Part shown: in pieces, positions 1 to 64,000 of the stretch
How positions within the stretch are numbered: the stretch's first letter is position 1
How the letters are laid out: every line of letters begins with the position of its first letter
Origin: Candidatus Multivoradales bacterium
Lineage (GTDB): Bacteria > Acidobacteriota > Thermoanaerobaculia > Multivoradales > JAHEKO01
Direction: 5' to 3'
NCBI GenBank assembly: GCA_965223855.1
Contig: CBDCXM010000009.1
Location: 832,001-896,000 of the forward strand
Length of the DNA stretch: 64,000 nt
The notes under the pieces: model-generated
Told to the model about the DNA's origin: nothing
Database searches by the model: none
The model's input: only the letters and a program-made list of their open reading frames with translations
Translations under genes and position numbers: made by a program

Positions 1-58
1 GTGTCACCAGCGGCGCCAGCGCCACGGCGAGCGGGATTTCGGGACGTCCCTGCACCCG

Positions 59-1237
59 TCAGCCCGCCAGCGCCCGGCCGAGATCGGCGATCAGCTCGTC
101 CGGCTCCTCGAGGCCGATCGACAGCCGCACCAGTCCGGGAGGCAGCCCGTGGCGCTCGAGCGCCGCCTCGTTGCCGCCGCGGTTGGGCGCCAGCACGAGG
201 CTCTCGACCCCTCCCCACGAGACGCCGATGCGGAACAGGTCCAGGGCATCGACTGTCCGTGCGACGTTGACGGTGCTGCCGTCCTCGAGCTCGAAGGCGA
301 GGAGGCCCGAGCAGCCGGACAGACTCGTCCTGGCGGCATCCGCGTTCGCGGCGAGGGCCGGGTGAAAGACCGTCCGCACCGCAGGATGTCCTGCGAGGAA
401 GCGCGCCACGGCGATCCCCGAGGCGTGGTGACGCTCCATCCTCACCGGCAGCGTCCGCAGGCCGCGTTGCAGCAGGAAGGCGTCCCACGGCGCCAGCGTC
501 GCGCCGCCCAGCAGGAAGCCGCGCTCGAAGATCGCCCGTACGCGGTCGCGGGCACCGACGACCGCGCCCGCCACCACGTCGCTGTGGCCGCCGATGTACT
601 TGGTCGCAGAGTGCACCACCAGGTCGATCCCCGCCTCGAGCGGCTTCTGGAAGAGCGGCGACGCCCAGCTGTTGTCGTGCACCGTCACCGCGCCGTGGAC
701 GCGGGCGAGCGCCGCCACCGCCGGCAGATCGACGAGCCGCATCAGCATCGTGCCGGGGCTCTCGATCCACACCAGCCGGGTGTTCGGGCGCAGCGCCGCC
801 TCGACGGAGGCCGGCGCGACGTCGAGCAGCAGGTCGTGCTCGACGCCGAAGCGCTCCAGGTGGCGGGCGAGCTGCAGCGTCGGGCCGTAGGTCTGGTTGA
901 CGAACAGCACGTGGTCGCCGGCAGCGAGCAGCGACACCAGCACGGCGTGGATCGCCCCCATGCCGGAGCCGAAGCACTTCGCCTCTTCACCGCGCTCGAG
1001 CCGCGCCAGCTTGTCCTCGAGCGCTTGCACCGTCGGATTGCGGCCGCGGGTGTAGACCGGGCGCTCGAACTCGGCGGCGAGCCCGGCGGCGAGCTCGGCA
1101 TGCGACGGCTGGGCGAACAGAGAGGTCTGCACCACCGGCGGTGCCAGGGCACCCCCCTGCGCCGCCAGATCCTCCTCGTGACCGAGGCAGATCCGGACGT
1201 CGACGGGGTCGATCCGCGGCGTCCACTCGGAAGGCAT
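59..1237 (-). CDS. PLP-dependent trans-sulfuration enzyme (cystathionine gamma-synthase/beta-lyase/methionine gamma-lyase family)
   Basis: YTRGRNPT, FGSGMGAI, HDNSWASP, PLP-lysine motif HSATKYIGGHSD, C-terminal LVRLSIGLE. Confidence 0.9.
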   Translation of the reverse strand: MPSEWTPRIDPVDVRICLGHEEDLAAQGGALAPPVVQTSLFAQPSHAELAAGLAAEFERPVYTRGRNPTVQALEDKLARLERGEEAKCFGSGMGAIHAVLVSLLAAGDHVLFVNQTYGPTLQLARHLERFGVEHDLLLDVAPASVEAALRPNTRLVWIESPGTMLMRLVDLPAVAALARVHGAVTVHDNSWASPLFQKPLEAGIDLVVHSATKYIGGHSDVVAGAVVGARDRVRAIFERGFLLGGATLAPWDAFLLQRGLRTLPVRMERHHASGIAVARFLAGHPAVRTVFHPALAANADAARTSLSGCSGLLAFELEDGSTVNVARTVDALDLFRIGVSWGGVESLVLAPNRGGNEAALERHGLPPGLVRLSIGLEEPDELIADLGRALAG

Positions 1238-1270
1238 CGTCGGATCGTAGCGCTTCGGCCTTCTCCGCCC

Positions 1271-1693
1271 TCAGGCGTCCCTGGTCTGCTCAGGCTGCGA
1301 TTCCCCGAGCCTGAGGCCTTCCATCTCCATGCGAACCAGTAGGGCGCAAGCTGCAACTGGAGAGCGGAAGCGGGCGTGAAGTGCGCGCCCTGATTCGGAG
1401 GCTCTGTAGAGAAGCCAGTGGTCCCCGCTCTCCTCGAGACCCCAGGACGGTGTCCAACGCTTGTCCTCGGACAACCGCAACCACTCCTCGATCAGTGTCT
1501 GGTCTCGTCGCAGAACTGCCTCGATCGCGTCCTGGGTGATCTCCGAGTGGTGCAGGTCGTACCCGGCTTCTTCATAGATCTGGCGCGGCGTCATCTCGTG
1601 CTCGCTCCGATAGCGGCGAGCAAACTCGCAGATCCTGTTGATGGTGTCGTCGAGCATTCGATAGAGGTCACCTGTGCTTGCTCCGACGGGCAC
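1271..1693 (-). CDS. Hypothetical protein
   Basis: 140-aa ORF with protein-like composition filling the gap between two clear genes; start uncertain; no family recognised. Confidence 0.6.
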   Translation of the reverse strand: MPVGASTGDLYRMLDDTINRICEFARRYRSEHEMTPRQIYEEAGYDLHHSEITQDAIEAVLRRDQTLIEEWLRLSEDKRWTPSWGLEESGDHWLLYRASESGRALHARFRSPVAACALLVRMEMEGLRLGESQPEQTRDA

Positions 1694-1809
1694 CCGAATC
1701 GTAGCCCGTAGTGATTTGCGTCAGGATCAGATGCTGGCGGGTTTCGTCGCCGATGACGAAAGGACGAGTAGAGCCCGCGCGGGCGGAGGGGCCGGGGACT
1801 TTCCTGGGC

Positions 1810-3675
<1,866 letters not shown>

Positions 3676-3773
3676 GGGACCGGGAACCCTATCGCACGCG
3701 CTGCGGTAGCCTCGCCGGCGACATGAATGGAGCGCGAACGCCGAGGTCGGGCCCCTGCCGGAGGCGGTCGGCG

Positions 3774-4739
3774 ATGGCGACGGTCCTGCTTGGCGTGCTG
3801 CTCGGCGTCCTGCTCTTCGGCCTGCCGCCGGGAGAGGCAGCGGCCGATCCGCTGCCTGCCGCCGACGAGCACCGGGTCGATCTCGGCAGCCACCGACTCC
3901 ACGCCGTCGTTCGCGGCAGCGGTACGCCGGTGCTGGTGTTCGACACCGGCATGGGAGACGCCCAGGAGGCGTGGGGCGACCTGCCCGCCGCGCTGGCAGA
4001 GCTGACGACCGTCGTCACCTACGATCGCGCCGGGCTCGGTGGCTCCGAAGCCGGCCCCGAGCCGCGCGATGCGATCGCGGTGACGGACGATCTGCGGGCG
4101 CTCCTGCAGGCGCTCGAGCTCGACCCTCCGTGGATACTGGTCGGGCACTCGCTCGGCGGCCTTCACATCAGCGTCTTTGCCGACCGGTTTCCGCACGAGG
4201 TAGCCGGCCTCGTGTTTCTCGACCCGACGACGAAGGGGATGCTGCAGAGCGTCCTGACCGAGGAGGGCCAGGCCGACGTGATGAGGCAACTCGAGGGCGA
4301 GAGCGAAGGGCTGCTCGCCGAGGCGCGCGGTGTGCCGGCACGGGTGCGCCGCCTCGCCGAGTGCGGCCCGCCTCCCGACGTCCCGGCCGTGGTCGTGAGC
4401 GCCGCCGCGCCTCCGGTGCTGCCCGAGGAGATGCGCGAAGAGGCCGCTGCCGCAGGCGTGACCCAGGAGCGGCTCGACGAGCTGCACCGGCTCAAGCTCA
4501 GCCTCCACGCCGAGCTGGCGGCCGGCTTCCCACGAGGCGGTCATCGTCGCGTCGACGATGCCCATCACTACGTACACCTCGATCGTCCGGAACTGGTTCG
4601 CGACGAGATCGCCGCGGTCGTCTCTCGAATCTGTGCCTCGCTCGCCCCCGGTGCGGCCTCCCCCGGGGTTCTGCAGCCGATGGACCGCGGGCGAAGTCAG
4701 GTCAGGCAGCGTCCGCCGGTTTCGGGAGACAATGGCTCC
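3774..4739 (+). CDS. Secreted alpha/beta hydrolase; no stop codon before the in-frame DUF3224-like domain
   Basis: Signal-like N-terminus, YDRAGLG, nucleophile GHSLGG, HYVHLDRPE; reading frame stays open to 5144. Confidence 0.75.
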
Positions 4740-5144
4740 ATGAAGACCGCCACCGGAACCTTCGAGGTCGAGCTGCGGCCCCTCGACCCCTACAACCAGG
4801 ATCCCGAGGCCAAGATCGGCCGCATGTCGATCGACAAGACCCTCGCCGGCGACCTCGTCGCCACCGGCAAGGGAGAGATGGTGAGCGGCGGTTCCCCCGC
4901 GGAAGGATCCGCCGGCTACGTCGCCATGGAGCGGATCACCGGCACTCTCCACGGCCGCGCGGGAAGCTTCCTGCTCCAGCACTCGGCGACCATGACCCCG
5001 GAGACTCAGCAGGCGACGATCACTGTCGTCCCCGGATCCGGCACCGGCGAGCTCTCGGGCCTCGCCGGCACCTTCGTCATCCGGATCGAGGACGGCGCGC
5101 ACTTCTACGACTTCGAGTACTCCCTGCCGTCGTCGTCGGACTGA
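4740..5144 (+). CDS. DUF3224-like beta-barrel protein
   Basis: MKTATGTFEV, GSAGYVAMERITGTLHGRAGSFLLQH, VVPGSGTGELSGLAG; own ATG at 4740 with GACAAT 6 nt upstream. Confidence 0.8.
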   Translation: MKTATGTFEVELRPLDPYNQDPEAKIGRMSIDKTLAGDLVATGKGEMVSGGSPAEGSAGYVAMERITGTLHGRAGSFLLQHSATMTPETQQATITVVPGSGTGELSGLAGTFVIRIEDGAHFYDFEYSLPSSSD

Positions 5145-5177
5145 TCGACGGGGATCGAGAGCGGAGTCCGGCGGCCG

Positions 5178-5480
5178 GTGCAAATGGCGAGCACGGTCTT
5201 CGGCTGGCCCGCAGTCGCCACGTCGACGGCGCTGATGGCGGCCGGCCTCACGAGGCGCGAAGGCGGGTGGTGCGTGGCGAGTGCCGTCGTCCTGTCGCCC
5301 TTCGCTTTCTACCTGGGAGGCCAGCCGCTGACGCCGTGGGGCTACCTGCTTCCGGCCCTGCCGTTGATCGGCGCCGCGACGGCACGCCGCCGCCCGCAGG
5401 TCGGGTGGCTGTGCCTCGGGGCGATCGTCCTGGTCGCGATCTGGCTGGCATGGCGGGTGTTCGCGAGCCCTGTCGGCTGA
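5178..5480 (+). CDS. Small integral membrane protein
   Basis: About 100 aa with 3-4 hydrophobic segments. Confidence 0.6.
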   Translation: MQMASTVFGWPAVATSTALMAAGLTRREGGWCVASAVVLSPFAFYLGGQPLTPWGYLLPALPLIGAATARRRPQVGWLCLGAIVLVAIWLAWRVFASPVG

Positions 5481-5561
5481 GCGAGTGCCTCTCCAGCGAG
5501 GGGTGGCGGGGTGACCGCTGTGAAGCGCGAGACAGGGCCGGACGGATGGGTCGGCTAGGTT

Positions 5562-6569
5562 GTGAAGGTGTTCCTTCGAGCCTCTCTGTTCTGGGTGGTC
5601 TGGCTGGCCGTGTCGCTCCTCGCGACTGCGGCTCCGGGCGGTGACGGCTCTTCGCTGACGTTCTTCGTCAACGACCCGTTCGACTCGGACTACGGTCAGA
5701 TCCTCGACCTGCCGCCGACCTTCGGTACGGGGGAGTTCACCCTCGAGCTGTGGATTCGTCCCGACGACAGCTTCCCGGTCGGCGACACCAGCTGCTGCGC
5801 CGGACAGCGCCTCAACTGGTCGGACGCCGACGTCGAGCCCTATTCCAGCGGCAGCTGGTGGTTCACCGGCAACTTCCTGCTCGACGGCCACAACAACGTC
5901 GACTTCGCGAGCGGCACCTTCTCGCTCCAGTTCTACGGCAGCGGCCGGGTGCGCTGGCTCTTTGGCGACGGCGCCTCACCGACCGGCGGCAACTGGTCGG
6001 TCGGCGCCTACCCGGCGACCGGCACCGCCTCGCTGCTGGACGGCAACTGGCACCACCTGACCCTGGTGCGGCGCTGGGAGGGAGCGAGCGCCGCCCGCCT
6101 CGAGTTGTGGGTGGACGGCCAGGCGGTCGCCGCCGAGATCACCCCGGTTCGCACCGACATGCAGGCCGCCTACTGGAGCGACTGGTCGGGCTTCCCGACC
6201 GGCCAGGAGGGATGGTTCTGGGGTGCCGAGAAGCAGGCGGCGATCGGCCTGCTCAGCCAGTACGAGGACTACAAGGGCCCGATCGACGAGCTGCGCTTCT
6301 GGGACCGGGCGAAGAGCCCCGGCGAGATCGGCACCGGCTGGAACCTCCCCGTCGACGGCACCGAGCCGGGCCTCGTCGGCTGGTTCCGCTTCAACGAGGG
6401 TGCCGGAGTCGTCACCTGCGATGAACTCACCCCGGCGCGCTGCATCGATCTGTTCGACATGAAGCCCGGCTACTGGTCCGACGACGAGCCGCCGCTCGGC
6501 GGCGGTGAGATCTTCAGCGACGGGTTCGAGAGCGGGGACGTCGGCGCCTGGTCGAACAGCGTTCCGTAG
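5562..6569 (+). CDS. Secreted LamG/concanavalin A-like domain protein with C-terminal IFSDGFESG tag
   Basis: Signal peptide; FTLELWIRP, DGNWHHLTLV, YKGPIDELRFWDRA, GLVGWFRFNEG; ends IFSDGFESGDVGAWSNSVP. Confidence 0.85.
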   Translation: MKVFLRASLFWVVWLAVSLLATAAPGGDGSSLTFFVNDPFDSDYGQILDLPPTFGTGEFTLELWIRPDDSFPVGDTSCCAGQRLNWSDADVEPYSSGSWWFTGNFLLDGHNNVDFASGTFSLQFYGSGRVRWLFGDGASPTGGNWSVGAYPATGTASLLDGNWHHLTLVRRWEGASAARLELWVDGQAVAAEITPVRTDMQAAYWSDWSGFPTGQEGWFWGAEKQAAIGLLSQYEDYKGPIDELRFWDRAKSPGEIGTGWNLPVDGTEPGLVGWFRFNEGAGVVTCDELTPARCIDLFDMKPGYWSDDEPPLGGGEIFSDGFESGDVGAWSNSVP

Positions 6570-6605
6570 CCGGCATAGAACGGAGTGCCGGTCCTCGAGA
6601 TCCGC

Positions 6606-7916
6606 CTACTGGATGGTGGTCGACCAGGCGGACGTGTCACCCGATTCGAAGCCGTCGGCGAAGATCTCGGCGCCGGACACCCGCTTGGCCTGTACGCTGG
6701 TGCCGGAGTTGTCGGAGCCGCTCGAGCCGCCGCTGGTCCACACGACGACTAGCCTTCCGGAGCCATCGGGACTCACGGCCGCTTCGAGCTGCTGCCCCGT
6801 TGAGTAGCTGTTGACCTGGAACTCCCCTCCGACCGGCAGCCAGTCGGCGTCGAAGCGCTGAGCCCTGATCGTGGAGAAGAACGAGCTGTCCCAGGCGACG
6901 AGGAACCCACCGGAACCGTCCGGAGCGATTGCCGGGCGGGCCTCGAAAGCCGACGTATAGGAGTTCACCTGGAACTGGGCCCCGATCGGGTCACCCTCGG
7001 CATCGAAGCGCTGGGCCTGGATGCTGTCGAGGAGGCCCTCGTTGCCGTACGAACCATCGCTTCGCCACGCGACGACGAAACCTGCGGCACCATCGGCGAT
7101 GACGGTCGGTTGCTCCTGGTCGCCGGTCGTATAGCTGTTGACTTGAAAAGGAGCTCCAGCGGGACTGCCGCCAGAGTCGAAGCGCCGCGCCTGGATGCTG
7201 AGGCCGTCGTCGTCGGTGCCGTGCGAGGCATCGCTTTGCCACACCACGACGAAACCGCCCGCGCCCACCTCGCTGACAGCCGGAAGCCGGTGGTAGTAGC
7301 TCAGGCTGGGGTCGTCGACCTGAAACTCGGGTCCCACCGTGTCGCCTTCGGAGTCGAAGCGCTGAGCCTTGATCCTCCGGACGGGGTCGTAGTAGCTGCC
7401 GATGTAGTACTGCCAGGCGACGACGAAACCGCCGGAGCCGTCCGGACTCACGGCCGGCGAGGACTGGTCGTAGAACGTGTCTGTGTTGACCTGAAAGTCG
7501 GCCCCGAGCGGACTGCCGTTCGCGTCGAAACGCCGCGCCTGGATGCTCCTCTCGTCGTTGTCGCTGCCGCTCGACCCGTAGCTCGCCCACACCACGACGA
7601 AGCCCCCGGAGCCGTCGGGGCTGACGGCCGGCAGAAACTGAAGGTCCGGAGTGTAGGTGTTGACCTGAAACTGAGTGCCGACCTCACCGCCGTCCGGGCC
7701 GAAGCGCTGACCCTCGATGCTCGAGAAAGAGCCGTCACCGCTCGGGCCGTCGCTCCGCCAAACGACGACGAAGCCGCCGGAACCGTCCACGCTCACTGCG
7801 GACTCCTGCTGGTCGTCCAGGGTCTCGCTGTTGACCTGGAACTCCTCGCCCACCGGGTGCTGGGCGATGGCCGGAGTGGAGCTGAGGAGCAGAGCGAAAG
7901 CACACCAGAGGCGCAT
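6606..7916 (-). CDS. Secreted repeat protein (seven FQVN...GGFVVxW repeats, probable beta-propeller) with C-terminal IFADGFESG tag
   Basis: SD GGAGG before ATG 7916; signal peptide MRLWCAF...AIA; seven repeats of about 55-60 aa; ends IFADGFESGDTSAWSTTIQ. Confidence 0.85.
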   Translation of the reverse strand: MRLWCAFALLLSSTPAIAQHPVGEEFQVNSETLDDQQESAVSVDGSGGFVVVWRSDGPSGDGSFSSIEGQRFGPDGGEVGTQFQVNTYTPDLQFLPAVSPDGSGGFVVVWASYGSSGSDNDERSIQARRFDANGSPLGADFQVNTDTFYDQSSPAVSPDGSGGFVVAWQYYIGSYYDPVRRIKAQRFDSEGDTVGPEFQVDDPSLSYYHRLPAVSEVGAGGFVVVWQSDASHGTDDDGLSIQARRFDSGGSPAGAPFQVNSYTTGDQEQPTVIADGAAGFVVAWRSDGSYGNEGLLDSIQAQRFDAEGDPIGAQFQVNSYTSAFEARPAIAPDGSGGFLVAWDSSFFSTIRAQRFDADWLPVGGEFQVNSYSTGQQLEAAVSPDGSGRLVVVWTSGGSSGSDNSGTSVQAKRVSGAEIFADGFESGDTSAWSTTIQ

Positions 7917-8115
7917 CGATTCCTCCCGTGAAGGCTTGCGACTTGCAGTCTTGCACACTCTGCGAGCAGTGTTCTGCGTTCGCCGAGTCATTCCCCGTCA
8001 GGCTTGCCGGACCTTCTGAAGGTTAGCTGGATTCCGTGCCATGAGACGCGAAGCAGATCGAGGAGCGAAAGCTGCGTCAGCTTCAAGTGGTCGTCGGCAT
8101 CGCCGACCGCAGCTC

Positions 8116-8166
8116 TCAGGCCCGGTCCCCTCGGTCAGGCCCGGCCCCTCGCTCAGGCCTGGCTCC
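8116..8166. repeat. Short imperfect intergenic tandem repeat (about 2.7 copies of an 18-19 bp unit)
   Basis: tcaggcccggtcccctcgg / tcaggcccggcccctcgc / tcaggcctggctcc. Confidence 0.6.
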
Positions 8167-8208
8167 AGTGCGATTCGAGCTAGCGAGTGCTGTCGGAAGA
8201 AATGACAG

Positions 8209-8805
8209 TCAGAGTTCCAGCAGCCTGACCTCATCGGGGCTCCCAATCAGCTCGGGTTCCCGCCCCCCATTTGCTCCGAAGATCCAGGCCTCGAGGCCGG
8301 GACCGGACTCGGCGAGAACCAGTCGCCGCCGGCCGTCGATCAGTAGGAAGCTCTCTTCGAGGCGCTCGGAGAGCTCCAGCCCGAGCAGCGCGTTGGCCAC
8401 CCGCGCCGCTGACGCTGCGCTGTGAAGGCCGCGCTCGAACGACTCGCGAGCCTCCGGATCGAGCCGATCGAAGAGCGGACCATGCCACCCGATCTGGATG
8501 TGGGGGTTGAAGCTCGCAAGGGAGAAGTAGACGCTGCCGTACAACGAGCCGGTATGAGAACCGGCCTCCAATTGCCGGCCGCGCTCGAGCTCTCCGGCGA
8601 GGGCCTCGGCCGGGCTGGCCTTGCCGTCCAGATGCAGCTCCAACGTTCTTCCCGTTTCGGCGCAGAAGCCGTCTTCGTCCAACTCGAGCTCGAACGGCGA
8701 GGTGTCGAACTCGAAGCCGGACTCTTCGAGCGTCGTCAAGAGCGCTCTGGGGAAGAGCGGTTGCTCCTCGCCTGGAAAGAGCAGGCATGTGTACCAGGAC
8801 GCCAA
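8209..8805 (-). CDS. Hypothetical protein
   Basis: 198-aa ORF with globular composition and typical codon usage; TTG start uncertain. Confidence 0.6.
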   Translation of the reverse strand: MASWYTCLLFPGEEQPLFPRALLTTLEESGFEFDTSPFELELDEDGFCAETGRTLELHLDGKASPAEALAGELERGRQLEAGSHTGSLYGSVYFSLASFNPHIQIGWHGPLFDRLDPEARESFERGLHSAASAARVANALLGLELSERLEESFLLIDGRRRLVLAESGPGLEAWIFGANGGREPELIGSPDEVRLLEL

Positions 8806-9231
8806 AGCCTGCTACCCGGCGTCCTCGAGAGTCGCCCCTGGCGTCTCCATCCACGGAAGCGCTCCTTCAGTCATCCTTGGTCCCCTGCTCTCCACGTTCG
8901 TGCGAGTCCCAGTCCGACCACATGTGACAACCCGCGTGCGCGCGGACCGGTGAGGGCGATCCGAGCATCAGTGTGGCGGCCCAGCTGGTAGAGAGCCGCC
9001 CGCATGGGCTGCGATTCACCGCGAGAGTCTAGCCCGGACTTGTCACGCCGGTGTGTCCTGGCAGGCCGTAGGTTGCTGAAGATACAAGGCTTCCGGTCGC
9101 GAGCACCGGAGACATAGCCGTAGCTACGTCGAGGAGCGCAGGGGCCGGAAAACGCAGTAGATTCAGTGACATACGGGCTGCCAGGGTGCATTGGCGTGAG
9201 AGGTTCGGGCTGGCTGCTCTAGACTGACCCG

Positions 9232-9648
9232 ATGCTGGCAGCTCTGGTCTATCTGCTGGGCGGCCTCGTCGCGGCGGCGCTCTTCACCGCCTGGGCAGGC
9301 GCTCCGACCCGTCGTCGCGGACGCGTCGTCTACGGCAGTGCGCTGGTCGTGGCGGCGGCGATCTATCTCGGCTTCGCGCTCGCGCGGGGCGCGGAGTGGG
9401 GCGCACGTGTGGACGAGACGATCGGTCTGCTGCTCTTCGGTGCCTTGGCCGCGGCCGGCGTCGCGCGCTATCCGTGGCTGCTGGCGGGCGGCTGGCTGCT
9501 CCACGTGCTGTGGGACATCGTCGTCCACCCGCTGGGGACGCCGACCTACGCTCCCGAGTGGTACCGCTGGGCCTGCCTCGGCTTCGACCTGCTGGTCGCC
9601 GGCCGGATCGCCGCCGGCCTCAGGCGGGACTCGCCGGCCGACGAGTAG
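9232..9648 (+). CDS. Membrane protein, DUF6010-like
   Basis: Hydrophobic; GWLLHVLWDIVVH and APEWYRWACLGFDL motifs; TAGACT 6 nt before ATG. Confidence 0.7.
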   Translation: MLAALVYLLGGLVAAALFTAWAGAPTRRRGRVVYGSALVVAAAIYLGFALARGAEWGARVDETIGLLLFGALAAAGVARYPWLLAGGWLLHVLWDIVVHPLGTPTYAPEWYRWACLGFDLLVAGRIAAGLRRDSPADE

Positions 9649-9663
9649 CCGCGGCCGGCACCG

Positions 9664-11670
9664 TCACCGCGCCGTGCCGCTCGAGGCGGTCGTCGCCTGC
9701 GGCCGCGGCGCGGTGCAACCGAGCAGGAACCTGCCGAGCCGGGTGTAGAAGTCGATCCTCGAAGCCTCGTCGCGGAACGAGTGCGCCACGTCCTCGTGCA
9801 CCACGAGCTCGACCTCCCGCCCGGCGCGCTCGAGCGCCTTGGCCAGCAGCGTCGAGTGCGAGACGCTCACCCGCTCGTCCTCCTCGCCGTGACCGAGAAA
9901 CACCGGCACCCGGATCCGATCGACGTTCTCGAGCGGCGAGGTCTCGCGCAGCCGCTCGCGGTCCTTGAGCGAGCCGCCGATGAGCGGCACGTTGATCTCC
10001 GAGAAGAGATACCCCTTGTCGTGGTTGAGCATCCTCACCAGGTCGCTCGGGCCGGCGTAGCTGGCGCCACAGCGGAACAGCTCCGGCGTCTTGACGAGCC
10101 CCATCAGCGCCGCGTAGCCGCCGTAACTGGCGCCGTAGATCGCCACCCGGTCGGGGTCGGCGACCCCGGTCTCGACGAGCCACCGGACGCCATCCGTGAG
10201 GTCGTCCTGCATCGCGAGCCCCCACTGCTGATGGCCGGCGGTCTCGTGCGCCGAGCCGTAGCCGGTCGAGCCGCGATAGTTGGGTTGCAGTACCGCGAAT
10301 CCGAGTGCGGCGAGGTACTGGGCGGGCGCGTCGAACCCGAGCACGTCGCGCACGCTCGGGCCGCCGTGCGGCATGATGATCGTCGGCAGCGGCCCGTCGA
10401 CCGGCGGCCGGGTGAGGATGGCCGGGATCTCCAGGCCGTCGCGCGCCGGGTAGGAGACCACCGCCACCTCCGACATGCGCAGGCCGGCCAGCATCGGATA
10501 GGACTCCGAGGCGAGGCTCAGCTCCTGCGCCTCGCGGCGGTAGAGGTAGTAGGTCGTCGGATGAACCGGGCTCGACGCCTCGACCAGGGCGACCTTGCGA
10601 TCGCGGCTCTGGCTGACGATGTCGGTGTAGCGCCCCCGCAGGGCGCCCGCCAGCGCCTGGTGCTCGGTGTGCGCCGTGTCGTCGAAGAAGTGTCGCTCCG
10701 GGCCGGCGGCGTAGTAGCCGGCCGCGGTCAGCACCCGGCGCTCGCGAGAGAACTCGAGCCAGCTCGGCACGTCGAAGCCGGGCGCCGCGAAGAGCTCTTT
10801 GCCGAGCCTTTCCTCGCCAAGGTGGTACTCGTAGAGCGCCATGAAACCGTCGTCGCGCTCCCGGCGGACGTAGATCAACCCCGGGTCGTACGAGAAGTCG
10901 ATGAACTCGAGTCCACCCTCTCCCTGGCCGTGGCGGGAGATCGTCTGCCATGGATCGCTCTCGGAGCGCCGGGCGACGAGGACGAAGTTTCCGTGCTCGT
11001 AGCCCGAGCCGGCGCGCACGACGCCGTCGTGGTCGGTGTACCAGTAGAGCACTCCGTCGACCGCCGTCACCACCCTCTCGAGGCCGCCCGTCTCGACCTC
11101 CATCCGGTAGACCGAGGGGTAGGCCTCGGTCGGCTTGCGGACGGTGATCAGCACATGGTCGGGGTCGTTCCGCAGCCAGTCGGTGATCCGGTCCTCGATC
11201 TGAAAGGAACCGCGGCCGAGCAGCAGGAACTTGCCCCAGTTGCGCGCCAGATGAGTGTAGTCGCTGCCGTCGCGGTTGACCGCGTAGAGACGGGTGCGGC
11301 GGGGTCGTGGAGGCGAGCGGCTCTCCATCGGCTCCTCGACGGCGAACAGCAGACGCTCGTCGTTGGCCCACCGCAGCCAGCGCAGCCGCGCCTCCGGATC
11401 GTCGAGGCCGACGATCGGTGAGGCCGCACCGCCGTCGAGAGGACGCACGACCACCCGCTCGGTGCCGTCGCTACTGAAGAGCGCCGCGGCATGGGTGCCG
11501 TCGGGCGAGATCGCTAGTTTCGACAGCGCGGGGCTGCGGAAGAACGCCTGAGCGAGGGTGGCCGGGTCCGGCGCGGCGGTGAGGACGGCGGGGGTGAACA
11601 GCAACAGCCCCAGACACCAACCGCCGAACCACCGACCCGGTCGGAAACCGGGGGGTGTCGAAGGAGGCAT
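9664..11670 (-). CDS. Secreted S9 family (prolyl oligopeptidase/acylaminoacyl) peptidase
   Basis: Signal peptide; PHGGP, NYRGSTGYG, nucleophile GASYGGY, EDERV, VAHSF. Confidence 0.92.
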   Translation of the reverse strand: MPPSTPPGFRPGRWFGGWCLGLLLFTPAVLTAAPDPATLAQAFFRSPALSKLAISPDGTHAAALFSSDGTERVVVRPLDGGAASPIVGLDDPEARLRWLRWANDERLLFAVEEPMESRSPPRPRRTRLYAVNRDGSDYTHLARNWGKFLLLGRGSFQIEDRITDWLRNDPDHVLITVRKPTEAYPSVYRMEVETGGLERVVTAVDGVLYWYTDHDGVVRAGSGYEHGNFVLVARRSESDPWQTISRHGQGEGGLEFIDFSYDPGLIYVRRERDDGFMALYEYHLGEERLGKELFAAPGFDVPSWLEFSRERRVLTAAGYYAAGPERHFFDDTAHTEHQALAGALRGRYTDIVSQSRDRKVALVEASSPVHPTTYYLYRREAQELSLASESYPMLAGLRMSEVAVVSYPARDGLEIPAILTRPPVDGPLPTIIMPHGGPSVRDVLGFDAPAQYLAALGFAVLQPNYRGSTGYGSAHETAGHQQWGLAMQDDLTDGVRWLVETGVADPDRVAIYGASYGGYAALMGLVKTPELFRCGASYAGPSDLVRMLNHDKGYLFSEINVPLIGGSLKDRERLRETSPLENVDRIRVPVFLGHGEEDERVSVSHSTLLAKALERAGREVELVVHEDVAHSFRDEASRIDFYTRLGRFLLGCTAPRPQATTASSGTAR

Positions 11671-11709
11671 GGCCAACAGTCTATCGGCTCCGTTCGGGAG
11701 AGAGCGCCG

Positions 11710-12105
11710 TCAGCACCCTTCGTCCAACACCTCGAGCCGGTCGGGCAGGTTGGGAACCATGCAGAGGAACTCGAACGGCGCCTCGAGCACCTCGTAGGAG
11801 TGCGGCAGGCCGGCGGGGATGTAGAGCACGTCGCCGGTCGTCACCTCGCGCACCTCGTCGCCCAGCGTCAGGCGACCGCGACCGGTGAGGACGTACTGCT
11901 CGTGCTCGACCTGGTTGGTGTGAAGCGGCATGCCGCCCCCCTCGCCCATGATGAAGCGCCGCATGGCGAAGTTCGGCGCGCCGTCGTCGGCCCCCATGAG
12001 CAGCTGAACTTCGGTGGAGCGGCCGGCCGTGACCATTGTCCTCTCGACGGCGCGTGAGCGCTTGACGACCGCGCTCGCTGGCGCCTTCTGCGGAGATCGA
12101 GCCAT
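11710..12105 (-). CDS. Cupin domain protein
   Basis: PLHTNQVEHEQYVLTG and GDVLYIPAGLPHSY cupin motifs; SD GGAGG. Confidence 0.9.
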   Translation of the reverse strand: MARSPQKAPASAVVKRSRAVERTMVTAGRSTEVQLLMGADDGAPNFAMRRFIMGEGGGMPLHTNQVEHEQYVLTGRGRLTLGDEVREVTTGDVLYIPAGLPHSYEVLEAPFEFLCMVPNLPDRLEVLDEGC

Positions 12106-12290
12106 GGTTTCCTCCCACCATGCAGACTAGCAAGTCGGAGCCTGGCTCGCGGTTGCGGTCCGGGAGAATGAAGAGAGAGAATCTGGAGCAACCCTAACTC
12201 AGAGACCGTGGAGAGCAAGCGGTGTGCAGGAGGAGCGAATGCTGCGGGCCGCCGTCTCCAGGCGTCGAGCAGCTCCGGAGGAGGACGACG

Positions 12291-12875
12291 ATGCGCTTTC
12301 GAGCAGCACCTTTGATCACCGTATTGGCCCTGATCGCGGTTCCACCGGTCGGTTCGCAGGAGGACCCGGACGGCGGCTACTCCCCCCTGCCGGTGTTCGA
12401 GCAGTTCGGTGAACCGGCCAGCGAGGCGGACGGCCAGGCGATCGAAGCTCTCATCGAGCGCGCTGGCCGCGCCTGGCGCAGTGGAGATGTCGAAGGATCC
12501 GTCGCCGCCTACTCTGAGGACGCCGAGTGGGTGAATGCGTTCGGCGACGTGCGCCGAGGGCATGCCGAGCTCCGAGAGCAATTCCGCTACCTGTTCGCCA
12601 GGTTCGAGAGCGACACGGATGCGCAGGACTCTTCGGGCTCGGAGTCTTCGTCAGAGGCCGATGCTGCGTCGCAGAGTGCGCCGAGTCGAGGTCGAATCTC
12701 GCTGCGGCATGTAGGCCCGACCGCTGCGGTGCTTCACTCCTACGTCGAGAGCAACTGGGGGCGCAATAGGAACAGCGACGAGGGGCCGAGGCGGATCTAC
12801 ATCACCCGGGTAGTGGAGAAACGGGACGGGAACTGGTTGATCGTGCATCAGATGATCATGGATGCACGCCGCTAG
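12291..12875 (+). CDS. Secreted NTF2/SnoaL-like (SgcJ/EcaC, DUF4440-like) protein
   Basis: SD GGAGG; signal peptide; AWRSGDVE, YSEDAEWVNAFG, VVEKRDGNWLIVH. Confidence 0.75.
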   Translation: MRFRAAPLITVLALIAVPPVGSQEDPDGGYSPLPVFEQFGEPASEADGQAIEALIERAGRAWRSGDVEGSVAAYSEDAEWVNAFGDVRRGHAELREQFRYLFARFESDTDAQDSSGSESSSEADAASQSAPSRGRISLRHVGPTAAVLHSYVESNWGRNRNSDEGPRRIYITRVVEKRDGNWLIVHQMIMDARR

Positions 12876-13132
12876 AGGCAGCCGAGGGGCGGGAGCCGAA
12901 CTCGGTTCGTGCGTATCCGAGCGCCGACAGAGACCGCCGGTTAGCACGAACAACTCGGAACGCTGCGGCAGCCTCTCGCCGACAGACCGGACCGTCGGCG
13001 CCTGTTAGAACGGACGCAAGCCGGAGCTTCGCCCGGGGAAAGCGGGAGGCACCGGGTCGAAGGAGGCCCATCAAACCTCCGACCCGATGCCCCCCTTGCG
13101 GTCTGGTTGCGGTCTCTCTCCCGTCTTCGGTC

Positions 13133-13672
13133 TCAGGGCAGGGTGGTCGACCAGGCAGACGTGTTCCCGCTCTCGAAGCCGTCCTCGAAGATCAGCATCG
13201 ACGGTGGTGGGCCGGAGAGGTCGGTCAACGGCAGGCGCGCCATGTAGGCCGGCCTCGCGTTGGCCGGATCGAGGACGAAGGCGGTGCAAAGGACATCCGC
13301 AGAGTCGGCGTAGACGATCCCCGAACCCTGATCGAGGGCCGGTGTTCCGTTCGCTGTTCCGAGAACGATGTCGTCGAACAGAAGCGCCGTCCGGTGGGTC
13401 GAGAAGGTGGTGGTATTCGAGGGAGGGATCGACGCCAGGCCCTCGTACGGGGTGCCGTCGAAGTCCGTGACCTCCACCGTCACGAGCAGGGTGACGCTCG
13501 AGAAGTTGGAGCAGATGACGGATGTCGCCGCTTCGCCGGTGTTCGCGCTCTGCTCGCCGCTGTCGACGACGCCCGAGAACGCGAAGCGTGGCGCCGGGCC
13601 GTCGGGGGTCGCGGCGGGAAGCCATCCGGCGAGAAGGACTCCCACCCCACAGAGGATGGCGATTCGCTTCAT
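13133..13672 (-). CDS. Secreted protein (paralog B) with C-terminal IFEDGFESG tag
   Basis: ATG overlaps upstream TGA (ATGA); signal MKRIAILCGVGVLLAG; ends IFEDGFESGNTSAWSTTLP. Confidence 0.8.
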   Translation of the reverse strand: MKRIAILCGVGVLLAGWLPAATPDGPAPRFAFSGVVDSGEQSANTGEAATSVICSNFSSVTLLVTVEVTDFDGTPYEGLASIPPSNTTTFSTHRTALLFDDIVLGTANGTPALDQGSGIVYADSADVLCTAFVLDPANARPAYMARLPLTDLSGPPPSMLIFEDGFESGNTSAWSTTLP

Positions 13673-14220
13673 TCGAACATCTCCAGCGTCGCCAGGTACT
13701 CGGGCGTCGCGTTGGCCGGATCGACGACCGTGGCGTTGCAGATCAGGTTCGACGAGGAGGAGACGACCTGTCCGGAGCCCTGGTCGATCGCCGGGGTGCC
13801 GCCGCCGCCGCCAATGACGACGTCGTCGAAATAGAAGGCGGTGAGGTGAGTCGTGTAGGTGAGCGTGAACGAGGGGCTGATCGTGGCCGATCCGACGTGG
13901 ACGGTGCCGTCGAAGTCGAGGATCTGAACCTCGACGCTGGCGGAGGATCCGCCGGTGTTCGTACACTGAACGGAGGTCGCGGCCTCACCGGTGTTGGAGG
14001 TCTGCTCACCGCTGTCGACGGCGCCCGCGAAGCGATAGACCACGCTGCCGAGGAGCTCGGAGCTGTCGCCGAGCAGGAAGTGATCCGGCAGGTGACCGAC
14101 CTGGAAGGCTCCGGCGATCCCTCCGGCGCCTTCGGGGTAAGGGCGCTCGGCGGTGGCGGCGGTGACGGCCGAGAGCGCCACGAGAGCGATGAGACCAGGC
14201 AACTTGATACGCGAGAACAT
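13669..14220 (-). CDS. Secreted protein (paralog A), no C-terminal tag
   Basis: SD AGGAGG; signal peptide; shares VDSGEQxxNTGEAATSVxCxN, DFDGT, GTPAxDQGSG and DPANAxPxY with paralog B. Confidence 0.8.
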   Translation of the reverse strand: MFSRIKLPGLIALVALSAVTAATAERPYPEGAGGIAGAFQVGHLPDHFLLGDSSELLGSVVYRFAGAVDSGEQTSNTGEAATSVQCTNTGGSSASVEVQILDFDGTVHVGSATISPSFTLTYTTHLTAFYFDDVVIGGGGGTPAIDQGSGQVVSSSSNLICNATVVDPANATPEYLATLEMFE

Positions 14221-14294
14221 AGGTTCCTCCTTCGAGAAGCGACCGGGCGTCGTTGCCACGGACGAAGGCCGCGATTGCGGCGGCCTCTTCACTT

Positions 14295-14325
14295 GTGGCG
14301 ACGCACGAGCCGTCGCCACAACACG
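14295..14325 (-). promoter_or_regulatory. Candidate ECF sigma promoter CGTGTTGT-N17-CGCCAC (copy 1)
   Basis: Same bipartite motif and spacing at 18500-18530; upstream of paralog A; overlaps an 11-bp inverted repeat at 14293-14321. Confidence 0.55.
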
Positions 14326-14416
14326 GTCGTTCGAGGCGGAGCGGGGTCCGGGCCGCGAAGGCCCGGCTCGATAGGCCCAGCTCGATCGGGCGGGCTCGGT
14401 ACTTCGGGCTCGCGGG

Positions 14417-15109
14417 TCAGCGAACGGTGACCGGCTCGCCGAGGGTGGCATCCCCTCCGGCGTCGAAGACGGCGCCGACGTCGCTGTCGAGCGAGCCGAG
14501 GCTCGGCCAGGGCGGTGCGGTGTCGAGGAACAGCACGGGCTGGTAACTCCCGGGCTCTTCGACCTTCCAATCGAGCCGCAGGGCCCGACGCTCGCGTCGA
14601 CACGGCGGCTCGGTCGAGCAACGGAGGACGACGTCACGGTCGGAGCGATAGATGCGGATCTCGGCGACGTCGTCCGCGGCCACCCCGGCGGCGAGCTGCA
14701 CCGTCGTTCCGGGAACCACCTCCGCGCTCCGCCGCTCGGGGCCGCTGCCCTCGGCATAGGTGAGGTTCAGGGCGCCGGGCTCGATGCCCGGAGGCCGCAC
14801 CACGAGCCAGACGGCGGCGATCGACGCGGCCGCGGCGAGCCCGAACGGCAGCCAGCGCGAAGGGCGTGAGCCGAGGCTCGTCGCCGGACGAGGCTCGGAG
14901 GCCTCCTCTTCCCGAGCCGCGAGCCGCACCTTCTCGCGCCAGTCGGTGGGTGGTGCGTCCTCGGCGCCGACCTCGGCGAGAGCGGCCTCGAGTCGCCGGT
15001 ACTGCCGCTTCGCGCCCGCGCAATCGGGACAGTCCGCGAGGTGCGGGTCGCCTTCGCCCAGCGGCCGGCCGTCGGCCAGAGCGTCCTCGAACCGGTCGCA
15101 ACGACTCAC
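14417..15109 (-). CDS. Zinc-binding (ZAS, zf-HC2-type) transmembrane anti-sigma factor
   Basis: GTG overlaps sigma stop (GTGA); HLADCPDC = HxxxCxxC; TM WLPFGLAAAASIAAVWLVV; extracytoplasmic C-terminal domain. Confidence 0.8.
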   Translation of the reverse strand: MSRCDRFEDALADGRPLGEGDPHLADCPDCAGAKRQYRRLEAALAEVGAEDAPPTDWREKVRLAAREEEASEPRPATSLGSRPSRWLPFGLAAAASIAAVWLVVRPPGIEPGALNLTYAEGSGPERRSAEVVPGTTVQLAAGVAADDVAEIRIYRSDRDVVLRCSTEPPCRRERRALRLDWKVEEPGSYQPVLFLDTAPPWPSLGSLDSDVGAVFDAGGDATLGEPVTVR

Positions 15110-15720
15110 AGCGAAACTCCGTGCCCTTCGAGGCAGCCCTTCAACACCGGCAACGCACGCGCCACCCGCGCCTGCAGGGTGGGCGCCCGGTCGCCGAGGG
15201 CGTCGGACATCTCGGGGAACGAAAGGCCCGCCTGGAAGCGCAGCAGCACCGCCTCCCGAATCTTCGGCGCGATGCGCTCCAGGCAGCGCTCGAGGATCGT
15301 CGCCAGCGAGCGCTGCTCGACGGCGCTGTGCGGAGACTCGGCGGCGTCCTCGACCTCCGGCAGCTCCTCGACCAGCTCGAAGCGCGCGCTCCACCGCCGC
15401 CGCGCCTTGAGGGCGTCGAGGCAGCGGTGGCGCGCGATGCTGTAGAGCCAGGTCTTGAAGGTAGAGCGCCCCTCGAAGCGCGGCAGCGCCCGGAACGCCT
15501 GGACGAACGTGAGCTGATGGACGTCGTCTGCGAGTGCCGAGTCCCGCGTCATCTGCCGGCAGAAGCGGTAGACGGCGTCGCCGTAGCGGTCCATCAGGAG
15601 CTCGAGGGCGCCCTCGAAATCGCCCTGCGCCGCCGCCTCGGCGATCGCAGCCTCCGACCCGCGCGAAGACGGGTCGGAGGGCGGCTCGCGCCGGACTGAC
15701 GACGATTCCGAGGGCTCCAT
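15106..15720 (-). CDS. ECF family RNA polymerase sigma factor
   Basis: Region 2 ADDVHQLTFVQAF...FEGRSTFKTWLYSIARHRCLD; region 4 REAVLLRFQAGLSFPEMS...RVARA. Confidence 0.93.
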   Translation of the reverse strand: MEPSESSSVRREPPSDPSSRGSEAAIAEAAAQGDFEGALELLMDRYGDAVYRFCRQMTRDSALADDVHQLTFVQAFRALPRFEGRSTFKTWLYSIARHRCLDALKARRRWSARFELVEELPEVEDAAESPHSAVEQRSLATILERCLERIAPKIREAVLLRFQAGLSFPEMSDALGDRAPTLQARVARALPVLKGCLEGHGVSL

Positions 15721-15728
15721 CGGCGGGA

Positions 15729-16157
15729 TTATGGAACGAACAGCAGTTCGATCGGCCTGAGCAGCTTCCACTGGCTCGGCGGCGGTGGCGGTGGTACGCA
15801 GTCATCTCCCCTGAAGGTGCACTTGTTGCACTCGGCGCCCGGAGGGCATTGCGCAACCAGGTTCAGTTCGTAGACCCAGGCGCCGTTCTCCGTGCGGACG
15901 GTCTTCCCCGACTGGACGACGGTCAGCTCGTCGGCGCTGCCCGGGTCCGGAGCGTCCCCCATCGGGATGACGAGATGAACGACGCCGTCGTCCGTGGCTG
16001 TCAGCTGCAGCCCATCCTGGGTCCACTCTGAGTCGAAGGCGAGCGACTCGACCGGCTTCGAAGGTTGGCTGTCGATCTTCGCAGTGTGGGGGCACGCCAG
16101 CAGAAAGAGCGCCGGGACGAGGGCCAGCAGCAAGGCGTTGCGGGTTCTTGAGGTCAT
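15729..16157 (-). CDS. Small lipoprotein with Cys/Pro-rich C-terminus
   Basis: SD GGAGG, ATGA overlap with CHAT gene; lipobox LLAC; CPPGAECNKC...DCVPPPPPP. Confidence 0.75.
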   Translation of the reverse strand: MTSRTRNALLLALVPALFLLACPHTAKIDSQPSKPVESLAFDSEWTQDGLQLTATDDGVVHLVIPMGDAPDPGSADELTVVQSGKTVRTENGAWVYELNLVAQCPPGAECNKCTFRGDDCVPPPPPPSQWKLLRPIELLFVP

Positions 16158-18460
16158 GAGGTTCCTCCCTTTTGAGTGGAATTGGAATGAAGCGGGCGTG
16201 ATTCGAAGATGCCGAACGGTGCCCAACGGACAGGCTCGACGCCGAGAGCGATCAGCTCGCGCTGCGCCCTGGCGAGGGAACCCGGCGGATCGTCGATGCC
16301 GAGCGAGTAGAAACGCAGGACGAGCTCCCGGGCGGCGGCATCCGGCACGGAGCCGAGGGTGCCGAGCACAGACCGGCTGCCGGCCGCGAGGAAGGCGCCG
16401 GTCATCGATCCCCACAAGCCGTAGCCCTGGCGATCGGCCGACGAGCAGCTGGCGAGGACCACCAGGTCGGCCCGGAGGCTCGAGCGGACGACCTCGTCGG
16501 CGGTCAGCCGTCCGTCCGCGAGCTGGAGCCAGGCGCCGCGAGCGCCCACTCCACCGTGAGTGGCGAAGTGGAGCAGCCCGGCTCCGGCGCTCGCGAGAAC
16601 GGCCTCTCGCCTCGCTTGCGAAGCGACGAGCGCTGAGACGCCGAGGCGCCCGGCGATCTCGGCAGATTCGGTCCTGGCGTCCGGGAGGTCCTGCAGGGGG
16701 TCACCGAAGACTGCGGGAGCTCCGCCGGCGCTCGGGCCGAAGCCGCGAGAAGGCTCGCCCGCGCCGGCCGCCGCAAGACTCGGGGCGTAGGAAAGGACGT
16801 AGCTCTCCACCAGGTAACCGTCGCCGTGACGAAGTGCGGCAAAGGCGAGCGAACCGAGCGAACGGTCGGTCACGATGGTGAGTCGCGACCCGACCGGCGG
16901 CAACGCTTCGGGCGGGAGCAGGGCCCGGGAGAGGGCTCCCGCACCCTCCTCGAGAAACGCCGTCGTCAGCATCTCCTGCAGCGAGTCGGCACCGACTCCG
17001 AGATCGAAGTGCCGCGTTGCGCCGTCGCTGATCGTGACGAGCCAGGTGGTGGCCTCGGTCGAGTAGTAGTGGAGTACGTGCCGACCGGCGAGGCTTTCGA
17101 GGGTCGCCTCGATCTCCGGCCGGTCGACGGTGGCTGAGCGGCGAACCGGTGGCACGAGCTCGCTCAGCGCCGCGAGTCGCTCTCGAGCCTCGCCGGCGAA
17201 GTCGCCGCCGCCGATCGAGGCCGAGGTCGAATCGACGAACGCCTCGACGAAGGCGACCGATCGCGAGCGCTCCGCCACCTCGAGGGCCGCGGCGACCCTG
17301 CCCCGGCGCAGCTCGAGCGAGACGAGCGCCTCGTAGGCCGAGCGGCGATAGTCGACCGTCCAGGCCGCGAGGTCGTCGACGCCGATCTCGCGGCGGAGCG
17401 CCTCGGTCGCCTCGATCGAGCGGCGATAGCTGTCGCCGGCGACGTCGAAGTTTCCGCGTTGCTCCTCGATCTCTCCGTGGAGACGGTGGAGGTCGCGCGA
17501 CCAGCTCGGACCGGGTTGGAGGACGACCGCCTCGGCAATCCTCGCCAGCGCAACCTCCAGGTCACCGTGCTCACGCTGGACCCGGGCCTCGTAGTAGAGG
17601 AGAGCCGGGTTCGCAGGACCGTCCGGGCGGGCGTACCGTTGGGCCTGAGCGAGGTGCTCGGCCGCGCGAGCGACGTCGCCCAGCTCCAGGTTGGCCTTGA
17701 CGAGGTTGAGGTGGTTGGCTCGCCGGAAGTCGGCGTCCTCGGAGCCGAGAGCGAGGGCTCGCTCGTAGTCGCGTCGGGCGATCGCCGGCCTGCCGAGGTT
17801 CATCTGCAGGATCCCGCGATAGACCGCCAGCCGCGCCCGGGTCGCGGCGTCGTCCTCGCGAACGAGACGGTCCGCTTCATCGAGCGCCTCGAGCGCCCGC
17901 TCGCGGTCGCCGACTTCGGTGAGCACCCGTGCCAGCGCCTCGGCGGCGCGCAGGGTCGCCTCGTCGTTGCCCGCCAACGTGGCATGGCGGTAGCTCTCGA
18001 CGGCGAACTCGAGTGCGGTGCGCAGATCGTCGTCCGGCCTCGCTGAAGCGAAGTAGAAGCCGCGGTAGGCGGCGAGCGCCGCGCCGTCGTCGTCCTGCCG
18101 GCCTCGGAACAGCTCGAACTGCCGCCGCGCCGCCTCGCCGGCCTCGTCGAGTCGGCCCTGCCGCCAGCGGATCATCGCGACCTGCGTGAGCGCCTCCGCT
18201 TCCCGAGCGGTCCCTGCGACCTCGCCGAACCAGGAGAGCGCCTCGTCGTCGTTGCCCAGTTCGTAGTGGGCGCGCACGAGTGCCGCCGCGGAGGCCGGAT
18301 CACTTTTCTGGTCCCAGGCTGCTCGGCAGGTCGTCAAGGCGTTGTTCCAGTCGCTCGCTTCGATCGAGGCGTGACAGGGGCCGGCCTCCTCGCCGCCGGG
18401 CTTCTCGCCGACACACGCCGCGAGGATCGCGACGAACAGGAACGTCCGCAGTGTCCTCAT
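16154..18460 (-). CDS. Exported TPR-CHAT (caspase-like) protease, predicted lipoprotein
   Basis: Lipobox ILAAC; TPR-like helical repeats; AERSRS; CHAT catalytic motifs LLHFATHG and LVVLASCSS; AFLAAGSRSVLGTL; WAPF. Confidence 0.88.
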   Translation of the reverse strand: MRTLRTFLFVAILAACVGEKPGGEEAGPCHASIEASDWNNALTTCRAAWDQKSDPASAAALVRAHYELGNDDEALSWFGEVAGTAREAEALTQVAMIRWRQGRLDEAGEAARRQFELFRGRQDDDGAALAAYRGFYFASARPDDDLRTALEFAVESYRHATLAGNDEATLRAAEALARVLTEVGDRERALEALDEADRLVREDDAATRARLAVYRGILQMNLGRPAIARRDYERALALGSEDADFRRANHLNLVKANLELGDVARAAEHLAQAQRYARPDGPANPALLYYEARVQREHGDLEVALARIAEAVVLQPGPSWSRDLHRLHGEIEEQRGNFDVAGDSYRRSIEATEALRREIGVDDLAAWTVDYRRSAYEALVSLELRRGRVAAALEVAERSRSVAFVEAFVDSTSASIGGGDFAGEARERLAALSELVPPVRRSATVDRPEIEATLESLAGRHVLHYYSTEATTWLVTISDGATRHFDLGVGADSLQEMLTTAFLEEGAGALSRALLPPEALPPVGSRLTIVTDRSLGSLAFAALRHGDGYLVESYVLSYAPSLAAAGAGEPSRGFGPSAGGAPAVFGDPLQDLPDARTESAEIAGRLGVSALVASQARREAVLASAGAGLLHFATHGGVGARGAWLQLADGRLTADEVVRSSLRADLVVLASCSSADRQGYGLWGSMTGAFLAAGSRSVLGTLGSVPDAAARELVLRFYSLGIDDPPGSLARAQRELIALGVEPVRWAPFGIFESRPLHSNSTQKGGTS

Positions 18461-18499
18461 CCGGACGGCGGCGGTGAGTCGGGCCGACTCCCGTTGGTA

Positions 18500-18530
18500 G
18501 TGGCGCCTCGGCACGCCGCGAGACAACACG
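18500..18530 (-). promoter_or_regulatory. Candidate ECF sigma promoter CGTGTTGT-N17-CGCCAC (copy 2)
   Basis: Forward gtggcg (18500-18505), 17 nt, acaacacg (18523-18530); about 40 nt upstream of the CHAT ATG. Confidence 0.55.
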
Positions 18531-18708
18531 AACGGACGCAGAGGTCTCCGGACGCCCGGGTCCTGCTGCCGGGCGGCTCCATGCGTCGGTGACCCCGATC
18601 GCGAAGGGAGAGAAACCCAACCAACTCAAACATTCCAGAACTCCGAGGAAACGCGATGTGCCGGCAGGCTAGCAGCTGCGGGCTGTGGCATCATCGCCGT
18701 CTGTCGCC

Positions 18709-19896
18709 ATGGCCACCGATCGCATCCTCGTCGTCGGCGCCGGAGTGTTCGGCCTCGCAGCGGCGCTCGAGCTCGACCGGCGCGGCTATCGGGTCGAGGT
18801 CCTCGAGGCGGGGACGGTGCCCCATCCACTCGCCGGCGGCACTGACATCAGCAAGGTGTGCCGCATGGAGTACGGCGCCGACGAGGGCTACATGGCGTGG
18901 ATGGAGGAGGCGCGCGAGGGGTGGCTCGAGTTCAACGCCGAGTGCCGTCGCGCGGGGCGCGACGAGCTCTACCACGAGACGGGGGTGCTGATGGTCAGCC
19001 TCGACCCGATGGCGCCCGGTCGCTTCGAGCACGAGAGCTACCGGAGCCTGCTGCGTCGCGGCCACTCCCCGGAGCGCCTCGACGGTGCCGAGCTGGCGCG
19101 ACGCTTCCCGGCATGGAGCAAGCAGTTCGTCGACGGCTTCTATCACTCCAAGGGGGGCTGGGCGGAGAGCGGGCGGGTTGCCGAGGAGCTGGCGCGGCGG
19201 GCGCGCGAGCGCGGGATCGAGCTGCGCGAGGAGACGCCGGTGGAGGCGATCCTCGACGGCGGTGTGCGGATCGCCGGGGGCGAGGAGGTGCGGGCCGAAC
19301 GCGTCGTCGTCGCCGCCGGATCGTGGACCGGCGAGCTCCTGCCGCATCTCGCGCCCGCCCTGCGACGCTCCTACCACCCGGTCTGGCACTTGCGGGTCGA
19401 AGACGCCGACCTCTTCGCCCCCGAGCGGTTCCCGGTCTTCACCGCCGACGTCAACCGCACCGGCTTCTACGGCTTTCCGCTCCACCCGCTGGCCGGCGTC
19501 GTCAAGGTGGCGCACCACGGGCCGGCGGTCGAGCCGGGGCCCGACGGCGAGCTGGTGGCGACGCCGGAGCACACGGCGCAGTTCCGGCGCTTCCTCGAAG
19601 AGCGGATGCCCGCCCTTGCGGGCGCCGAGATCGTTTCCACCCGGTTGTGCCCGTACTGCGACAGCCAGGACGAAGACTTCTGGATCACGGCCGACCCGGA
19701 TCGGCCCGCCGTCGTCGTCGCGAGCGGCGGCAGCGGGCACGGCTTCAAGTTCACTCCGGTGCTCGGGGCGGTGATCGCCGACGCGGTCGAGGGCCGTGAG
19801 CATCCGATGCTCCCGCGCTTCGGCTGGCGCCCCGAGCTGCGACTCGAGCACGGCAACGAGGCGTCGCGCTGCCACGATGCGGGATCTCTCGGCTGA
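18709..19896 (+). CDS. FAD-dependent oxidoreductase (sarcosine oxidase/fructosyl-amino acid oxidase family)
   Basis: VVGAGVFG Rossmann motif, DISKVCRMEYG, GFYGFP, CPYCD, SGHGFKF. Confidence 0.88.
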   Translation: MATDRILVVGAGVFGLAAALELDRRGYRVEVLEAGTVPHPLAGGTDISKVCRMEYGADEGYMAWMEEAREGWLEFNAECRRAGRDELYHETGVLMVSLDPMAPGRFEHESYRSLLRRGHSPERLDGAELARRFPAWSKQFVDGFYHSKGGWAESGRVAEELARRARERGIELREETPVEAILDGGVRIAGGEEVRAERVVVAAGSWTGELLPHLAPALRRSYHPVWHLRVEDADLFAPERFPVFTADVNRTGFYGFPLHPLAGVVKVAHHGPAVEPGPDGELVATPEHTAQFRRFLEERMPALAGAEIVSTRLCPYCDSQDEDFWITADPDRPAVVVASGGSGHGFKFTPVLGAVIADAVEGREHPMLPRFGWRPELRLEHGNEASRCHDAGSLG

Positions 19897-19918
19897 ATCG
19901 CGTCTGGATGAGGAGAGC

Positions 19919-21793
19919 ATGACACCGACCACCGAGACCAGCGCGCAGGGAACCACGGAGCTCGACGCCACCATCCGGCGCGTCTGGGGCTTCGACGAGC
20001 TCCTGCCGCTCCAGGGGCAGGCGATGGCGGCGGTGCTCGCCGGTCGCGACAGCCTGCTGGTGCTGCCGACGGGCGGCGGCAAGTCGTTGTGCTTCCAGGC
20101 GCCGGCGCTGGTGCGGCCGGGGCTCGCGGTGGTGGTCTCGCCGCTGATCTCGCTGATGAAGGACCAGGTCGACGGACTGGTCGCCAACGGTGTCGCGGCG
20201 GCCGCCTACAACTCGAGCCTCGAGCCCGGCGAGCAGCGCTCCGTGGAGGCGGCGCTGGCTGCGGGCGAGCTGTCGCTGCTCTACGTGGCCCCCGAGCGAC
20301 TCGCCGGGGAGGGGGCGGACGCCTTCCTCGAGCGCCTCGAAAACGCCGGCGTGTCGTTCTTCGCTATCGACGAGGCGCATTGCATCAGTCAGTGGGGGCA
20401 CGCCTTCCGGCCGGAGTACCGGCTTCTCGGCGCCCTGCGTGAGCGCTTCCCCGAGGCGTCGATGCACGGCTACACGGCGACGGCGACGCCGCGCGTGCGC
20501 ACCGACATCTGCGATCAGCTCGGGCTCGAGAATCCCGAAGTGCTCGTCGGCTCGTTCGACCGGCCGAATCTGACCTATCGGGTGTTTCGGCGATCCGACC
20601 TCAACCGCCGGCTGCGCGCGCTGATCGATCGCCACCCCGGCGAGGGGGGCATCGTCTACTGCAACTCCCGCAAGCAGGTCGAGCGCCTCGCCGCGTCGCT
20701 GGCGAAGTCGGGGGTGAGCGCCCTGCCCTACCACGCCGGTCTCGACAGCGGGACCCGGCATCGGCACCAGGAGGCATTCAGTCGCGAGGAGGTCGACGTC
20801 GTCGTGGCGACCGTAGCCTTCGGCATGGGGATCGACCGCTCGAACGTCCGCTTCGTCGCCCACGCCGGGGCGCCGCGCTCGATCGAGCACTACCAGCAGG
20901 AGACCGGCCGTGCGGGCCGCGACGGCCTGCCGGCGGAGTGCGTGCTCTTCTACTCGCCGGCCGACTTCGCCAACTGGAGGCGGCTACTCGAGTCGAGCGA
21001 GGAGTGGTCGGATCAGGCGCGCCGGCTGATGGCGGCGATGCAGCGCTTCGCCGGCGCCACCCGCTGCCGTCACCGGGCGCTCCTCGAGTACTTCGGCGAG
21101 CGCTACGAGGCCGATTCGTGCGACGCATGCGACTGGTGTCTCGGCGAGCTCGAGCTCGCCGACGAACCGGTCGTGCTGGCGCAGAAGATCCTCTCCTGCG
21201 TGCTGCGGCTCGAGGAGCGGTGGGGGGTCGTGCGGGTGGTCGACGTGCTGCGTGGTCGTGCCACCGAGGCGATCGAGCGCGCCGGCCACGACCGGCTCTC
21301 GACCTTCGGCCTGCTCGAAGAGCTGTCGGTCGGCGAGCTGCGCGGCTACATCGACCAGCTTCTCGACCAGGGGTTCCTGCTCCAGACCGGCGGCGAGTAC
21401 CCGGTCGTCAAACTCACCGCCGAGGGCGCCCAGCTGCTGCGTGGCAACCTCGAGTGCCGCCTCTACTACCAGCCGCGACCGAAGCCGGCGACGAGGAAGA
21501 AGGGGGAGACGGGCGGCGCCGACTGGGAAGGGGTCGACATGGCGCTCTTCGAGCGCCTTCGCGAGCTGCGGCTCGAGATCTCGCGCGAGCGCTCGGTGCC
21601 GCCGTACGTGGTCTTTCACGACAGCGTGTTGCGGGATCTAGCCCGCTACCGCCCGTCTTCGCGAGCCGAACTCGAGGAGATCAAGGGAGTCGGCGAGAAG
21701 AAGGCGGCTGACCTCGGTCCGCGCTTCCTCGCGGCGGTCGCGGAGCATGCGGCGCTCGAGGTCGAACGCGAACGCGAGGTCGTCACGGAGTGA
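19919..21793 (+). CDS. recQ: ATP-dependent DNA helicase RecQ
   Basis: LPTGGGKSLCFQ, DEAHCISQWGH, ATVAFGMGID, QETGRAGRDG, Zn-binding cysteines, RQC and HRDC (VPPYVVFHD) domains. Confidence 0.96.
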   Translation: MTPTTETSAQGTTELDATIRRVWGFDELLPLQGQAMAAVLAGRDSLLVLPTGGGKSLCFQAPALVRPGLAVVVSPLISLMKDQVDGLVANGVAAAAYNSSLEPGEQRSVEAALAAGELSLLYVAPERLAGEGADAFLERLENAGVSFFAIDEAHCISQWGHAFRPEYRLLGALRERFPEASMHGYTATATPRVRTDICDQLGLENPEVLVGSFDRPNLTYRVFRRSDLNRRLRALIDRHPGEGGIVYCNSRKQVERLAASLAKSGVSALPYHAGLDSGTRHRHQEAFSREEVDVVVATVAFGMGIDRSNVRFVAHAGAPRSIEHYQQETGRAGRDGLPAECVLFYSPADFANWRRLLESSEEWSDQARRLMAAMQRFAGATRCRHRALLEYFGERYEADSCDACDWCLGELELADEPVVLAQKILSCVLRLEERWGVVRVVDVLRGRATEAIERAGHDRLSTFGLLEELSVGELRGYIDQLLDQGFLLQTGGEYPVVKLTAEGAQLLRGNLECRLYYQPRPKPATRKKGETGGADWEGVDMALFERLRELRLEISRERSVPPYVVFHDSVLRDLARYRPSSRAELEEIKGVGEKKAADLGPRFLAAVAEHAALEVEREREVVTE

Positions 21794-23001
21794 GAGCGGC
21801 AGGAGGGGCCTTTCTGTGGGTACTGGCAGCCGCGATCGCCGCCGGCTGCCAGCCGCCGCCGGCCAGCGATGGCCCGGAGCCGCGGCCGGAACCGCAGCCA
21901 CCCGAGACCGCCACCGAGGCGCTGCGGCCGGTCGCCGACCGGCTCTTCCGGGAGCTGATCGACGACGGCGACGCCGCGAGCCTGCGTCTGGCGCTGGCGC
22001 GGAACGTCGAGTGGCTCGAGCGCCAACCCGCCGAGCGCGAGCTCGAGTTCGGGCCGCGGCGTGTCACCGTCGAGCGAATGGCGGCGGCGCTCTCGCGCTT
22101 CGACGCCTGGTGGACCGAAGGGGGCGACGTCGCCTCGCGCCTGGCCGAGGAGTTCGAGCTCTTCGTCAACGTCGGCGACGGCGCGAGCGAGGTGCTCGTC
22201 ACCGGCTACTACGAGCCGCTCATCCCCGGCAGCCGGCGAAGGACGGCGGAGTACGACGTGCCGGTCTACGGGCCGCCCGACGATCTCTTCAGCATCGACC
22301 TCGGCGACTTCCGCGACGAGTGGCAGGGGCGCAGGGTCACGGGGCTCCTGAGCGGCCGCCGACTCCTCCCCTATCCGGATCGACGCGAAATCCGCGAGAC
22401 CGCGCGGCTGGCGGGGCGCGAGATCGCCTGGGCGCGCGACCCGGTCGATCTCTTCTTCGTCGAGGTCCAGGGGAGCGGCGCCCTCGCTTTCGAGGACGGC
22501 AGCGAAATGCGGATCGGCTACGCCGGCGCCAACGGCCGCGAGTACAGGAGCATCGGCAGGCTGCTGATCGACGAGGGTGAGATCCCGCGCGAGCGAATGT
22601 CGATGCAGGCGCTACGCTCCTGGCTGGCTGCGCACCCGGACGAAATCGAACGGGTGCTCGACTACAACACCTCGCAGGTGTTCTTCCGCCGCCTCGACGG
22701 TCCGCCGGTCGGCAACCTCGGCGTGCCGGTGACCGCCGGTCGCTCGATCGCCGTCGATCAGAAGCTGCTGCCGCCCGGCGCGCTCGGCTTCCTGCTGACC
22801 GAGATCCCCGGCGTCGGCCCCACCGGCGACACCGTCGCCGTCGGCGAACTCCGCCGCTTCGTGCTGAGCCAGGACACCGGCGGCGCGATCAGGGGCGCCG
22901 ACCGGGTCGACTTCTTCTGGGGCCGCGGCGAGGAGGCGGCGCTGCGCGCCGGGCTGATGAAGCAGCCCGGCCGGCTCTACCTGCTGGTGCCGCGCGGCTG
23001 A
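21790..23001 (+). CDS. mltA: Membrane-bound lytic murein transglycosylase A (lipoprotein)
   Basis: Lipobox AAGC; TGYYEP, EVQGSG, GYAGANG, SIAVD, QDTGGAIRG, VDFFWG. Confidence 0.93.
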   Translation: MRAAGGAFLWVLAAAIAAGCQPPPASDGPEPRPEPQPPETATEALRPVADRLFRELIDDGDAASLRLALARNVEWLERQPAERELEFGPRRVTVERMAAALSRFDAWWTEGGDVASRLAEEFELFVNVGDGASEVLVTGYYEPLIPGSRRRTAEYDVPVYGPPDDLFSIDLGDFRDEWQGRRVTGLLSGRRLLPYPDRREIRETARLAGREIAWARDPVDLFFVEVQGSGALAFEDGSEMRIGYAGANGREYRSIGRLLIDEGEIPRERMSMQALRSWLAAHPDEIERVLDYNTSQVFFRRLDGPPVGNLGVPVTAGRSIAVDQKLLPPGALGFLLTEIPGVGPTGDTVAVGELRRFVLSQDTGGAIRGADRVDFFWGRGEEAALRAGLMKQPGRLYLLVPRG

Positions 23002-23037
23002 CCCCGCCTGCGCCCGGTGCGAGCGGGGTCAGCACAC

Positions 23038-25440
23038 TCACGGCACGGTGTTGGACCAGGCCGAGGTGTTCCCCGACTCGAAGCCGTCGGCGAAGATGAA
23101 GAGGTCGAGCTCGACCCTCCAGATCCCGCGCCCTTGGCTGCCGATGTAGGCCGCCACCGTCGTGCCGTCCTCGACGTCGAAGTAGGCGTAGCGCGGTCGC
23201 GGCAGGTGAGGCACGCCGGAAGTGTCCGAAGTGAACGGGTCCGTGATGAGCTCCCACGATTCGCCGTCGTCGGTGCTCAGGAAGACGCCGGAGTTCTTCC
23301 CCCCGGCCATGGCGATCGAGCTGTTGGGGTCGAGGGCCACGAAGCTCGGTTGCCAGTAGCCGAAGAAGCCGGTGAAGTCGCTCGGCCCGCGAGTGCTGCG
23401 CCCGACGATGTCGCCGCCTGCGTTCATCAGCGTGTCGAGCTCCGGCATGGCGATCCAGGTGTCGCCGCCGTCCTCAGAGCGGAACATGGAGCTGCCGCTT
23501 CCCGTCAATCCCGAAGCCATCAGGCGGTCCGGGTCGGACGGGTCGACGCCTACGACACCGAAGCCGCCGGACGGCAGCGACACCTCGGTCCAGCTGCCTG
23601 CCGGGCTGGTGCCGCGGAAGCGGTAAAGGCGGTCGTTGGTACCGGTGCTGCCGCAACTCCCGGTCTGGAGATAGAAGGTCGGTGTGCCGCCGTTGCCGCC
23701 GTAGAGCCCGCACCAGGTGCCGACCGGCTCGGTCGCATCGCCGAGTTCGGTCCAGGTGGTCGGTGTAGCGGTGATGTCACTGGTGATGTAGAGGCCGCCG
23801 TCGGCGCCGGGGCAACCCCCGCTGCCCGGCGTGCAGTTGACCGTGAACATCGCCCACGAATCGGGGGCGTAGTTGACGAAGGAGTCGGGGTATTCGAACG
23901 CCTTGAGGAGACCGGTCGGGGGGTAGAAGAGCTGCGAGATGCCGCTGAAGCCGGGACCGCCACGGAAGGCGCGGGTCGCGCGCCCTCCACCGCCGAAGCA
24001 GCAGATCGTGTAGATCGAGGTCGAGGAGTCGGCGCTGGTGTCGAAACCGTCGCAACAGATCTCGTTGTGCCAGGTCGGCTCCGCGGCGCCCGCGTCGGTA
24101 GTGGCAAAAAGACCATTGTCCTGAAGCCCGAAGTAGAGATCTTCGGAGGTCGCGCCGGGCTGATTGGCGCCTGACACCGACCACGGCCAGATACCGTGGG
24201 GGGTCACGTCGGGCTGCTCCCAGTCGGGGTTGTGACAGTCGGAAGTGGTGTCGGTGTTCCAGTAGACCCCGCCGTCCGAAGAGAACAGGACCGGGCAGGC
24301 GTCGATGCCGACCTCGGAGTCGAAGAGGATGGCGCCGGTGTCGTCGTGTCCGCCGACGGCGCGGGTGAAGGGACCCTCCCACGCCGGGGTGTTCCCGGTG
24401 CCGCAGCGGGGTGCGCCGCCCGACGAGCTGCCGCTGGTGCACTGCACGCGGAACAGAGAGACGTCGCCGAACCACAGGTCGAAGACATCGATCGGGAGCC
24501 CCTCCGACCCTTCGGTCAGATCGGAGCGATCGTTGGTCGCGACGAAAGGAATCCGCCCCTGTGGTGTCAGGTTGGTCCTCGTCTGGGTCCAGGTCGGCGT
24601 CGGGTCGTTGGCGTTGGTGGTCTCGTAGATCGACGTTCCGGAGACGGCCAGCAGCACGTATGGCTCGTCGGGAGAGACCGCAAGCGAGCAGAAGCCGGAG
24701 GCGAGGCCGGAGCCGGCCACCCAGGAGGCGCCGCCGTCGTCAGAGCGCAGATGGCCGTCGTCACCGCAGACGTGGACGACGCCACCTCCGATGGCCACCA
24801 CATCCCAGATGCGGGTGCCGCTGCCGGCCGGAGCCGTCGGATCGCGGTAGGTCCAGGTGACGCCGGAGTCGTTGCTCACCGCAAGGCCGCAGCTGGTGCC
24901 GATGAAGACGTTGGCACTGTTGGTCGGGTCCATCGCGATGCCGTGGGCGGCACGCTCGTCTTCATCGGTCGAGTTCGAGCAGAAGCCGCTCGGCGGTACG
25001 GCGGTGGCGGGCTGCGCCCATGTGATCCCGCCGTCGTTGCTCACGTTGATCCCAGCCGTCGACGCCACCTTGCCGTCGAAGAACGAGGTGGCATAGATGC
25101 GCGTCGGCGTCGCCGGGTCGATCTCGACATCCCAGGTCGCGAGCGGCAGATGCCCCTCGTGGAACGCCCAGTTGAGACCGGCGTCGGTGGTGCTGTAGAT
25201 GCCGCCCCATTCGCTGGCGGCGAACATGATGTCGTTGTCCGACGGGTGGATGGACAGGCCGTTGACGCGCCCGCCGGTGGCACCGTCCGGATCGAGGTTG
25301 TCGGTGTCGGAGTTGTCGGGGCTCACGTCCTCGAAGGTGAGGCTGCCGCCGAGCGCGTCGGCCTTGAGGCTCGAGGGCAAGGCGAACAGGGAGAGGACGA
25401 GAGCGGCGGTGAGGAATCTCGAGTCAGGTTTCATCGTCAT
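23038..25440 (-). CDS. Secreted BNR/Asp-box beta-propeller protein (GH74/sialidase-like) with C-terminal IFADGFESG tag
   Basis: SD AGGAG; signal peptide; GGRVNGL; many S/T-x-D-x-G-x-x-W Asp boxes; QGRGIWRV; ends IFADGFESGNTSAWSNTVP. Confidence 0.85.
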   Translation of the reverse strand: MTMKPDSRFLTAALVLSLFALPSSLKADALGGSLTFEDVSPDNSDTDNLDPDGATGGRVNGLSIHPSDNDIMFAASEWGGIYSTTDAGLNWAFHEGHLPLATWDVEIDPATPTRIYATSFFDGKVASTAGINVSNDGGITWAQPATAVPPSGFCSNSTDEDERAAHGIAMDPTNSANVFIGTSCGLAVSNDSGVTWTYRDPTAPAGSGTRIWDVVAIGGGVVHVCGDDGHLRSDDGGASWVAGSGLASGFCSLAVSPDEPYVLLAVSGTSIYETTNANDPTPTWTQTRTNLTPQGRIPFVATNDRSDLTEGSEGLPIDVFDLWFGDVSLFRVQCTSGSSSGGAPRCGTGNTPAWEGPFTRAVGGHDDTGAILFDSEVGIDACPVLFSSDGGVYWNTDTTSDCHNPDWEQPDVTPHGIWPWSVSGANQPGATSEDLYFGLQDNGLFATTDAGAAEPTWHNEICCDGFDTSADSSTSIYTICCFGGGGRATRAFRGGPGFSGISQLFYPPTGLLKAFEYPDSFVNYAPDSWAMFTVNCTPGSGGCPGADGGLYITSDITATPTTWTELGDATEPVGTWCGLYGGNGGTPTFYLQTGSCGSTGTNDRLYRFRGTSPAGSWTEVSLPSGGFGVVGVDPSDPDRLMASGLTGSGSSMFRSEDGGDTWIAMPELDTLMNAGGDIVGRSTRGPSDFTGFFGYWQPSFVALDPNSSIAMAGGKNSGVFLSTDDGESWELITDPFTSDTSGVPHLPRPRYAYFDVEDGTTVAAYIGSQGRGIWRVELDLFIFADGFESGNTSAWSNTVP

Positions 25441-25444
25441 CTCC

Positions 25445-25918
25445 TCAGCTCGCCGGGAAGTCGTCGCGCGGACCGTCGAGCGGGCAGGTGGGAACCTCGA
25501 ACCGGCCACTGTCACTTGCGACCCAGCCGGCTGAGGTGCGCGTCAGGACGCGCCAGTAGTAGCGGATGCCGACCTCGGCGCCGTCGATCGACGCTCCGGT
25601 TCGTTCCGCTGCGAGCTCACCGCTGGTCTCGAAGCGACCGAGTTCGAAGCCGTCGCGGAACTTGGTGATGTCGAGGCGCTGGGCGAGCACCGGAACGTCG
25701 GCCGGAGCCCAGGAGATGGAGACGCGAGGGATACGCGGAGCGCCGTCGAGGCAGTCCGAAGTGAACTCTCCCGGCACGGCGACGTTGTCGGCCACTCGCT
25801 CGGCGAGTTCGATCCGGAGGTCCTTCTCGGTCGCCGGTCGCATGAGGGTGGGCGGTGTCTCGGCGATGGCGACGGTTGCGAACAGTGCCGTCGCGAAGAG
25901 CGTGAGGTGTCGATGCAT
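25445..25918 (-). CDS. Small secreted FN3-like protein
   Basis: Signal MHRHLTLFATALFATVAIA; VSISW...GIRYYWRVLT...WVASD; two cysteines. Confidence 0.7.
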   Translation of the reverse strand: MHRHLTLFATALFATVAIAETPPTLMRPATEKDLRIELAERVADNVAVPGEFTSDCLDGAPRIPRVSISWAPADVPVLAQRLDITKFRDGFELGRFETSGELAAERTGASIDGAEVGIRYYWRVLTRTSAGWVASDSGRFEVPTCPLDGPRDDFPAS

Positions 25919-26058
25919 GTTGATCCCCCGTTCTGCGAGCGCACGGGCTCGCGTCGAGTGGTCTGGCGTACGCCGCGCCAGGGCGCGGCCGCCGCGATTT
26001 CGGAGCGGGCCGTCTCCCGGGGGCAATGTAGCAAACCCGTCCGACGCCGGCTGCGAGT

Positions 26059-27015
26059 TCAGTCGAGCCGGGTGCCCGGCAGATCCGCGATCTGCGCCTC
26101 GGGAAACGCTTCGAGCATCGCCGCGCGCAGCCCCTCGTAGTTTCCCCAGCGGCCGAAGTGACCTGCCGGGGCGTCGCGTGTCGGCAAGTGGGCGGCGATG
26201 ACCCGCGCGGGTGCGATCCGGTCTCTCACCATCGCGGCGCGCCACTCGCTCGACAGGAACCAGAACGGCAGCAGTGCCAGCTCGGTGCCCGCGAGGTGAT
26301 CGAGGTAGGGGGCGAAGTCCTCCATCTTCGCCTCGGTGTCGCCGAAGTGGAGGAACCGCTCGCCGCCGAACGTGACGATGAAGCCGAGGTTCTCGACCGG
26401 CGGGGTGCGCCGGCCGTGGTGGAGGTTGAGCACCTCGATCGTGATGCCGAAGTACTCGAGGGTCTCGATCGTCCCTTCGGCCGGAAGGACCGCGGTCACC
26501 CGATCGAGGATCGCGGGATCGTCGGTCGCTGCCTCGAGCAGCGCTACGGCCTGCGGCGTCGAGACGAATCGTGCTGAGGGCCGGTTCCGGAGGAAGCGCA
26601 CCACCGGCTCGGCGGCGAAGTGATCGCCGTGGAAGTGGGTGGCGAGGGCGACGTCGATCCCCGCTGCGCCGCCGGTCTCGAGCTCTTCGCGCAGCGGTGG
26701 CGGCACGACCTGATAGCCGGGAATGCCGCTGCCGAAGAAGCCGTCGACGACGACGCCGCGACCGCCGTCCGAGACCAGGAAGCCCTCGTTGCCGAGATAG
26801 GTGACGGCGAGTGCCGGTCGCGGAGGATCCGCCTCGGGCGGCGATGCCTTGTCGGGCTCGGCAGGTGGAGTCTCCGCGGGCGGGCTCTCCCCCGGCCGGG
26901 TGTCGGCGGCAGGTTGCTCTTCGCTCGGGCAGCAGTCGACCGCGGTCGTGCAACCGGCGACGGCCACGAGCGTCGCGGCAAACAGGAGCAGGAACGGCTT
27001 CGAGAGAACTCTCAT
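26059..27015 (-). CDS. Metallo-beta-lactamase-fold hydrolase, lipoprotein
   Basis: ATGA overlap; lipobox VAGC; TYLGNEGFLV, THFHGDH (HxHxDH), HFGD. Confidence 0.85.
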   Translation of the reverse strand: MRVLSKPFLLLFAATLVAVAGCTTAVDCCPSEEQPAADTRPGESPPAETPPAEPDKASPPEADPPRPALAVTYLGNEGFLVSDGGRGVVVDGFFGSGIPGYQVVPPPLREELETGGAAGIDVALATHFHGDHFAAEPVVRFLRNRPSARFVSTPQAVALLEAATDDPAILDRVTAVLPAEGTIETLEYFGITIEVLNLHHGRRTPPVENLGFIVTFGGERFLHFGDTEAKMEDFAPYLDHLAGTELALLPFWFLSSEWRAAMVRDRIAPARVIAAHLPTRDAPAGHFGRWGNYEGLRAAMLEAFPEAQIADLPGTRLD

Positions 27016-28052
27016 GGGGCGAGCAGGATCTTGGTGCAGCCCGGTCGACGCTCGGCGAACATGGCGTAGGCGTCGACGCCCTCCTCGAGCGACAGCCGGT
27101 GAGAGATCAGGCGGTCGAGATCGTAGCGCTCCGAGGCGATCACCGCGAGAGCGCGCTCCATGTAGCGGCGCGCCGGGCAGCGGCCGGCGCGGTAGGTGAG
27201 GTTGCGGTCGTAGGCTTCCCCGGGGGCGAAGGCGAAGCTCGCCTCGGTATGCACCCCGACCGCGGCCACGGTGCCGCCGTGGCGCACCAGGTCGACCGCG
27301 GTGCGGGTGGCCCCGGGGCTGCCGACCGCCTCGACCACCCCGTCGACACCACGTCCGCCGGTCGCTTCGAGCACCGCTGCCGGGCTGTTCCGCAGCTCGA
27401 CCGGCGTCGCCCCCCAGCCGGCGGCGAGTGCGAGCCGCTCGCCGATGCTGTCGATGGCGAAGACGCGCTCGGCACCGAGCTCCCGTGCCGCGACCACCGC
27501 CATCAGGCCCACGGGGCCGCAGCCGACGACGCCGATCGAGCGGCCCGGGGCGGCGCCCGCCCCCTCGGCGCCGAAGAAGCCGGTCGCCAGGATGTCGCCG
27601 GCCAGGAGCGCCAGGTCGAGTGGCGCTTCCCGTGGTGCGGCGACCAGCGACGCGTCGGCGAGCGGGATGCGGACGTACTCCGCCTGGCAGCCGTGAAGCC
27701 CACGCCCCTCCTCGACCCAACCGAGCAGTTGGCCGTGCTCACAACGCGCTGTCAGCCCGTCGTCGCAGTAGAAGCAGGAGCCGCAGCTCGTCGTGAACGG
27801 GCTCACCACGTCGTCGCCGACCGCGAACCGACGCACTTCCGAGCCTGTGGCGACGACCTCGCCGGCGAGCTCGTGCCCCATGACGGTGCCGGCATCGAGC
27901 CCGCGCTCGCGCCCGTGGTAGACGTGCAGATCGGAGCCGCAGATTCCCGCCCAGCGCACCCGCACCACCACGTCGCCGGGAGCGACGATGCCGGGATCGT
28001 CGACCGTGGCGACGGCGAGCGTCTCGACGTCCTGAAAGGTCAGAGCGCGCAT
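27012..28052 (-). CDS. Zinc-dependent alcohol dehydrogenase (MDR family)
   Basis: GICGSDLH, GHELAG, CGSCFYC...C, GCGPVG. Confidence 0.93.
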   Translation of the reverse strand: MRALTFQDVETLAVATVDDPGIVAPGDVVVRVRWAGICGSDLHVYHGRERGLDAGTVMGHELAGEVVATGSEVRRFAVGDDVVSPFTTSCGSCFYCDDGLTARCEHGQLLGWVEEGRGLHGCQAEYVRIPLADASLVAAPREAPLDLALLAGDILATGFFGAEGAGAAPGRSIGVVGCGPVGLMAVVAARELGAERVFAIDSIGERLALAAGWGATPVELRNSPAAVLEATGGRGVDGVVEAVGSPGATRTAVDLVRHGGTVAAVGVHTEASFAFAPGEAYDRNLTYRAGRCPARRYMERALAVIASERYDLDRLISHRLSLEEGVDAYAMFAERRPGCTKILLAP

Positions 28053-28061
28053 CTCGTGGAG

Positions 28062-29630
28062 TCAGCCGACGAACGGCAGCAGCACGTCCTCGAGATAGCT
28101 GTCGAAGGCGCCGGCGTCGGTGACGAAGGGCGGCCTCGTCATCGCATCGGCGCAGGAGGTGTCGATCGCCCGCGGATCGCCGCTCTCGATCAGCTCGGCC
28201 CACATGCCGTGAACGCACTCCCACGAGTCGGCAAGATCGAACGGCCCATGCTGGCCCTCGTCGAGGATGACGTGGCGGGAGTTCGGAAAGAGCTCGGCGG
28301 CCTCGGTCGCGTACTCGGGAGGGGTCACCGGATCGAGCGCGCCGGAGAGCATCAGGGTGGGGATCGGCAGCGGTCGCGGTTCGTCGACTCCGAGCGGCGG
28401 CACCCGCTCGTGAGGCCAGTGGCGGCATCCCTGGAGCTGCTGCTCGAGGCGGTAGTTGCCGACCAGCGTCCGGGCGCCTCGTCGTCGCGCCTCTTCGACG
28501 TCGAACTCCATCATCTCGGAACATTGAACGGTGAGCGCCAGCCCGGTGGCGAGCGCGCCGCGGAAGGTGCGCTCGATGAGGACCGCCAGGGTGGTGAGCG
28601 GGCGCCAGTCGTCCGCGACCTTGGCGCGATGGACCGCCCACGGCAGGGCGCGCGACGTCGTGGTGAAGTAGAGCACCAGCCGCAACTGCTCGGTCAGCCA
28701 CTGGCGCCCGACGTCGACGGTGAGCGTCCGCTCGGGATCCTGCGGGTCGGGCATCGTCACCCGGCGCGGCCCGGCATCGAGGCTCTCGAGCAGCTCTCGG
28801 GTCCAGGCGTCGAGATCGGGAGTGACGCCGTGGCACGGCGGTGAGGCGGCGCACAGTTCCTCGAGCCGACCGAGCACGCGATCTGTCCACACGCCGCGCT
28901 CGGCGAGGTTGTCGCGCGCCGCCCAGCCGATGCCGAACATCGACGCCACGCTGTCGGGATGGCGCTGCGCGTAGACCGTCATCGCGGCGGTGCCGTACGA
29001 GCCGCCGCGCAGATGGAGCTGTTCGTAGCCGAGGGTGGTGCGCACCTCTTCGACGTCGTCGGCGAAACGGGCGCTGGTGTAGAGGCGGGTGTCGGTCTGT
29101 GCGGCGATCTCCTCCGCGCAGGCGACGACGTCGTCCACCGGGTACATCTCGCGCAGCTCCCCCTCCACGAATTCCGGGTCCCAGTCGCACTCGAGCGGGT
29201 TCGAGCGGCCGGTGCCGCGCTGATCGACCAGCACGATGTCGCGAGCGCGCACCGGCCCGGCGTAGACCGAGCCGACGGCGCGCCGGGTGGCGGCGCCGCC
29301 GGGACCACCTTCGAACACGAACACCGCCTCCGGGGGCGGCATGTCGCTGGTCGACGGCACGACCACGATCTCGAGCGAGATCGTCCGGCTGTCGGGGTCG
29401 GAGCGGTTCTCCGGCACCGCGAGCCGCCCGCACAGAAGCGTCTCGGGAGATCCCGGAACTTCGCACGGCTCGAGCAGCGGCAGCCGGGTCGCGGCCGCGG
29501 CGGCATGGTCGTGTGCGGCTGCGCCCTCGCCGGATGCGGAATCGTCCGGCGACGGGTCGGGCGGAGTGAGCCCGTGCGAGCAGCCGAGAAGCCCAAGCCC
29601 GAGGCACAACGGAAGCAGGCGAACCGTCAT
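28062..29630 (-). CDS. TAP-like alpha/beta hydrolase (peptidase S33-like), lipoprotein
   Basis: Lipobox LLGC; GGPGG, DQRGTG, GGSYGT, LDPVTP, GQHG. Confidence 0.88.
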   Translation of the reverse strand: MTVRLLPLCLGLGLLGCSHGLTPPDPSPDDSASGEGAAAHDHAAAAATRLPLLEPCEVPGSPETLLCGRLAVPENRSDPDSRTISLEIVVVPSTSDMPPPEAVFVFEGGPGGAATRRAVGSVYAGPVRARDIVLVDQRGTGRSNPLECDWDPEFVEGELREMYPVDDVVACAEEIAAQTDTRLYTSARFADDVEEVRTTLGYEQLHLRGGSYGTAAMTVYAQRHPDSVASMFGIGWAARDNLAERGVWTDRVLGRLEELCAASPPCHGVTPDLDAWTRELLESLDAGPRRVTMPDPQDPERTLTVDVGRQWLTEQLRLVLYFTTTSRALPWAVHRAKVADDWRPLTTLAVLIERTFRGALATGLALTVQCSEMMEFDVEEARRRGARTLVGNYRLEQQLQGCRHWPHERVPPLGVDEPRPLPIPTLMLSGALDPVTPPEYATEAAELFPNSRHVILDEGQHGPFDLADSWECVHGMWAELIESGDPRAIDTSCADAMTRPPFVTDAGAFDSYLEDVLLPFVG

Positions 29631-29702
29631 GCCGGCAGTCTACGGGAGGCCGAGACGGCATCGTCGCTGGCGCGTGAAGAGGGGTGGGCTTAAGCTGCAA
29701 CG

Positions 29703-31067
29703 ATGGACGAGGAACTGAGGACTCTGCTCGCCGAGACGCACGAGCGCGCGGTCGCCTACCTGGACCGCCTCGACGAACGGCCGGTGGCGCCGACCTCCGA
29801 GGCGCGCGCGGCGTTGTCGCGGTTCCACGAGCCGCTCCCCGAGGAGCCGACGGCGGCGCGCGACGTGCTGGCGCTGCTCGACGACATCGGTTCTCCGGCG
29901 ACGACGGCGGTCGCCGGAGGGCGGTACTTCGGCTACGTCATCGGCGGCGTGCTGCCCGCCGCGCTCGGCGCCAACTGGCTCGCCGGCGCCTGGGATCAGC
30001 CGACCGGGCTCTACGACTTCACACCGGCGACGGCGACGCTCGAGATCGTCGCCCTCGACTGGCTGATCGAGCTCCTCGGGCTGCCCTCGGATTGCGGCGG
30101 CGGCTTCGTCACCGGGGCGACGATGGCCAACTTCTCGGCGCTGGCGGCGGCGCGCCATGCGGTGCTCGGCGAGGTCGGCTGGAACGTCGAGGCGGACGGC
30201 CTCTTCGGTGCGCCACCGATCACCGTGATCGTCGGCGAGGAAACGCATCCGACGCTCTTCAAGTCGCTGGGGATGCTCGGCCTCGGACGCGAGAGGGTCG
30301 TGCGGGTTCCGGTCGACGACCAGGGGCGGATGCTCGCCGACGCGCTGCCGCCGGTCGAAGGACCGACGATCGTCTGTACCCAGGCTGGCAACGTCAACAG
30401 CGGCGCCTTCGACCCGGTCGGCGAGATCGCGAGGCGGGTGAGGCCGGAGGGGGCGTGGGTGCATGTCGACGGCGCCTTCGGCCTCTGGGCGATGGCGTGT
30501 CCGCGTTTCGCCGACGAGATGGCGGGGACCGAGGAGGCGGACTCGTGGGCGACCGACGCTCACAAGACCCTCAACGTCCCCTACGACAGCGGCCTCGTGT
30601 TCCTGCGCCGCCCCGAGCTGCTGCGCGCGGCGATGGCGGTGACCGCCGAGTACCTGCCGACGACGACGCGGCGCCAGCCGTCCGACTACACCCCGGAACT
30701 GTCGCGACGCGCCCGCGGTGTCGAGGTGTGGGCCGCCCTTCGCCAGCTCGGCCGCAGCGGCTTCGTCGCCATGGTCGAGCGGCTCCACGACCATGCGCTG
30801 CGCTTCGCCGCCGGGCTCGAGGAGGGGGGGCACGAGGTGCTCAACGAGGTCGTCTTCAACCAGGTGGTGGTGGCGTTCGGCGACGCGGCGACGACCGAGC
30901 GGGTGATCGCCGCGATCCAGGCGGACGGCAGCTGCTGGTGCGGCCCTACCGAGTGGCGCGGCCGGCGGGCGATGCGGATCAGCGTCTCTTCGTGGCGAAC
31001 TTCCGACGAGGACGTCGAGAGGAGCCTCCGGGCAATCATCGACATTGCCGCAGAAGTCATTCGTTGA
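29703..31067 (+). CDS. Group II PLP-dependent decarboxylase
   Basis: RYFGYVIGG, VTGATMAN, HVDGAFG, PLP lysine DSWATDAHKTLNVPYDSG, PELSRRAR. Confidence 0.92.
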   Translation: MDEELRTLLAETHERAVAYLDRLDERPVAPTSEARAALSRFHEPLPEEPTAARDVLALLDDIGSPATTAVAGGRYFGYVIGGVLPAALGANWLAGAWDQPTGLYDFTPATATLEIVALDWLIELLGLPSDCGGGFVTGATMANFSALAAARHAVLGEVGWNVEADGLFGAPPITVIVGEETHPTLFKSLGMLGLGRERVVRVPVDDQGRMLADALPPVEGPTIVCTQAGNVNSGAFDPVGEIARRVRPEGAWVHVDGAFGLWAMACPRFADEMAGTEEADSWATDAHKTLNVPYDSGLVFLRRPELLRAAMAVTAEYLPTTTRRQPSDYTPELSRRARGVEVWAALRQLGRSGFVAMVERLHDHALRFAAGLEEGGHEVLNEVVFNQVVVAFGDAATTERVIAAIQADGSCWCGPTEWRGRRAMRISVSSWRTSDEDVERSLRAIIDIAAEVIR

Positions 31068-31073
31068 TCGGGG

Positions 31074-31103
31074 TTTACAAGGGGCGGTACCTCCTCGTAG
31101 ACT
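31074..31103 (+). promoter_or_regulatory. Sigma70-type promoter TTTACA-N18-TAGACT
   Basis: -35 at 31074-31079 and -10 at 31098-31103, upstream of SD AAGGAG and ATG 31141. Confidence 0.6.
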
Positions 31104-31140
31104 GCCGCCTCATTTGCCTCTGACTGACCAAGGAGAGACC

Positions 31141-31725
31141 ATGCGGAAGACAACCCTGCTACTGGCCCTGCTCGCCCTGGTGGCCTTCGCGCCCGCCGTG
31201 GATGCGCAGAGCGCCCGTACCGACGGCACCTTCGTCTACGACCCGAGCGCGCAGCCGAAGCCGCCCGAGGATGGCGACGACGACTGCCCGCCGAGCACGA
31301 TCATCAACTCGACGCCGTTCAACGACACGGGCGACACCTGTGGCAACACGAACACCATCACCACCTACTCGGGTACCTGCACGCTCCCGTTCCCCTACGG
31401 CGGTGAGGATCAGGTCTACGGCCTGACCGTCGGTGGCGGCGCGAACATCAACATCTCCGCCGATCTCACCGGCTCGACAGGCGACCTCGCGCTCTTCATC
31501 GTCGGCACCTGCGGCGACGGCAGCACCTGTGTCGCCAACTCCCAGGACTCCATCGGCCCCGGCGCGGGTCCCGAGGAGATCCTCGGTTTTTCGGCGGCGG
31601 TCGGGAACTACTTCCTCTACGTCGACTCGTACTACAACGCCGGCAGCCCCGGTTCGTGCGGCACGTTCGACCTGGACGTCACGGGCACGATTCCGGCCGA
31701 GCTGGTCGAGTTCGAGATTCACTGA
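31141..31725 (+). CDS. Secreted PPC-like beta-sandwich protein ending in a PVEL-type strand (IPAELVEFEIH)
   Basis: SD AAGGAG; signal peptide; DQVY...DLALF...GNYFLYVD...GTFDLDV PPC-like pattern; six cysteines. Confidence 0.85.
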   Translation: MRKTTLLLALLALVAFAPAVDAQSARTDGTFVYDPSAQPKPPEDGDDDCPPSTIINSTPFNDTGDTCGNTNTITTYSGTCTLPFPYGGEDQVYGLTVGGGANINISADLTGSTGDLALFIVGTCGDGSTCVANSQDSIGPGAGPEEILGFSAAVGNYFLYVDSYYNAGSPGSCGTFDLDVTGTIPAELVEFEIH

Positions 31726-31746
31726 ATCGGATCGAGCTGCAAGCCG

Positions 31747-31781
31747 AACCCCGTCGCCGGCCCGGCGGCGGGGTTTTTCTT
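31747..31781 (+). terminator. Intrinsic terminator/stem-loop between the first and second operon genes
   Basis: aaccccgtcgccg...cggcggcggggtt GC-rich stem followed by a T-rich tail. Confidence 0.8.
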
Positions 31782-31798
31782 GCAAGGAGTGATCGAAA

Positions 31799-32848
31799 CT
31801 GAAGCTGCTGCCCGTCTTCTCGGCCCTACTGGCGCTCGCCGGCGTCGCGACAGCCGAAGAGCGGCCCGAGAAGGCCCTCGGCGCGACCGGCATCCCCGGG
31901 TCGCTGACGATCGAGGAGGCCCACGCCGACTTCGGTGAGCGCTACGCCTCCGACGAGGTCGAGTGGCAGTGGCGGGTCAGGAACGAGGGCGAGGTCCCGG
32001 TGGCGATCGAGGAGGCGATCGCCGTCGAGGGGGACGCGCGGCTCGGCGGTGCTCCCGCAATCCTCGCGCCCGGTGAGGAGGTGACGGTGACGGTCGAGCA
32101 ACCGCTCCAGGGGATGCTCGGGGTGACCTCGCGCCGCTACGCGCTCGTCACCGACGAGCCGGGAGTCGCCCGCTATCGCTTCTCGCTCACCGGTTTCGTC
32201 GAGTCGGCCTTCGAGCCGGAGATCCCCACCCTGCAGTTCGGCAAGGTGGGGAGCGGGCTCGGCATCGCGACGGTGGAGGTCGTCAGCCGCGAGGTCGAAG
32301 AGCTGCAGGTCCGCCCGGTCGGTCCGCTGCCGGGCGAGATGGCGATCGAGGTAGCGAGCGTCGAAGGGGACCCTCAGGCGCTGACCCTCGAGGCCGTGCT
32401 CGCGCCGGACGCTCCGCTCGGGATCACCGAGGGCGCCTTCCTGCTCGAGACCAACGTGCCGACGCATCCCGAGCTCGAGGTGCGCTACGGCTACGCCTAC
32501 TACGGAGCCGTCGTGCCGGAGCGCAATCCGCTGATGGTGCTGCCGGCCGAAGCGGGGACGCCGATGGAGGATTCGTTCCGTCTCGTTTCCGAGGAGCCGT
32601 TCGAGATCGTGTCGGTGGAGGCGGACTTCGAAGTGGTGACACTGGAGAGCACCCCCTGCGCCGGCGACTCGCCTTCGAGCTGCTGGACGATTCGCTTCCG
32701 CACACCGCCGCGTGCGATCGGCCCCTTTGCGGGCTCGCTCGAAGTGGTCGTGGCCGGCGAGTCGCGGCCCCTGCCGCTGCGGGTTCTCGGCATCGGGATC
32801 CCACCGGGGACCGAGCTCAAGACCATCGACATCTCGGGAGGAGCCTGA
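31799..32848 (+). CDS. Secreted multi-Ig-domain protein (DUF1573/PapD-like), probable CTG start
   Basis: SD AAGGAG 9 nt before CTG; in-frame TGA at 31790; signal (M)KLLPVFSALLALAGVATA; ADFGER...WRVRNEGEVPVAI...ILAPGEEVTVTV; LETNVP. Confidence 0.75.
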   Translation: MKLLPVFSALLALAGVATAEERPEKALGATGIPGSLTIEEAHADFGERYASDEVEWQWRVRNEGEVPVAIEEAIAVEGDARLGGAPAILAPGEEVTVTVEQPLQGMLGVTSRRYALVTDEPGVARYRFSLTGFVESAFEPEIPTLQFGKVGSGLGIATVEVVSREVEELQVRPVGPLPGEMAIEVASVEGDPQALTLEAVLAPDAPLGITEGAFLLETNVPTHPELEVRYGYAYYGAVVPERNPLMVLPAEAGTPMEDSFRLVSEEPFEIVSVEADFEVVTLESTPCAGDSPSSCWTIRFRTPPRAIGPFAGSLEVVVAGESRPLPLRVLGIGIPPGTELKTIDISGGA

Positions 32849-32849
32849 G

Positions 32850-33266
32850 ATGAGGATGGCAAGCACCCTTCTGTGCGCGATCGTGCTGTCCGTCCCGGCG
32901 GCGATGGCAGCCGAGGAAGACGCGGCCCTGCCGAGGCTCGAGTGGCGCGCGCAGCACGAGGAGGCACTCTACGGCTACCTCGTCTATCGCTCCGAAGCCC
33001 GCTCGGGTCCCTTCCTCAGGGTCTCGAAGAAGATCGTCCGGGTGCCCGAGGACGGTTCGACCTCTCATAGTTACGAGTTCGTCGATGCGACCGCCGAACC
33101 GTGCCGCACCTACTACTACTACCTCGACCAGGTGCTGAGGAACGGAGCGAAGTCGAGATTCTCCGGGGTGCTGGCGAAGGAGACGGCTTGTCCGGCGGAA
33201 GGCGAGGCGTCGACGTCCGATGCGGCCGGGCGTCGGGCCGCCGACGGCACGTCCGAAGACAGTTGA
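32850..33266 (+). CDS. Small secreted Ig/FN3-like protein matching the body of the PVELxxF domain but lacking its first strand
   Basis: Signal peptide; LEWRAQHEEALYGYLVYRS...GPFLRV...SYEFVDATAEPCRTYYYYLDQVLRNG. Confidence 0.8.
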   Translation: MRMASTLLCAIVLSVPAAMAAEEDAALPRLEWRAQHEEALYGYLVYRSEARSGPFLRVSKKIVRVPEDGSTSHSYEFVDATAEPCRTYYYYLDQVLRNGAKSRFSGVLAKETACPAEGEASTSDAAGRRAADGTSEDS

Positions 33267-35083
33267 GCACGCGCCGGCGACGCGAATGGCGGGCCCTGGC
33301 GGTGGCGGGGTCGCTCGTCTGGATCGGAGCAGCCGGATCCGCGGCCGGATCAACAGCCGAGCCTCAGCCCGGCCTTGGCGCTGCTCGAGACGAGCTCGCC
33401 GGACCTGAGGTCTCCAGGCCCGATGTCCTGGTCATCACCATCGACACCCTGCGCCCCGACGCGGTGGGGGCGATCGGCGGTAGCAACGAGACGCCTCATC
33501 TCGACCGTCTGATCTCCGAGGGGGTGCTGTTCGACGGCGCGGTCTCACCGTTGCCGCTCACCCTGCCCGCTCACACCTCACTCTTCTCCGGGCTGCTGCC
33601 GGCGCGTCACGGCTTGCGGGACAACGGGCAGACCGTCGCGCCCGGCACCGGGCTGCTGGCGGAGCAGTTGAGGGAGGTGGGCTACACCACGGCGGCGTTC
33701 GTCAGCGGCTTCCCGCTCGAGAGCGTCTTCGGCCTCGATCGCGGTTTCGACCACTACGACGACGCCCTCGTCGACGGGCCCGCCGGGCGGCTCGAACGCC
33801 CCGCCGACCGCACGGCCGATGCGGCGATCGCCTGGCTCGAGGAGGCCGCGTCGCCGTGGTTCGTCTGGGTCCACTTCTACGACCCTCACGATCCGTACGA
33901 GCCGCCGCGCGCCTTCTGGAAGCCGGGGACGCGAGGGGCCTACGACGGTGAAGTGACCTTCGTCGACGAAGCGATCGGCCGTCTCGCCGCCGTCACGGCG
34001 CCCCGGCCGACGCTCACCGTCGTCACCGCGGATCACGGCGAGGCACTCGGCGAGCACGCCGAGAAGACGCACGGCTACTTCGTCTACGACTCGACGATGC
34101 TGGTACCTCTGCTGTTCCACTTCCCGGAGCGGATCGCGCCGGCGCGGCTCGGAGCCGCGGCACGACTCATCGACGTCGCACCGACCCTGCTCGACCTGCT
34201 CGATGTCCGGGGGTCAGGCGTCGAGGCGCCGGGAGCGGTCGACGGGGTGTCGCTGCGCTCGGCGTTCGAGGGGCAGCTGCCGGTCGTACCGCCCGCCATC
34301 CTCGAGACCTTCCTCCCCTGGACCTACTTCGGCTGGTCGCCGCTGCGTGCGATCCGCACCGGGAAGTGGAAGCTCATCGAAGCGCCGAGACCGGAGCTCT
34401 ACGACCTGACCGCCGACCCCGGCGAGACCACCAACGTACTGTCGAGCCATCGACAGCAGGCTCGCCTCCTGGCCGAGCAGCTCGGGGACCTGGGTGCGGG
34501 AGAGTCGTCGACACCGGCTGCGGTCGAGGACCCCGAGACGGTCGAGAAACTGCGGGCTCTCGGTTACACCGTCTCGCCACGCCGCGAGCCGCCGCGTCGG
34601 GGACTTCCCGACCCCAAGGATCGCATCGCGCTGCGAGACCGGCTCACCCTGGCAGAGGACCTTCTGGCGAGCGGCCGAGTCGCCGAGGCGGCGACGCTCT
34701 TCGAGGAGGTGCTCGCCGTCGAGGCCGACAATCGAGCCGCGCTGCTGCGCTCGGGAGTGACGGCGCTCCGGCGGGGCGACCTCGAGCTCGCCGAGGAGCG
34801 GCTCGGCCGCTCGATCGAGCTCGACCCGCACCGGGCGGAGGCGCGCTTCGCTCTCGGTGACACCCTGATGCGGCGCGAACGCTGGGCCGAGGCGGCGCAG
34901 CAGTGGATGGAGGTCGCGCGTCTGCAGCCGCGACGGGTGGAGGCGTGGGCGAATCTCGCGCAGGCCCAATGCGCCGCCGGGCAACCGGAGCTGGCGAAGT
35001 CCGCACGGCGCGAGGCGCTGGCGCTCGAGCCGGAGACCGAGGAGCGTCTTCCCGAGTGCGGCGCCGTGAAGAGTTCAGGCTAA
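33263..35083 (+). CDS. Sulfatase-like (alkaline phosphatase superfamily) hydrolase with C-terminal TPR repeats
   Basis: ITIDTLRPD, PLTLPAHTSLFSG, HFYDPHDPY, TADHGE, ELYDLTADPGE, LRALGY, TPRs; TTG start (TTGA overlap) uncertain. Confidence 0.88.
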   Translation: MSTRRRREWRALAVAGSLVWIGAAGSAAGSTAEPQPGLGAARDELAGPEVSRPDVLVITIDTLRPDAVGAIGGSNETPHLDRLISEGVLFDGAVSPLPLTLPAHTSLFSGLLPARHGLRDNGQTVAPGTGLLAEQLREVGYTTAAFVSGFPLESVFGLDRGFDHYDDALVDGPAGRLERPADRTADAAIAWLEEAASPWFVWVHFYDPHDPYEPPRAFWKPGTRGAYDGEVTFVDEAIGRLAAVTAPRPTLTVVTADHGEALGEHAEKTHGYFVYDSTMLVPLLFHFPERIAPARLGAAARLIDVAPTLLDLLDVRGSGVEAPGAVDGVSLRSAFEGQLPVVPPAILETFLPWTYFGWSPLRAIRTGKWKLIEAPRPELYDLTADPGETTNVLSSHRQQARLLAEQLGDLGAGESSTPAAVEDPETVEKLRALGYTVSPRREPPRRGLPDPKDRIALRDRLTLAEDLLASGRVAEAATLFEEVLAVEADNRAALLRSGVTALRRGDLELAEERLGRSIELDPHRAEARFALGDTLMRRERWAEAAQQWMEVARLQPRRVEAWANLAQAQCAAGQPELAKSARREALALEPETEERLPECGAVKSSG

Positions 35084-35157
35084 GATCAAGCGCCCCTGAA
35101 TCAGCCCTGTTCGCGGCGACCGCTCGCGAACTGCTGCGACCAACTACGGAGTTCGCG

Positions 35158-38100
35158 ATGAGATCAGCCTTCCCGACGTCCTGTGTCCGAGCGTTGTGGG
35201 TGGGAGCCACGATGATGGTGCTGCTCGCTTCGGCAGTTGCCGCCGAGCCGCCCTCGCCGCCGCCCTACTACGCGATCACGAACGTCACCGTCGCCACCGG
35301 CGACGGCCGCACCCTCGAAGGAGCCACGGTGCTGGTGGCCGACGGCCTGATCGAGGCGGTTGGCAGCAGCGTCTCCGTGCCGGGCGACGCCTGGACGATC
35401 GACGGCAGCGGGCTCTACCTCTACCCCGGCCTGATCGACGGCATGTCGACGCTCGGCCAGGCCTCCGGTGGCGGCGAGTCGGACGACGACTCGGGCGGCA
35501 ACCCCTTCGCCTCCGACGGCCCGGAGATCCGCGGCCCCGAGGACCGGCCGAAGACGACCCCGTGGGTCAGCGCCGCCGATCTGCTTGGCGACGACAGCCG
35601 GGTCGAGAAGTGGCGCGACGCCGGTTTCACCGCGGCGATGTCGGTGCCGGAGAGCGGCATTTTCGGCGGCAGCGCGAGCCTGGTGCACCTGGGCGACGTC
35701 GAGCCGCGCGAGCGGGTAGTGGCGACCGGGCTCGCTCAGCGAGTGGCGCTCGAGACCGGCGGCTTCCGCAACTATCCCGGCTCGCTGATGGGGGTCATCT
35801 CCTATGTGCGGCAGGTGCTCTCCGACGCCGACCACTATGCCCAGGCGAGCGCCGCCTACGAGCGCGCTCCGGCGGGCCGCAAGCGCCCTGAGTACGACCG
35901 CACGCTCGAGCCTCTGGTGACGGCGCGAGCCGCCGGCGTGCGCTTCCTGCTGCCGGCCGACAACGGCCAGGAGATCGATCGGGCGCTGGCGATCGGCAGC
36001 GACTACGACCTGTCGACCGTGATCTACGGCGCCCGCGGCGCCTACGCCCGGACCGGGCGCCTCGAAAACGCCGGTGTCGCCGTGCTGGTCAGCCCCGACT
36101 GGCCCGAGGAGGAGAAGGACCGCGACCCGGATGCCGACACCGACTTCCGCGACTACTACCACCGGCGGATGGCGCCGACGACCCCCGCCGCGCTCGCCGA
36201 GGCGGGCGTCGACTTCGCCTTCTACTCGCACGGCATCGCCGGCTCCGACGCCTTCTTCGAGGGGGTGCGCGCGGCGATCGAAGCCGGCCTGTCGGAGGAC
36301 GACGCCCTGGCGGCGCTGACCTCCGCGCCGGCCAAGATCTTCGGCGTCGGCGACCGGGTCGGCACCGTCGAGCGCGGCAAGATCGCCAACCTGGTGCTCG
36401 CGACCGGCCCGCTGTGGGCCGAGGACACCGAGATCGAGGCGGTGTTCGTCGATGGCCGGAAGTATCAGGAGCGCGAGAGCGAGGAGCCGACCGAGGCCCC
36501 CGAGGGCGACGCTTCAGGGACCTGGTCGCTGGCCCTCGTGACGCCCGGCGGTACGCGCGACATGACCGCCGAGCTCGAGATGGACGACGAGGGCAAGGTG
36601 ACCGGTGAGCTCTCGAGCGAGATGGGCTCGAGCTCGGTCGACGACGGCCGGCTCTCCGGCACCCAGCTGCGCTTCAAGACGACGCGCGAGATGGCGGGTC
36701 GCAGCATGGAGGCGTCGTTCTCGATGGAGCTCGACGGCGACACGCTCTCCGGCACGATGAGCGCCGGCCCGATGGCGATGGATATCTCCGGCGAGCGCAC
36801 CGCGCAGGCGGCCGACGCGAGCGAGGAGGGCGACGACGAGGCCGCGGCGGACGACGTCTCCCTCGCCGAGCTCGCCGAAGCGATGGAGGTCTACCAGGGG
36901 CCGGTCAGGAAGCTCGACACCTTCGCGATCATGAACGCCCGCATCTACACCGTGACGGGCGAGACGATCGACAACGGCTCGGTGCTCGTGCGGGACGGCA
37001 AGATCGCCGCGGTGGGTCTCGAGCTGCGGCTGCCGAGCGACGTCGAGATCTTCGACGCCGCGGGCGGGTCGCTCGTCCCCGGGATCTTCGACGCCCATGC
37101 TCACATCGCCGTCGACGGCAGCGTCAACGAAGGGTCGCTCGCGGTGACGTCGATGGTCGGTACCGGTGACGTGATCGACCCCGACGACATCGCGATCTAC
37201 CGCGCGCTCGCCGGCGGGGTGACGACCGCCAACATCCTCCACGGCTCCGCCAACCCGATCGGCGGCCGCAACCAGCTCATCAAGCTGCGCTGGGGAATGG
37301 ACGCCGAGGGAATGAAGTTCGCCGGCGCCCCCAAGGGGATCAAGTTCGCTCTCGGTGAGAATCCGAAGCGCTCGAACTTTCGCTCGCCGGCGATTCCGCA
37401 GCGCTACCCGCAGACCCGGATGGGCGTGATCGACGTCATCCGGCGCGCCTTCACCGAGGCGAAGGCCTATCAGGCCGAGTGGCAGGAGTGGGAGGCAACG
37501 CCGGCAGGGAAGCGCGGTGTCGCCCCGCGGCGCGACTTCAAGCTCGAGGCGCTGGTCGAGATCCTCGAGGGCGAGAGGCTGGTGCACTCGCACAGCTACC
37601 GCGCCGACGAGATCCTGCAGCTGATCCGCCTTGCCGAGGAGTTCGGCTTCACCGTCGCGACCTTCCAGCACGTGCTCGAGGGCTACAAGGTGGCCGACGA
37701 GCTGGCTGCTCACGGCGCCGGCGCTTCGACCTTCTCCGACTGGTGGGGCTACAAGGTCGAGGCCTACGACGCCATCCCCCACAACGCGGCGCTGATGACC
37801 GAGCGCGGCGTGGTCGTGTCGATCAACTCCGACAGCGGTGAGGAGATGCGCCACCTCAACCAGGAGGCGGCGAAGGCGGTCAAGTGGGGCGGCATGAGCG
37901 AGGTCGAGGCGTTGAAGCTCGTGACGCTCAACCCGGCGATCCAGTTCGGCGTCGACGACCGGATCGGCTCGATCGAGGTCGGCAAGGATGCCGACCTGGT
38001 GCTCTACGACGGCCCGCCGCTGTCGATCTCCTCTGTGGTGCAGAAGACCTTCGTCGACGGCGACCTCTACTTCGACATCGACGCCGATCGTGAGCGCCAG

Positions 38101-38256
38101 GCGCTGATCGACGAGCTCGAAGAGCGCCTCGGCGGCGGTGACGAAGAGGAGACGGACGAAGAAGAGGGTGAAGGCTCCGAAGAGGAGGAGGTCAAGGCAC
38201 CCGACCCGCCGGAAACGATCGCGCTCGAGGCCGGGCGCTCGGAGGAGGTGAGCTGA
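35158..38256 (+). CDS. Secreted tandem amidohydrolase-domain protein
   Basis: Domain 1 YPGLIDGMS (no HxH); domain 2 PGIFDAHAH, KFALGENPK, HSHSYR, FQHVLE, NSD, GKDADLV; alternative start at 35212. Confidence 0.88.
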   Translation: MRSAFPTSCVRALWVGATMMVLLASAVAAEPPSPPPYYAITNVTVATGDGRTLEGATVLVADGLIEAVGSSVSVPGDAWTIDGSGLYLYPGLIDGMSTLGQASGGGESDDDSGGNPFASDGPEIRGPEDRPKTTPWVSAADLLGDDSRVEKWRDAGFTAAMSVPESGIFGGSASLVHLGDVEPRERVVATGLAQRVALETGGFRNYPGSLMGVISYVRQVLSDADHYAQASAAYERAPAGRKRPEYDRTLEPLVTARAAGVRFLLPADNGQEIDRALAIGSDYDLSTVIYGARGAYARTGRLENAGVAVLVSPDWPEEEKDRDPDADTDFRDYYHRRMAPTTPAALAEAGVDFAFYSHGIAGSDAFFEGVRAAIEAGLSEDDALAALTSAPAKIFGVGDRVGTVERGKIANLVLATGPLWAEDTEIEAVFVDGRKYQERESEEPTEAPEGDASGTWSLALVTPGGTRDMTAELEMDDEGKVTGELSSEMGSSSVDDGRLSGTQLRFKTTREMAGRSMEASFSMELDGDTLSGTMSAGPMAMDISGERTAQAADASEEGDDEAAADDVSLAELAEAMEVYQGPVRKLDTFAIMNARIYTVTGETIDNGSVLVRDGKIAAVGLELRLPSDVEIFDAAGGSLVPGIFDAHAHIAVDGSVNEGSLAVTSMVGTGDVIDPDDIAIYRALAGGVTTANILHGSANPIGGRNQLIKLRWGMDAEGMKFAGAPKGIKFALGENPKRSNFRSPAIPQRYPQTRMGVIDVIRRAFTEAKAYQAEWQEWEATPAGKRGVAPRRDFKLEALVEILEGERLVHSHSYRADEILQLIRLAEEFGFTVATFQHVLEGYKVADELAAHGAGASTFSDWWGYKVEAYDAIPHNAALMTERGVVVSINSDSGEEMRHLNQEAAKAVKWGGMSEVEALKLVTLNPAIQFGVDDRIGSIEVGKDADLVLYDGPPLSISSVVQKTFVDGDLYFDIDADRERQALIDELEERLGGGDEEETDEEEGEGSEEEEVKAPDPPETIALEAGRSEEVS

Positions 38257-39560
38257 TGCGCCGCAACCGGAATCTGATTCTTGCCCTCGCCGTCGTCGCG
38301 GCATCGACGCCCTTTGCCGGAGCCGAGAGCCTCGCCATCACCGGCGGCACCGTCCATCCGGTCTCGGGCGAGTCGTTCGTCGGTACCGTGGTGATCGAAG
38401 ACGGCGTCATCGCCGCCGCCGGAGCCGATCTCGACGTCGTGACCGACGCCACGATCGACGCGACCGGTCTCCACGTCTATCCCGGGCTCTTCGACGCCTT
38501 CAGCCAGCTCGGTCTGGTGGAGGTCAACGCGGTCGCGGCGACCGACGACCAGGCGGAGATGGGGACCTACAACCCGCACCTGCGCGCCGCCACGGCGATC
38601 CACCCGGCGAGCCGGGTCCTCGGCGTGACCCGCGCCAACGGCATCACCCACTCGGTGGTCGCACCGCAGGCCGACGGCGACGGCGTCATCTCCGGTCAGG
38701 CGGTGCTGGTGAACCTCGACGGCTGGACGGTCGAGGAGATGACCGTCGAGCCCGACGTCGCAATGATCGTCTACTGGCCCGAGATCCAGACCCGCAGCTT
38801 CGACTTCTCCACCTTCAGCGTGCGCGAAACGCCGTTCGCAGAGGCGAAGGAGAAGGCGGAAGAGCAGGCCAACGAGCTGCGCGACTGGCTCGACGCCGCG
38901 CGCCACTACCACGCGGCCTCGACGGCCGACGGCAGTCGCGTCGAGCGCAATCTCGAGCTCGAGGCGCTCGCCGGCGTCCTCGATGGCGCTCAGAAAGTGC
39001 TCATCATGGCCGACGCCGAGCGTGACATCGAAGCGGCGGTCGAGTTCGCCGAAGAGCAGGGGCTCTCGATGATCCTCGGCGGCGGGCGCGACGCCTGGAA
39101 GGTGAAGGAGATGCTGGCCGAGAAGGGCATCGGCGTCGTGCTCGGCCTCACCCAGAGCCTGCCGAACAACGAGGACGACCCGTACGACCGGCCGTTCAGG
39201 AACCCCGGCCTGCTGGCCGAGGCGGGCGTCACCATCGCCTTCACCTCCGGCGCCGGCGGCGGCTTCGGCCCCGGCGGCCCCCACCAGTCGCGCACCACCC
39301 CGTACGAGGCCGGCACGGCCGCCGCCTACGGGCTCGACCGCGAGGCGGCCATCCGGGCGCTGACCCTCGGCCCGGCCGAGATCTACGGCGTCGCCGACCG
39401 CCTCGGCTCGATCGAACCGGGCAAGATCGCCAATCTCATCGTCACCGACGGCGATCCGCTGGAGATCACGACACAGGTCTTGCACCTGGTGATCGGCGGC
39501 CAGGAGGTCTCGACCGACAACTACCACCGCGACCTCTACGAGACCTATCGCGGGCGGTGA
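38256..39560 (+). CDS. Secreted amidohydrolase-family protein lacking metal ligands
   Basis: SD GGAGG; signal peptide; YPGLFDAFS, GSIEPGKIANLIV. Confidence 0.85.
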   Translation: MRRNRNLILALAVVAASTPFAGAESLAITGGTVHPVSGESFVGTVVIEDGVIAAAGADLDVVTDATIDATGLHVYPGLFDAFSQLGLVEVNAVAATDDQAEMGTYNPHLRAATAIHPASRVLGVTRANGITHSVVAPQADGDGVISGQAVLVNLDGWTVEEMTVEPDVAMIVYWPEIQTRSFDFSTFSVRETPFAEAKEKAEEQANELRDWLDAARHYHAASTADGSRVERNLELEALAGVLDGAQKVLIMADAERDIEAAVEFAEEQGLSMILGGGRDAWKVKEMLAEKGIGVVLGLTQSLPNNEDDPYDRPFRNPGLLAEAGVTIAFTSGAGGGFGPGGPHQSRTTPYEAGTAAAYGLDREAAIRALTLGPAEIYGVADRLGSIEPGKIANLIVTDGDPLEITTQVLHLVIGGQEVSTDNYHRDLYETYRGR

Positions 39561-39567
39561 CACGGCG

Positions 39568-41091
39568 GTGAGTCGGTCCGGCAGCTCGGGAGAGGGGCCG
39601 GATCGGCCATTGCCTTCGAGCCAGGTACCGGCACGCCCCGGCGTCGCCCTCCGGCTCGGGGCGGCGCTCGTGCTGCTGCCGCTGGCCGTCCTCGTCCTGC
39701 TGGTCGCCCTCGACTGGCCGGCCGGGGACGGCGCCACCGAGGGCGATCACGCCCTGATCGAGCTGTCGGTCCGCGAAGCGGCGGCCGGCCGGCAGTGGAC
39801 CGGCGCCTACTCCCGCTGGGGTTGGGACCACCCGGGGCCGCTGTGGTTCTACCTGATGGTGCCCCTCTACCTCGCAACGGGAGGCTCCTCGTGGGGGCTG
39901 GCGCTCGGAGCGGCACTGCTCAACCTGCTTTGTGCGGCATTTCTCGTGGCCGTCGCGCTGCGGCGTTGCGGGAACGGGCTTGGCGGTTGGTTGGCGCTGT
40001 TCGTGCTGGCGCTCTTCTTCGCCGCCTTTCAGACGTACCACCCACCGCTGTCACTGATCTCGATCTGGAACCCGGTGGTCGCCGTTCTGCCGCTCGGAGC
40101 GTTGCTGGCGCTGGCGCTCCTTGGATCGGGCGGCCGCTGGGAGCTCTACACAGCGGTGGCGCTCCACGCCGTCGTCTGTCAGTCGCATGTGTCGCTGGTG
40201 GCTGTCGCGACAGTGGCGTTGCTGGCGGTGGGCGCCAGGGAGATTGGGGTTGCCAGGGACCGGATGCGACAGCTCGTCGGACCCGCACTGGCGATAGTGG
40301 CGCTCTGGTCGCTGCCGCTCCTGGACCTCCTCATCGGTCAACGCAACCTGATCGATCTTGCGCGCTTCCTGCTGGCGCCGCCCTACGAGGCGATCGGCCT
40401 CTCCCGGGCGATCGCCGAGGGGTCGGTCGCCTTTTCGCGACCGCTCTGGTTCCCGTTCGTCGAGCAGGCGCCGGCGTGGCTGGCTGGTCTCCTGAGCGCG
40501 GTCGTCGTTCCGTTCGTGATCTCGCGTTTCCGCTCGGGGGGTCGCCATGCCCGCGCGGCTCGGTTGTCGCTGCTACTCCTGGTCGTTGCCGCCGTCACTC
40601 TCGCGCGCGGCGACGCCGGCAACCTCTCTCACACGCGGTGGCTGCCGATGCTGACGACGCTCCTGCTGCTGGTCTCGTGTGCCGGCCTGACCGGACCGCG
40701 ACCTCGGCCCGTCGTGCGCTGGATCGGCATGATCGTGCTCTCAACGCTGGCCGTCTGGCAGCTCCTCTTCGTGGAGCCGCGTCTCGAGCGGATCCGCGAG
40801 ACGGTCGAGACGAAGCACAAGCGCTACGAGGATGTCGTCGCCGAACTCGGCGAGGAGGCCCTCGGCAGCGAGGTGCTCAGCACTTCGGGTTCGATGAACC
40901 GGCGCTTTCCCGGACTCGTCCTTGCGCTCTCGAAGCGGGGCGTCGCCGTGACGGTAGACGACTCGTGGGAAGCACAGTTCGGTCGTGCAGTGGCATACGG
41001 ACCTACCGCGACTCTGCAGGTGGAAGAGCTGCCGCTCGAGAGCCAGCCTCTGGCGGGCCGACAAGGGCTCTGGCTTTACCTGGTGCGGTAG
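39568..41091 (+). CDS. Polytopic membrane protein, probable GT-C type glycosyltransferase
   Basis: Many TM helices; GDHALIEL...GAYSRWGWDHPGPLWFY, IWNP, QSH. Confidence 0.65.
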   Translation: MSRSGSSGEGPDRPLPSSQVPARPGVALRLGAALVLLPLAVLVLLVALDWPAGDGATEGDHALIELSVREAAAGRQWTGAYSRWGWDHPGPLWFYLMVPLYLATGGSSWGLALGAALLNLLCAAFLVAVALRRCGNGLGGWLALFVLALFFAAFQTYHPPLSLISIWNPVVAVLPLGALLALALLGSGGRWELYTAVALHAVVCQSHVSLVAVATVALLAVGAREIGVARDRMRQLVGPALAIVALWSLPLLDLLIGQRNLIDLARFLLAPPYEAIGLSRAIAEGSVAFSRPLWFPFVEQAPAWLAGLLSAVVVPFVISRFRSGGRHARAARLSLLLLVVAAVTLARGDAGNLSHTRWLPMLTTLLLLVSCAGLTGPRPRPVVRWIGMIVLSTLAVWQLLFVEPRLERIRETVETKHKRYEDVVAELGEEALGSEVLSTSGSMNRRFPGLVLALSKRGVAVTVDDSWEAQFGRAVAYGPTATLQVEELPLESQPLAGRQGLWLYLVR

Positions 41092-41174
41092 CGGATCGAG
41101 GCGCTCCGGAGCCCGGCTGCGGTGCTACCTTATGTTCCTGTTTCAAGGCGCCGACACTCCTATGGAGACCCTGC

Positions 41175-44100
41175 ATGTCCGCTGACCGAGATCTGATGCG
41201 CGTCCTCGATGCGTTGCGCGAGCTGTCGACGTCGGAGCTCGACAAGGGGCATCGCTTCGAGCGCCTGATGCTGGGCTTCCTGCGGGTTGCGCCGCAGTGG
41301 GCGACGAAGTTCTCGCACGTCTGGCTGTGGCAGGACTGGCCGGGGAACGGCGGCAAGGTCGATACCGGTATCGATCTGGTGGCCGAGCACGCCGACGGCT
41401 CGGGTCTGACGGCGATCCAATGCAAGTTCTTCGACGCTGCGAGCTCGCTGACACTCAAGGAGACCGGCACCTTCTTTGCGGCCTCCGAAGGGGCTCCGTT
41501 CACCGAGCGCATGCTGATCGCCACCACTTCGAAGTGGTCGGGGCATCTGCTCGACGCGATCGAGAAGCACGACAAGCCCACCGTCCGCCTCACCCTTCCC
41601 GATCTGGCCGACTCCGGCGTCGACTGGAGCGCCTGGAAGGACGACGGCTCGACCCCACTCCAACGCTGCACCCGCAAGCCGCTGCCGCATCAGGTGACGG
41701 CGATCGACAGGGTCCTCGCCGGCTTCGAGCAGCACGACCGCGGCCAGCTCATCATGGCGTGCGGTACCGGCAAGACCTTCGCCGGGCAGGTGATCGCCGA
41801 GCGGCTGGTGGGGAGCGATGGTTTGGTGCTGGTCCTGCTGCCGTCGATCTCGCTGCTGTCGCAGACGGTCAAGGAGTGGGCGGCGTGGTCGTCGCTGCCG
41901 CTGACGCCTTTCGCGGTCTGCTCCGACACCCGGGCTGGGGCGAAGGGCGATCAGGAGGACCTGTCGCCGTTCGATCTCGTGGTGCCGGCGACCACTGATC
42001 CGGAGGTGCTGCTCGACAACCTCGGCCGCGCCCCCGAGGGGCATCTGCGGGTGATCTTCTCCACTTACCAGTCCTCGCCGGTGATCTCCGCCGCGCAGGC
42101 TGCCGGGCTCGGCCGCTTCGACCTGGCGATCTGCGACGAGGCCCACCGCACCACCGGCGTGACGCTGGCCGGCGACGAGGACTCGAACTTCACCCGTATC
42201 CACGACGACGAACAGATAGCCGTCGCCCGGCGGCTTTACATGACGGCGACGCCACGTGTCTACAGCGACGGCTCGAAGGCCAAAGCGAGCGCTGAAGACG
42301 CCGTACTGGCGTCGATGGACGACGCGGCCACCTTCGGCCCCGAGTTCCACCGCATCGGTTTCCGCGAGGCGGTCGACCGGGGCCTGCTGACGGACTACAA
42401 AGTACTCGTACTGGCGGTCGACGAGCGGTCAGTCTCGACCGCCTTCCAGGACCTGATCTCGGACGCCGACCACGACCTGCGGCTCGAAGGGGCGGCGCGG
42501 ATGGTCGGCTGCCTCAACGCGCTCACCAAGCGCAACGCCCTCGGCAAAGCGTTCTCTGCGAGCGACACCGTGCCGATGCAGACCGCGCTCGCCTTCCACA
42601 CCACCATCGCCCAGTCGCAGGAGTTCGCGGCGCTCCTGAGTGAGGTTGCCGACCGTTACGACACCATGGTCGAGGACTTCGACGTCGCCGTCGAGGTCGA
42701 CCACGTCGACGGCGGCCACCACGCCCTCGAGCGCGAGGAGAAACTCGCCTGGCTCGCCGCCGACGTCGGCGACGACCGGGTGCGGGTGCTCTCCAACGCC
42801 CGCTGCCTCACCGAGGGGGTCGACGTGCCGACCCTCGACGCGGTGATGTTCCTCGAGCCGCGCAACTCGATGGTCGACGTCATCCAGGCGGTCGGCCGGG
42901 TCATGCGGCGCGACCCGACCGGGCGCAAGAAGCTCGGCTACGTCATCCTGCCGATCGGCATCCCGGCCGGCATCACGCCGGAGGAAGCGCTCGCCGACAA
43001 CCAGACCTACAAGGTGGTCTGGCAGGTGCTCAATGCGCTCCGCTCCCACGACGAGCGCCTGAACGCGGTCATCAACCAGCTCGAGCTCAACCGCGAGAAG
43101 CCGAAGCTCGTCGACATCCTCCCCGGTGGCGTCGGAGCCGTGGCGGGTGTGGCTGAGGACGAGGTGGACGCCTACGGCCGCCAGCTCACCCTCGGCTTCC
43201 CGATCGGCGAGGTCAGCGAGGCGATCTACGCCCAGCTCGTGAAGAAGGTCGGCACCCGCCACTACTGGGAGGACTGGGCGACCGACATCGCCGCCATCGC
43301 GGCGCGCCACGAGACCCGCATCCGCAGCCTGCTCGACGCGGGCGACGGTGACGGAGCGGAAGTGGCGGCGGAGTTCGAGCAGTTCGTCACCGGCCTGCGC
43401 GCCAACCTCAACGACGCCATCTCGACCGACGACGTCATCGGCATGCTCTCGCAGCACCTGATCACCCGCCCGGTGTTCGAGGCGCTGTTCGAGGGCTACG
43501 ACTTCATCGGCTCGAACCCGGTGTCGATCGCCATGCAGGGGATGATCGACCGCCTCGATCACCACAGTCTCGACAAGGAGGCGCGCACCCTCGAGCGTTT
43601 CTATAAGGACGTTCGTTTGCGCGCCGAAGGGATCGACAATGCCGAGGGCAAGCAGCGCATCATCACCGAGCTCTACGAGCGCTTCTTCGCCCGTGCGCTG
43701 CCGAAGACCGCCGATCAGTTGGGCATCGTCTACACCCCGATCGAAGTGGTCGACTTCCTGCTCCACGCCGCGAACGACGCCCTGGAGCGCCATCTCGGCT
43801 GTTCGCTCTCCGACGAAGGGGTCCACGTGCTCGACCCCTTCACCGGCACCGGCACCTTCGTCGTCCGGCTGCTCGAATCGGGGCTCGTCTCGCCGCACGA
43901 CCTGGCGCGCAAGTACGCCAGCGAACTGCACGCCAACGAGATCCTGCTGCTGGCGTACTACATCGCCGCGATCAACATCGAGGCGACCTACCACGACCTG
44001 ACGGCGGGCGCGGGCGACGGCCCGTACCAGGCCTTTCCCGGCATCGTGCTGACGGACACCTTCCAACTGGGCGAGGAGGGCGCCGGCTCCAACCTCGACC

Positions 44101-46019
44101 TGTTTGGCTCCAACAACCGCCGAGCGGAGCGCCAGAACGAGCTGCCGATCCGGGTGATCGTCGGCAACCCGCCCTACTCGGCGGGGCAGACCTCGGCCAA
44201 CGACAACGCGCAGAATCTCAAGTACCCGGCGCTCGACGCCCGGATCGGCGAGACCTACGCCGCGCGTTCCACCGCGACTCTCAAGAACAGCCTCTACGAC
44301 AGCTACATCCGGGCGCTCCGCTGGGCCTCCGACCGCATCGCCGACAACCCGGCCGGCGGGGTGGTGGCGTATGTGTCGAACGGCGGCTACATCGACTCCA
44401 ACGTTGCCGACGGTCTGCGACTGTCGCTGGCGGAGGAGTTCCACCACCTCTACGTCTACAACCTGCGTGGCAACCAGCGCACCGCCGGCGAGCAGTCCCG
44501 CAAGGAGGGTGGCAAGGTCTTCGGCCAGGGGAGCCGCGCGACCGTCGCGCTGCTGCTCGCTGTGCGCGAGGAGGGGGCGGTGCCGGAGAGCGGGGCCGAA
44601 CTCCACTACCGTGACATCGGTGACTACCTCACCCGGGTGCAGAAGCTCGCGCGGTTGCGCGACGAGGCCGCGGCGGAGTCACCGCTGGCGGCGGTCGAGT
44701 GGCAGGAGGTCGAGCCGAACGAGCATGGAGATTGGATCAACCAGCGGTCGGAGCGGTTCGCAACCTTTTATCCGATGCTCGAGCCGGAAGACAAGGACAG
44801 CATTTTCTTGATGCGGACCAGCGGTCTCGTCACCTCTCGGGACGCATGGAACTACAACAGCGGTAGACCCACGTTGCTCAAGAACGTGGAGAAGATGGTC
44901 GAGTTCTTCAACCGGGAGGCAGAGCGTTTCGAGAAGGACCACCCTAGCCTGACCGGCACCATGAAGGAGCTCTCAACGACAGCAAGAAGCTACGTTAGCC
45001 TAGACCCTAGGAAGTTCAGTTGGGACTACTCGGATTTTGGTCGAATCGCTAAGAACGAGCGCCACGAGGTCGACCTCTCGTGGGCGTACGTAGCTCAGTA
45101 CCGTCCCTTCGAGAAGCGGCATGTGATCGCCCAGCCGAGCCTCAACAATCGCACGTATCAGCTCCCTAGGCTCTTCCCTTCGTCAGAGGCTCGAACCCTA
45201 ACGATCACGCTGACGGAGGCGGGTTCACGAGTGCCATTCTCATGCTTGCTTGTTGATCGACTACCCGATAGCAAGGTCTACATCGACGCTATTCGTTGCT
45301 TTCCCATGAGGACGTTCGAAGGTCTAACTAGTGACGAACCGAGCCTGTTCGACAGCCACGAGCAGGACGGTTGGCGGTCGAACCTCTCGCCCACAGCCCT
45401 CGCCCGCTACCAGCAGCTCGATCCTTCCCTCACCGACGAAGACCTCTTCTTCCACGTCTACGGCCTCCTCCACGCCCCCGACTACCGGTCCGCGTTCGCC
45501 GCCGACCTCAAGAAGTCGCTGCCGCGCATTCCGCCGGTGGACACACCGGAACTCTTCTGGGCGTTCAGCAACGCCGGCCGCGCGCTTGCCGATCTTCACC
45601 TGGGCTACGAGGAAGTCGAGCCGTGGCCCGACCTCGAGGTCACCTTCGCCGACGGCTTCGACGACGCCAACCCCGACCACTGGCGGGTCGAGAAGATGCG
45701 CTACCCGAAGGTCACCGATCCCGAGACGAAGAAGAAGGTCAACGACCTCACCACCGTCGTCGTCAACCGCTTCCTCACCGTCGCCGGCATCCCCGAGCGG
45801 GCTCACGACTACCGCCTCGGCTCACGCTCGGCGGTCGACTGGATCCTCAACCAGTACCAGGTCAAGACCCACAAGAAGTCGGGCATCACCAACGACCCCA
45901 ACGACTGGGCGACCGAGCACGGCAAGCCGAGCTACATCTTCGACCTGCTGTGCTCGGTGGTCACGGTGTCGATGAGAACCCTCGACATCGTAGAGGGCCT
46001 GCCGCCTCTCGATCTCTAG
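41175..46019 (+). CDS. Type ISP restriction-modification enzyme (LlaGI/LlaBIII-like): Mrr-type nuclease, SF2 helicase, N6-adenine methyltransferase and target recognition domain
   Basis: DTGIDLV...AIQCKF; MACGTGKT, DEAHRT, MTATP, QAVGRVMR; GIVYTPIEVVDF, LDPFTGTG, VIVGNPPY; NLRGNQRT; YRPF; RSAVDWI. Confidence 0.95.
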   Translation: MSADRDLMRVLDALRELSTSELDKGHRFERLMLGFLRVAPQWATKFSHVWLWQDWPGNGGKVDTGIDLVAEHADGSGLTAIQCKFFDAASSLTLKETGTFFAASEGAPFTERMLIATTSKWSGHLLDAIEKHDKPTVRLTLPDLADSGVDWSAWKDDGSTPLQRCTRKPLPHQVTAIDRVLAGFEQHDRGQLIMACGTGKTFAGQVIAERLVGSDGLVLVLLPSISLLSQTVKEWAAWSSLPLTPFAVCSDTRAGAKGDQEDLSPFDLVVPATTDPEVLLDNLGRAPEGHLRVIFSTYQSSPVISAAQAAGLGRFDLAICDEAHRTTGVTLAGDEDSNFTRIHDDEQIAVARRLYMTATPRVYSDGSKAKASAEDAVLASMDDAATFGPEFHRIGFREAVDRGLLTDYKVLVLAVDERSVSTAFQDLISDADHDLRLEGAARMVGCLNALTKRNALGKAFSASDTVPMQTALAFHTTIAQSQEFAALLSEVADRYDTMVEDFDVAVEVDHVDGGHHALEREEKLAWLAADVGDDRVRVLSNARCLTEGVDVPTLDAVMFLEPRNSMVDVIQAVGRVMRRDPTGRKKLGYVILPIGIPAGITPEEALADNQTYKVVWQVLNALRSHDERLNAVINQLELNREKPKLVDILPGGVGAVAGVAEDEVDAYGRQLTLGFPIGEVSEAIYAQLVKKVGTRHYWEDWATDIAAIAARHETRIRSLLDAGDGDGAEVAAEFEQFVTGLRANLNDAISTDDVIGMLSQHLITRPVFEALFEGYDFIGSNPVSIAMQGMIDRLDHHSLDKEARTLERFYKDVRLRAEGIDNAEGKQRIITELYERFFARALPKTADQLGIVYTPIEVVDFLLHAANDALERHLGCSLSDEGVHVLDPFTGTGTFVVRLLESGLVSPHDLARKYASELHANEILLLAYYIAAINIEATYHDLTAGAGDGPYQAFPGIVLTDTFQLGEEGAGSNLDLFGSNNRRAERQNELPIRVIVGNPPYSAGQTSANDNAQNLKYPALDARIGETYAARSTATLKNSLYDSYIRALRWASDRIADNPAGGVVAYVSNGGYIDSNVADGLRLSLAEEFHHLYVYNLRGNQRTAGEQSRKEGGKVFGQGSRATVALLLAVREEGAVPESGAELHYRDIGDYLTRVQKLARLRDEAAAESPLAAVEWQEVEPNEHGDWINQRSERFATFYPMLEPEDKDSIFLMRTSGLVTSRDAWNYNSGRPTLLKNVEKMVEFFNREAERFEKDHPSLTGTMKELSTTARSYVSLDPRKFSWDYSDFGRIAKNERHEVDLSWAYVAQYRPFEKRHVIAQPSLNNRTYQLPRLFPSSEARTLTITLTEAGSRVPFSCLLVDRLPDSKVYIDAIRCFPMRTFEGLTSDEPSLFDSHEQDGWRSNLSPTALARYQQLDPSLTDEDLFFHVYGLLHAPDYRSAFAADLKKSLPRIPPVDTPELFWAFSNAGRALADLHLGYEEVEPWPDLEVTFADGFDDANPDHWRVEKMRYPKVTDPETKKKVNDLTTVVVNRFLTVAGIPERAHDYRLGSRSAVDWILNQYQVKTHKKSGITNDPNDWATEHGKPSYIFDLLCSVVTVSMRTLDIVEGLPPLDL

Positions 46020-46050
46020 CCTGCCGAGGCACCCGGTAGACTGAACTGCT

Positions 46051-46854
46051 ATGCAGAGCCGTGGCGTCCACCTGCCTCCTCCTCATCGCACCTTCCTCGA
46101 CAACGCTCTCCACCAGCTCCCCGCCGACCCGCGCCTGATCGGCCTCGCCGTCGGCGGCTCGTATCTCGACGACGCGCTCGACGAGTTCAGCGACCTCGAT
46201 TTCGTCGTCGGCGTCGAGCCGGCGGCGTTTGACGAGGTGATGGTGGCACGCCTGAAGATCGCCCGCGGCCTAGGCCCGCTGCTGGCCGGTTTCAGCGGCG
46301 AGCACGTCGGCGAGCCGCGGGTGCTGATCTGCCTCTACGGGCCGCCGCTGCTCCATGTCGATCTCAAGTTCGTCAGCGAGCCCGATCTCGCCGAACGGGT
46401 CGAGGACCCGCAGGTGTTGTGGGAGCGCGACGGGCGGATGACGGCGGCTCTCGAACGGGGAGAGGCGCGGTTCCCGCAGCCCGACCCGCAGTGGATCGAG
46501 GATCGTTTCTGGGTCTGGGTGCACTACGGGGCCGCCAAGATCGGCCGCGGCGAGCTGTTCGAGGCGCTCGGCTTCCTGGCCTTCCTGCGCGAGCGGGTGC
46601 TCGGACCGCTCGCGCTGGCGAGTCGCGGCGAGCAGCCGACCGGGGTGCGCAAGCTCGAGCGGCTGCTGCCCGACCTCCAGCCGGCATTCGAGGCGACCGT
46701 GGCGGCGTACTCGGCGCACTCAGCGGCCGCAGCGCTCGGGGCGGCGTCGGACTTCTACCTCGAGCTGCGGGAGGACCTCGACGTCGAGCGTCACGAGGCT
46801 GCGGAGAGAGAGGCGCTGGCGTATCTCGAGGAGATCGCCGGCCGCGCCGGGTGA
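46051..46854 (+). CDS. Pol-beta superfamily nucleotidyltransferase with helical C-terminal domain (LinB/aminoglycoside adenylyltransferase-like fold)
   Basis: GGSY...DEFSDLDF, LHVDLKF, KIGRGELFEA. Confidence 0.8.
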   Translation: MQSRGVHLPPPHRTFLDNALHQLPADPRLIGLAVGGSYLDDALDEFSDLDFVVGVEPAAFDEVMVARLKIARGLGPLLAGFSGEHVGEPRVLICLYGPPLLHVDLKFVSEPDLAERVEDPQVLWERDGRMTAALERGEARFPQPDPQWIEDRFWVWVHYGAAKIGRGELFEALGFLAFLRERVLGPLALASRGEQPTGVRKLERLLPDLQPAFEATVAAYSAHSAAAALGAASDFYLELREDLDVERHEAAEREALAYLEEIAGRAG

Positions 46855-46857
46855 CGA

Positions 46858-47412
46858 CTACTCTTCTTCCGAGGCCCGGTTCTCAGCCTTCGAGGCCAGG
46901 CGGCGCTCTATCTCGATCTCGGACTGCAGGCGTCGGAGCTTCTCGACGTCGACGAGGTCGATTGGCCGTCCGGAGTCGAGTTTCATGCGGATGAGATCCT
47001 CGAGGCCGAGGAAGCGGGCTGGCACGCCGGTCGCCGCGTCGTCGACGAAGGCGCGCTCGTAGACGGCGTCGAAGTCGAACGGCTCTTCGAGGAAGAGGTC
47101 GATCCGCATCAGAGGGTCGCGCTGGTGATAGAGCTGGAAGACGACCGCGTGCTTCTCTTCCTGCCAGCGCCGGCGCTCCTCCGCGCTGGCGAAGCTCTCG
47201 AAGGGAACCGGAACGGTGGGCTGGTAGCCGAGCTCGACAAGGGCGCCGATGGCTCGCTGGAGGTTCTCGGGCTCTAGCTGGAGCACCAGGTCGATGTCCT
47301 TGGTCGCGCGGACGTAGCCGTGAGCGACGACGGCGACACCGCCGACGACGAGGTAGCGCACTCTTGCTTCTTCGAGTGCCCGCAGGATGGCGACGAAGTA
47401 CTCGACGACCAT
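46858..47412 (-). CDS. Minimal nucleotidyltransferase (DUF6036/AbiEii-like)
   Basis: YLVVGGVAVVAHGYVRATKDIDL, IDLF, LIRMKLDSGRPIDLVD. Confidence 0.82.
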   Translation of the reverse strand: MVVEYFVAILRALEEARVRYLVVGGVAVVAHGYVRATKDIDLVLQLEPENLQRAIGALVELGYQPTVPVPFESFASAEERRRWQEEKHAVVFQLYHQRDPLMRIDLFLEEPFDFDAVYERAFVDDAATGVPARFLGLEDLIRMKLDSGRPIDLVDVEKLRRLQSEIEIERRLASKAENRASEEE

Positions 47413-47429
47413 GTTGGTACTCTACAGGT
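47413..47429. promoter_or_regulatory. Overlapping bidirectional -10 elements (TACTCT on +, TAGAGT on -)
   Basis: TACTCT at 47418-47423 is 6 nt before GTG 47430; TAGAGT (reverse complement of 47419-47424) is 6 nt before ATG 47412. Confidence 0.6.
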
Positions 47430-47642
47430 GTGACCGTGCCGGAACTTCAGCGAGACCCCTGGTTCTACGCCACCTGGGAAGGCAACGAGATCGCCACACT
47501 GCTCGCCGGCGCTCGCCTGACGCTGCCCGAGAAGCTTCAATGGCTCGAGGATGCCTGCCGGATGGCTGAGTATTTCGAGGGGCGCCGGGTCGAGGGGCGC
47601 AGCGTCGAGGCGAAGCAGAAGTCGGGTCCCGAAGCGGAGTAG
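47430..47642 (+). CDS. Small protein, paralog 1 (DPW-x3-TWEG...LTLPEKLQWLE)
   Basis: Clear similarity to the next ORF; GTG start inferred from the -10 element. Confidence 0.7.
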   Translation: MTVPELQRDPWFYATWEGNEIATLLAGARLTLPEKLQWLEDACRMAEYFEGRRVEGRSVEAKQKSGPEAE

Positions 47643-47652
47643 CGTCGTCGGT

Positions 47653-47859
47653 TTGGCCCGCTGGCAACCACCGGGAGACCCGTGGCGCTACGTCACCTGG
47701 GAGGGCGCGGAGCTGGCGAACCTCCTCCACGGTCGAAGCCTGTCAATGCTCGAGAAGCTCGACTGGCTGGAGGAGATGAGCCGCGTCGTCGAGCACCTTC
47801 AGGGGCGGGCGAAGGCAAGGACGCGCGGTCGCTCCGAAGCCGTCGACTGCGGTGACTGA
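47653..47859 (+). CDS. Small protein, paralog 2 (DPW-x3-TWEG...LSMLEKLDWLE)
   Basis: Similarity to the previous ORF; TAGCGT 7 nt before TTG 47653. Confidence 0.65.
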   Translation: MARWQPPGDPWRYVTWEGAELANLLHGRSLSMLEKLDWLEEMSRVVEHLQGRAKARTRGRSEAVDCGD

Positions 47860-47913
47860 CGCCTCCGGCCGTTCAGCGGACAGGCCCCTGCGAAACTCCG
47901 TTTCCGATGCGGG

Positions 47914-49086
47914 TCAGTTCGCCTTCCGGTAAGGCCTCACGTAAGGCGTCTCGTCCGCCCGCGCCTTGCGCTGCCAGCGCCAGACGAGGAGCAGCAGCAG
48001 TGCCGCGACGACGATCCAGAAGACCTTGAGGCACGGATCTCGGTGGACGTGCTCGGGCTTCTCCGGGTGCGGCGGCGCGAGGTACGGGAACTCGGCCGCG
48101 AATGGCTTGTCGTTGACCGTCTTGCGCGGCCAGCCCCCCTCGATGAAGGCGACCTCCTGGAGGACGCAGTCGCCCTGGGCGCAGGTCAGCCCGGCGACGT
48201 CGTCCTCGAGGCGCCGGCCGTTGGGAAAGCCGGGCGCGCGGGAGTCGCTGTAGATGAGGACGTCGGGGAAGACGTCGTAGTCGCGCACCTGGAGGACGTA
48301 CTGGTAGAGGCCCTGGAGCGCGCTCACCGGCATCAGGTGCTCCATCAGGTGGGCGAGCACCTTCTGCACCCGGTTACCGCCGGCGAGGCGCTTCTCGACC
48401 GCTGCGACGTGCTCGTCGGGCGGCAGGGTGTTGAGAAAGTCGAGGCGGCCGAGCTGGGTGCGGTTGGAGCGGCCGACGAGGTCGATCTGCTCGCCTTTGC
48501 CGGCCTTGGTGGTCGTCGCCCAGACGAGCATCGAGCCGCTGGGGATCGCACTCCTGGGGAGCGCCACGGCCATGGCGATCACGTTGGTGCCGAAGAAGCG
48601 GGGGAAGATGAACGGGTCGTCGTAGACCCCGCTCGCGACCTTCGCTCCGGCGCCGGAGATCCCCTCGTAGCGCGGGTAGCCCTCCGTGAGGTCGCCCTTC
48701 TCGTCGAGCCGGAAGCGCAGTGACACGTCGGCGGAGATCCCCTCCGGATTGGGAATGCTGCCGCCGTAGCGGGCGAGCTCGGAGTCGTTGCCGAACATCA
48801 CCCGGCTGTGGTGGTCGATGTGGATCGCATACTCGAACTTCTCGAGGTCGTAGGGGGGCGTCGAGGTGAGGCCGCGGTGGAGGGTGAGGATGAACACCAG
48901 ATCGTCGCCTTCGGGAAAGACGAACAGGCCGGTGAGGCCGGCGTCGAGGTTGCTCAGGGTGATCGGGTCGGCGTGGTCGGAAGCGCCCGCGGCGGCCGCG
49001 ACGAGCAGGAGCGCCGCCAGGAAGGCGGCCGCAGTGCCAGTACGAGTGCCAGTGCCGGTGCCAGTGCCAGTTCGAGAGCGGCTCAT
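47914..49086 (-). CDS. DUF4331-like exported protein with C-terminal membrane anchor
   Basis: Own ATG at 49086 (ATGA overlap with the true GMC stop); signal then ASDHADP; DDPFIF; GFPNGRRLEDDV; FPYLAPP; C-terminal TM. Confidence 0.78.
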   Translation of the reverse strand: MSRSRTGTGTGTGTRTGTAAAFLAALLLVAAAAGASDHADPITLSNLDAGLTGLFVFPEGDDLVFILTLHRGLTSTPPYDLEKFEYAIHIDHHSRVMFGNDSELARYGGSIPNPEGISADVSLRFRLDEKGDLTEGYPRYEGISGAGAKVASGVYDDPFIFPRFFGTNVIAMAVALPRSAIPSGSMLVWATTTKAGKGEQIDLVGRSNRTQLGRLDFLNTLPPDEHVAAVEKRLAGGNRVQKVLAHLMEHLMPVSALQGLYQYVLQVRDYDVFPDVLIYSDSRAPGFPNGRRLEDDVAGLTCAQGDCVLQEVAFIEGGWPRKTVNDKPFAAEFPYLAPPHPEKPEHVHRDPCLKVFWIVVAALLLLLVWRWQRKARADETPYVRPYRKAN

Positions 49087-51039
49087 GACGCCGCCGCCTT
49101 GGCGAGGATGACGTCCGCCGCCTTCTCGCCGATCGTGTAGATCGACGAGACGATGAAGAAGCCGGGGATCTTCGGGAACACCGAGGCGTCGACGATCCGC
49201 AGGTTCTCGACCCCGTGGACCTCGAAGTCGCCGTTGACGACGCCGTTCCTGTTGCGCGGTCCGATCGGGCAGGTGCACGAGGCGTGGTGGCCCCAGGCAC
49301 GGTCCTTGACCCACTGGGCGATGCTCGGCGTCGCTGTGCGACCCCCGGGCCCCGGGCGACTCCTCCTCGGCGATGGTCCCGTCGGCCAGCAGCGGCGCCG
49401 TCATCTTGCGAACGAAGCGGATCCCTTCGACTACCGCCCGGACGTCGTCGTCCGATTCGTCGTTGCCCTCGTCGAAGTACTTGAAGTTGATTTCCGGGGT
49501 ATCCCTCGGGTCCGCCGAGCGGAGCCTGACGTAGCCGGACGTGTTGTTGGTGTGCGCCTTGAGGATGGCCCAGGTGAGGTAGTTGAGGTTCCTGGCGAAG
49601 AGCGACGAGTAGCTCGGGAAGTAGCCGCGGAAGAGTCCGAGCAGCCCGAAGACAAAGAGGTCGGGCAGCGGCCGCTCGGGGAGGGAGCGTTTGATGACGG
49701 CAAGCACCGCTCCGTTGGTCGTGTAGACACCGCGCCGCTTCTTCCACTGCTCGAACTGCGGATCCCCCGGAGCGAACTTCGCCCCCTGGAGCACTTCCCA
49801 GGTGTCGAAGTTCATCCGGTTGACGATGCCGACTTCGTAGCGATCCTGGAGATTCTGTCCGACGCCCGGCAAGGGCACGAGACAGTCGATCGAGTGCTCT
49901 TCGAGGTGCGCGGGGTCTCCGATGCCGGAGAGCATCAGGAGTTGCGGGGTGTTGAAGGCGCCGCCGGCGAGAATCACCTCGCCATCCGTCATCGCCTGGC
50001 GCACCTCGCCACGGTCCTGAGAGGGGTCGAAGCTCGCTCGATAGAGGCGCGACCCTTTGAGGTACTCGACGCCGACCGCGCGCGTGCCGTCGAAGAGTAC
50101 CCGCGTCGCCAGAGCGTCGAGTTCGATCGTCAGCGGGTGCTTCTTCGCGACCTCTAGGAGGCGCTCACGGGTGCCGTTGCGCCGGCGCTTTCGCGTGGCC
50201 AACGGCGGATAGCGCAACCCGGTGGCGTTGCGCTGCGTGAGTCGCCAGTCGTTCGGTTCGCCCTTACCCTCGATGAACCAGCGGATCCGGCTTTCCTTGC
50301 TTCCTCCCTCGAACTTGATCGCCGCCTTCGCGGACTTGCGGATCGTGCGAATCAGCTTGCGGTCCTTGATCAGAGCGAGGAGGGGGATCGCCTTCTCGGT
50401 ACTGAGCCAACCCTTGAACCCGTGCTTGGACGGGTTGAGACCGAGCTTGCTCAGGAACCGGAGAAACGGCCGGTAGTGGCAGTTCTCCAGGCGCTGGAAG
50501 TACCTGCGCATGTTCGGCGTAGACCAGGAGCGGTCGCCGGTGAGGCTCTCGATGTAGTCCCAGTCGGCGTTGTGCGGGTAGACGGTGATCATGGCGTTGT
50601 GCGCCGTGCAGCCGCCGAGGGTTCCGGCGCGCGGGTAGAGGATGCCGCGAGCGGGCTCCTCCACAGGGCCGACCGCGACATCCGGCCGACCGCCTTTCCC
50701 TGTGACCGGATCCTTCGGCGGCTCGCTCTCCTGTGACCAGTCGTCGCTGTACTTGGGGTCGCGCTTGCGCCGCTCCGGGTCGGAGTAGTGATCGACGAAG
50801 AAGTCCCACTTCATCGCGTTGTTCTCGGACGAGATCGCGTGGAACACCGGCACCTGGTAGTCCTCCGGCAGCCGGTTGTTCTCCGGATCGACCGCGTCGG
50901 CCCCCTGGAGGTGGATCGGGTCGCCGCCCGCTTCGAGCAGCAGCACCCGCTTGCCCGCCTCGGCGAGGCGCGCGGCCACGGTGCCGCCGCCGGCGCCCGA
51001 GCCGACGACGATGTAGTCGTACCTGGTCTCAGTGCTCAT
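49083..51039 (-). CDS. GMC family oxidoreductase (choline dehydrogenase-like), frameshift near 49324
   Basis: VGSGAGGG, YPRAGTLGGCTAHN, GGAFNTPQLLMLSGIG, GVGQNLQD; C-terminus WGHHASCTCPIG...LRIVDASVFP...GEKAAD lies in another frame and ends at 49083. Confidence 0.88.
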
Positions 51040-51127
51040 CCTGCACTCCCCTCTCGACGATGTGCCCCGACCCGCACGGCGGGAATCGCTGTGCGGACCG
51101 GGGAGGAAACTCGGATCGTCATCACGC

Positions 51128-53661
51128 TCAGAGTGTCTTCAAGTACTCGATCAGCGCCCACTTGTCGTCGTCCGACAGCCCAGGCTCCTGATCGAACCAG
51201 TCGGTGCCGAAGTAGTGGCCGCGGTTGACGACGAAGTCGGGACACTTGTTGAGCGCCAGCAGGTCGGGCACCAGGTTCGAGAAGGCGCTGCGCGCCTGCT
51301 CGTCGCTGGCGTCCTGCGGCAGATGCTTGAGATCGCGAATCGCGGTCTTGAGGAAGTGCACCAGCATCTTGGCGTGCTCGGCGCGCGCCGACAGGCTGCG
51401 GTCTTCCGACAGCGGATTCAGGTTCGCCAGCAGATTGACCGGAGTGCCGGCCGGGATCGGGCCGAGCTCGATCGCCTGCGTCCTCGAGGTTGACCCACGG
51501 GAAGAAGCGGGCGATACCGCCGAGTGCCTGGAGGCTTCTTCGGCAGGTAGCCTACCGGCACCTTGAGATAGCTGCGCTCGGTGGTGCGGTACATGTAGCC
51601 CGGCAGATCGACGGCGATCGAGTCGGGGAGCCCCAGCTCGGCGACGTGCTGGCGGTCGGTCTTGCGCTTCTCCGGCCACAGCATCTTCTGGATCGAGTCG
51701 TCGAACGACGCCATCCGCGACTCGACCGACGGCAGATAGTGGAAGTCGCCGACCGAGTTGTTGAGCAGATAGGGCGCCTGCGACCACAGGCTGATGAGTG
51801 ACGCGGGCCGCGTGTAGCCGCGGCCGCCGCCCGGCATGTCGTACTCGTAGGGCTCACCGGTGAACGGATGGTGCACCGTGTACTTGCCGACCGCCGGCAG
51901 CTCCTTGTAGGTCTGCGACGAGAAGTTGTCCCAGATGTCGTTGGCGATCGCGTTGGTGGCGAGCGGCGAGCAGGCGTTGGTGCCCAGAAGCGTCACCGGG
52001 ATCCGCACCTCGGTTGACAGAAAGTTGTCGGCGAGGAAGTCGTCCGCCATCACCATCTCGGTCATCGCGGTCTTGAACTCGTCGGTCTTGGTGTACTCCC
52101 AGTAGGCGTCCCACTCGTGAGGGCGTCTTGCCCTCGGGCAGCTCCGGCAGCTTGCCGGAGTGGCAGCGGGCGCAGGTCTGGGCGAACACCTCCTTGCCGC
52201 GGGTCATCTGCGGATCGTCGTCGGCGATCAGGTACTCCTCACCGCCCGGGGCATCGCGCAGGTAGTCGGGCGGTGCCGTCCTGGCGAAGAAGAGCGCCAC
52301 GTCGGGTGTCTGGAGCTCGTTGGCGTTCCAGTAGGTCGAGTTCTCGCGCGCCACCGAAATCTCGATCGGAGTGATCACCTTGCCGCCGATCAGCTGGTTG
52401 AAGTGCAGCAGCCACTCCTCGCTGAAGAGACCGATGTTGAGGTAGACCGGTTGAGCGCTCCGAGAATGCCGACCGCGTCGGCGCCGTCCTTGAGGACGTG
52501 CGGGGTGAGCACGGTGTCCGGCGCCTCGAAGTACTCGGAGAGGAACTTCGTCTGCTCGTAGTCGTTGAACTGCGCGTTGTCGAGACCACCCCCCGCGAGC
52601 TTCTCGCGGCCGTACTTCTTGGCCGGGCCGAGCCGTGCGCCGATCGAGTAGACGGCGTTCATCGTGCGCGGGTTGTTGATGTTGTCGGTCGATACGAACG
52701 AGGTGTCGAGCGCGCCCGGCGGCGAGGTGTGGAACAGCTGCCAGGCGAAGTTGGTGGTGTCGGGGTCCCAGAAGAAAATGCGGTCGATCCAGAAGTACTG
52801 GGCGCCCGGATTCGACGTCAGGTTGGCCCACTCCGGGTTCTCGGCGTCGGCCGGCGGGTTGGTCGGGTCGGGCCCGACGTGGCAGAAGCCGCACGACATG
52901 CCGACGCGGTAGGGGCGCACCAGGTCCTTGTCGTTGTAGTAGGACGGGTCGGTGTAGAAGCGATCCGGGTCCCAGTTCGCCTCGGCCTCCTCGTCGAACG
53001 CCGGATTCGGGAAGACCCTCAAGCCGACGATGCCGGAGGCGTAGCCGTAGTAGGAGCCGGCTTCGATGTTGTCGCCGCGCGCGCCGATCTCGACGCCCGG
53101 GTACTTCTCCTCGTTCTCGAACGGGTCGGGCGGGCAGTCGCCGTCGCGCACGTCGAGCCACAGGCCGTGGCGGTCCTCACGCCCGGAGGTGGCCTTCGAG
53201 AAGCACGGTTCGTTGACGAGGCCGAAGTACTTCCAGCGGTTGTCGCGACTCGCCTCGTACCACTTGCCGGGGCCGTCGTCGCAGTAGGAGGCGGGGTAGG
53301 TCTCCCAGCCGTAGTAGGCGTCGCCGCAGTACTTGAGACTGGGGTGCGACGACAGGGTCTTCAGCAGGTCGATGGAGCCGAAACTCGTGTTGGCGAGGTG
53401 GTCCCAGAAGCGGTCGTTGCCGGCCGTCCAGGCGATCCAGTTGTTGCGGCCGATGACCTCGTTGCGGGTCAGCTCGACCCCGCGGTCCATGTCGTGGAAG
53501 TAGTCCTCGTCGGCGCCGGGAAGGTCCTCGGCGCTCAGTCCGGCGAGCATCGCCTCGTCTTTGACTTCACCCGGCTTCGGGCCGTGATCCCTGAGGCGGT
53601 TGAAAACGACGATCCCGACGATCAAGGCCAGGATCAGTCCGATGACGACCAGCGCTTTCAT
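51128..53661 (-). CDS. Large membrane-anchored di-heme cytochrome c (RoxA/cytochrome c peroxidase-like superfamily), about four frameshifts
   Basis: N-terminal TM; CGFCH and CARCH heme motifs; SLWSQAPYLLNNSV; GHYFG...DDDKWALIEYLKTL; frame changes near 52449, 52120, 51532 and 51480. Confidence 0.8.
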
Positions 53662-53820
53662 GTCTCTCTCCTCCCCGATGAGTTGTCGATGCGTATGCCC
53701 GGGCACACGATCGGTGGAGCAGGTTCACGAGCGCGCCGGGGCCTCTCCCGGGCCCGGCGGTTGTCGTCGTGAACCTCCGGCGGCTCGAGCCGCCCGATGA
53801 CGCCTTGAAGATTTGTCAAG

Positions 53821-53850
53821 ACGGTATGAATCTTTTCGTGCAAGTGTCAA
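53821..53850 (-). promoter_or_regulatory. Sigma70-type promoter TTGACA-N18-TACCGT for the cytochrome c operon
   Basis: Forward tgtcaa at 53845-53850 and acggta at 53821-53826 in an AT-richer intergenic patch; second TTGACA at 53814-53819. Confidence 0.55.
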
Positions 53851-53953
53851 GTCCGGAGTTGCGCCGGTTCCGGTGCCGGAAGCTGAATCGGGCCTCTGTA
53901 GAGACAGGCCCGTGAGCCGCGACTTCGTTACGCGCGGCGGTAGGATTCGCCGG

Positions 53954-55339
53954 ATGCGAAGGGTCTCGACGGGGTGGATTCGCGCGGCCGCGGGTGTCGC
54001 AGCTGCCGTCGGACTGTCGCTGGGCGTGGCCGCCTGTTCCGGGGCCGGAGCGCGTCTCCCCGAGGGGTACCCGGCGCCGGAGCGACCGGTGGTCCTCGTT
54101 CCCGGCATCACCGGCTCGGCGCTCAGGACTCCCGAGAGGCGGGTCGCCTTCGGCACCGCGCGACAGCTCTTCCTGCCCCGTGACGGCGGCTATCTCCTCA
54201 CCCGGGCGCTCGACGGCTCGAGCCCGGCGTTCGATGCCTTCGACCTGCTCCGCGAGATCGACCTCGGGTTCTATCGCAAGCCGATCTACCAGCCGTTGAT
54301 CGACCTGCTCGGCGCGGTGGGCTACCCGCTCGGCGATCCCGAGCGGCCGACCGCGAGTCCGCAGCTCTATCCGTTCGCCTACGACTGGCGCCAGGACAAC
54401 CTCGACAACGCCGCCCGTCTCGCCGTCACCTTGAGGCGGATCGCCGACGCCTCCGGCGGGCGGGTCGATCTGATCTGCCAGAGCAACGGCGCGCACCTGT
54501 GTCGCTGGGCAGCGCGCTACGGCGAGCTGGGGCTCGAGAAGGCGGAGAGCGTCGAGAAGGGGGCGGAGATCGCGGTGCACCGCCCGCCGCTCGGGCGCCT
54601 CGTCCTGGTCGGCACCTCGAACGGCGGCAGCCTGCGGATCCTCCAGGAGATGAATCGCGGGCGACGCTATCTGCCGCTCGTCGGCCGGCGCTTCCTGCCC
54701 GAGACCTTCTTCACCTTCCCGTCGCTCTACCTCGACCTGCCGTTCGACTCGACCGATCTCTTCGTCGACGCCGCCGGCGAGCGGCTCGACATCGACCTTC
54801 ACGACTCCGCGTCCTGGGAGCGCTACGGGTGGTCGATCTTCGCTCCCGAGAGCAGCGTGCGCGCCGACCGGCACAGCGGGCTCTTCGGTACCCGAGAGGA
54901 GCGCCGCTCCTACCTCGAGCGGCAGCTCGAGCGTTCGCGCCGCGCCCAGACGCTCCTCGGCACCGGCGTCTCACCGCCGGACGCGGTGAGCTATCACCTG
55001 ATCGAGAACGGCTCGGCGCCGACGTCGCGACGGGCGATGGTCGAGCGTCGCGGCGCACGCTGGCGGACCCTCTTCGCCGGCGACCGCGGAGTGACGGCGG
55101 CGGCCAGGCGGCGGCTCACGGAGGCGGGAGACGGTCACTCGGTGCTGGCGAGCCAGCGACGTCTGACGCCGGCCGAGGCGGCCGTGCTGGCGCCGCCGAA
55201 GGCAGTCGGCGGCGGCCACTTCGAGATGCTGCAGGAGGCGGAGACCGAGCGCTATCTGCTGGATGTGCTGGCGCTGCCGCTGCCGCCGGCGTCGTTGGCT
55301 GCCGGCTCCGGGAACGCCTCCAACCCGTCGTCGAAGTAG
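53954..55339 (+). CDS. LCAT/PGAP1-like lipase-acyltransferase, lipoprotein
   Basis: Lipobox VAAC; LVPGITGS, FAYDWRQD, atypical elbow LICQSNG, GDGHSV, GGHFEM. Confidence 0.78.
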   Translation: MRRVSTGWIRAAAGVAAAVGLSLGVAACSGAGARLPEGYPAPERPVVLVPGITGSALRTPERRVAFGTARQLFLPRDGGYLLTRALDGSSPAFDAFDLLREIDLGFYRKPIYQPLIDLLGAVGYPLGDPERPTASPQLYPFAYDWRQDNLDNAARLAVTLRRIADASGGRVDLICQSNGAHLCRWAARYGELGLEKAESVEKGAEIAVHRPPLGRLVLVGTSNGGSLRILQEMNRGRRYLPLVGRRFLPETFFTFPSLYLDLPFDSTDLFVDAAGERLDIDLHDSASWERYGWSIFAPESSVRADRHSGLFGTREERRSYLERQLERSRRAQTLLGTGVSPPDAVSYHLIENGSAPTSRRAMVERRGARWRTLFAGDRGVTAAARRRLTEAGDGHSVLASQRRLTPAEAAVLAPPKAVGGGHFEMLQEAETERYLLDVLALPLPPASLAAGSGNASNPSSK

Positions 55340-56247
55340 CGCCGCAGCACCTCGGCCAGTGCCGCCGGGCTTTCCTCCATCGGCAGGTGGCCGATGCCGG
55401 GGAGTTCGACGAACCGGTAGGCGGAGAGGACACGGGCGGCGCGGCGGGCGGAGTCGGCGGTGATGAGGGTGTCTTCGCTCCCCCAGACGAGCAGCGTCGG
55501 CAGCTCGATGTCGGCCAGCTCGACCTCACCCTGCGGGTCACGCAGCGGGGCGGTGAGCCCCCAGAAGGCACGCGGCGTCCCCTCGATCGTCAGTCTCTGG
55601 TGGTAGGCGTCGACCAGCTCTTCGGTGACGATCGAGTCGTCGGCCGTCGAGCGCTGGAGCCCCTCGCGCACCCGGCCGCGCCGCAGATTGAGGCGGACGA
55701 AGGCGCCGGCCAGAGGGCGGAAGGCCGCTGCCGCGCTGCGTCGAGCGCTCGGATAGTCGGGGGCGGCGAGTCGACCAGCGTGAGCGACGAGAAGCGCTCG
55801 GGGGCGCGCGCCGCCAGCGCGCTCGAGATCGAGCCGCCGTAGGAGTGACCGACCAGGTGGGCTCGCTCGATACCCAGCGCGTCGAGCACGCCGATCACCA
55901 TCTCCCCCTGGGCGAAGCGCGAGTAGGCGGCCCGCTCGCGCGGCCGTCTCGTCAGCCCGAAGCCGTGAAGGTCGATCGCGAGCACCCGGTAGCCGCCGGC
56001 GACGAGATCGGCCGAGACGTCCCGCCACGAGTAGGTCGAGGCGCCGAAGCCGTGCAGCAGGACGACCGCCGGCCCGATCGCCCGTGTCCTCGACGTGCAC
56101 CAGCCCGTCGCCGACCTCGACGAAGCGGCCGCGGCCGAGCTCCCGGCGGGCGGTCTCGAACGGGGTGAAGCCGACACAGCCGCCAAGGAAGGCGGTCAGC
56201 ACGACAGCGACGAGGACCGATCGCGGCGCGACAGCGATGCGCTTCAC
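55252..56247 (-). CDS. Alpha/beta hydrolase, two frameshifts (near 56080 and 55765)
   Basis: Lipoprotein-like N-terminus, LLHGFGAS, GHSYGG, VWGSEDTL and GIGHLPMEE spread over alternating frames. Confidence 0.8.
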   Translation of the reverse strand: MKRIAVAPRSVLVAVVLTAFLGGCVGFTPFETARRELGRGRFVEVGDGLVHVEDTGDRAGGRPAARLRRLDLLVAGRLGRSRRRRLPGARDRPSRLRADETAARAGRLLALRPGGDGDRRARRAGYRASPPGRSLLRRLDLERAGGARPRALLVAHAGRLAAPDYPSARRSAAAAFRPLAGAFVRLNLRRGRVREGLQRSTADDSIVTEELVDAYHQRLTIEGTPRAFWGLTAPLRDPQGEVELADIELPTLLVWGSEDTLITADSARRAARVLSAYRFVELPGIGHLPMEESPAALAEVLRRYFDDGLEAFPEPAANDAGGSGSASTSSR

Positions 56248-56255
56248 GTCGGCGC

Positions 56256-57678
56256 CTAAGGCTCGCTCGGAGGAGCCGGGAATGCGGCGATCGCGTCGCG
56301 GTAGCTGCGGGCGCGTTCCAGCGCGGCGTCGCGATCGACGGTCAGCACCCGGCGGTCGCGCACGACGATTCGCCCGTCGACGATCACCGTCTCGACGTCC
56401 GCCGCTCCGGTCGAGTAGCTCAGCAGCGAGTACGGGTCGAACCACGGCTCCTGATGCGGCGCATCGGTCGTCACGACGATCAGGTCGGCACGCTTGCCCG
56501 GCTCGAGCGAGCCGATGCGCTCGTCGAGATCGATCGCCTGCGCCCCGCCCAGCGTCGCCATGTGGAGCGCCTCGTAGGCGTCGACGACCGTCGGGTCGCC
56601 GGTCGTCACCTTGTGCAGCTTGGCGGCGGTGTCGATCTCGTCCCACAGCTCGAGGTCGTTGTTGGACGCCGCGCCGTCGGTGCCGAGACCGACCGCGACG
56701 CCCGCCTCGAGTAGCGCCGGAACCGGTGCTACTCCGGCGGCGATCTTCATATTCGACTGCGGGCAGTGGGCGACGCCGACGCCACGCTCGGCCAGAAGCG
56801 CGATCTCCTCACCATCGGGCCACACCATGTGCGCGGCGAGCATCCGATCGTCGAGCACCCCGAGGCGGTCGAGCCAGCGCACCGACGACGTGCCGGTGCG
56901 CGCGGTCACCGACTCGATCTCCTTGCGGTCCTCGGCGAGGTGGATCAGGAGCGGGGTTCCGAGTTCGGCGGCGAGGGCGTGCGCCTCGCGCAGGTGCGCG
57001 TCGGAGACCGTGTAGGGGGCGTGCGGCGCCACCGCGGCGACGATCCGCTCGTGGCCGCGCCAGCGCTCGACGAAGCGACGCGTGGCGGCGACCATCGCCT
57101 CCCAGCTCTCGTTGTCGGGTGCCGGGAAGTCGATCAGCGTCTGTCCGAGCACCGCGCGGATGCCGCACGCCTCGGCCTCCTCGGCGATCGCGTCCTCGAA
57201 GTAGTACATGTCGACCACGGTGGTCACGCCGCCCATGAGCAGCTCGACGCACGCCAGCCGGGTGCCCCAACGGACGAACTGCTCGTCGACGAACTCCGCC
57301 TCGGCCGGGAAGATGTGGTTCTCGAGCCAGTCCATCAGCTCGAGATCGTCGGCGATGCCGCGGAAGAGCACCATCGGCAGGTGGGTGTGAGCGTTGACGA
57401 GCCCCGGCAGGACGACGCGGCCGCCGGCGTCGATCCGCTCGACGGCCTCGAACTCCGCCTCGATCTCGCTGCGCGGGCCGACGGCGACGATCTCGCCGCC
57501 CTCGCACCGCCACCGCACCGTCATCGAAGCGCGCGCGCTCGGCGTTCATCGTCAGCACCGTGCCGCCCGAGACGATCAGATCGACCGTCTCCGGTTCGGC
57601 AGCACCCGGGAGCGTCGCGAAGGCGAGCAGGAGGGCGACGCTGGAAGTGCGCAGCCGGGCCGAGGTCGCCGTCCACAT
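56256..57678 (-). CDS. MtaD/TrzA/AtzA-type amidohydrolase (nucleoside deaminase-like) with signal peptide, frameshift near 57505
   Basis: PGLVNAHTH, APHAPY, IHLAE, AAHMV, HCPQSNMK, GTDGAASNN; N-terminus DLIVSGGTVLTM in another frame. Confidence 0.85.
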
Positions 57679-57740
57679 GGTCGGGCGATCCTGTCACAGG
57701 GGCGGCGACCTCTCGGCGGTGGCTCTGAGAGACTGACAGC

Positions 57741-58541
57741 ATGAGGAAGGTCGCTCCATCGGCGCGAGGATGGCTCTTGCTGGTCTGCGTCTTCTGCGCC
57801 TCCTGCGGCTTGCTGCCGAGCGATGGAGGAAGGGTTCTCCAGGCTCACCTCGATGAGGTGTGGGCGAAGTGTCGCGTGCCGATCGGCGAGCGGATGCGGG
57901 TCGCGGGCGACCCGAACGGACCACCTCCCGCCGGCGCCCTCGGCGAGCGGCAGCTCGACGAGCTTCGCAGGTGGGAGACGGCGGGTTTTGTGACCCTCAT
58001 GCCGATCGGAGGCCCGGTGAGGGCTACCGCTTTCGACCTCTGCTACTTGGCGCGGGACTGCTCGAAGAGTTGGCCGGAAGCCGTGGTCGGGGCCGTTCCC
58101 ACCGAGGAGGGATTGAGGAGGGCCAGTATCGAGAGCTCTGAAACCTCTCCGAGTGGCAGGATCCTGGTCGCCGACTGCGGCAGCGTCGAGGTCGTTCGGC
58201 TGCTGGACGACGAGCTGTTCGAGAGCGGTGAGAGTCGCTACCGAGTGGTGGAAGCGGTCGTCCGCCGCGAGCCCAACGACACCTGGTCTCAAATTCGGCG
58301 ACGCGACCTCTCACAAGGGCGCAGCCGCTTCGCCTTGCGCCAGCTCTTTCACCTCGACCCCGTGGAGAGCGCCTGGGTAGCGACGGAGGACTTCGACCTC
58401 GGCGATGCGACCGGCGTCTTCGACAGCAACTTCGTCGGGCTGTCGCTGGCGGGTCGCGGAATTTCGCATCCCTGGTCAGAAGCGAGGGCGGCAGAGATCA
58501 GGCAGCTCTGGCGCCGGCCGCTCGAGGGCGGCGTCGAGTAG
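57741..58541 (+). CDS. Hypothetical lipoprotein/exported protein
   Basis: Signal with CASC; GAGACT 6 nt before ATG; no family recognised. Confidence 0.6.
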   Translation: MRKVAPSARGWLLLVCVFCASCGLLPSDGGRVLQAHLDEVWAKCRVPIGERMRVAGDPNGPPPAGALGERQLDELRRWETAGFVTLMPIGGPVRATAFDLCYLARDCSKSWPEAVVGAVPTEEGLRRASIESSETSPSGRILVADCGSVEVVRLLDDELFESGESRYRVVEAVVRREPNDTWSQIRRRDLSQGRSRFALRQLFHLDPVESAWVATEDFDLGDATGVFDSNFVGLSLAGRGISHPWSEARAAEIRQLWRRPLEGGVE

Positions 58542-61314
58542 GTCCGCCGGGTCGAGCCCGCCGACGGCGAGCCACTCCCAGAGCTCCTCGTGCCCCTCCG
58601 CGGGGGCGGGTCGGCTGCGCTCGAACAGCCGGTCGGAGAGTTCGAGCAAATCGTCTCCATCGAGCGCGATCGCCGGCGATGCGGGGTCGAACCAGCGCTG
58701 CGGGTCCCGGACCTCGATTGACTTCGGCAGTTGCCAGTGGGTGCCGAAGCCGGTGCGCAAGGCGTCGGGCAGCGGCACGTCGACGAGCTGCAGCGTGTTG
58801 CCGCCGTGCCGGTACCAGCGGCACTGGAGATCGGCCGCCAGCTCGGCGATCAGACCGTCCCCCAGCCGCCGGCGCGCGGCGCCGACTGCGCCGAGACCGC
58901 GGTCCTCGGAGTAGCGGGTCGAGAGGCCGGAGGCCTGGGCGACGAGGACGGTCAGCGGCGGCAGCCGCAGCTCGCCCGGCTTGCGCTCGAGCGCGTCGAG
59001 CTCGGCGCGCAGGGCCAGCAGCAGGCTGATGGCACCGCGATTCTCGATCGCCCCGCCGTCGGTGACGTAGAAGGTCGAGGGCGTCTCGGCTTCGAGTTCG
59101 ACCCGGGCGTTCGAGAAGACGGGCGGGAAGTTGGCGCTCAGCGCCGCTGCTGTCGTGAGCGGCACGGTCGGATCGTGGACCGTCACGTAGTCGAAGTCGT
59201 GGTCCCAGCCCGGCACCGGGGTCGCTGCTGCCTCGGCGGTGAACGAGGCGAGGTTGGTGATCGCGAGACGCCCTCCCGTCCGGGCGAGCGTGGCGCAGCG
59301 CCGTGGCGGCAGGCCCGATTCGAGGCATGCCTCCGTGGCCTCGCCCGGCTCCCGAGCCCCCGTGATCGCGGTGTTGAACAGGACACCGAAGTCGAGGCCG
59401 TCGCCGTCCGGGCAGCCGACGGTGCGGCAGGCGGGCGGTTGGTCGAAGTAGACCCGCCCGAAGCCCTCGTCGAGAAGCGCGCCGAGCCGGGTCCCCTGGA
59501 AGAAGCGGAACTCGCCGACTCCGGCCAGGACGTCGTGGATGAAGGGCGCACCGACAGCGTCGCGGAAGCGCGACCAGGAGTCGTCGCCCACCGGCGCGTC
59601 GAGGAGCGCTCGATGGTGAGCGGCGAAGTAGGCGACGCCGGCGCTGCCGCCGGAGACGCTCGAGGTGAGCACGACGTCGCCGAGCCGATCGCGCTCGTGG
59701 AGCCCGCGCATCATCGAGTAGGCGTAGAGCGCCGCCCGCGTGCCGCCGCCCGAGTAGGCGACGGCGAGCAGGGGCTCGTCGGATGTCCCGGCCGCGGACT
59801 CGGAAAGGCGGGCCGCAAGGTCGAAGCCGGTCGTCTCCACGGTCGGCGCAGGGTCCGCGTCGGCTTGCAGGCTGACGGCCTGATCGAGGTGGAAGAGCCA
59901 CCAACCGCAGCCGCCGAGCACCAGCAGCAGCACGAGGGCGGGAACGGTGACGAACAGGCGCACCTTCGCCTCGAGGGCGGCGAGGGCGAAGGTCACGTCG
60001 TCGTAGGTCGCCCAGTCGAGCGGTCGCCCGGCCCGCTCGACCACGGTGCCGTCCTTGCGCTTCGCATGCTCGGCGGATCGCACGTCGCAGCCGAGCTGCC
60101 GGTGAATGCGCTCGAACGCCTCGAGCGGGCGGTACGACTCGAAGGCCACGTCCTCGCCCTCGCGCGGCGGCTGAATCGCCAGCCAGCGGCCGGCACCATG
60201 GATCTGGAGGCGAACCGAGCGTGCGCCGTCGCGCGTGAAGTCGAGGGACGAGAGGTAGTCGCCTGAAGATCCGTCGGCAGGGGCTCCGTCGGCAGAAGCC
60301 GTGCGTGCCGCCGGAGCCGGCGTCCTTCCCGCCGGCTTCCGGTCGCAGGAACCCGAGCAGCGTCTCGGCGGCGGCGCGTTGCAGCCAGTAGTCGTAGAGC
60401 CAGAGGATCAGGTAGAGGATCGCGAACAGGCTCCAGATCACCCGCTGACTCGCCTGGTCGAGGACGGTGGTGACGTAGTCGACGCCGGCCAGGCGGGTGG
60501 CGGCGAAGACGATCACCAGGAGGGAGACGAGCAGCGGCGCTCCCGTCGCGAGTGCCTGGCGGGCGAGCATGCGGAAGGTGACGAGACGATCGTTGTAGTG
60601 CGTCGCCGCGAGGGCGATCCAGCCGAGGACGAGCGTCGAGGCGGCGATCCAGCCGAGCCAGCGGGCGGGTGCGAGCAGCGAGAAGAAGGCCGGAATCCAC
60701 AGGAAGAGGATCGGCGAGCTCAACGGTACGAGGGCGTACGCGCGGACGACCCGGGCGACGCTGTGAGGACCCTCGCTCGGCGTCACCAGGAGCTGGGTGG
60801 CGGCCAGGTGCGGTGCGAAGGTGCGGCGGAACCGCTCCCGCTCCCCGCCGATCAGCCGTTCGGAGAGCCACCGTCCGGCCGGCATGCCGACGGTGAGGGC
60901 GAAGGCACCGAGCAGCCCGTAGATGTGGCGGTAGGGGACGCCGTCGGCCTCGAGCGCGGCCTCCGGGACGACGAGAAACACCGTCACGGCGAACCCGGCC
61001 AGGAAGAGCCACTGCAGGCGCGGCAGCCAGCGACCCCGCGCCCAGCGGGCGAGGGCGAGGTGCACGCCGAGCGCGGCGACGCAGGCCAGGGCGAGCCCGA
61101 CCCCTCGCCAGCGGAGCATCCCGTAGGCGAGCACGATCAGCACCGGGATCGGCAGCACGAAGGAGAGCCTCGAGTGCCCGCGCACGAAGCCGGCCTCGTG
61201 CAGCGAGGTCCCCTCGATCCGATTGACCCGGAAGTCCCACCAGCGCAGCCGCCGATCCAGCCGTGCCGGGAAGTGGAAGAACCAGTCCCGAATCCGTTGC
61301 CACATGGTCGACAC
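58476..61314 (-). CDS. Polytopic membrane protein with C-terminal patatin-like phospholipase domain, frameshifts at about 60150-60300
   Basis: N-terminal multi-TM region; SGGGTRAA, SSVSGGS, SANFPPVF, TDGGAIEN. Confidence 0.78.
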
Positions 61315-61361
61315 CCTCCCCGAAGCCCCCTCGGAAGGTGCGGTCGTGCCCGGGCTGCGCC

Positions 61362-63692
61362 TCAGAACGGGAAGAACACAGGCACCAGGAGCACCAGCAG
61401 CACGAACAGCATCAGAGTCAGCGGCGTGCCGACCTTGAGGTAGTCGGACGACTTGTACCCGCCCGCTCCCATGACGAGGAGATTTGCTTTATGGCTAAAG
61501 GGTGTCATGAAAGCTGCGGATGCGGCGAGGCTCACCCCCATCATCAGAGGGTAGGGGCTGTAGCCGAGCTTGTCCGCCATCTCGAGCACCACCGGCGCCA
61601 GCAGCACCACCGCCGGCGCACCGTCGAGCCCCTGGCTCAGGAGGCTGGCGAGCACGATCAGCGCCGCCAGCACCGCATGGGGGCCGAGCGGCCCGGCGAG
61701 GCTGGTGACGTTGTCGGCGAGGAAGTTGGCCGCCCCGGTGCGCTCCATCGCAAAGCCGACCGGCAGCACGGCGGAGACGAGGAAGATCGCCCGCCACTCG
61801 ATGGCACGGTACGCCTCGCGCATCGTCATCGCGCCGAAGAGCACCGACAGCGAGGCGGCGGTGAACGCGGCGACGTGAATCGGCTGATAGCCGGTGGCGA
61901 CGAGGGCGATCATCAGGATCAACGCACCGAGGGCGTACTTGGCTTTGTGAGTGCGGCGCACCCCCTGATCGGCGTCGGAGAGGACGACGAAGTCGGGCTC
62001 GGAGGCGAGCCGCGTGATCCGGTCGGGGGTACCGTAGAGGAGCAGAGCGTCGCCGGTGCGCAGCGGGATGTGGGCGAAATCGGCATGGATCGGCCGCCCG
62101 TCGCGCCAGATGGCGAGTGCGATCAGGCGGTAGCGGTCGCGGAAGTCGATCTCGGCCAGCGTGCGGCCGTCGAGCGCCGAGCGCGGCGCCACCGTCGCCT
62201 CCACCATCACCAGCTTCTCGGTCTCGAGCTGCGTCTTCTCGCCGCGCGCCGAGAGCTCGACCTCCCCCATCTCGAGCAGCGCGGCGATGCTGTCGGGATT
62301 CGAGGCAAGCAGCAGCCGGTCGTTGGCCTCGATTGTCTCGCCCGGCGAGACGGCGAGCCGGGTGGCGTCGCCGCGTGCGATCCCCGCCACAGTCAGTCCG
62401 GCGAGCTCGCCGAGTCGGCTGTCGGCGATCGAGCCGCCGATGAGCGCCGAACCCTCCGGGACGACGATCACGTAGAGGCCGGTCCCCAGCTCTTCGAGCG
62501 CCGTGAAGCCGACGTCGCTGACGACGAAATCGGACTCTTCGGCGAAGCGCTCCAGAGCGTCGCGCGAGCCGAGTGCGAGCAGCTCGTCGTCGCCTTCGAG
62601 CGGCAGGTCGCCGAGGCGGTCGCGCCTTAGAGAGTCGCCTTGCCTGAGACCGACGACGACGAGTCCGAAGCGGCCGCGGAAGTCGATCTCCTTGAGCGTG
62701 CGGCCGCGAAGCTCGCTGTCGGGAGCGAGGCGGGCGCGGATGCCGCCGACGCCCCCCATGATGTCCGGCAGCTCGTCGAGCGCCGTCGGTCGGACCTGCA
62801 CGTCCTGGAGCCTGAGGAGCTCCGCCAGTCGCTGCGCCTCGCCGTTGACGAACAGCACGTCGCCCCCTCGGAGCTCGGCGTCGGCGGTCGCTTCGATCCG
62901 CTTGCTGCCACGCAGGATGGAGAGCACCTTGACCCCGAGCGTGGTGCCGATGCGGGTCTCGGCGATCGTCTGGCCGCCGAGCGGCGAATCGGGCGGCAGG
63001 CGGATGAAGAACAGCCGCTCCTCGAGCTGGTAGAGCTGGCTCAGGTCGGCGCTGTCGCCGCCGCCGGTGCCGCGCTGCTCGTAGGTCGGCAGCAGTTTGC
63101 GGCCGAGCGTCAGCATGAAGACGACGCCGAGGGCGAGGATCGCCAGCCCGAGCGGCGTGAAGTCGAAGAGCTGGAACGGCTCGAGGCCGCGATCGGCGAG
63201 GATCTGCGCCGCGAGGATGTTGGGCGGTGTGCCGACCAGCGTCGTGGTGCCGCCGAGGATGGCGCCGAACGCGAGCGGCATGAAGAGGCGCGACGGCGCC
63301 AGCCCGGCGCGCGGCCCGAGCGTCGCCACCGCCGGCATCAGCACCGCGGTGGCGGCGATGTTGTTCATGAAGGCCGACAGCACGCCGGCGACCACCATCA
63401 GCACGATCACCAGGCGGATCTCGCTCGAGCCGACGATGCGGTGAATGTGCTTGCCGATGGTGTCGGCGACCCCCGTCTCGAGCAGCGCCGCGCCGACGAT
63501 GAAGACCGACAGCATGGTGATGACCGCCGGCGAGGAGAACCCCTGGAACGCCTCGGCCGGGGTGACGTAGCCGGCGAAGATCAGCACGACGAGACCGAGA
63601 AACGCGGTCAGGTCGACGGCCAGCTTCTCCGTCAGGAACAGATAGACCATGACGGCCAAGAGGGCGAAGAGAGCGCCGATCTGGAGGGTCAC
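61362..63692 (-). CDS. SLC13/DASS family permease with multiple TrkA-C (RCK_C) domains
   Basis: SAFMNN, GGTTTLVGTPPN, four RCK_C-like repeats, AFMTPFSHKANLLVMGAGGY; TACAAT 6 nt before GTG 63692. Confidence 0.92.
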   Translation of the reverse strand: MTLQIGALFALLAVMVYLFLTEKLAVDLTAFLGLVVLIFAGYVTPAEAFQGFSSPAVITMLSVFIVGAALLETGVADTIGKHIHRIVGSSEIRLVIVLMVVAGVLSAFMNNIAATAVLMPAVATLGPRAGLAPSRLFMPLAFGAILGGTTTLVGTPPNILAAQILADRGLEPFQLFDFTPLGLAILALGVVFMLTLGRKLLPTYEQRGTGGGDSADLSQLYQLEERLFFIRLPPDSPLGGQTIAETRIGTTLGVKVLSILRGSKRIEATADAELRGGDVLFVNGEAQRLAELLRLQDVQVRPTALDELPDIMGGVGGIRARLAPDSELRGRTLKEIDFRGRFGLVVVGLRQGDSLRRDRLGDLPLEGDDELLALGSRDALERFAEESDFVVSDVGFTALEELGTGLYVIVVPEGSALIGGSIADSRLGELAGLTVAGIARGDATRLAVSPGETIEANDRLLLASNPDSIAALLEMGEVELSARGEKTQLETEKLVMVEATVAPRSALDGRTLAEIDFRDRYRLIALAIWRDGRPIHADFAHIPLRTGDALLLYGTPDRITRLASEPDFVVLSDADQGVRRTHKAKYALGALILMIALVATGYQPIHVAAFTAASLSVLFGAMTMREAYRAIEWRAIFLVSAVLPVGFAMERTGAANFLADNVTSLAGPLGPHAVLAALIVLASLLSQGLDGAPAVVLLAPVVLEMADKLGYSPYPLMMGVSLAASAAFMTPFSHKANLLVMGAGGYKSSDYLKVGTPLTLMLFVLLVLLVPVFFPF

Positions 63693-63809
63693 CGCGCGAT
63701 TGTAGCTCGCGCTCGAAGGCGCCCCGCGGGAGGGTCGCTCGGATACCATCAGCCAGGGATCGGAGTCGTCTCACGTTCCCCTCCCGTACCCCCTGCAGGA
63801 ACCGCCGCC

Positions 63810-64000
63810 ATGTCTTCCGACGTTCGCCTCGACTACGTCTCGCCGCTGCCGCCGGTGCGCTCGGGAATCGCCGACTACAGCGCCGACCTGCTGCCGGAGC
63901 TCGAGTCGCGCTGCGACCTCCGGGTGGTGAGGGTCGCCGGGCAGCCGGTGTCCGACGAGATGGAGCGCCGCTGGCAGCCGGTCGGGAGCGAGCAGCTCGG
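63810..64000 (+). CDS. Glycosyltransferase family 4, N-terminal fragment (runs off the window)
   Basis: SD AGGA; MSSDVRLDYVSPLPPVRSGIADYSADLLPEL. Confidence 0.75.
   Translation, partial: MSSDVRLDYVSPLPPVRSGIADYSADLLPELESRCDLRVVRVAGQPVSDEMERRWQPVGSEQL

Follow-up and report, generated by a model that had tools for sequence, protein, structure and literature searches.

Organization of the locus

The window is a 64,000-nucleotide stretch of a genome assigned to Candidatus Multivoradales bacterium (Acidobacteriota), and the cassette discussed here lies within it on the forward strand. Its features, in window coordinates, are:

31074..31103, + strand: sigma-70-like promoter candidate 5' of gene 1 (TTTACA-18-TAGACT)
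31141-31725, + strand: gene 1, 194 aa, with a signal peptide, a beta-sandwich that is weakly PPC-like, six conserved Cys and a C-terminal tag
31693..31722, + strand: tag PAELVEFEIH, read here as a detached FN3 strand A, with the stop codon immediately 3'
31746..31779, + strand: intrinsic-terminator-like hairpin 3' of gene 1, a 14-bp GC stem followed by UUUUU
31799..32848, + strand: gene 2, secreted, three ASH/DUF1573-type Ig domains; the gene 3 domain is fused on in many relatives
32850-33266, + strand: gene 3 (the socket), 138 aa, secreted, an FN3-like domain without strand A
33263..35083, + strand: gene 4, a sulfatase-family enzyme with a C-terminal TPR domain

Gene 2 probably starts at the CTG at 31799, which has AAGGAG upstream, and the TTG start of gene 4 overlaps the stop codon of gene 3. 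An earlier note on this DNA had placed a good promoter before gene 1 and a terminator directly after it, and a candidate for each was recovered. The promoter candidate, called by consensus match only, agrees with the consensus at 9 of 12 positions and is the sole such site in 30800-35300 (shuffled sequences gave a mean of 0.0), while the hairpin has a predicted energy of -40.5 kcal/mol (z -4.3). The order of genes 1, 2 and 3 is kept in 8/8 loci compared, which amount to 7/7 distinct related loci, and gene 4 occurs in six of these seven, making it a conserved fourth member of the cassette.

Gene 1 and the C-terminal tag

The match of gene 1 to the PPC domain (PF04151) scores 16.3 bits, under the gathering score of 25.9, and several of its relatives have a precomputed match to the same family. 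The protein ends in GTIPAELVEFEIH followed by the stop codon, the abrupt finish in a PAELVEF-type strand that the earlier note had read there. To gauge conservation of this ending we used the 120 gene 1 relatives listed, out of 132 with E <= 0.001. The tag is present in 103 of them, every one of which stops exactly 10 residues after the tag proline, and four more have PVAL or PIAL variants with a tail of equal length, so that the tail, with its stop at the identical position, is retained in 107 of the 120 listed relatives, which come from several phyla. Tagged relatives are also present in Dokdonella and Tahibacter. Eleven of the listed relatives carry another domain and a transmembrane/RRK anchor where the tag would be, and the tag can therefore be said to occupy an anchor's place.

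A scan for the motif at protein C-termini, proposed earlier, identified 13 ORFs in this genome that end in the same tag, 12 with a signal peptide and one interrupted by the contig end. The 12 carriers besides gene 1 are mutually unrelated proteins; together with a second socket and a PorU-like C25 peptidase (both described below), they form a genome-wide context for genes 1-3 that is new to this analysis. Searched as a strict DNA pattern, the tag followed by a stop codon had 8 matches in 9 Mb (both strands), all 8 of them real tags, and the same pattern without the stop codon had 6 matches, each at a C-terminus. The motif is thus essentially never internal, and these matches exclude a chance motif. 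When ten more proteins (nine tagged ones and the second socket) were compared with Pfam and NCBIfam, no model matched the tag, and the sole match was to DUF4082 in one protein. At the phylum level, a tag scan of 151 genomes revealed clear tag clusters in this genome (G000) and two others only (G033 and G050). Single matches elsewhere were at the control level in lower-GC genomes, and for this reason the scan is not a clean test of co-occurrence.

Genes 2 and 3

Gene 3 encodes a signal peptide and then ...LPRLEWRAQHEEALYGYLVYRS...YEFVD...TYYYYLDQVLRNG, in keeping with the earlier description of a domain body lying almost directly after the signal peptide. Its AF2 model has a core pLDDT above 95 and strands at residues 29-35, 40-48, 72-78, 87-96, 101-103 and 108-111, with none before LEWRAQ. 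Six of the seven FN3 strands are therefore present and strand A is absent. The earlier note had held that the first strand and the domain body are on separate polypeptides, and had named a self-completed sandwich as the outcome that would speak against this; the model starts at strand B, and it contains no N-terminal strand with which gene 3 could close its own fold. The best Foldseek matches in the PDB are FN3 domains (Ihog Fn1, E 5.6e-3, prob 1.00, TM 0.47-0.56), and no Pfam family matches the protein. Strand A is also missing in 13 relatives of gene 3 and in 17/17 body ORFs from tag-positive genomes (loci L018-L029, L036 and L037).

The gene 3 protein of this genome has no lipid anchor. A second FN3 protein without strand A, a paralogue encoded on contig C8, is in most relatives a lipoprotein whose tether is rich in Pro and Ala, and the lipobox of the copy in this genome is uncertain. 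A relaxed genome-wide HMM search matched nothing beyond gene 3, its C8 paralogue and a protein with two ordinary FN3 domains (C9:251450, E 0.028); it found no further socket beside the second C25 copy at C9:2931460-2933976.

Gene 2 had been described as a secreted DUF1573/PapD-like multi-Ig protein situated between tag and body. The fold stands, as the AF2 model of a fused gene 2-3 relative (P0084) has three ASH/MSP-type Ig domains (PapD-superfamily fold), but the family assignment falls short, with gene 2 scoring 21.4 bits (E 2.7e-4) against DUF1573 (PF07610), under the Pfam gathering score of 26.1. Genes 2 and 3 form a single polypeptide in 22 aligned relatives. Because gene 2 is in so many cases the N-terminal part of the gene 3 polypeptide, we assign it to the socket side and no longer regard it as the separate chaperone that it had been suggested to be. 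The gene 2 tail (…PPGTELKTIDISGGA) is weakly tag-like. It was considered as a tag or as a strand A acting in cis and was rejected, since its P0084 counterpart at residues 348-361 forms no strand in the AF2 model, where pLDDT falls below 50 over the disordered residues 356-399 and strand B is again the first strand of the FN3 part.

The contiguous form of the domain

The earlier note stated that tag and body make up one continuous domain in many T9SS cargo proteins, and this is borne out by a protein with a T9SS-type C-terminal domain at its end (P0034). It contains four contiguous repeats, each starting with [IL]P/N-V/T-ELSSF-x-A and continuing about 8 residues later with LQWTTE...GF.V.RS. The contiguous form, in which the motif is located some 8 residues before LxWxT, was found in 6/6 proteins fetched from tag-negative Acidobacteriota genomes. 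In other Acidobacteriota the complete contiguous domain is placed at the extreme C-terminus of large proteins, with a C25 gene 3 kb away in one genome (G176). Among the genomes examined, the split and contiguous forms are mutually exclusive. A PDB sequence search with P0034 matched the T9SS CTD only, and found no solved structure of the domain itself. Markers of the T9SS (PF18962 for Por_Secre_tail, NF033710 for PorV and TIGR04189 for SprA) had zero matches in this genome, which is 92% complete; for PF18962 and TIGR04189 this falls short of proven absence, as their controls matched in no control genome.

Predicted complex of tag and socket

Modelled together, gene 1 and gene 3 gave complex scores of 0.66, 0.62 and 0.56 (median 0.62), compared with 0.00 for the best of three controls. 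The mark used for this score was reached by 58/80 solved complexes and 2/110 mismatched pairs, counts that hold only roughly because we used our own alignments. At least 70% of contacts agreed between runs, and the partner pLDDT was at least 72. The modelled interface involves only residues 184-194 of gene 1, which face residues 28-40, 90/92/94 and 104-110 of gene 3, and the tag is placed antiparallel to strand B of gene 3, in the strand-A position. Peptide binding by gene 3, an expectation of the earlier note, is thus predicted in the expected geometry and with clean controls. Because the model may remember intact FN3 domains, the score is to be read as likeness to a split domain and not as affinity. 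The predictions support the view that the tag binds gene 3 by completing its sandwich.

Co-occurrence with a PorU-like C25 peptidase

Of 41 related genomes, which are not independent of one another, 16-17 combine tags with an FN3 lipoprotein devoid of strand A and a PorU-like C25 peptidase. A strong socket match (E <= 3e-16) was obtained in 17 of the 41, and 16 of these 17 also have tags; together with the synteny of genes 1-3 in the seven distinct loci, this agrees with the earlier proposal that tag and catcher co-occur in relatives. A strong C25 orthologue (E <= 1e-90) is found in exactly the 17 socket-positive genomes. The strong and weak E-value cut-offs for socket and C25 were set after seeing that the match lists were bimodal. 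Tag, socket and C25 orthologue of the strong class are all missing in 23 of the 41 genomes, one genome (G008) lacks a socket and has just one tag-like match, an ambiguous one, and another (G011, 68% complete) has the socket and no tag match. In five families, the three components vary in concert.

The C25 gene is adjacent to the socket gene in 10 of 11 other loci, and the neighbourhood of the socket gene includes glycosyltransferase, PMT_2 and sulfatase-like genes. The C25 genes of this genome are far from the window (C8:16022-18661 and C9:2931460-2933976). The C25 protein (P0281) matches PF01364 over residues 402-777 with 260 bits (cut-off 23). Against PorU (NF033707) it scores 213.5 bits (E 4e-63), which does not reach the curated cut-off of 420, and against PorU2 it scores 122.9 bits (cut-off 450). 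HGHGG and MTCYS motifs are present, and we take their His and Cys, by eye, to be the apparent catalytic pair. Generic C25 proteins are more widespread, as they are found in 33 of the 41 genomes, including tag-free ones.

Proposed mechanism and alternatives

We believe that the cassette probably represents a split FN3 tag-and-socket pair, in which strand A of gene 1 docks non-covalently on gene 3, and that it is one branch of a genome-wide system. The last ten residues of gene 1 would be strand A, severed from an FN3-like domain of which gene 3 provides strands B to G. After Sec export the tag would insert antiparallel beside strand B and against strands F and G, burying its conserved Phe in the core, so that the sandwich is completed and the gene 1 protein is docked without a covalent bond. 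Gene 2, with its three Ig domains, would form part of the socket side. The C8-type lipoprotein may serve as the general socket for unrelated tagged proteins, with the gene 1-4 cassette as a specialised branch. Docking of tagged cargo on a catcher by donor-strand complementation, as the earlier note proposed, is supported by the absence of strand A, the complex model, and the co-occurrence and synteny, and is at present a prediction. We further infer that cargo becomes anchored at the envelope through docking, with the docked tag as the target of the C25 enzyme.

The presence of this peptidase also permits readings in which docking is only a step towards sorting. It is possible, if clearly less probable than docking as such, that cargo strand and lipoprotein FN3 body rebuild the domain in a T9SS-independent pathway, and that a C25 transpeptidase recognises it, cleaves, and attaches the cargo to an envelope glycoconjugate, which the neighbouring glycosyltransferase and sulfatase-like genes would make; the gene 1-4 cassette would then be a dedicated soluble branch. 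A related alternative, to which we give the same limited weight, is that the tag is a sorting signal for the PorU-like C25 enzyme, with the socket binding only transiently, to restore a folded C-terminal domain in trans, and the cargo being cleaved upstream of the tag and released or transferred to an acceptor, in the manner of PorU with T9SS cargo. The PorU score and apparent His/Cys pair would fit such a role, as would the strict coincidence of strong C25 orthologues with sockets, their adjacency in most loci, the surrounding glycosyltransferase, PMT_2 and sulfatase-like genes, and the contiguous domain, which is positioned like a sorting domain and in G176 lies close to a C25 gene. However, the PorU cut-off is missed, generic C25 proteins extend to tag-free genomes, the window cassette has no C25 gene nearby, and cleaved tags would block a stoichiometric socket unless they dissociate.

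Other readings separate the tag from gene 3 or change what the pair would build. The tag may bind a different partner, such as an outer-membrane or secretion component, while a strand-A-less FN3 domain that is stable alone simply shares its cassette and phyletic pattern. AF2 is confident on gene 3 and the fused relative without strand A, A-strand-poor FN3 domains exist, and co-occurrence alone names no partner, but we consider this improbable, as the tag shares its sequence motif with the first strand of contiguous domains of the same subfamily, split and contiguous forms exclude each other in the genomes compared, and the complex model uses the tag alone, in the strand-A position. A fimbria-like polymer formed by donor-strand exchange, a reading close to the polymer assembly raised in the earlier note, in which a PapD-like chaperone (gene 2) assists and gene 1 is the major subunit made in excess, would account for the terminator after gene 1 and for the ASH/MSP (PapD-superfamily) fold of gene 2. 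We regard it as very unlikely, because gene 1 is a donor without a groove and gene 3 a groove without a donor, which permits a 1:1 complex only; in addition, the 22 aligned relatives have genes 2 and 3 fused, the gene 2 part of P0084 pairs nowhere with strand B in the AF2 model, and no usher-like gene was seen among the cassette genes. The notion that the gene 1 tail is a functionless remnant of a truncated C-terminal domain has only its resemblance to a domain's start in its favour; it is contradicted by the shared stop in 107 of 120 listed relatives and by the 12 other unrelated tagged proteins, and can hardly be maintained.

If tag-and-socket docking is real, it represents a natural peptide-tag/catcher pair that evolved by the splitting of an FN3 domain and a general address label for unrelated secreted proteins. 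It would also allow hundreds of small FN3 lipoproteins now called "hypothetical" (570 clusters) to be annotated, along with their tagged cargo.

Comparison with known systems

In the literature we found no description of a detached FN3 strand used as a tag, or of such a socket in combination with a PorU-like peptidase. In chaperone-usher systems, the strand that the subunit lacks is the C-terminal G, the gap is filled by the G1 strand of a PapD chaperone, and an usher is present. The cassette differs on each point, as it is the N-terminal strand A that is missing, gene 2 and the socket are one polypeptide in the aligned relatives, and no gene resembling an usher was seen in the cassette. Pilus donor-strand systems are alike in that an incomplete Ig-like sandwich is closed by a strand from another polypeptide (here predicted). 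In contrast to these pili, the donor is the extreme C-terminus of an unrelated globular cargo and not a pilin extension, no polymer is possible, and many cargo families would share one socket; the tag would be a device for docking or sorting and not for building filaments. Donor-strand complementation and exchange are described for pili and fibres (Pap/Fim, Bacteroidia type V, archaeal threads and cannulae, PilY1/PilC with minor pilins) in PMC6615685, PMC4789730, PMC12518558, 10.1101/2022.04.26.489512 and PMC12918778.

PorU of the Bacteroidota T9SS has a sortase-like action, according to PMC4560394. The resemblance to this system lies in a C-terminal signal on many unrelated Sec-exported proteins, a C25 peptidase that best matches PorU, and the contiguous domain form, which is found just ahead of the CTD in T9SS cargo. 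Unlike in the T9SS, the signal here is 10 residues and not a folded domain of ~80 residues, a separate small FN3 protein would provide the remaining strands in trans, the C25 enzyme is below the PorU cut-off, and this genome yielded no match for PorV, SprA or Por_Secre_tail. If the proposal is true, it would suggest a role for many PorU-like C25 peptidases outside Bacteroidota.

SpyTag/SpyCatcher, a man-made split of the CnaB2 domain joined by an isopeptide bond (Lys-Asp/Asn, with a catalytic Glu), likewise relies on a short peptide tag to complete a beta-sandwich "catcher" that is produced separately. The split proposed here is natural, the fold is FN3-like and not CnaB, it is the first strand that is detached, and there is no sign of a covalent link. 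If the proposal is true, protein engineering would gain a non-covalent tag/catcher pair that is ready for use.

Short C-terminal sorting signals with dedicated enzymes (LPXTG/sortase, PEP-CTERM/exosortase, GlyGly-CTERM/rhombosortase and MYXO-CTERM/myxosortase) are covered in PMC3237569 and 10.1101/2023.06.07.544157. These, too, direct many tagged proteins to a small machinery, and show a "choice of anchor" within one cargo family. Their signals include a transmembrane helix and a basic tail, whereas this tag has neither, and has an acidic last residue at a fixed distance from its Pro. If true, it would constitute a new class of C-terminal sorting signal, acting by fold completion and not through a membrane-spanning helix.

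Gene cassette in the window

The cassette consists of four genes, all on the + strand, and the coordinates and residues that the earlier note had quoted for it proved correct.

31074-31103: promoter-like site, the sole such site in 4.5 kb
31141-31725, + strand: gene 1, 194 aa, with a signal peptide and the C-terminal end GTIPAELVEFEIH
after the gene 1 stop codon: hairpin with a 14-bp GC stem and a U-run
32850-33266, + strand: gene 3, starting two bases past the gene 2 stop
33263-35083, + strand: gene 4, sulfatase family with TPR repeats, its TTG start overlapping the gene 3 stop

Gene 2 probably starts at CTG 31799, nine bases past an AAGGAG (31784-31801 region), because the stretch from an in-frame stop at 31790 to where homology with its relatives sets in has no ATG, GTG or TTG; starting at the next canonical codon, GTG 32000, would cost the protein its signal peptide and the greater part of the first Ig domain. 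The DUF1573 match of gene 2 and the PPC-like match of gene 1 (16.3 bits) are both under cut-off. Gene order 1-2-3 is kept in all eight related loci, which count as seven distinct because L014 and L024 are one contig, and which include MAGs labelled Deltaproteobacteria, Acidobacteriota and Holophagae. Six of the seven also carry gene 4, at 50-57% identity, a conservation above that of genes 1-3. The cassette lies between a PLP-dependent decarboxylase gene upstream (29703-31067) and, directly downstream, the gene for a 1036-aa secreted protein (35146-38256) whose Pfam amidohydrolase match covers only its C-terminal part (593-972); neither recurs in the related loci.

A C-terminal tag on secreted proteins

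The last ten residues of gene 1 (the tag) are covered by no library model. Among six-frame ORFs of the 4.5-Mb source genome, the motif falls within the last 22 residues of 15, of which 13 were accepted, leaving out one off-frame ORF and one transporter with a hydrophobic tail. Signal peptides are found in 12 of these 13, the remaining one being cut by a contig end, and the eight matches to a strict DNA pattern extended through the stop codon are all real tags. Several unrelated families are represented among the tagged proteins, and a single protein has DUF4082. Within the best 120 of 132 gene 1 relatives, 103 end exactly 10 residues past the tag Pro, four have PVAL/PIAL variants of equal length, two are aberrant, and 11 are longer (319-339 aa; P0205, P0207, P0218, P0220, P0221, P0223-P0225, P0228, P0238 and P0241), the tag being replaced by another domain, a hydrophobic helix and an RRK tail. 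The tag therefore stands where an anchor would. On this sequence evidence, we consider the tag to be real and general.

The further domain of the tag-less subgroup has a precomputed DUF7507 match in several members, and the anchor (GFGEGG, hydrophobic helix, RRK) follows a choice-of-anchor pattern. One family of tagged proteins in the source genome is a seven-member group of paralogous secreted proteins of ~210-240 aa on contigs C7, C8 and C9 (L002, L004, L005, L006, L010, L011 and L013), every member ending in the tag; these share Y-D-P-G...G-N-x-F...N-x-Q-G-F-H motifs and have no Pfam or NCBIfam match. Gammaproteobacteria, too, have tagged gene 1 relatives (Dokdonella and Tahibacter caeni records), with a variant tail LPVSLESYSID.

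The gene 3 domain and its contiguous form

Gene 3 has 12 database relatives, small secreted proteins or lipoproteins, in all of which the conserved region begins at LxWxA..E...YGYLVYR. An AlphaFold2 (AF2) model from this alignment has a mean pLDDT of 83 (core >95) and strands at 29-35, 40-48, 72-78, 87-96, 101-103 and 108-111. The earlier note had proposed a split Ig domain, in which gene 3 would not use an N-terminal strand of its own; none was found, the model having no structure before residue 29. The best Foldseek matches in the PDB are FN3 domains, with modest scores. Alignment and model together indicate an FN3-like domain that lacks strand A, which we call a socket.

A profile search of 1.84 billion representatives returned 17,454 relatives. 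The domain also exists in a contiguous form: P0034 has four tandem copies, each with a PVELSSFTA-type strand ~8 residues ahead of LQWTTE, and its C-terminal domain is of T9SS type. Six matches were fetched from six tag-negative Acidobacteriota genomes, and every one forms the C-terminal domain of a large protein and includes a strand of this type. These complete domains (L030-L035, from G120, G065, G176, G129, G077 and G144, of other Acidobacteriota classes) lie at the extreme C-terminus of 470-970-aa proteins, positioned as a sorting domain would be; G176 has a C25-family gene 3 kb downstream.

Second socket and C25 peptidase

A gene 3 paralogue on contig C8 (33% identical) belongs to a family of 570 clusters, all unannotated. 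Here too strand A is missing, the domain beginning at NTL[KR]W, and 72 of the 120 listed members have a lipobox-like Cys followed by a Pro/Ala/Glu-rich tether (median 34.5 residues). In 10 of 11 other loci its conserved neighbour is a C25 peptidase gene (850-950 aa; Peptidase_C25, 260 bits) with apparent His and Cys motifs, whose best NCBIfam match, the T9SS sortase PorU, is under cut-off. PorV, SprA and a T9SS CTD were not found in the source genome, two of these three controls being uninformative. A second copy of the PorU-like peptidase (C9:2931460-2933976, - strand) shares 40% identity with the one on C8 and lacks an adjacent socket gene.

The C8 socket is also surrounded by a PMT_2 protein, glycosyltransferases and a sulfatase-family paralogue of gene 4 (L012:8092-9426, - strand), so that each strand-A-less FN3 gene of the genome has a sulfatase-family companion, and the two companions are paralogues (30% identity, E 1e-42). 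Sulfatases carry a C/S-x-P-x-R motif. At this position both proteins have T-L-P-[AS]-H, which suggests a Thr nucleophile and non-sulfatase chemistry.

Co-occurrence across genomes

The comparison took in the source genome and 40 related genomes from its genus, family and order. Strong socket matches (E <= 3e-16) occur in 17 of the 41 genomes, the next being 3.8e-10 or weaker and in multi-repeat proteins, and strong C25 orthologues (E <= 1e-90; others 1e-30 or weaker) occur in the identical 17; these cut-offs were chosen after the lists were seen, and related genomes are not independent. The co-occurrence of tag and socket that the earlier note had predicted was borne out, with 1 to 14 tag matches in 16 of the 17 (reversed-pattern control, 0-1), the exception being the 68%-complete G011. 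G008 gives a single ambiguous tag match and lacks a socket, and 23 genomes have none of the three. Five families include positive and negative genomes side by side, with the features changing in concert. The gene 1-3 cassette and the C25-socket pair are arranged back to back in G026 and G037, and both modules recur in G050.

Predicted docking and interpretation

Complex models paired mature gene 1, with a 51-row alignment, with gene 3 residues 22-122, for which the alignment had 13 rows. The scores of the three runs were 0.66, 0.62 and 0.56 (median 0.62), against 0.00 for the best of three controls, in line with the peptide binding that the earlier note had expected; 58 of 80 solved complexes attain this score mark, as do 2 of 110 mismatched pairs, counts that are only approximate because our own alignments were used. 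At least 70% of contacts agree between runs, with a partner pLDDT of at least 72. The modelled interface involves only residues 184-194 of gene 1, against residues 28-40 (strand B), 90/92/94 (strand F) and 104-110 (strand G) of gene 3. The antiparallel pairs 29:193, 32:191, 33:189, 34:187 and 36:187 occupy the strand-A position, and the conserved Phe191 of gene 1 touches residues 92, 105 and 108. The modelling supports a predicted binding of tag to gene 3, although the fold may have been rebuilt from whole FN3 domains in the model's training set.

The earlier note had also considered gene 2 as a chaperone and the complex as a polymer. Many relatives, 450-500 aa in length, are fused proteins in which a Pro/Ala-rich linker of 30-60 residues joins a gene-2-like part to a gene-3-like domain; the Ig array resembles ASH/MSP-type arrays. 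In the AF2 model of one fusion (pLDDT 85, pTM 0.76), three Ig domains pack together, the linker (356-399) is disordered and the FN3 part begins at strand B. The fusions and this model argue against both readings, which we reject, and indicate that gene 2 is part of the socket. A conserved segment past the last Ig domain was considered as a strand A in cis, but it forms no strand in the model.

The simplest reading, supported by sequence comparison and modelling, is the main proposal of the earlier note, a split FN3 domain completed in trans. The tag would be strand A and the sockets strand-A-less bodies; gene 1 would dock onto the gene 3 protein or the gene 2-3 fusion protein, and the other twelve tagged proteins onto the C8 paralogue, a tethered lipoprotein in most relatives, as a general socket. 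Given the tight link of the socket to a PorU-like C25 peptidase, we infer that docking may, in addition, make cargo available for cleavage or transfer. Among the abstracts found, on donor-strand systems, T9SS/PorU and Haft-type sorting signals, none describes this arrangement. The analysis here extends the finding of the earlier note to a system with three parts, the tag, the socket and the C25 peptidase.
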